Below are positions 1 through 13,075 of a stretch of DNA of 13,075 bases, one piece after another; the first letter of the stretch is position 1; each line of letters opens with the position of its first letter. The DNA comes from Candidatus Desantisbacteria bacterium (GTDB taxonomy: Bacteria; JACRDZ01). Both the position numbers and the translations under genes were made by a program. The notes under the pieces were generated by a model that saw nothing but the letters and a program-made list of their open reading frames with translations, did no database searches and was not told the DNA's origin. The stretch spans positions 1 through 13,075 of the forward strand of contig JACQWU010000157.1 of NCBI GenBank assembly GCA_016209155.1. Reading direction: 5' to 3'.

Positions 1-23
1 TCTAACAAATCAACAAAAAATTC

Positions 24-73
24 TTGACAATTTATAATTACCCTTCAATAATATAACTTTAACTTGATATAAT
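24..73 (+). promoter_or_regulatory. Candidate sigma70-type promoters for the target-1 operon: TTGACA (24-29), 17-nt spacer, AATAAT (47-52); plus a perfect extended -10 TGaTATAAT (65-73)
   Basis: Consensus-like hexamers read directly. They lie 5' of a strong SD (AGGAGAAGGAGG, 88-99) and of the first ORFs. No transcript data. Confidence 0.35.
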
Positions 74-111
74 ATATTTTATTGAACAGGAGAAGGAGGT
101 TGGACAAGATA

Positions 112-219
112 ATGACTCGTAATGAAGTAATAGAACACTTAAAAAAATTCAAAGAAGAAAACAAAGATAAATATCACCATTCCAAAATATTTAAGGATAA
201 CTTATGGACTGGGCAATAA
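112..219 (+). CDS. Hypothetical 35-aa upstream small ORF (MTRNEVIEHLKKFKEENKDKYHHSKIFKDNLWTGQ). Overlaps the start of the large target gene in another frame.
   Basis: ATG at 112, preceded by a strong Shine-Dalgarno at 88-99. The TAA at 217-219 overlaps ATG 204 of the big ORF (ATGgactgggcaaTAA), an arrangement compatible with translational coupling. No homology recognised. Confidence 0.22.
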   Translation: MTRNEVIEHLKKFKEENKDKYHHSKIFKDNLWTGQ

Positions 220-3200
220 TAAATAAAATTCAAATTAAATTACAAGAACATAAAGATTCTCGTGTAAAAGAACTTCCACAGGGGGATATTAATGTTTTAG
301 TTATGAGCAACCTTTTAGCCCCGCATATTAATGCCAGTGAATTTGATATTCGGTTCATTGCTTCGGGTGCTTCCGGTGCCGGAGTTCTTTTAATAGTCAC
401 CGATGAAAAAGTTCCAATTATTATCAAATATGGGAAAAAAGAAATTGTTGATAGGGAAAAAGAAAATTATACTCTGAAAGTAAAAGAGTTTATTCAATCT
501 GAAATTATCCCAACCTTGAAAGATAGCTACATGACACTTGGTGAATATGCATCCATAGCATATATCTGGGGCGGCGGGTGGAATGAAGCCGGGAAATTTC
601 GTGATTACTTTAAGCATGAGGAATCCAGCAAAAAAATAAATGAACAAATCAGTTCTTTAATGGACGGGCTTTTTAAATGGTACAGACTTAAAAGAGGAAC
701 AATGATTCCTATTGACCAGTGGCAATGGAATCCCTCCAATGCTCTTGTCTCTGTTGAAAACAAAATCAAAGCCTGGGACAGCAATGATGGTGCTAAGAAA
801 AATTTAATTGCAGCAATTAGAAATCAGGAAAAATGGAGAAACGCAATAAGGATTGCAAACTTCAGCCAGGGTTTTTGTCATGGTGATTTGAACTGTAATA
901 ATATTATAATTTCTCAGAATAGTATTCCATTTCCAAAAATAATTGATTTTGCAAGTGTACGTGAAGGAATTACCCCTGCCAAGGACTGGGCAAAGTTTGA
1001 AAGGGAAATTAAATTCAGGTTTCTGCGGGATATCACATTGGATTCAACTGCATTTAGAAAAATGGTTAAACGAGTTGACGAAGTCTGTAATTCATTGAAT
1101 ACAACTGATGTTGATAACTCTATAAAAAAGCCATGCTATTTAATAACTTTTATAAGAAAAAAGTATTCGGAAAAAGTCAGTTCATTTTCTGATGCCCCAT
1201 ATCTTGAATATCTCTTTTATCTTTTCTATATAACACTATCATATATTATCCACCCGGAAATAAAAGATGATCTGGAAATACAAAACACAGTAATTGATTC
1301 TGCATACAGGACATTAGAAGAGATTGAAAAGTTATTCCCATACAAATATAAAAATTATACTTATCCCGGAATTTTGATTACAGAAGAAGAACCTTCTCCT
1401 AAAACTTATAAAAAAGATATTATTGATTTGCCAATAAAATTAGAAATTCCTGATAGTTATCAAAAATGGGTGGTTGATCGTTGTGAGGAAATCAATATAG
1501 AAAAATTAGTGGAAAGCAAAGACAGCGAAATTCTTTTAAGTGTAAAAATGCCGCAGATTTTTGTTCCTTTATATACCAATTCACTGGAAAACAAAACCAA
1601 TGAAGAAAAAGAGATCGAGCGTCATGAAATAGAAAAAAAACAGGAGTTGGTTAATATTGAAAAATTATCGGCGGAGAATGAATATTTAGTTATAAAAGGG
1701 CAGGCGGGTTCAGGTAAGACCACTTTATTAAAACATCTGGCTTATACTATAGCTAAAAAAATAAATCCGGATGGATTAAATGATTACCTGCCAGTACTAA
1801 TATTTTTAAATGATTTAAAGAAGGTTTCCAATTTGTCTGATAATAACATTGCCGGTACACCAAAAGCTGAAGAATTATTAACCGGTTACTTTGAAAAAAA
1901 CTGTCCCTCTCTGACTCTGGATATAATAAAAAGATTTTGCCGTGAAGGTAAAGCTATTTTTATATTTGACGGGCTGGATGAAATTAATACGGAAATAAGA
2001 AAAATCGTAGTTACTTCTTTTTCTGATTTTAGAACAAATAATAATTATCCAAAAATAGTATTGGCAGGAAGGCCGCACGGTATAGACACAAATGATAATA
2101 ATGTCTTATGTAAATTCCCCAATAAGTGCATTGAGATTAATACTTTAAATAATGAACAGATTAAAGATTTTGTAAAAAAATGGTTTTTATACGATTCTAA
2201 ACTGCAAAAAGAAGGCAAAACACCTGAGGGGATGATGTGTGAAATTACAGCTCATGAACGAGTTAAGGAACTGGTTATCAATCCACTGATGCTGACTGCT
2301 GTTTGTATTTTGTATCATTATGACCGAAAACTTCCGGAGCAGCGTGTTGAGTTGTATGAAAGGTTTATAAGCAATCTGATTTTTAAGAGATTTGATAATC
2401 CGCTAAAAATAGTAGAATTTTTAATGAGACTGGCTTTCAAAGTTCATACTGAAAAAACGAAAGAAGGAAGAGAGAGAGAAAGAAAATTTGATAACGCATT
2501 AGCCATCAAAGTAATGGAAGAAGTTTATCAGAAAGAAAAAGATGAAACCGATGTTGCATACAGGCAGAGGCTTGAGAGGCAATTTAAGAATATTGAACAA
2601 AATTGCGGACTGCTTGAAGTCAGCAATGATAAACAGTACAGGTTCTGGCATTTAAGTTTTCAGGAGTTTTTAAGTGCAAGGGATATTCAATCCCGGAATA
2701 TGAATTATGACAGGGCAATTGAAGAGTACTGGGATGATGACTGGTATGATGAAGTCATTAAGCTGCTTATAGGATATCTGGCTTTTAGCAGTAACAAGAA
2801 ATGGGCAAATACTATTGTTGAAAGCGAATTAAAAAATAAAGAAAATAATGTTTTCCCATTCAGGCGGATGTTGTTAGCCGCAGATGCGCTTAATGATATT
2901 CATAAAGATATGAGAGATAATAAGGTGCTTAAACTTGCTCAGGATTGTTTAAAGGATATTTGGGGAAAAGGGAATGATCCGAAAATATGGGTAAATGCGG
3001 GTGAAACCCTGGGCTGGTTGGGGGATACCAGAAACCTTAAAGAATTTATTCCTATTGAAGGTGGTGAATATAACTTTAAAGATTTGGGTGTTAAAAATAT
3101 AAAACCATTTGAAATAAGCAAATATCCGGTAACCAATCAATGGTTTGAAAAATTTATTAAAGCAAATGGATATGAAAATATGAATTATTGGAGTGAAGAA

Positions 3201-3695
3201 GGTAAAAAGTGGCTGAATCAACTAAAAGCCAAATACCCTCTATATTGGCACGAACGAAAATGGAAATGCCCAAATGCTCCAGTGGTTGGAGTATGCTGGT
3301 ATGAAGCGAATGCTTTCTGCCGATGGTTAAAACAAGGTTATAGATTGCCCACTGAACAAGAATGGCAAGCAACTGCCGCTGGGCTAAAAAACAGAATATA
3401 TCCATGGGGAAATGAGTTGCAAGATAATAGCTGTAATACTTATGAAACTAAAATTGGAAGAATTTCACCTGTGGGAATTTTTGCTAAAGGTTGCACTCCT
3501 CTTGGTGTAGCTGATATGGCTGGTAATGTGTGGGAATGGACTGACAGTTGGTTTGATGAAAGTAAAAATAGCAAGGTGCTTCGCGGGGGTTCATGGAACC
3601 TCAATCAGGAGCTCGCCCGATGCGCTAACCGTTACAGGAGCAATCCGGTGAACCGTGACAACAATCTCGGTTTTCGTTGTGCCAGGACTTTGTAG
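204..3695 (+). CDS. DGR target protein 1. N-terminal protein-kinase-like (APH/ChoK-type) domain, NACHT STAND NTPase, C-terminal FGE-sulfatase (SUMF1) / C-type-lectin-fold domain bearing the variable repeat.
   Basis: ATG 204 with AAGGA 6 nt upstream. Kinase motifs: G-rich loop GASGAGV, IIIKYG lysine, HGDLNCNNIII catalytic loop, IDF (DFG-like). NACHT: Walker A GQAGSGKTTLL, Walker B IFIFDGLDEI, GRPH sensor. C-terminus YRLPTEQEW...GNVWEWTDSW...RGGSW...GFRCARTL is a typical FGE-sulfatase fold. The last ~37 codons are the VR. Confidence 0.9.
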   Translation: MDWAIINKIQIKLQEHKDSRVKELPQGDINVLVMSNLLAPHINASEFDIRFIASGASGAGVLLIVTDEKVPIIIKYGKKEIVDREKENYTLKVKEFIQSEIIPTLKDSYMTLGEYASIAYIWGGGWNEAGKFRDYFKHEESSKKINEQISSLMDGLFKWYRLKRGTMIPIDQWQWNPSNALVSVENKIKAWDSNDGAKKNLIAAIRNQEKWRNAIRIANFSQGFCHGDLNCNNIIISQNSIPFPKIIDFASVREGITPAKDWAKFEREIKFRFLRDITLDSTAFRKMVKRVDEVCNSLNTTDVDNSIKKPCYLITFIRKKYSEKVSSFSDAPYLEYLFYLFYITLSYIIHPEIKDDLEIQNTVIDSAYRTLEEIEKLFPYKYKNYTYPGILITEEEPSPKTYKKDIIDLPIKLEIPDSYQKWVVDRCEEINIEKLVESKDSEILLSVKMPQIFVPLYTNSLENKTNEEKEIERHEIEKKQELVNIEKLSAENEYLVIKGQAGSGKTTLLKHLAYTIAKKINPDGLNDYLPVLIFLNDLKKVSNLSDNNIAGTPKAEELLTGYFEKNCPSLTLDIIKRFCREGKAIFIFDGLDEINTEIRKIVVTSFSDFRTNNNYPKIVLAGRPHGIDTNDNNVLCKFPNKCIEINTLNNEQIKDFVKKWFLYDSKLQKEGKTPEGMMCEITAHERVKELVINPLMLTAVCILYHYDRKLPEQRVELYERFISNLIFKRFDNPLKIVEFLMRLAFKVHTEKTKEGRERERKFDNALAIKVMEEVYQKEKDETDVAYRQRLERQFKNIEQNCGLLEVSNDKQYRFWHLSFQEFLSARDIQSRNMNYDRAIEEYWDDDWYDEVIKLLIGYLAFSSNKKWANTIVESELKNKENNVFPFRRMLLAADALNDIHKDMRDNKVLKLAQDCLKDIWGKGNDPKIWVNAGETLGWLGDTRNLKEFIPIEGGEYNFKDLGVKNIKPFEISKYPVTNQWFEKFIKANGYENMNYWSEEGKKWLNQLKAKYPLYWHERKWKCPNAPVVGVCWYEANAFCRWLKQGYRLPTEQEWQATAAGLKNRIYPWGNELQDNSCNTYETKIGRISPVGIFAKGCTPLGVADMAGNVWEWTDSWFDESKNSKVLRGGSWNLNQELARCANRYRSNPVNRDNNLGFRCARTL
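3575..3685 (+). repeat. DGR variable repeat VR1 (111 bp). Matches TR except for 9 substitutions, all at TR adenines.
   Basis: Aligned by eye to 5160-5270. Changes are AA>CT (x2), A>T, A>G, A>T, A>G, A>C. They map to first/second positions of TR AAC/AAT codons and to one GAG codon in the target frame. Confidence 0.92.
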
Positions 3696-3724
3696 CTCTT
3701 TGCACTTTTACGCTTTTACCCTTT

Positions 3725-3740
3725 ACCGCCGTTAGGCGGT
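3725..3740 (+). promoter_or_regulatory. GC hairpin ACCGCC-GTTA-GGCGGT, 40 nt downstream of VR1. Candidate DGR homing hairpin/cruciform; it may also terminate the target transcript.
   Basis: 6-bp GC stem with a 4-nt loop, located within the ~75-bp post-VR extension that is conserved after both VRs but absent after TR. Such a GC hairpin 3' of the VR is needed for efficient homing in the Bordetella phage BPP-1 DGR. Confidence 0.55.
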
Positions 3741-3766
3741 CGAAATTTTAAAAATTAGGAGATACA

Positions 3767-4114
3767 TTGCCTAAAGAAGTTGATGCTATTACAAAACTTT
3801 ATGATTTTATTCTTTGGATAATCCCGAAGCTGGAAAAATTTCCACGCAGTCAGAAATTTTTACTGGCGGACAGAATTGAAAATTTTTTACTCGATATTCT
3901 TGAACTTTTGATTGAAGCGTCTTATTCCAAAAATAAATCCAATCAACTCAAAAATGCAAATTTGAAACTTGAACAACTGCGTTATTTAATAAGATTATCC
4001 AAGGACCTTAAATTACTTGATTTAAAAAGTTATGAATTTTCTGCTCAGACAATTAATAATATTGGCATTTCTATTGGAGGTTGGTTAAAATATACAAATC
4101 ATGAAAACATATAA
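3767..4114 (+). CDS. avd: Accessory variability determinant (Avd), a four-helix-bundle DGR accessory protein
   Basis: 115 aa, TTG start at 3767 with AGGAG 5 nt upstream. Basic helical protein with KLYD...ELLIEASYSKNKSNQLKN, resembling BPP-1 Avd (KCYD...VAGKSNQVSKL). Sits between the VR and the RT, and its TAA overlaps the RT start (4101-4114). Confidence 0.85.
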   Translation: MPKEVDAITKLYDFILWIIPKLEKFPRSQKFLLADRIENFLLDILELLIEASYSKNKSNQLKNANLKLEQLRYLIRLSKDLKLLDLKSYEFSAQTINNIGISIGGWLKYTNHENI

Positions 4115-5213
4115 CAATCTATTTGATAAAATAATTTCATTTTCTAACCTTCTTCTCGCTTCCCAAAAAACGCAAAAAGGCAAGCGTTTTAAAGATGGAA
4201 TTGCTTTGTTTAATTTGAATCTGGAAAAGGAATTGATTAAACTGCAAAAAGAATTACAGGAAATGACTTATCATCATGGTGAATACCGTGATTTTTTTGT
4301 TTACGATCCAAAAAGACGGTTAATCAGCGCTGCTCCATACCGGGATCGAGTGGTTCATCATGCTCTTTGTAATATTATTGAACCAATTTTTAATAAAGCA
4401 TTTATTTATGATTCATATGCTAACCGGAAGGAAAAAGGTACTCATGCCGCAATTAATAGATATACTGAATTTGCCGGAAAAAATAAATATGTTTTGCAAT
4501 GTGATATACAAAAATATTTTCAAAGCGTTAACCATGAAATACTTCTGGAGATTATTTCAAAAAAGATTACATGCGTAAAAACACTCTGGCTTATTAGAGA
4601 AATCATCAATACACGATGCGATGAAAATTATTTCTTTTACTTTGAAAATGACGACCTTTTCAGCCCGTTTGAAAAAAAGAAAGGAATTCCTATAGGTAAT
4701 TTAACAAGCCAATTTTTTGCCAATGTTTATCTAAATGGTTTTGATCATTTCATAAAAGAAACGATTAAATGTCCATACATTCGCTATGTCGATGATTTTG
4801 TTGTATTCGGCAATGATAAAGAACAATTGCATGAAGTAAAAAATCAAATGGATATTTATCTTGCTTCATTACGTTTAAAACTTCACGAGAGAAAATGCAG
4901 AATATATCAAATCAAAGATGGACTTAACTTTCTTGGTTATAGAATATTTCCTGAGTATCGATTACTTAAGAAAGATAATATATTACGAATGAAAAGAAAG
5001 CTTAAAAAATTAAGCCATCAATATAAACATGGCTCAATTTCTCTTGATAAAATTCATCAAAGTATTCAAAGTTGGATAGGCCATGCTTCCCATGCCGATA
5101 CTTACAATTTAAGATCAAAGCTATTGGGAAGTGTAGCTTTTCAAAGGGGTGCGACCAGAGGTGCTTCGCGGGGGTTCATGGAACAACAATCAGGAGAACG
5201 CCCGATGCGCTAA
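4101..5213 (+). CDS. DGR-type reverse transcriptase. The last 18 codons are encoded by the template repeat.
   Basis: RT motifs: [11 protein letters not shown] (motif 1/2), [28 protein letters not shown] (the [I/L]GxxxSQ motif 4 characteristic of DGR RTs), [12 protein letters not shown] (YxDD). TR begins at 5160, inside the 3' end of the ORF. Confidence 0.92.
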
Positions 5214-5270
5214 CCGTAACAGGAACAATCCGGAGAACCGTAACAACAATATCGGTTTTCGTTGTGCCAG
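5160..5270 (+). repeat. DGR template repeat (TR), 111 bp. In the target reading frame it carries 12 AAC/AAT (Asn) codons.
   Basis: This copy has adenine at every position where VR1 or VR2 differs, and it sits next to the RT. Homology to the VRs begins at GGTGCTTCGC and ends at GTGCCAG; TR then continues TACTAAAAAAG whereas both VRs continue GACTTTGTAG. Confidence 0.92.
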
Positions 5271-5274
5271 TACT

Positions 5275-5448
5275 AAAAAAGTTTGTTTTTGCCGGAGCCT
5301 TATCTTTTAAGAAAAGATAGGGGTGTGCATTTACTTAAGTCCAGGTCGCAATCCTGTGTTGGCTTATTTTAGCCAACCAAAATAAAAATAGCTCTATCCG
5401 GGGTTAGTAGGGAGACTGAAAACTCCGGGAGAGTATAAAGGAGAAAAA
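5275..5448 (+). ncRNA. Candidate DGR RNA spacer: a structured non-coding segment 3' of TR
   Basis: No ORF. Several hairpins are visible: CTTATCTTTT-aag-AAAAGATAG (5298-5322), GTTGGCT-tatttt-AGCCAAC (5358-5377), and CCGG...CCGG (5398-5430). In BPP-1 the spacer 3' of TR provides the priming site for cDNA synthesis. The role here is inferred only. Confidence 0.3.
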
Positions 5449-7301
5449 TTGGGAAAATTTAAAATTAAAATTTTAAGTGATAATCCGGAAGAAATAAAAG
5501 AAAACATTAAGTTTGATTTTCATGCTTATAAAAAAACATTTGTTGATATCATATCCTCAAATGATAATGAAACTCCGCTTGTAATAGGGCTTGAAGGCAG
5601 ATGGGGGAGAGGTAAAACCACATAGATATAAAAAAATTATGGGATAAACTTAATCTTAAGGCAATACCTGAATTTTTAGTAGACTATATTCCTTTTTTAA
5701 AAGGTTTTTCAAATATAATAAAAGAAGAAGATTATAAAAAAAACCTGCCGTATTTTAACCTTTTCAGCACATTTTTAAAACAATTAATCAGGCTTTGGAT
5801 TCATTGTGAAGATTCATTTAAAATAACTGATGGAGAAAGCATTGGGGTTGGAGAAATAGATGATAAAAAAGGTGTTGTGGTAATTTTTATTGACGACCTT
5901 GACAGGTGTAATAAAGAAAATATTGTAAAAGTTCTAGAAGCTGTGAAACTTTTTCTTGATTTTAGAGGATGTATTTTCGTAATGGGGGTTTCTATAGAAA
6001 TTATAGTAAAGGCTACTTCTTCTGTGGCTCATTGTGAAGATGGAAGTGAATACCTTGAAAAGATGATTCAGGTATCATACGGACTTCCACCAATTCACCA
6101 GGATGATATGAAAATTTATTTCGAAGAAAAAATTTCCCTATTTTCCTATAATGATATCTTAAATAAATACTCAGACGTAATTATAAAATCATTTGGAGAT
6201 AGGATTACTCCAAGAAAAATTAAGCAGTTCATTAATAATCTAAACCTGCAAATTAAGATATCAGATAATAAGGGTTTATTTGAAAAAGATTTTTATGATG
6301 AAAATAATAATAAAATAATTTTAAAAATTGATCATTATATATACTGGAATATTCTGAAAGAAGCATTTAGAATAAATTTTGATAGTATTAAAGATAATAC
6401 AGATATTATAAAAATGACACAAACCGCATATAAAGAAAATGAAGCTCAAATAAAAAATAGTAATTTTGAAAATATTGATAAAATCCGATACGAAGTTGTT
6501 AAGGATATACTAAAAAATCAAATGTTACGGGAGATAGTTATAAATTTACCTGATAATGCTGAGATTATAAATATATTAAAATTTGAATCTTTAGCAGTTG
6601 GTCAAATACATATAGAAACAGAAGATATGAAGGGAATGCGTGAGCATTATCGTAGTGGGGCAATGGTAAAAATTGAAAAAGGTCCGTTTTTATATACAGA
6701 GGAAAAAATTAAAGAAAAAATAGATTACGATTATGAAATAGATATATTCCCTGTTACAATTGAAGAATATTGCAAATTTATAGATATTAAGAAGCCGGAT
6801 AAAAAGGAATTAGATAATTGGATTTCTTTAGAAGGTAGGATTAAAGAGAAAGATGGAAAATATATTGTGGAAAAATGTTACGAGAAACATCCTATTATTT
6901 ATGTATCATGGTATGGTGCTAAGGAATATGCAAAATGGATGAAAAAAAGACTGCCCGAAGAAAAAGAATGGGAGAAAGCGGCAAGGGGACCAAATGGTTG
7001 GATATATCCATGGGGTGATGAGTTTGATAAAGGAAAATGCAATACCTCTGAATCCAATAATAATGATACAACTGAGGTAGACAAATATCCGAATGGAAAA
7101 AGTTATTATGGATGCTATGATATGGCAGGTAATGTCTGGGAGTGGACGGACAGTTGGTATGATAAAAATATGGATAGCAAGGTGCTTCGCGGGGGTTCAT
7201 GGTACTACGATCAGGAGTACGCCCGATGCGCTGACCGTGACAGGTACCTTCCGGAGTACCGTAACCTCGATATCGGTTTTCGTTGTGCCAGGACTTTGTA
7301 G
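5449..7301 (+). pseudogene. DGR target 2: KAP-family P-loop NTPase fused to a C-terminal FGE-sulfatase/CLec VR domain. Interrupted by a TAG and a -1 frame change immediately after the Walker A motif. The intact downstream ORF is 5616/5877..7301.
   Basis: TTG 5449 with AAGGAG upstream. Frame 1 gives LGKFKIKILSDNPEE...PLVIGLEGRWGRGKTT*, i.e. KAP Walker A GxWGxGKT, with stop at 5623-5625. Frame 0 is open from 5616 and continues ...VVIFIDDLDRC, the KAP Walker B DDLDRC. The C-terminus (...YGCYDMAGNVWEWTDSWYD...GFRCARTL) is paralogous to target 1. Confidence 0.7.
7181..7291 (+). repeat. DGR variable repeat VR2 (111 bp): 14 substitutions relative to TR, all at TR adenines
   Basis: By-eye alignment. 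AAC>TAC (x5), AAT>GAT (x2), AAC>GAC (x2), AAT>CTT, AAC>CTC. The flanks are identical to TR. Confidence 0.92.
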
Positions 7302-7330
7302 CTCTTTGCACTTTTATTCTTTTACCCTTT

Positions 7331-7346
7331 ACCGCCGTAAGGCGGT
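7331..7346 (+). promoter_or_regulatory. GC hairpin ACCGCC-GTAA-GGCGGT downstream of VR2, a paralogue of the VR1 hairpin
   Basis: Same stem and same distance from the VR as at 3725-3740. The surrounding ~75 bp (7292-7360) is about 90% identical to 3686-3760. Confidence 0.55.
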
Positions 7347-7419
7347 AAAAATTTTAAAATTTTTGATTATTAACTGATTTGGGAAATATATTCCAATGAA
7401 CTTTTATTCTAACTTCAAA

Positions 7420-7448
7420 TTGCCAATGAAGCGATAATAATATATAAT
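7420..7448 (+). promoter_or_regulatory. Candidate sigma70 promoter for fic: TTGCCA (7420-7425), 17 nt, TATAAT (7443-7448)
   Basis: Hexamers read directly. About 40 nt upstream of the likely fic start ATG 7490 (RBS AGGGTG at 7475-7480). Confidence 0.4.
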
Positions 7449-7489
7449 TGCATCAATATTTGAAGCGATTAAATAGGGTGAAAAATATT

Positions 7490-8443
7490 ATGACAAAATA
7501 TATATGGCAGAAAAAGGATTGGTATGATTTTAATTATGATCATAAAGCATTGATTGAATTACTTGCAAAAGCACGTCTTATGCAGGGAAATATGCTCGGG
7601 AAAATGTCATTGCTTGATATAAACCAGGAGATAGAAGCTCAGGCTGAAGTTCTTATTGAGGAAGCAGTAAGAACAGCAGAGATAGAAGGTATGTCATTAA
7701 ACAGAGATGCAGTAAGATCATCGGTAGCTATGCGTTTAGGGCTTCCGCATGGGGTAAACATAAAAGATAGAAATGCGGATGGACTTGTTGAGGTTTTGCT
7801 TGATGCAATACATTTTAATGAAAAACCACTTACGCAGGAAAGATTAAACGCCTGGCAGGCAGCGCTTTTCCCGACAGGATATTCAGGTCTAAAGAAAATA
7901 CGTACCGGAGAATTGCGGGGTCATGATCCAATGCGTGTAATATCAGGACCTATAGGTAAAGAAAAAATGCATTTTGAAGCACCGCCTGCGCAGCAGATTA
8001 AAAAAGAATTAAGCCATTTTATAAATTGGTGGAATGATTCATCGGATAAAATGGACGGTATGTTACGGGCTGCTGCCGCGCATCTGCGATTTATAACAAT
8101 ACACCCTTATGAGGATGGAAATGGAAGAATAGCGCGCGCACTGACAGATATGGCTCTTTCACAGGATTAAAAAATAAAAGTAAGATTTTATAGTGTTTCT
8201 TCACAAATCATGAAAAATCGGGAGGATTATTACAATATTCTTGAAAATATCCAGAACTGTCGTCTTGATGTCACTGAATGGTTTGTATGGTTTATAAAAT
8301 GTGTTATATCCGCGATAGAACATTCGCAAAATATTATTGCAAATGTGTTCAAAAAAGCTGAATTCTGGAAAAAACATGCACAAACACAATTAAATGAAAG
8401 ACAGAGAAAAGTGATAGCTAAACTTCTTGAAGCAGGTCCCTAA
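7490..8443 (+). pseudogene. fic: Fic/DOC family protein (N-terminal DUF4172-like region + Fic domain) containing an in-frame TAA at 8168-8170. The track splits it into 7448..8170 and 8210..8443.
   Basis: Fic active-site motif HPYEDGNGRIARAL. N-terminus MTKYIWQKKDWYDF. Both pieces share one frame and are separated only by the TAA (...ALSQD*KIKVRFYSVSSQIMKNREDYY...). The C-terminal piece has the usual winged-helix tail (NERQRKVIAKLLE). Confidence 0.6.
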
Positions 8444-8471
8444 AGCAAAATCAACTTCTTTGCTGTCTTTT
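8444..8471 (+). terminator. Candidate rho-independent terminator after fic: AGCAAA-(9 nt)-TTTGCT followed by GTCTTTTGTG
   Basis: 6-bp stem, T-rich tail, directly after the TAA at 8441-8443. The stem is AT-rich, so this is a weak call. Confidence 0.35.
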
Positions 8472-8541
8472 GTGCGCATATAGTGTAAGGATATATTCAT
8501 CCCTTTAGCATCATGCAAATATTGGATATGTTTAAGCAGGC

Positions 8542-8859
8542 TTACTGCAACAGTAAGGGCGAACCTACTCGTTTACGAAGCATTTCCAGTAAAAGACGGA
8601 TTGCCCTGATTTCACTTATACGACTAAAATCCATTACATCTTTACGCACAATATCCGTATAATATTGCTGGCGCCAGCGCTCGGCATACTCATCAGATAA
8701 GGAAAGAAATGGTTCAGGAAAACCGCCTAATCTATTTAATGCAGAAACTGCTTCGTAAGGTGGCAAGAGACCGGATAATTCCTTTACCGAAAGCGGATTT
8801 AAATGGAAAAGAAAATATCTGCCTGCAAGGGAATCTCCTGTTTGCCGAAAAGTATCCAA
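8542..8859 (-). pseudogene. Internal fragment of an AAA+ ATPase of the COG1373/DUF4143 type (gene remnant)
   Basis: 105-aa ORF with ...TGDSLAGRYFLFHLNPLSVKEL..., the conserved GR...L.PLSFxE segment of this family. It lacks the N-terminal P-loop and the C-terminal DUF4143, and is bounded by an in-frame stop immediately upstream of its TTG. Confidence 0.5.
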
Positions 8860-8876
8860 TTATTGCAAAATAGTCA

Positions 8877-8906
8877 AGACTAAAATGCATTTTGATGCAT
8901 TTTAGT
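8877..8906. repeat. Perfect 13-bp inverted repeat GACTAAAATGCAT-tttg-ATGCATTTTAGTC
   Basis: Read directly. It lies between the stop of the minus-strand 61-aa ORF (8902) and the ATPase remnant. It could be a transcription terminator for the minus-strand thrC-SPFH-lipoprotein operon, or a protein-binding palindrome. Confidence 0.5.
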
Positions 8907-9087
8907 CGTATTTTCTAAATTTAATTATTTCTTTTTCTCCTAAAAATTTAGGTTGTCTTTTAATTACATATAAATCAATTACAGTTTTAAACCTGGCAAA
9001 TATTTCTCTCAATCTAACTTTAGTTCCATAAATGTTTTTAACATCATCAGCACAATATCCGATTGCATCTTTCGATTTCCTCAGCAT
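8902..9087 (-). CDS. Hypothetical 61-aa ORF overlapping the lipoprotein ORF in the +1 frame. Possibly the C-terminal part of the same lipoprotein.
   Basis: MLRKSKDAIGYCADDVKNIYGTKVRLREIFARFKTVIDLYVIKRQPKFLGEKEIIKFRKYD. No recognised family. Overlaps 9047..9087. Confidence 0.3.
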   Translation of the reverse strand: MLRKSKDAIGYCADDVKNIYGTKVRLREIFARFKTVIDLYVIKRQPKFLGEKEIIKFRKYD

Positions 9088-9164
9088 TAAAGGACACTGA
9101 GGAGGAACAAGCAGAAAGAAAAATAGAAATAATTATGACTAATTTAAATTTTTTAAATTTCATA
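9047..9164 (-). CDS. Small lipoprotein N-terminal part (signal peptide with lipobox LSAC): MKFKKFKLVIIISIFLSACSSSVSFNAEEIERCNRILC
   Basis: ATG at 9164-9162, 16 nt downstream of the SPFH stop. Positively charged N-terminus, hydrophobic core and L-S-A-C lipobox. Ends after 38 aa. A +1-frame ORF (8902..9087) continues, so this is probably one frameshifted gene. Confidence 0.35.
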
Positions 9165-9179
9165 TTTGATTTATTAATG

Positions 9180-9947
9180 TTATGTATTAGTGATTTTTTT
9201 GCCTTCAACCTGCAAACTTTTAATAGTTTGAGCAAATTCTGTTGGTACTAAAATGATAAGACTATTCTGTTCAGAGCCAATCTCCTGCCAGGTCTGGAGC
9301 TGTCTTAAAATTAAAGCATTGGGGGATTCAGAGATAATTTTGGCAGCTTCTGTAAGCTTTTTGCTCGCCTCTTCTTCGGCAGACGCTTTGACAATTCGCG
9401 CTCTTTTTTCACGCATGGCTTCAGCCTCTTTTGCCATAGCGCGCTTCATATTGTCAGGTATTTCTATATTTTTAATTTCAACACTAATTATATTAATACC
9501 CCAGACATCCGTCGGGGACTGCAAAGCATCTAACACTTCTTTGCCAATTTGGTCTTTATTTGATAATAGGGTATCCAGATCATATTTTCCTAAAACATCT
9601 CTTAGTTTTGACTGCGCAAGTAAAGTGGAAGCCAGATTAAAATTATCAACTGCAATAATTGATTTTGCGGCATCGAATATTTTGTAATAAACAACTGCAT
9701 CTATTTTTATAGGGACAGAATCTTTAGTCATAATTTCCTGCGGAACAACGTCCATGGTTCGGACGCGCATATCAACAAGTTTTACATACTCAATTCCAGG
9801 GATGATTACATTAAAACCCGGATTAATTTCTCTATTCAACTTACCAAGACGGAAAACCACACCTTTTTGCCACTGGTCAACAATTCGAATACCCATAATT
9901 ACAATTATTACTGTAACTATAATTAATAAAATTAGTAAGCCTGACAT
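9180..9947 (-). CDS. SPFH/band-7 (stomatin/prohibitin-like) membrane protein
   Basis: N-terminal TM helix LLILLIIVTVIIVIMGI. Then VVFRLGK...PGIEYVKLVDMRV...IDAVVYYKI... typical of the SPFH domain, and a C-terminal coiled-coil rich in E/A/K. AAGGAG lies 6 nt before the ATG at 9947. Confidence 0.9.
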   Translation of the reverse strand: MSGLLILLIIVTVIIVIMGIRIVDQWQKGVVFRLGKLNREINPGFNVIIPGIEYVKLVDMRVRTMDVVPQEIMTKDSVPIKIDAVVYYKIFDAAKSIIAVDNFNLASTLLAQSKLRDVLGKYDLDTLLSNKDQIGKEVLDALQSPTDVWGINIISVEIKNIEIPDNMKRAMAKEAEAMREKRARIVKASAEEEASKKLTEAAKIISESPNALILRQLQTWQEIGSEQNSLIILVPTEFAQTIKSLQVEGKKITNT

Positions 9948-9964
9948 AATTATCTCCTTTTTTA

Positions 9965-11311
9965 TTATTTATCGTCAATTGCCCTGTTTATAGCATCGAG
10001 AACTGCATCATATTTGGCAGGCAGTGCAATTGGCAGATTGGCATGATGGGGAGTAACATTTTTAATCCTGTTTTCGTGGTATTTAAGCTTAAATTCTGTA
10101 AATTTGAGCCCATGCGCTGTTGAAATAACAATCACACGCTCATGAGATTTTATTACATCCTTTTTTACAAGCTTAAATAATACAGCAAGAGCTACTCCGG
10201 TATGAGGGCAGTTATATAGCCCTGTCTTATCTCCGTGAGCTGATGCATTTGCAAGTTCATCTTCAGTTGCCTGCTCCACTATACCGTTAAACTCTTTAAG
10301 CACTTTTATCGCTTTATTTATGCTCACCGGATTGCCAATTTGAATTGCGCTTGCCAGCGTTTTTTTTGCGCGCACCGGTTTTGTATCCTTAAAGCCGGTT
10401 AGATAGCTTTTATACAGAGGATTGGCATTTGCAGCTTGCGCACAGATAATTCTCGGGCGCTTACTGATTATGCCCAGTGCTTCCATTTCAAGGAAACCTT
10501 TCCCCAGAGCTGCAACATTTCCAAGATTTCCTCCGGGGATAATAATTGTGTCGGGGACTTCCCATTCAAACTGCTGGACAATTTCATAACTTACAGTTTT
10601 TTGACCTTCGATTCTAAGTGAATTCATTGAGTTGGCAAGATAAATATTATTTTTAGCGCAGATTTCCTGTACGATTTTCATGCATCCGTCAAAATCCGTA
10701 TCAAGTGAAAGTGTCAGCGCACCGCTTGCAAGCGGTTGAATAAGCTGAGCATTCGAAACTTTATTTCTCGGCAGAAATACTATTGCCTGCATAGATCCGA
10801 TTGCGCAATACGCGGCAAGTGAAGCTGAGGTATCTCCTGTTGATGCGCATGCAACAGCAGGAATATGCTTTCCTTCCGACTGCATCTGTTTTACCATGGA
10901 AACGAGCACTGTCATACCAAGGTCTTTAAATGATCCTGTATGACTGTTCCCGCATTGTTTTATCCATAAATCATTTACCCCGATTTCTTTCCCGAGCCGT
11001 TCAGCCCAGAATAAATTACTGCCGCCTTCATATGTAGATACTATATTTTCGTTAGCAATATTCGGGCATACAATTTCCTTTTTCCCCCATACTCCGCTGC
11101 CATACGGCCAGTCTGTTCGTTTGTAGCGGTCATCAAAAATGTGTTTCCATTCTTCTTTTGAATGCGCTTTTTTTAATTTTTCTATATCATGACAAACTTC
11201 AAGCAACCCTCCGCAGTTCGGACAGCGATATATAATTTCATTCAGCGCATATTTCCCGGAACATCCGCCTGCGCATTGGAACCATGCATTAAAGGTTTCT
11301 TTTTTTTCCAT
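9965..11311 (-). CDS. thrC: Threonine synthase (PLP-dependent, with N-terminal zinc-ribbon)
   Basis: CxxC...CPNCGG zinc ribbon. [11 protein letters not shown] with the PLP lysine. [13 protein letters not shown]. GNxGN glycine loop. The ATG at 11311 follows GGAGGtaaaa, whereas the track's 11323 is an upstream TTG. Stop at 9965-9967, 17 nt before the SPFH start. Confidence 0.9.
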
Positions 11312-11407
11312 TTTTACCTCCAATATATTTATTTGAATACTATATTATAAAAGTATATTATATGTCAATAACTGATGTCAGTAATCTGAAATTTCTGTTC
11401 GGGTTAA

Positions 11408-11436
11408 TTGACATAATTTCATTTTTCTCTTATTAT
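11408..11436 (+). promoter_or_regulatory. Candidate sigma70 promoter for glgP: TTGACA (11408-11413), 17 nt, TATTAT (11431-11436)
   Basis: Read directly in the divergent thrC/glgP intergenic region. SD AAGGAGG at 11464-11470, ATG 11476. Confidence 0.45.
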
Positions 11437-11475
11437 ATATGCTATATATGCCATATATATAACAAGGAGGACTTT

Positions 11476-13075
11476 ATGAAAAATTTGCATGTTTTTACCG
11501 TAGTCCCCAATTTACCTAAAAAAATTCAGCGTTTATCTGAACTTTTTTACAATCTCTACTGGAACTGGGATCACGAAGCGCTTGAACTTTTTATCCGTAT
11601 TGAACATGAACTGTGGGATAAGGTAAATCATAATCCGATGGTGCTGCTTGGTAAAATAAACCAGAAAAGATTGGAAGAACTTTCAGAAGACGAAGGTTTT
11701 GTAACCCACCTGGAAAGAATACTCACTAAATTCTATTATTACCGCCGTGAAAAAACATGGTTTGATATTGTACATGGAGGACAGTATCAAAATCTGGTTA
11801 TTGCATATTTTTCAGCGGAATTCGGCCTTGCGGAATCTCTTCCTATTTATTCAGGCGGATTAGGGATACTTGCCGGTGATCATTTGAAATCTGCCAGCGA
11901 TCTTGGTGTCCCGATAGTCGGCATGGGACTTTTATATCAGCAGGGATACTTCAGGCAGTATTTGAATATTGACGGCTGGCAGCAGGAAAGTTATCCCAAA
12001 AATGATTTTTATAATATGTGTATAGAATCGGTAAAAACTGAAGATAATAAGCCTCTTACAATCAGTGTTGATTTTCCCGGCAGGCAGGTAAAAGCTGCGA
12101 TATGGAATGTACAGGTAGGCAGAATTCATCTATATTTACTGGACACAAATATCCTCGAAAATTCTCTTGAAGACAGAAAGATAACAGATCAGCTATATGG
12201 CGGTGATCTTGAGATGAGAATAAAACAGGAAATATTACTGGGAATCGGCGGCGTAAGAGCTCTTCGCGCTCTAAAAATAAATCCAACTATATTTCATTTA
12301 AACGAAGGGCATTCTGCTTTTTTATCGGTTGAACGGATCCGTTTACTTATGGAAGAAAACAACCTATCTTTTGATGAAGCTTATAAAGCATGCAAAGCCA
12401 GCAATATTTTTACAACTCATACTTCGGTTCCTGCGGGGATTGATATTTTTCCGCCATTTTTAATAGAAAAATATTTTAATGGATTTTATCAAAAAATGGC
12501 TATTGATTTTGATACATTTATGGGTCTTGGCAGAATGAATGTTCCGAATAATGGGGAACCATTCAATATGGCAATATTAGCTATAAAAACAACAGTATTC
12601 AGAAATGGCGTAAGCAAGCTTCATGGAATAGTTTCACGTAAAATGTGGAAAGGTTTATGGCCGGAATTGAATGAGGAAGAAATCCCGATTAAATCCATCA
12701 CCAACGGAGTCCATGTACGTTCCTGGATATCCCATGAAATGGAAAATCTGCTTACAAGATATTTGGGTCCTTCATGGATAAATAATCCTGCTGATCAGAG
12801 CGTATGGAATAATATTTCAAAGATTCCAAGTTCCGAACTCTGGCGGGTACATGAAAGACGACGGGAATTGCTTGTTGTGTATGTCCGGGAAAAATTGCAG
12901 AATCAGATACGCGAAAGAGGAGGCTCGATGTCTGAAATTATTCAGTCTGAACAGGTACTCAATCCTGAAGCATTTACTATCGGCTTCGCAAGAATATTTG
13001 CTTCTTATAAACGCGCTACTTTAATATTTAATGATCCAGACAGACTTGAAAAAATTCTTAATAATAAAGAAAGAC
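11476..13075 (+). CDS. glgP: Alpha-glucan (glycogen/maltodextrin) phosphorylase, GT35 alpha-glucan family phosphorylase subgroup. 5'-partial: the ORF runs off the window end.
   Basis: Translated by hand: open from ATG 11476 to 13075 (533 codons). Motifs GILAGDHLKSASDLGVP, HLNEGHSAF, TTHTSVPAGID and SITNGVH are typical of the archaeal/Thermotoga-type alpha-glucan phosphorylases. Not in the ORF track because there is no stop within the window. Confidence 0.88.
   Translation, partial: MKNLHVFTVVPNLPKKIQRLSELFYNLYWNWDHEALELFIRIEHELWDKVNHNPMVLLGKINQKRLEELSEDEGFVTHLERILTKFYYYRREKTWFDIVHGGQYQNLVIAYFSAEFGLAESLPIYSGGLGILAGDHLKSASDLGVPIVGMGLLYQQGYFRQYLNIDGWQQESYPKNDFYNMCIESVKTEDNKPLTISVDFPGRQVKAAIWNVQVGRIHLYLLDTNILENSLEDRKITDQLYGGDLEMRIKQEILLGIGGVRALRALKINPTIFHLNEGHSAFLSVERIRLLMEENNLSFDEAYKACKASNIFTTHTSVPAGIDIFPPFLIEKYFNGFYQKMAIDFDTFMGLGRMNVPNNGEPFNMAILAIKTTVFRNGVSKLHGIVSRKMWKGLWPELNEEEIPIKSITNGVHVRSWISHEMENLLTRYLGPSWINNPADQSVWNNISKIPSSELWRVHERRRELLVVYVREKLQNQIRERGGSMSEIIQSEQVLNPEAFTIGFARIFASYKRATLIFNDPDRLEKILNNKER

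Follow-up and report, generated by a model that had tools for sequence, protein, structure and literature searches.

The analysed window, a 13,075-nt contig of Candidatus Desantisbacteria, carries a complete chromosomal DGR cassette in the order target 1, bAvd, RT, TR, target 2 (Table 1). The protein of target 1 (identical to MBI4651196.1) joins a kinase, a NACHT NTPase and an FGE-type C-type-lectin fold, and we read it, with a probability of about 0.55, as an NLR-like immune switch in which a ligand would act through NACHT on the kinase. The anatomy of the locus, namely its domains, the intact motifs for catalysis and nucleotide binding, the DGR parts and the adenine-specific divergence between TR and VR, is practically certain.

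Table 1. Features of the DGR locus (positions in the 13,075-nt window)
Feature	Position	Strand	Remarks
DGR target gene 1	204..3695	+	soluble 1163-aa protein, kinase, NACHT, FGE-type C-type-lectin fold in this order; ORF and Pfam
Kinase domain	204..1334	+	aa 1-377; TCAD9, APH/MTR-kinase-like fold
NACHT STAND NTPase module	1641..2693	+	aa 480-830; Pfam NACHT and motifs
FGE-sulfatase-type C-type-lectin fold	3093..3686	+	aa 964-1161; putative ligand sensor; Pfam E=3.7e-47
VR1, variable region	3574..3689	+	aa 1124-1162, last 116 nt; gap-free match to TR
Hairpin ACCGCC-GTTA-GGCGGT	3725..3740	+	36 nt past VR1
bAvd, accessory variability determinant	3767..4114	+	115 aa; Pfam E=1.1e-20, 74.6 bits vs cut-off 40
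DGR reverse transcriptase (RT)	4101..5213	+	370 aa; RVT_1 E=9.5e-29; YVDD in translation
TR, template region	5159..5274	+	116 nt; overlaps final 55 nt of RT ORF
Hairpin, 11-bp stem	5298..5322	+	directly 3' of TR; z-score -1.8, weak
DGR target gene 2	5449..7301	+	KAP-family P-loop NTPase and FGE-type lectin fold; frameshifted
VR2, variable region of target 2	7180..7295	+	13 adenine-site mismatches to TR
Hairpin ACCGCC-GTAA-GGCGGT	7331..7346	+	36 nt past VR2; z = -3.3

The cassette and its template

Both bAvd and RT are intact and full-length, and the RT has many relatives at 57-73% identity. Of the 34 adenines in the template, 32 fall on the first or second position of a codon when read in the VR frame, and 12 codons are of the stop-proof AAY type. 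The template is common to both targets, and TR, VR1 and VR2 align in one register without gaps. As the first-pass annotation had claimed, the sensor domain of target 1 carries the DGR variable region: between TR and VR1 there are nine mismatches, every one at a template adenine, plus one T>G at 3686, at the extreme 3' end. VR2 carries the same T>G near its 3' end. When both regions are pooled, all 22 body mismatches (22/22) are at template adenines, which make up 34 of the 116 bases (P ~2e-12).

In VR1 a template adenine occupies codon position 1 or 2 in 20 codons, with a theoretical repertoire of ~10^18.8, and adenine substitution never yields a stop codon. Among 34 homologues, VR codons with a template adenine show an entropy of 2.77 bits, the other VR codons 0.64. 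Within target 1 the DGR reaches only the 39 codons at the C-terminal end of the lectin-fold domain, which bears out the earlier claim that hypermutation is limited to the sensor. We infer that the variable residues form an exposed ligand-binding face.

The hairpin behind VR1 lies within a 245-nt repeat common to target 2. This motif downstream of VR has two matches versus zero expected, and the copy at VR1 is likely a target-recognition element. The hairpin that follows TR may belong to the DGR RNA or act as a terminator.

Target 2, absent from the first-pass finding on target 1, is broken by a frameshift and a TAG shortly past Walker A (about 5613-5625); after conceptual repair it encodes 616 aa and scores 101 instead of 70 bits against KAP_NTPase. 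A SoFic-like gene adjoins the cassette, the neighbouring Fic gene has an in-frame TAA, and a gene fragment is found at 8542..8859. The broken target 2 and Fic gene may reflect locus decay or MAG assembly errors. The flanking genes are of housekeeping type (thrC-like PALP enzyme, SPFH, glucan phosphorylase), without a dense defence island.

Domains of target 1

The reading frame of target 1 is unbroken over 1163 aa. Profile, fold and motif evidence agree on the three domains proposed before, and the motifs then quoted were located: HGDLNCNN (aa 226-233), IDF (aa 247-249), GQAGSGKTT (aa 499-507) and DGLDE (aa 589-593). Among the Pfam families suggested at that stage, NACHT (aa 494-661, 41.6 bits vs cut-off 26.7) and FGE-sulfatase were detected. 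APH itself was below its cut-off (E=0.008), and TCAD9, a member of the protein-kinase-like families, was above it (aa 222-324, 47.3 bits vs cut-off 40). The kinase-like fold therefore stands, with its branch refined to aminoglycoside-phosphotransferase / methylthioribose-kinase / choline-kinase and not Hanks-type Ser/Thr, so that a small molecule or peptide could serve as substrate.

The structure model of the kinase has high confidence. Besides the motifs named above it has a Gly-rich loop (aa 54-60), and Lys75, Glu85, His226, Asp228, Asn233 and Asp248 (the DFG-like Asp) are invariant or almost so across the family. Its structural neighbours are mainly small-molecule and metabolic kinases, and a protein-phosphorylation output is thus not implied.

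The NACHT module is complete. In addition to Walker A (GQAGSGKTT) and Walker B (DGLDE) it includes the sensor-1 Arg within LAGRPHG (aa 620-626) and the winged-helix motif FWHLSFQEFLSA (aa 814-825), and these motifs are almost invariant in the family alignment. The lectin domain matched SUMF2, OvsA, EgtB and FGE among PDB sequences; its model (pLDDT 84.9) has Foldseek TM values of 0.70-0.82 to EgtB, OvsA, FGE and ToxD. Neither TM segments (top 19-residue hydropathy 1.56) nor a signal peptide were found in target 1, and therefore its ligands would be met only inside the cell.

At least 120 proteins share the core from NACHT to the lectin fold at 39-65% identity over 99% of its extent, and their N-termini have been swapped. 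Among the 120 best homologues only the query carries TCAD9; the others start with metallophosphoesterase, DUF4062, TIR, glycosyltransferase or methyltransferase domains, or have none. In other proteins TCAD9 precedes an nSTAND5, NACHT or nSTAND1 module that is combined with TPR or beta-propeller sensors, and some homologues occur as fusions with response-regulator receiver and cyclase domains. Judging by this swapping on one core and by the placement of TCAD9 before other STANDs, the kinase occupies the putative effector position. The combination of TCAD9, NACHT and a DGR-diversified lectin is rare: beyond the query it was found as one split copy (P0002 + P0118). One degraded TCAD9-NACHT-lectin copy (L008) was detected, and in one protein (P0008) TCAD9 is joined directly to FGE without the NTPase.

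Proposed mechanism and its alternatives

For this locus we infer the ligand, the oligomerisation, the kinase as output and the immune role. RT and bAvd would make a cDNA of the 116-nt template with errors opposite adenines, and this mutated cDNA would replace the final 39 codons of the lectin-fold domain. Some 18-20 residues would be randomised (~10^19 variants) and the scaffold residues preserved. Target 1, the main DGR target, would be a cytoplasmic, NLR-like STAND protein whose variant lectin domain could bind its cognate ligand; a protein of a phage or another invader is the most plausible one. Binding would release the autoinhibition of NACHT, permitting nucleotide exchange and oligomerisation, and in the oligomer the APH-like (TCAD9) kinase domains at the N-termini would come into proximity. 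The active kinases may then phosphorylate a small molecule, peptide or protein, leading to growth arrest or a block of the invader. The effector, switch and sensor logic that the first-pass annotation saw here is also the published reading of the NACHT-lectin protein class.

Several observations count against this mechanism. VR1 departs from TR at only 9/34 adenines, in one assembled sequence from which ongoing diversification cannot be inferred; at two homologous loci no RT lies within 8 kb; the broken target 2 and Fic gene belong here too. In PADLOC no validated defence family matched target 1 significantly; the strongest was a P-loop-only match (1.7e-5).

Could the same protein serve signalling rather than immunity? 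Here the lectin would sample environmental, surface or kin-recognition ligands, and the NACHT-gated kinase would tune physiology and not abortive infection. Kinases are classical outputs of signalling and not of killing, and the metabolic or small-molecule character of the kinase's structural neighbours, the receiver and cyclase fusions of TCAD9 and the housekeeping flanks point the same way. We consider this rather unlikely, however, as the literature places the NACHT-lectin class among conflict systems, TIR and metallophosphoesterase in the N-terminal slot are typical conflict-system effectors, a SoFic-like gene adjoins, and the protein would meet intracellular ligands only. It is quite unlikely that the kinase is not the output at all but instead gates the protein through regulation or autophosphorylation, senses nucleotides or serves as an adaptor, with the true effector encoded elsewhere. 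Many of the kinase domains that Kaur et al. describe from related conflict systems are inactive, and stand-alone or split homologues (P0001, followed by an unannotated 917-aa protein; P0002 and P0118, split collinearly) suggest a modular partner role. Yet the retained catalytic residues argue against a pseudo-enzyme, the kinase is located where sister proteins hold enzymatic effectors, and no partner effector candidate was found between target 1 and the DGR genes.

The interruptions of target 2 and Fic, the gene fragment at 8542..8859 and an Elusimicrobia contig with only fragments of the same family would fit a decaying relic, a cassette that once diversified targets and is now non-functional in this genome. 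This is improbable: target 1, bAvd and RT are full-length with intact motifs, TR retains its stop-proof codons, and with only one MAG contig at hand, errors in assembly or sequencing could account for the disruptions. The chance that the protein is a SUMF1/EgtB/PvdO non-haem-iron enzyme, as GenBank annotates it, is negligible. The NCBI name of the protein and domain-level NCBIfam matches to EgtB, SenA and OvoA speak for it, but these matches reach at most 113 bits against cut-offs of 360-420 and span only the C-terminal FGE-like half, the DinB-like half being absent. Moreover, the segment past GGSW, which we take to be the position of the catalytic cysteines in the human FGE sequence, is the hypervariable VR, and a fixed active site could not tolerate such variability.

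Relation to known systems

The immune-switch reading does not introduce a new concept, because NACHT proteins with DGR-diversified FGE-type sensors have already been published as "antigen receptors" (Kaur 2020; Kibby 2022; Doré 2024, PMC10907252), as the first-pass annotation noted for STAND-linked DGR targets. Kibby et al. 2022 described an "antigen receptor type" of bacterial NACHT with an FGS domain, and Doré et al. 2024 (PMC10907252) described RT clade 5D loci, two-target loci, KAP NTPases and "putative antigen sensors". Our locus shares with these the central NACHT, one C-terminal FGE-type lectin with VR, adjacent bAvd/RT/TR, two targets (one a KAP NTPase), a variable N-terminus and a cytoplasmic prediction. 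N-terminal modules mentioned in these three works are Pkinase PF00069, TIR, peptidases, phosphoesterases and uncharacterised extensions; in contrast, a TCAD9/APH-like kinase was not found there for this architecture. Published work links the class to multicellularity, and the host, Candidatus Desantisbacteria, is not a known multicellular bacterium.

A close relative is the Metallophos-NACHT-CLec target P0094 of Candidatus Poribacteria (locus L004), with 52% identity over 99% of the NACHT-to-CLec core, the same synteny of target, bAvd, RT and TR, and an RT 68% identical. However, its N-terminus is a calcineurin-like phosphoesterase and a second, KAP-type target is absent. The kinase shares the catalytic motifs of the TCAD9 family (PF19974), in most homologues of which this domain is N-terminal and precedes a STAND NTPase with repeat sensors. 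That family was named from its association with vWA-MoxR-VMAP ternary conflict systems, and no vWA, MoxR or VMAP genes occur in the window.

Characterised antiviral STANDs (among them Avs1-5 and bNACHT01/11) have the same order of N-terminal effector, STAND NTPase and C-terminal sensor, with effectors swapped on a conserved core. Their sensors, in contrast, are germline-fixed TPR-like or short domains recognising conserved phage proteins, while the one here is somatically hypervariable, and their validated effectors are nucleases, proteases, Sir2 and TIR instead of an APH-like kinase. Mtd of Bordetella phage BPP-1 and Treponema TvpA share the FGE-subclass lectin fold, the C-terminal VR, an AAY-rich template, and an IMH-like 3' end with a hairpin downstream of VR (the VR alignment to TvpA residues 250-291 is weak, E=0.83). 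These are surface or extracellular binders without NTPase or effector, whereas target 1 is a predicted cytoplasmic multidomain switch. The locus is thus a further, rare-flavoured member of a published class and not a new kind, and the unusual feature of target 1 is its kinase.

Organisation of the locus and its retroelement

The locus is chromosomal and not part of a phage, and its host is an uncultivated Candidatus Desantisbacteria MAG. The window has a GC content of about 34%, and Rfam and tRNA scans of it were empty. Apart from the features listed in the table, its genes are housekeeping ones, coding for an SPFH protein, a threonine-synthase-like PLP enzyme and an alpha-glucan phosphorylase. 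The ORF of target 1 is unbroken, and its product, MBI4651196.1 of this MAG, has neither a transmembrane segment nor a signal-like N-terminus.

Features of the locus, with window coordinates
Feature	Position	Strand	Description or evidence
Sigma-70-like site	24-52		best site, TTGACA-17-AATAAT
Short upstream ORF	82-219	+	ATG at 112 after GGAGG
Target 1	204..3695	+	continuous ORF, 1163 aa
VR1, 116 nt	3574-3689		repeat finding
bAvd gene	3767..4114	+	Pfam bAvd
Reverse transcriptase (RT)	4101..5213	+	RVT_1
TR, 116 nt	5159-5274	+	repeat finding
Hairpin 3' of TR	5298-5322		11-bp stem
Target 2, second lectin-fold gene	5449-7301	+	KAP_NTPase + FGE-sulfatase
VR2, 116 nt	7180-7295		repeat finding
Fic/DUF4172 gene	7448..8170	+	PADLOC SoFic
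105-aa ORF	8542-8859	-	no Pfam match

Two small ORFs were also seen. The one upstream overlaps the start of target 1 by 16 nt; we considered it as a conserved partner gene and rejected it because nothing similar lies upstream of the homologues P0001 and P0002. The other, between the Fic and SPFH genes, looks like the remnant of a larger gene.

The 116-nt unit occurs in three gap-free copies, one in each target gene (VR1 and VR2) and one, the template region TR, which covers the final 55 nt of the RT ORF. With the TR copy taken as template, 9 of 9 body mismatches in VR1 and 13 of 13 in VR2 fall on template adenines. The sole mismatch at another base is a T>G change common to both VRs at TR position 5271, four bases before the homology ends. 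Since 34 of the 116 template bases are adenines, the chance that all 22 differences would fall on adenines is about 2e-12. Nearly all of these adenines (32 of 34) occupy codon position 1 or 2 in the VR frame, the template has twelve AAY codons, and a stop codon cannot arise by adenine substitution; in theory about 10^18.8 variants of each target are possible.

The accessory protein bAvd was recognised by Pfam with 74.6 bits against a cut-off of 40. Judged by its sequence, the RT which adjoins the TR appears to be of the DGR type: it matches RVT_1 with E=9.5e-29, YVDD is seen in its translation, and it is 68% identical to the RT of a homologous Candidatus Poribacteria locus, which sits between bAvd and TR. 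Its nearest relatives come from Desulfovibrionales, Poribacteria, Desulfobacterales, Aminicenantes and KSB1. The VRs and the TR have a common GC-rich 3' end, GGTTTTCGTTGTGCCAG, with one VR/TR difference, and both VRs lie inside a 245-nt repeat which reaches beyond the stop codon. At 36 nt downstream of each VR there is a hairpin, ACCGCC-GTWA-GGCGGT, with a 6-bp stem and a 4-nt loop (two matches to the pattern versus 0 expected). By analogy with the Bordetella phage DGR we infer that it is probably the target-recognition element. The longer hairpin directly 3' of the TR may be part of the DGR RNA.

The adenine-restricted TR/VR differences, bAvd, the RT and the hairpins therefore fully confirm the DGR part of the locus. 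The first-pass annotation had placed targeted hypermutation on the sensor domain only, and this was borne out: the differences are adenine-specific, and comparison of the copies confirms that, within target 1, only the final 39 codons of the lectin-fold domain would be hypermutated.

The second target and the Fic gene are disrupted. The ORF 5877..7301 codes for an FGE-sulfatase domain and for KAP_NTPase at profile positions 154-287 only. The Walker A motif, GLEGRWGRGKTT, is found in an upstream ORF (5449..5625) which ends at a TAG right after the P-loop (GRGKTT), and the rest of the protein is in another frame. A correction of 1 nt gives a product of about 616 aa, and the joined protein scores 101 bits with KAP_NTPase, up from 70. 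Target 2 thus carries either a frameshift or an assembly error. The Fic gene (SoFic, E=4e-27) stops at an in-frame TAA (8168-8170), after which the frame is open for about 90 more codons, to 8443; it is either a pseudogene or the product of a sequencing error. An alternative genetic code was considered for both in-frame stops and rejected, because the Fic stop is TAA and target 2 needs a change of frame in addition to TAG read-through. These two disruptions are the main reason for keeping the alternative that the locus is decaying. Despite the break in target 2, VR2 keeps its adenine-site differences from the TR, and the reading frame of target 1 is intact. We consider decay improbable.

Domains of target 1

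A protein with kinase-like, NACHT and FGE-sulfatase domains had been described from the sequence alone, and the profiles agree with this: the single continuous ORF has Pfam matches to TCAD9, NACHT and FGE-sulfatase, all above their cut-offs.

For the N-terminal kinase domain the TCAD9 profile scored 47.3 bits with the whole protein and 51.9 bits with the domain alone (cut-off 40), but APH remained below its threshold, with 16.4 versus 23.2 bits. TCAD9 has been placed among the protein-kinase-like families. The AlphaFold model of the domain, built from an alignment of 58 sequences (pLDDT 94.1, pTM 0.92), predicts a bilobal kinase fold, and Foldseek concurs. Lys75, His226, Gly227, Asp228 and Asn233 are invariant in the 58 sequences, and Gly55, Ser57, Glu85, Asp248 and Asp261 are conserved in at least 90% of them; the catalytic set, consisting of the beta3 Lys, the alphaC Glu, the HxDxxxxN loop and a DFG-like Asp, is present. 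The domain is thus predicted to be an active kinase of the APH/MTRK/ChoK branch. The locus differs from the vWA-MoxR-VMAP ternary conflict system, from which the name TCAD9 comes, in lacking its neighbour genes: vWA, MoxR AAA+ and VMAP genes are absent from all ORFs of the 13-kb window.

The NACHT domain (aa 494-661) scored 41.6 bits against a gathering score of 26.7, and the GQAGSGKTT and DGLDE motifs by which it had been recognised as a STAND NTPase are present. The NACHT signature is reportedly a Walker A motif GxxGxGKT/S combined with a Walker B motif D-[GAS]-h-D-E, where a small residue follows the Asp and two acidic residues come after it. In target 1, Walker A is GQAGSGKTT (aa 499-507), Walker B is FDGLDE (aa 588-593), the sensor-1 Arg lies in LAGRPHG (aa 620-626), and the winged-helix His motif is FWHLSFQEFLSA (aa 814-825). 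All four are nearly invariant in the family alignment of 34 homologues.

The C-terminal domain had been called an FGE-sulfatase domain, and both sequence and predicted structure uphold that assignment. Pfam places it at aa 964-1161 with E=3.7e-47, and its PDB sequence matches are SUMF2, OvsA, EgtB and FGE. The AlphaFold model of aa 936-1163 (pLDDT 84.9) gave Foldseek TM scores of 0.70-0.82 to EgtB, OvsA, FGE and ToxD. Among 34 homologous lectin domains the scaffold GGSW..RCA.R....P..R....GFRC is fixed and the template-adenine codons are hypervariable, with a mean entropy of 2.77 bits at these codons, 0.64 bits at the other VR codons and 1.33 bits in the rest of the domain. The VR gives a weak match (E=0.83) to the C-terminal variable part of TvpA (residues 250-291); in the published structures of Mtd and TvpA the equivalent region arranges the variable residues into a ligand-binding site. 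As indirect evidence, these three observations favour the first-pass reading of the VR as a putative binding face. Target 1 shares with the DGR variable proteins of the FGE subclass of C-type lectins its fold, the C-terminal VR, the AAY-rich template and the invariant scaffold.

In GenBank target 1 is named "SUMF1/EgtB/PvdO family nonheme iron enzyme", which is a misnomer at the level of domains. The NCBIfam models for EgtB, SenA and OvoA gave at most 113 bits versus cut-offs of 360-420 and matched through the FGE-like half of those enzymes only, and the segment after GGSW in target 1 is the hypervariable stretch. The GenBank name of the DGR RT is likewise a domain-level misannotation.

Homologues and the exchangeable N-terminus

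A search with aa 441-1163, from NACHT to the C-terminus, found at least 233 proteins. The best 120 of these are 39-65% identical to target 1 over about 99% of the query, and all combine NACHT with FGE-sulfatase. Their N-termini differ: Metallophos is the most common, and DUF4062, PF24391, a methyltransferase, glycosyltransferase-1, TIR or nothing are found at the same place; TCAD9 occurs among these 120 in the window protein only. The Poribacteria locus has the gene order of the window: a target gene, there of the Metallophos-NACHT-CLec type, then bAvd, RT and a TR-like ORF. Around a homologue with DUF4062 and another with TIR, no RT was found within 8 kb.

For the kinase domain a word-indexed search gave two relatives, and exhaustive HMMER was required. 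Over 1.84 billion proteins it found 89 representative clusters, 36 of them at E<1e-10. In these relatives the domain is almost always N-terminal and precedes nSTAND5, NACHT or nSTAND1 NTPases, and TPR or PD40 beta-propeller repeats are among the C-terminal parts. Some relatives have receiver, TIR or cyclase domains, and in one protein, P0008, the kinase domain is fused directly to an FGE domain.

The arrangement of TCAD9 with a NACHT-CLec core was found twice more, once as a split pair and once as a degraded fragment. In the first case (locus L003, 1716-5244) overlapping, collinear ORFs code for TCAD9 (P0002, 440 aa) and NACHT-CLec (P0118, 737 aa), the break lies inside a conserved pre-NACHT segment, and there is no RT in 13 kb. 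In the second, an Elusimicrobia groundwater contig (L008, 1-4314), a TCAD9 fragment abuts a truncated NACHT-CLec ORF, after which comes another NACHT-CLec ORF with a truncated N-terminus; this contig is a "graveyard" of the TCAD9/NACHT-CLec family. No related locus was found in GTDB genomes with a single protein as query, and an alignment of nine sequences found only two loci there, a distant Acidobacteria homologue and the Elusimicrobia contig with the fragments just described.

The closest kinase homologue, P0001 (52% identity; locus L001, 10001-15435), is a stand-alone protein of 459 aa. It is followed by proteins of 917 aa and 392 aa, both without a Pfam match, which may be a partner system for TCAD9 kinases.

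The swapped N-termini on the NACHT-CLec core, together with the position of the kinase domain ahead of other STANDs, indicate that the kinase occupies the exchangeable "effector" place on a conserved core of switch and sensor. This position is the strongest available argument for the kinase as a putative output module.

Relation to described systems and significance

As the first-pass annotation stated, STAND-linked DGR targets are already in the literature, and three studies bear on them. Kaur et al. (2020) reported that in NTP-dependent conflict systems FGE-type (FGS) domains occur coupled to DGRs, and found active APH-like kinase effectors to be rare. Kibby et al. (2022) set apart an "antigen receptor type" among bacterial NACHT proteins, and their list of N-terminal effectors includes calcineurin-like phosphoesterases, protein kinases and GT4 glycosyltransferases. 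According to Doré et al. (2024), clade 5D DGR loci commonly have two single-CLec targets with central NACHT/nSTAND1 or KAP NTPases, many of these targets carry uncharacterised N-terminal extensions, and they are proposed to be antigen sensors. The window likewise has two single-CLec targets flanking the DGR, NACHT-CLec and KAP-CLec, and fits the last description point for point. A TCAD9 kinase on a NACHT-CLec core was not found in these three papers, nor was a Desantisbacteria host. The literature search gave no paper on Desantisbacteria together with DGRs, and the main text of Roux (2021) and of a 2023 IJMS review has no mention of kinase or NACHT targets.

Target 1 has the tripartite order of effector, STAND and sensor in common with validated antiviral STAND/bNACHT systems. 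No homology was found to any defence family with experimental validation: PADLOC gave matches at the level of the P-loop only (mad8, 1.7e-5), its MkoA match to the kinase region is weak (1.6e-4), and NCBIfam EruA scored 18 bits versus a cut-off of 1000.

Both the observation and the interpretation of the first-pass annotation are correct. The anatomy of target 1 and of the cassette we regard as practically certain. For the proposed mechanism, in which the kinase is the output of an immune sensor, we put the probability at roughly 0.55. The locus is a well-preserved member of a published class whose N-terminal module is rare and uncharacterised; the architecture is no surprise to a specialist, and the published conceptual picture is unchanged.

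A more specific proposal, which we regard as tentative and rather doubtful, is that in a bacterial NLR-like receptor the TCAD9 APH/MTR-kinase-like domain truly serves as an enzymatic output gated by ligand, and phosphorylates either a small molecule (such as a nucleotide, sugar or metabolite) or a peptide of the invader or host. If true, this would be an effector chemistry that no STAND immune protein is yet known to have. It would couple a kinase output to a sensor with somatic hypervariability, in a phylum for which multicellularity is not known, and would weaken the proposed exclusive link of such systems with multicellularity. If these proteins are immune receptors, nothing in bacteria would come closer to antibody-like, anticipatory recognition linked to an NLR switch, and the locus contributes a compact example of them on one polypeptide, with a putative kinase output. 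With a cassette of about 7 kb, a soluble protein and all motifs intact, the locus is a practical candidate for reconstitution, with RT-dependent diversification, selection of lectin variants on a defined ligand and a kinase readout. The locus is the first concrete context for giving the poorly understood TCAD9 kinase family a function, and a compact experimental handle on these kinases and on DGR-NLR function.

Follow-up and report, generated by a model that had tools for sequence, protein, structure and literature searches.

The window analysed here, a stretch of 13,075 nucleotides from a contig of a Candidatus Desantisbacteria MAG, carries at positions 204-7346 what can be identified with high confidence as a chromosomal DGR cassette (avd-RT-TR type), with a target gene on either side of a template repeat (TR) and its reverse transcriptase (RT), and with a variable repeat (VR1, VR2) in each target. 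Pfam profiles locate RVT_1, bAvd, two FGE-sulfatase domains, NACHT and KAP_NTPase over the cassette, the features of which are as follows.

204-3695, + strand: target gene 1, 1163 aa; TCAD9-like, NACHT and FGE-sulfatase/C-type-lectin domains, with VR1
3575-3685, + strand: VR1; 9 differences from TR, all at TR adenines
3686-3689, + strand: IMH-like end of VR1; G3686 (T5271 in TR), then common ACT
3693-3724, + strand: periodic array after VR1; pyrimidine-rich tandem of 7-8 nt period, from the target 1 stop codon
3725-3740, no strand: GC inverted repeat after VR1, ACCGCC-GTTA-GGCGGT, 39 nt from VR1
3767-4114, + strand: avd accessory gene, 115 aa, TTG start; Pfam bAvd PF22296
4101-5213, + strand: DGR reverse transcriptase, 370 aa; RVT_1 101 bits (Pfam)
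5146-5156, + strand: 5' strand of the TR-bracketing duplex, GGGGUGCGACC; pairs with 5344-5354
5160-5270, + strand: TR; 32 adenines, 12 AAY codons in the target frame
5271-5282, + strand: TR tail; T5271 (IMH*-like difference), ACU, A-run
5298-5321, + strand: hairpin P1, CCUUAUCUUUU-AAG-AAAAGAUAGG; covariation
5338-5354, + strand: AGUCCAG (5338-5344) and 3' strand of the bracketing duplex (5344-5354)
5358-5390, + strand: hairpin P3, GUUGGCU...AGCCAAC, then a conserved A-rich single strand
5391-5434, + strand: stem P4/P5, around an invariant GUA / GAA internal loop
5449-7301, + strand: target gene 2; KAP-family P-loop NTPase and FGE/C-type-lectin domain with VR2
7181-7291, + strand: VR2; 13 differences from TR, all at TR adenines
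7299-7346, + strand: periodic array (7299-7330, nearly identical to that after VR1) and GC hairpin (7331-7346) after VR2

Genes of the cassette

The product of target gene 1 has an N-terminal kinase-fold, TCAD9-like domain (Pfam, 47.3 bits, cut-off 40), a central NACHT STAND NTPase (41.6 bits, cut-off 26.7) with the Walker A motif GQAGSGKTT, and a C-terminal FGE-sulfatase/C-type-lectin domain (Pfam, 3.7e-47, aa 964-1161). The avd product matches bAvd over profile positions 5-106 of 107 (74.6 bits), and the end of its gene overlaps the start of the RT gene by 14 nt. Within the RT, IGNLTSQ at aa 198-204 corresponds to [LIV]GxxxSQ, the signature of DGR RTs (PMC3575424), and the YVDD box that an earlier note on this DNA had described as apparently intact is found at aa 229-232; in a 20-sequence alignment the enzyme matches all 100+ invariant columns, both motifs included. 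Its final 18 codons are the TR in another frame, the TR overlapping the RT stop by 54 nt, and such overlap is the rule among the aligned relatives, whose C-terminal RT tails likewise correspond to TR sequence translated in the frame of the RT.

The frame of target gene 2 is broken near 5620, past the Walker A motif GRGKTT, where a stop codon lies at 5623-5625 and the coding sequence continues in a different frame, leaving 5877-7301 as the longest intact ORF. Of the earlier claim that two proteins are diversified from one template, the part concerning two VR-bearing targets holds, but target 2 is interrupted in its KAP P-loop region in this assembly. The two may be one intact protein beside a pseudogene, unless the frameshift was introduced during assembly. 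Taken with an in-frame TAA stop in the Fic gene adjoining the cassette, it means that the locus may be decaying or that the assembly may have errors. That both lesions stem from errors of sequencing or assembly in a MAG contig, with both targets intact in the organism, is a tentative reading that falls somewhat short of an even chance: the break amounts to one missing base, with which ...ACC ACA T^AG ATA... would read GKTT-LDIKKLW, the conceptually joined protein outscores the single ORF against KAP_NTPase (98.1 versus 70.4 bits), and four loci (L141, L142, L145 and L146) have unbroken homologues of 644-703 aa at this position, whereas the break is outside any long homopolymer, and the linker between Walker A and Walker B, which is about 60 residues shorter here than in L145 and lacks the homologues' WFNPWxY-type motif, suggests true degeneration.

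The template and its two variable repeats

The TR and VRs form islands of 52-58% GC in a cassette that elsewhere has 27-37%, and no third copy of the repeat is present within the 13,075-nt window. Base-by-base alignment of the 111-nt TR with VR1 gave 9 mismatches (TR positions 5185, 5186, 5197, 5198, 5218, 5225, 5234, 5242 and 5251), and with VR2 13 (5182, 5185, 5188, 5197, 5212, 5218, 5224, 5227, 5228, 5236, 5245, 5246 and 5248); the homology of VR1 spans 3574-3689, beginning one base before the repeat as delimited above (5159 in TR). The TR base is A at all 22 pooled differences, and every substitution is at codon position 1 or 2 of the target frame and non-synonymous. The hypergeometric probability that mismatches would be confined to A by chance comes to 5.6e-6 (VR1) and 1.2e-8 (VR2), jointly ~1.3e-12. 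The substitution sets of the two VRs are independent, with only 3 positions changed in both, the base differing between the VRs each time. Both VRs sit at the C-termini of their FGE-sulfatase/C-type-lectin domains, which share only 44% amino-acid identity between targets 1 and 2, and the 3' flanks of the VRs are near-identical for ~65 nt beyond the stop codon, with 4 differences between the two copies.

Much of this had been read from the letters alone in the earlier note, whose 9 VR1 mismatches, unlike substitution sets, 12 AAY codons, target-frame reading of the TR and two lists of substituted residues were reproduced exactly, and none of the non-adenine mismatches that it had named as counter-evidence was found. 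Its count of 14 for VR2 must be lowered to the 13 that lie between 7181 and 7291, the larger figure having included T5271->G, one base beyond.

The RNA 3' of the template and the ends of the variable repeats

A structured RNA of ~160 nt lies 3' of the TR, with 21 pairs for which 88.9% of cells are paired, compared with 33-50% when slid, and a covariation score of 0.816 versus <=0.27. The duplex that brackets the TR (85.5% of cells paired versus 39-53% slid, 32 loci) also appears in the MFE structure predicted for the window RNA. In relatives the TR tail pairs with the segment directly 5' of the invariant CCAG (90% in register versus 44-56% slid, 32 loci), whereas in the window this pairing is interrupted (ACU/AGU plus AAGU/ACUU), with 5/8 positions in the common register. 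Counterparts of both duplexes were described by Handa et al. (bioRxiv 10.1101/2023.10.23.563531), who also placed an Avd-binding stem-loop at the site equivalent to P1; by analogy, P1 probably binds Avd. The AGUCCAG segment is invariant in 28 sequences, and P3 is, on inspection, kept as a hairpin in relatives with differing sequences. The P4/P5 stem, of 13 + 2 pairs, has 90% of cells paired and compensatory changes in 12/13 pairs. This region is the part matched by the Rfam motifs RT-14, RT-17 and RT-18, every score being sub-threshold; the RT-14 match covers 5283-5434, the UAGUA...GAAA stem included, at 37.9 bits against a gathering score of 48.1, and the outer stem of RT-14 is missing from the window RNA. 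All three motifs are, like the window RNA, structured RNAs adjoining RT genes, and their authors speculated that RNAs of this type function in DGRs (Weinberg et al. 2017, PMC5737381).

Each VR is followed by an IMH-like G, where the TR has T, and further 3' by a GC hairpin. The T/G difference that had been placed at the last homologous base is real, but it is not the last position, as ACT (5272-5274) is identical after it. A difference of this type recurs among relatives, with AGGACT in the VR versus AG[T/C]ACT in the TR; in 32/93 TR/VR pairs the final mismatch at a non-A base has C/T in the TR versus G in the VR, AGGACT being the commonest VR context. In described DGRs, IMH and IMH* can be recognised as the ends of the repeats, past the mutagenised region, where TR and VR match imperfectly (Wu et al. 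2018, NAR, PMC5758913). The array after VR1 consists of the units TAGCTCTTTG CACTTTTA CGCTTTTA CCCTTTA, and its autocorrelation at lag 7/8 is 0.47/0.50, compared with 0.26 +/- 0.07 in control windows. The inverted repeat at 3725-3740 is a candidate DGR target hairpin or cruciform; its equivalent after VR2 has the loop GTAA and a stem extendable to 9 bp over 7328-7349.

Operation, condition and relatives of the element

With RT signature, bAvd, TR, two A-only VRs, IMH-like difference, hairpins and RNA all present, the description of the locus as a complete DGR is upheld. If the element works as that of the Bordetella phage does, an RNA of ~290 nt (about 5146-5434) would be transcribed, in which the 11-bp bracketing duplex would loop the TR, accompanied by the duplex of TR tail and spacer, the probable Avd-binding hairpin and the 3' GUA/GAA stem. 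RT-Avd would copy the TR into cDNA from near G5270, misincorporating opposite adenines, and the cDNA would be substituted into VR1 and/or VR2, with the G versus T at 5271, the downstream array and the hairpin telling the recipient VRs from the donor TR. The expected outcome is that residues encoded by as many as 12 AAY codons, plus a few more, vary on the ligand-binding face of a C-type lectin, whose fusion partner is a NACHT NTPase (target 1) or a KAP NTPase (target 2) in proteins proposed as intracellular conflict or defence sensors. Such diversification, which the earlier note took to be probably ongoing, may continue today.

Less probable, and on balance unlikely, is a real DGR that is now inactive, in which the VR differences are fossils of earlier retrohoming at a decaying locus. 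Full-length RT, Avd and target 1 genes, an RT with all family-invariant residues and RNA helices that are all intact in the window speak against it, and the lack of non-adenine changes in 111 nt of either VR, with few in the flanks, argues for recent homogenisation from the TR; on its side are the frameshifted KAP target, the stop in the Fic gene, an ATPase-like fragment at 8545-8859 and the interrupted TR-tail/spacer pairing, with precedents in Trichodesmium IMS101, whose RT is pseudogenised in culture (PMC4143802), and in the transposon-degraded DGR loci of PB-PSB1. Ordinary paralogy, with duplication of the lectin end, gene conversion and a coincidental A-bias, would account for the homology of the two C-terminal domains but deserves almost no credence, being effectively refuted by the adenine-only differences (P ~1e-12), by a middle copy that is non-coding in target-frame gene context and adjoins the RT and Avd genes, and by the same layout in ~90 loci.

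The DGR of the window is a member of a described class, and for that reason a good example and not a discovery. The closest relatives of its RT (65-72% identity) are from Desulfovibrionales, Poribacteria and other MAGs, in phyla other than that of the window, and their cassettes have the same five parts, [effector]-NACHT-FGE / bAvd / RT / TR / KAP-FGE; in the majority of ~90 related loci, Trichodesmium and Nostoc included, the TR immediately follows the 3' end of the RT gene or shares sequence with it. Dore et al. 2024 (PNAS, PMC10907252) described the cellular DGRs of clade 5D, which diversify STAND-NTPase "antigen sensors" and have a pair of C-type-lectin targets carrying NACHT or KAP NTPases. 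Common to that clade and the window are two targets, each with a single C-terminal C-type lectin and a central NTPase (in 5D NACHT/nSTAND1, some KAP), variable N-terminal effector-like domains, a chromosomal location and RT relatives in Trichodesmium, Nostoc, Thiomargarita and Chloroflexota, a likeness drawn from architecture and RT relatives. The window differs in its kinase-fold TCAD9-like N-terminus, in a KAP target interrupted in the assembly, and in its Candidatus Desantisbacteria MAG host, a phylum of which Dore et al. make no mention. Its gene order is that of Architecture B2 (avd, RT, TR, targets either side; Wu et al. 2018), with no substantive difference, the overlap between TR and RT stop given above being the rule among relatives of this RT; two-target cassettes made up 13% of that set.

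The RT of Trichodesmium erythraeum IMS101 (L056) is 45% identical to that of the window, and the two elements have in common a TR downstream of the RT, flanking VR genes on either side (Doulatov 2004; Pfreundt et al. 2014, PMC4143802), the 3' RNA element with AGUCCAG and GUA/GAA stem, and the periodic array and hairpin after the VRs. The Trichodesmium TR is a 265-nt RNA with its own promoter (PMC4143802), and unlike the window that genome has at least 12 target genes, with other domain architectures. BPP-1 resembles the window in adenine-specific transfer from TR to VR, a C-terminal VR in a C-type-lectin fold, Avd and RT, IMH/IMH*, a spacer RNA 3' of the TR, a TR-bracketing duplex and an Avd-binding hairpin (a candidate in the window), and differs in its avd-TR-RT order, its single phage tail-fibre target and the several positions, instead of one, that distinguish IMH from IMH*. 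It also has a counterpart of the post-VR GC hairpin, which in the passages of Guo et al. on BPP-1 and phage DGRs (PMC3240598) has a GRNA loop and lies 4-34 bp from the VR, a range slightly exceeded by the 39 nt of the window hairpins. Those passages make no mention of a periodic array, and no description of a 7-8-nt array after VRs was found in the literature; an array of this kind, between VR stop codon and hairpin, is common to the loci of the relatives.

Repeats, reverse transcriptase and accessory gene

The cassette reads in a single orientation, and its genes and repeats are arranged as follows.

204-3695, + strand: target 1 (1163 aa; domains from Pfam), with an N-terminal kinase-fold domain resembling TCAD9, then a NACHT NTPase and, at the C-terminus, an FGE-sulfatase/C-type-lectin domain that ends in the variable repeat VR1 (3575-3685)
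3767-4114, + strand: avd accessory gene (Pfam bAvd PF22296, 74.6 bits, nearly full length), overlapping the start of the RT gene
4101-5213, + strand: DGR reverse transcriptase (RT; RVT_1, 101 bits), with IGNLTSQ at aa 198-204 and YVDD at aa 229-232
5160-5270, + strand: template repeat (TR)
from 5449, + strand: target 2 (TTG start, AAAGGAG upstream; domains from Pfam), a KAP-family NTPase with a lectin domain ending in the variable repeat VR2 (7181-7291)

The region 5140-5290 was aligned to both proposed VRs and compared base by base. TR and VR1 differ at nine positions and TR and VR2 at 13, every one of them (9/9 and 13/13) a TR adenine, and no non-adenine position of 5160-5270 is mismatched in either comparison. 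With 32 A in the 111 nt of TR, confinement of all mismatches to A has a chance probability of 5.6e-6 (VR1), 1.2e-8 (VR2) and ~1e-12 (both together). The earlier note had counted nine and 14 differences, all at template A; the nine and the restriction to adenine are borne out, but the 14 should read 13, as it includes the T-to-G change at 5271, one base past the end of the repeat. That T/G difference, taken in the note for the IMH*/IMH distinction between TR and VR ends, is confirmed, but it is not the last homologous base: three more common bases (ACT) follow it, so that ungapped homology spans 5159-5274.

In the target frame, TR reads exactly as had been proposed, with 12 AAY codons, and 30 of its 32 adenines fall at codon positions 1 or 2. 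All VR substitutions are non-synonymous and all lie in codon position 1 or 2. Only three positions are mutated in both VRs, to a different base each time, and the two substitution sets, which had been described as different, are therefore independent.

The RT carries the [LIV]GxxxSQ motif that is the signature of DGR RTs (PMC3575424), matches every invariant column of a 20-member RT alignment, and has the intact YVDD box that had been claimed for it. TR overlaps the RT ORF over the final 54 nt of the latter. Related RTs end in a conserved '...GAxxRxVEQQ', which is their TR in the RT reading frame, and the TR/RT overlap is thus a lineage trait. Given the presence of A-only VRs, RT motifs, bAvd, an IMH-like end, hairpins and cis-RNA, the proposal of a complete DGR with one template and two VRs is supported, and there is little doubt that the cassette is bona fide and architecturally complete.

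Signals downstream of the variable repeats

The DNA from ~60 nt 5' of each VR to ~65 nt past the stop codon is 86% identical between the two targets, and across that stretch the differences within the VRs are nearly all A-site changes. Three features follow one another at its 3' end.

end of each VR, + strand: IMH-like end, an invariant 19-nt block with G in both VRs (T5271 in TR) and the common ACT, as seen by sequence comparison
3693-3724 and 7299-7330, + strand: pyrimidine-rich tandem array, period 7-8 nt, between the VR stop codon and the GC hairpin
3725-3740 and 7331-7346: GC-rich inverted repeats ACCGCC-GTTA/GTAA-GGCGGT, after VR1 and VR2, with none after TR

The IMH-like difference recurs among relatives, with AGGACT in the VR and AG[T/C]ACT in the TR (G in place of T or C) in 32/93 related TR/VR pairs. 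Guo et al. (PMC3240598) showed that efficient BPP-1 homing depends on a GC hairpin/cruciform 3' of the VR, and that similar hairpins follow the VRs of other DGRs. The window hairpin begins 39 nt past the VR, in contrast to the 4-34 bp given there for phage DGRs. A simple terminator scan did not flag the window hairpins because their T-runs are interrupted; the same hairpin with a clean T-run is found in many relatives, where it may also serve as a terminator.

The array in the window reads GCTCTTTG CACTTTTA CGCTTTTA CCCTTTA, with the unit RCYCTTTT present four times. It also occurs in the VR 3' flanks of related DGR loci identified by RT homology, including L011, L024, L044 and L056 (Trichodesmium), and the units of other sublineages include TTCTGA, CCTCTGT and TAACTATT. 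Autocorrelation at lags 7 and 8 is 0.45 and 0.42, respectively, compared to 0.26 +/- 0.07 in random windows, and lag 7 or 8 is the best lag in 74 of 88 VR flanks from RT relatives. The larger of the two values averages 0.48 in VR flanks and 0.31 downstream of other long ORFs, and 17% of VR flanks, but no TR flanks, exceed the 99th-percentile control value; these statistics overstate independence because the loci are related, yet the repeat units differ among sublineages.

Term searches within DGR papers, which covered part of that literature, found no description of such an array. The array might act in target recognition across this large cellular DGR lineage, as a cis-element not described before, a proposal that we regard as improbable at present. 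Such an element could be a repeated docking site for a pentameric Avd-RT-RNA particle or, alternatively, a strand-opening tract that would expose the IMH for cDNA priming. If the array is a recognition element, it would account for the discrimination of VRs from TR despite a single-base IMH/IMH* difference.

A structured RNA around the template repeat

Immediately 3' of TR, at 5283-5443, are sub-threshold Rfam matches to RT-14, RT-18 and RT-17. The RT-14 match (RF02921) scores 37.9 bits (E = 0.029 for the whole window), below the gathering threshold of 48.1 bits, and no match in the window attains the gathering score of its Rfam family; the RNA resembles RT-14 and is not filed as a member. Motifs of the RT-14/17/18 type adjoin RT genes, and some have been guessed to serve DGRs (Weinberg et al., PMC5737381). 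An alignment of the TR 3' flanks of 27 related loci and the window has the invariant elements AGUCCAG, GUA and GAA, and its RNAalifold consensus has 21 pairs, with compensatory changes in 20. Cells are paired at 88.9% in register versus 33-50% with the partner slid, and the covariation score is 0.816 versus at most 0.27 in controls, with none of 500 shuffles reaching the observed values.

Two long-range duplexes are predicted in addition. An 11-bp bracketing duplex, 5146-5156 with 5344-5354, would close TR into a loop, and the 8 nt immediately preceding CCAG would pair with the TR tail, a duplex that is interrupted in the window. Over 32 loci, the bracketing duplex is paired at 85.5% versus 39-53% slid, and the tail duplex at 90% in relatives versus 44-56% slid, both counts being biased upward by the choice of upstream strands for maximal pairing in a short window. 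Based on the slid and shuffled-partner controls and on the constant register, we argue that the long-range signal is real, and the bracketing duplex is independently predicted by the MFE fold of the window. Its 5' strand lies within the RT coding sequence, in the codons around QRGATR, and this stretch is therefore under constraint at the protein and the RNA level alike.

The cis-RNA elements of the window correspond to the spacer, Avd-binding stem-loop and 'cPRT Stop' duplex, elements resolved in the BPP-1 ribonucleoprotein and predicted in 207 other DGRs (Handa et al., bioRxiv 10.1101/2023.10.23.563531). A TR RNA of ~290 nt would be expected, in line with the 265 nt of the Trichodesmium TR transcript (PMC4143802). 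A different pairing, in which UACU (5271-5274) and AGUA (5406-5409) of the 3' stem form a priming duplex that positions the priming adenosine, was rejected because the TR base (T or C) shows no covariation with the A/G of the motif in relatives; the TR-tail partner supported instead of AGUA is the 8 nt 5' of the invariant CCAG.

Within the conserved 3' stem, at 5404-5422, the invariant GUA and GAA lie on opposite strands and flank a small variable hairpin, an element that is the core common to Rfam RT-14, RT-17 and RT-18. It looks like a candidate sarcin-ricin/loop-E-type internal loop. In the close relative L145 (8178-8330), an insertion of ~130 nt separates the end of TR from the start of the conserved RNA element, showing that TR tail and spacer are separable by extra sequence.

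Target proteins, relatives and genomic setting

In both targets the VR is the 3' end of the target ORF, in a C-type-lectin (FGE-sulfatase-like) fold, and the FGE-sulfatase domains extend to the final residues of both ORFs. The lectin domains of the two targets have only 44% amino-acid identity. The frame of target 2 is lost directly after Walker A (GRGKTT), where it runs into a stop (5623-5625); a different frame then carries the ORF on. Adding a single missing base would bring back GKTT-LDIKKLW, and the joined pieces match KAP_NTPase at 98 bits, up from 70. Relative to the intact L145 homologue, the linker between Walker A and Walker B lacks ~60 residues. The KAP gene is either a real pseudogene or the product of an assembly error. 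That the window DGR as a whole is now quiescent or decaying seems rather unlikely.

The RT belongs to a very large family, with at least 8000 significant matches (all scored candidates). The window RT protein, 100% identical to an NCBI protein of Candidatus Desantisbacteria, is present once in a 15-billion-protein collection, and an exact-product look-up found no other contigs with an identical RT product. A metagenome scan returned distant relatives only, at no more than 61% identity, and the closest loci come from individual homologue look-ups. The nearest RT relatives, at 65-72% identity, are from Desulfovibrionales, Poribacteria and MAGs. Of the four closest loci inspected in full, three have the same cassette of NACHT-FGE, bAvd, RT, TR and KAP-FGE, with an HD domain or none recognised at the N-terminus of NACHT-FGE and an intact KAP-FGE of 660-703 aa. 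The fourth, L143 from Poribacteria, has a Metallophos-NACHT-FGE target without the KAP gene. The genomic neighbourhood is different at each of the four.

The N-terminal domain of target 1 varies among cassettes that are syntenic in other respects (HD-CE, Metallophos or none recognised among the related loci L141, L143, L145 and L146, and TCAD9-like in the window). Sequence comparison suggests that effector domains have been swapped while the sensor/DGR chassis stayed constant. The occurrence of the five-part cassette in distant phyla, with an exchangeable effector domain at the N-terminus, fits a hypervariable-sensor module that spreads ready-made by horizontal transfer. The flanking genes in the window are chromosomal, namely those for threonine synthase, an SPFH protein and alpha-glucan phosphorylase. 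The GC content of the cassette is host-like, at 27-37%, and only TR and the VRs are GC-rich, at 52-58%.

Fusion of FGE-like targets to kinases or NACHT NTPases was described by Schillinger and Zingler as early as 2012. Targets of DGR clade 5D come in twos, both having a single lectin domain at the C-terminus and, centrally, an NTPase of the NACHT, nSTAND or KAP kind, and have been proposed to be hypervariable antigen sensors of conflict systems (Dore et al. 2024, PMC10907252). The window fits this clade 5/5D layout, with NACHT and FGE in target 1 and KAP_NTPase and FGE in target 2. The retrieved RT relatives are from clade 5 taxa (cyanobacteria, Thiomargarita and Chloroflexota among them) and the closest loci have a 5D-type cassette, a likeness in taxa and in cassette. 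Hosts are multicellular or aggregate-forming in 82% of clade 5/5D (Roux 2021; Dore 2024); the window is from a MAG of an uncultured Candidatus Desantisbacteria. In Wu et al. 2018 (PMC5758913), the order avd-RT-TR is architecture B2, and two targets are found in 13% of DGRs. The window DGR stands apart in its host phylum, in the TCAD9-like domain at the N-terminus of target 1 and in the interruption of target 2; the main survey of this DGR class makes no mention of Desantisbacteria. The window DGR is a clean, fully annotated example, from a candidate phylum, of an element that diversifies NTPase sensors of the NACHT and KAP types. The locus brings no new test of the adaptive-immunity question for such sensors, and its covariation-supported map of TR-flanking RNA, together with the post-VR array, is useful for reconstituting a cellular DGR.

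Directly downstream of the DGR is a Fic/DUF4172 gene (7448-8440) with an in-frame TAA at 8168-8170, past which the same frame runs on as Fic-like sequence (KIKVRFYSVSSQI...) to 8440. The stop may mean that the gene is a pseudogene or that the assembly is wrong here; recoding is much less likely. The only PADLOC matches in the window were generic ones to the RT, PifA/QatA-like ones to the KAP domain and a SoFic-like one to the Fic gene, and there is no tRNA or tmRNA in the window. Between the Fic and SPFH genes are two short ORFs.

8545-8859, - strand: short ORF without a Pfam match, resembling a fragment of an ATPase-associated protein
8905-9132, - strand: short ORF without a Pfam match

The region 8440-9180 looks like gene debris.

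Follow-up and report, generated by a model that had tools for sequence, protein, structure and literature searches.

Two-target DGRs with NTPase-CLec proteins

The closest described systems are the two-target cellular DGRs of clade 5D, in which the NTPase of most NTPase-CLec targets is of the NACHT or nSTAND1 type and that of some is a KAP NTPase (Dore et al., 2024, PNAS, PMC10907252). The pairing of a NACHT with a KAP NTPase-CLec target is already described for this group (Dore et al., 2024). Two-target NTPase-CLec DGR proteins have been proposed as putative hypervariable antigen sensors, both there and in the literature on conflict systems (Dore et al., 2024; Kaur et al., 2020, eLife, PMC7159879).

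The DNA analysed here, referred to as the window, is a complete contig of 13,075 nt from a Candidatus Desantisbacteria MAG and carries a complete DGR. Like the described two-target DGRs, it has an Avd-RT-TR core, two targets that each have a central NTPase and bear a VR in a C-terminal FGE/CLec domain, and A-specific differences between TR and VR (Dore et al., 2024). In addition, as in ternary conflict systems, the first target matches TCAD9, a domain named for such systems (Kaur et al., 2020). Unlike the systems in both accounts, the KAP-type target of the window is broken by a 187-nt deletion, and the host is a Candidatus Desantisbacteria MAG rather than one of the multicellular bacteria emphasised there (Kaur et al., 2020; Dore et al., 2024). 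The system belongs to a known kind, and its break is an ordinary pseudogenising deletion. In our assessment, the second target is most probably a recent deletion pseudogene within a two-target DGR, rather than the product of a sequencing slip or a programmed frameshift.

Organization of the DGR locus

The DGR begins with the NACHT-CLec target, followed by Avd, by an RT gene that carries the TR at its 3' end, and by the KAP-NTPase-CLec target; all coordinates refer to the plus strand unless stated otherwise. Target 1 (204..3695) appears in the ORF list as an intact protein of 1163 aa, composed of TCAD9-like (Pfam, E = 2.2e-12), NACHT (E = 1.5e-10), and FGE-sulfatase/CLec (E = 3.7e-47) domains. 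It is followed by the Avd accessory protein of 115 aa (3767..4114; Pfam bAvd PF22296, E = 1.1e-20) and the DGR reverse transcriptase of 370 aa (4101..5213; Pfam RVT_1, E = 9.5e-29). This RT contains IGNLTSQ, which we take to be a match to the DGR-type [LIV]GxxxSQ motif, and shares 62% identity with the RT of L005, a locus with an A-only TR/VR pair of its own. The template repeat (TR, 5159..5274), found as part of the three-copy repeat family D2, overlaps the 3'-terminal 55 nt of the RT gene.

VR1 of target 1 (3574..3689) is 91% identical to the TR, with 9/9 mismatches at TR adenines, and VR2 of target 2 (7180..7295) differs from the TR at 13 positions, all of which (13/13) are TR adenines. In both copies, the A-only pattern holds within TR 5159-5270; the first non-A difference, a T-to-G change at 7292, is common to VR1 and VR2 and shows where the homing tract ends. 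VR2 ends 6 nt 5' of the target 2 stop, in the FGE/CLec fold. Downstream lies a GC-rich hairpin with a 4-nt loop (7328..7349), for which DNA folding gives -10.5 kcal/mol (z = -2.7). It is a candidate DGR target-recognition element and has a paralogous copy 3' of VR1 at 3725-3740. The VR2 tract end and the hairpin would serve as DGR recognition elements (IMH and hairpin, respectively). The hairpin is included in repeat D1, a 245-nt block that is 86% identical around and 3' of the VR in both targets, and the FGE domains of the two targets are 41% identical. Membership among DGRs is indicated by a DGR-type RT adjacent to the repeats, A-specific TR/VR differences, the presence of Avd, and a VR at the 3' end of a CLec/FGE target. 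Scans of the window for tRNA genes and Rfam families found nothing.

Relatives of the KAP-CLec target

A search with the KAP part of target 2 yielded a comparison set of 17 full-length KAP_NTPase+FGE-sulfatase proteins (P0002-P0018, including those of the Candidatus Brocadia carolinensis locus L003 and of the DGR-linked loci L005 and L007), which are 673-695 aa in length and 56-64% identical to the window over their whole length. These proteins share with target 2 a TTG/ATG N-terminus, Walker A and Walker B, a helical linker, and a CLec tip. In contrast to target 2, all of them (17/17) are encoded as single ORFs and contain a 62-residue segment that target 2 lacks. At loci L005 and L007, a KAP-FGE gene lies directly upstream of Avd-RT, and its 3' VR matches the TR at the 3' end of the RT, with mismatches at A sites in 14/14 and 20/21 cases, respectively. 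These mismatch patterns mark KAP-FGE genes as true targets of DGRs at other loci. The fetched flanks of the closest homologues, L001, L002, and L003, contain no RT, Avd, or TR, a result that is uninformative on locus-level orthology.

The NTPase part of one intact homologue, P0005, matches the models of PifA (E = 1.9e-33), the PADLOC candidate PDC-S20 (E = 3.7e-28), and QatA (E = 5.3e-27), although these scores fall far short of the equivalog cut-off (for QatA, 72 bits against 600 bits). Unlike the KAP-FGE proteins, PifA, QatA, and PDC-S20 have no DGR-diversified CLec domain, and their partner genes are not seen at the window locus. The matches support a defence-sensor role for the KAP-FGE family. 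Together with the literature, the similarity to PifA and QatA suggests that the intact relatives are probably NTP-dependent sensors with a hypervariable CLec tip that recognises invaders.

The NTPases of both targets had been described as STAND-type in the first-pass annotation of this DNA, made from the sequence alone. For target 1 this description stands, as its NACHT domain passes the Pfam threshold. For the KAP part it is imprecise: P0005 reaches 122 bits with KAP_NTPase, and only sub-threshold scores with the STAND models nSTAND_NTPase5 (20.7 bits, cut-off 34) and NB-ARC (12.6 bits, cut-off 23.5).

Reading frames of target 2

Target 2 (5449-7301) starts with TTG at 5449, 5 nt downstream of a Shine-Dalgarno-like AAAGGAG read from the sequence (5437..5443); the homologous genes L001 and L083 use the same start codon. 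Translation of this frame, frame 1, gives a 5' remnant of 58 codons (5449..5625) that reads MGKFKIKILSDNPEE...PLVIGLEGRWGRGKTT, carries Walker A (GRWGRGKTT) at its end, and closes with ...VIGLEGRWGRGKTT at a premature TAG (5623-5625). The 3' remnant (5616..7301), recovered by translation and in the ORF list, lies in the -1 frame, which has a TAA at 5613-5615 and is open from 5616 as far as the TAG at 7299-7301. It encodes the remainder of the KAP NTPase with the Walker B motif FIDDLDRC (VVVIFIDDLDRC), a helical region, and the FGE/CLec domain with the C-terminal end ...GFRCARTL. The two frames overlap by 10 nt (5616-5625). Every sequence statement of the first-pass annotation on this gene, namely the frame 1 TAG, the opening of the -1 frame, Walker B, the VR-bearing C-terminus, and an overlap of about 10 nt, was verified. 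Stop-codon reassignment, a separate candidate, was ruled out, as TAA occurs twice within 3 codons after the frame 1 TAG and the other genes end normally.

The domain architecture is borne out by Pfam. The 58-aa N fragment covers positions 2-35 of the KAP_NTPase profile (E = 1.7e-6), while the 561-aa C fragment covers positions 145-287 (E = 2e-21), followed by a full FGE-sulfatase (CLec-fold) domain (E = 2.4e-47). In the A+T-rich composition of this DNA, stops are expected in about 9.4% of random codons, and the probability that the 562-codon frame is open by chance is about 1e-24. For the 87 start-less open codons at 5616-5876, which precede the first in-frame start (GTG 5877), the corresponding value is about 2e-4. 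Given these values, both open stretches of the -1 frame are coding sequence rather than chance openings.

In NCBI/GenBank, the 5' remnant is annotated as a hypothetical protein of 58 aa (MBI4651200.1), and only 5877-7301 of the 3' remnant is called, as a 474-aa "SUMF1/EgtB/PvdO family nonheme iron enzyme" (MBI4651201.1). This 474-aa annotation is what would be expected of a truncated but useful gene that uses an internal start such as GTG 5877 to make an NTPase-less helical-CLec protein, for example a decoy or adaptor, and the fully open 3' frame and the state of VR2, a clean TR copy changed at adenines only, fit such a gene as well. However, GTG 5877 falls within the Walker B strand, the sole SD-like sequence is 2 nt away from it, and a natural short form occurs in 0/88 database relatives, fragments cut by contig ends aside. 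A recent deletion explains the open frame equally well, and we consider a useful truncated gene very unlikely. If target 2 is a deletion pseudogene, as we favour, the correct annotation of both GenBank entries is a single pseudogene of a KAP-NTPase-CLec DGR target.

A probable 187-nt deletion in the P-loop core

Alignment with the 17 intact homologues locates the lesion. The 58-residue 5' remnant aligns with positions 1-58 of these proteins. After GKTT, the homologues continue with the segment LMKAIRSELQxYDKEKIxDGKRRCKTVWFQAWKYNDADNLLAALLEEIVQEMWxGNFFEKAE, followed by IAIxTxWNKINLKAVPEF; in short, the reading is GKTTLMKAI...CKTVWFQAWKYND...EKAE-IAI in all of them (17/17). In the window, GKTT is joined directly to IDIKKLWDKLNLKAIPEF, the counterpart of IAIxxxWxKxNLKAVPEF in the homologues. 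The uninterrupted junction that the earlier annotation had suggested looking for in related genes is therefore present, as GKTTLMKAI... in one frame, in 17/17 cases. A further possibility, a Walker A piece that normally forms a small gene of its own, was ruled out by the fusion of this piece to the rest of the protein in the same 17/17 homologues.

The protein alignment has a 62-column gap in the window where none of the 17 homologues has a gap, and the DNA alignment to L001 and L002 has a single gap of 187 columns. Both alignments place the deletion junction at 5622..5623, where the window lacks 187 nt (62 codons + 1 nt) that every homologue has. A gap of this length explains the missing residues and the -1 frame together. 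As the nearest homologues are 56-64% identical, we infer the exact ancestral junction from the alignments. No other part of the window encodes the missing 62-residue peptide, as might be the case after an inversion or transposition: tblastn gave nothing better than E = 0.16.

The missing segment is a substantial part of the NTPase. When the frame of target 2 is "repaired", Walker A and Walker B are 87 aa apart, compared with 149 aa (150 in one) in the 17 close homologues and 106-208 aa across other KAP matches. In the intact P0005, the Pfam KAP profile is matched from profile position 3 to 287 without a break, whereas the window covers only 2-35 and 145-287, and thus positions 36-144 of the KAP_NTPase profile are missing from target 2. 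Even when KAP-FGE proteins at 35-37% identity are added to the alignment, the deleted segment contains 5 invariant and 14 nearly invariant columns, which include the WF..W of β2. In the AlphaFold2 model of P0005 (mean pLDDT 70, with block values of 70-85 across the deleted region), the deleted residues 57-118 correspond to a helix at 54-70 that directly follows the P-loop, a strand at 79-86, a helix at 93-110, and the start of a helix at 113-127. On this model, the lost piece is predicted to be helix α1, strand β2, and the following helix of the P-loop core. Among the features of a KAP NTPase, target 2 therefore retains Walker A (GxxGxGK[ST]; GRWGRGKT in the 5' fragment) and Walker B (hhhhDDxDR; VVVIFIDDLDRC in the 3' fragment), with no continuous single-frame P-loop core between them.

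Single-base error and -1 recoding

The first-pass annotation had offered a single-base sequencing deletion near the AAAA run at 5614-5617, in which case one restored base in or near the run would give an intact gene. The two frames do differ by exactly -1, with a 10-nt overlap, as such an error would leave them. However, one more A in the run turns the sequence into GGT AAA AAC CAC, which is translated as GKNH and destroys the GK[ST] of Walker A, and repair elsewhere gives GKTH or GKTT-IDIKK. Every one-base repair still leaves the protein without the 62 residues that are conserved in 17/17 homologues, and about 8.7 kb of other coding sequence on the contig contains no frameshift. The locus tags of this assembly have the prefix HY745, with proteins MBI4651196-MBI4651201. 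Homopolymer indels are uncommon in short-read MAGs, and the HY745 locus-tag series presumably represents short-read groundwater MAGs. With GKNH produced by an added A and the conserved residues missing under any repair, we give a single-base error practically no weight.

A recoding event, in which a -1 frameshift tunes the yield of full-length receptor, had also been offered; it is considered here as a programmed ribosomal frameshift or as slippage during transcription. The -1 offset with its short overlap speaks for it. This pair of overlapping frames offset by -1 is the sole likeness of target 2 to the programmed frameshift sites of dnaX and of IS element transposases. Unlike those sites, the overlap codons GGT AAA ACC ACA TAG contain no X XXY YYZ heptamer, and the A7 run at 5632-5638 lies 3' of the stop. 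Nor is a stimulatory structure apparent: the RNA fold of 5600-5720 has an energy of -14.2 kcal/mol (z = +0.9), and 169/200 shuffles are at least as stable. The arrangement is also not conserved, as 17/17 full-length homologues have a single frame, and the lesions of L083 and L084 differ from it in position and kind. Moreover, the fused product would be incomplete, since it would lack α1 and β2 of the NTPase as modelled in P0005. Recoding thus fails as an account of this gene and is, in our view, exceedingly improbable. Because the missing 62-residue piece belongs to the P-loop core, neither an added base nor a -1 slip could yield a working NTPase.

The remaining proposal of the first-pass annotation, a genuine pseudogene, is supported in that the gene appears dead; its lesion is, on the homologue alignments, a 187-nt deletion rather than a one-base change.

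Assembly artefact or minority allele

A different kind of doubt concerns the contig itself, as the real gene could be intact and the 187-nt gap could stem from metagenome assembly or be carried by only some cells. The MAG contig is found once in the collections searched, as a single assembled sequence, and two other metagenomic homologues have N-terminal lesions that are possibly technical (L083, on a 1x contig, and L084, with two frameshifts). The rest of the contig argues otherwise: its coding sequence, about 8.7 kb, is free of frameshifts, with uninterrupted ORFs of 1163, 370, 452, and 255 aa and a glucan-phosphorylase-like ORF of more than 530 aa that runs off the end. A clean internal deletion of 187 nt is a rare assembly error where flanking repeats are lacking, and in the homologues the two deletion boundaries share no long direct repeat. 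In addition, the neighbouring Fic gene has a lesion of a non-technical type, combining a nonsense codon with truncation.

Searches for an intact allele elsewhere were negative within their scope. An exact look-up of the RT gave no match, and neither metagenome_contigs nor genome_contigs contains the 29-mer just upstream of the junction in exact form. The searches turned up no near-identical strain, and the four proteins of the locus are all singletons in a collection of 15 billion proteins. On balance, an artefact or a minority allele is unlikely.

Probable inactivation of target 2 and the state of VR2

If target 2 is a deletion pseudogene, its inactivation would have proceeded by the loss of 187 bp immediately 3' of the Walker A codons in the second target of a two-target DGR. 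The loss would shift the frame, such that translation from the conserved SD/TTG start at 5449 would terminate after 58 residues at the TAG of 5623-5625. The remaining 1.68 kb, start-less for 87 codons, would have ceased to belong to a working NTPase gene. The deletion probably happened recently, since no second stop or frameshift has accumulated although stops make up about 9% of random codons.

VR2 is intact, as are its tract end and the hairpin 3' of it, and thus the dead target 2 may still be a substrate for mutagenic homing. The A-only pattern of VR2 is equally expected, however, if the last homing event came before the deletion, and homing that outlives target function, as the first-pass annotation had raised for a dead target with a diversified VR, is therefore no more than a possibility. 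The locus could serve to ask if DGR homing goes on in a target gene that has ceased to make protein.

Lesions in relatives and neighbouring genes

Of the roughly 20 close family members whose N-terminus is visible, three (the window, L083, and L084) are broken at or near the P-loop, each in a different way. In L083, a 35-nt deletion between GAAGGC direct repeats removes RWGRGKTTLM, and L084 has a 1-nt deletion before the P-loop plus a later frameshift; both contigs are possibly of low quality, that of L083 being a 1x contig. The N-terminal lesions in these relatives hint weakly at frequent inactivation of such sensors. P-loop knock-outs of KAP-CLec DGR targets may even recur, possibly through selection that silences a self-reactive or costly hypermutating sensor while rewriting of the VR continues in the dead gene, a speculative reading that we hold to be quite unlikely. 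Were it true, the VR of the dead gene could be a reservoir or a neutral recorder of homing.

The Fic gene that adjoins target 2 shows decay as well: its frame contains a TAA at 8168-8170, past which the alignment to the SoFic profile continues, and its C-terminus is missing. A short fragment on the minus strand (8542-8859) has a faint match to AAA_14.

Remnants of the second target and its neighbours

In GenBank, the two remnants of target 2, the KAP-NTPase-CLec pseudogene of the diversity-generating retroelement (DGR), are listed as separate intact proteins: MBI4651200.1 (5449-5625), labelled hypothetical, and MBI4651201.1 (5877-7301), labelled as a SUMF1/EgtB/PvdO family nonheme iron enzyme. 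The GTG at 5877 that is annotated as the start of the latter lies within the Walker B strand.

The neighbouring DUF4172-Fic gene (7448-8440, plus strand) is probably a second pseudogene in the window. It carries an in-frame TAA at 8168-8170, past which the frame stays open, reading KIKVRFYSVSSQIMKNREDYYNILE..., and the alignment to the SoFic profile spans this codon. The gene also stops early, at about 8440, without roughly the last 70 positions of the profile. Further along, an isolated ORF of 105 amino acids on the minus strand (8542-8859) has as its sole match a faint one to the C-terminal AAA_14 domain (E 0.074), and may be a piece of an ATPase gene that has lost both its ends. The region from 8170 to 9180 resembles a cluster of gene remnants. 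At the end of the window, an intact plus-strand ORF of more than 530 amino acids (11474-13075), which by eye resembles alpha-glucan phosphorylase, continues off the contig; it is missing from the ORF lists because it has no stop inside the window.

Lesions in metagenomic homologues

Two metagenomic homologues that combine KAP_NTPase and FGE-sulfatase domains (KAP-FGE) also carry lesions. In P0020 (locus L083, 2368-2580), 35 nt are missing between two GAAGGC direct repeats, a loss that takes out exactly the P-loop sequence RWGRGKTTLM and shifts the frame. As the name of the L083 contig suggests 1x long-read coverage, this deletion may be technical. In P0019 (locus L084, 803-1045), a 1-nt deletion lies upstream of the P-loop, where GCCAGAAT has become GCCGAAT, and a second frame break occurs near residue 440, in the 3' part of the gene.

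Template placement and intact homologues

The last 18 codons of the reverse transcriptase (RT) gene (5159-5213) lie within the template repeat (TR) of the window, and the C-terminus of the RT is therefore encoded by template sequence. The TR is likewise found at the 3' end of the RT in locus L005, whereas in locus L007 the RT match (12388-13437) ends before the TR (13473-13590) begins.

Among intact KAP-FGE genes, the closest are those of loci L001, L002 and L003, from organisms including Candidatus Brocadia carolinensis. No RT, accessory protein (Avd) or TR was found within their fetched flanks (up to 10 kb); nevertheless, the positions at which their C-terminal tips vary are the same throughout the family, and these genes may be targets that have been orphaned or that are served in trans. 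In the Brocadia contig L003, the KAP-FGE gene is flanked by a three-copy repeat (8239-8424, 12306-12423 and 15101-15287) of about 100-190 nt, the copies being 69-89% identical, and in L001 a long tandem array of 33-nt repeats, with at least 13 copies, lies within a gene at the contig end (15732-16402).
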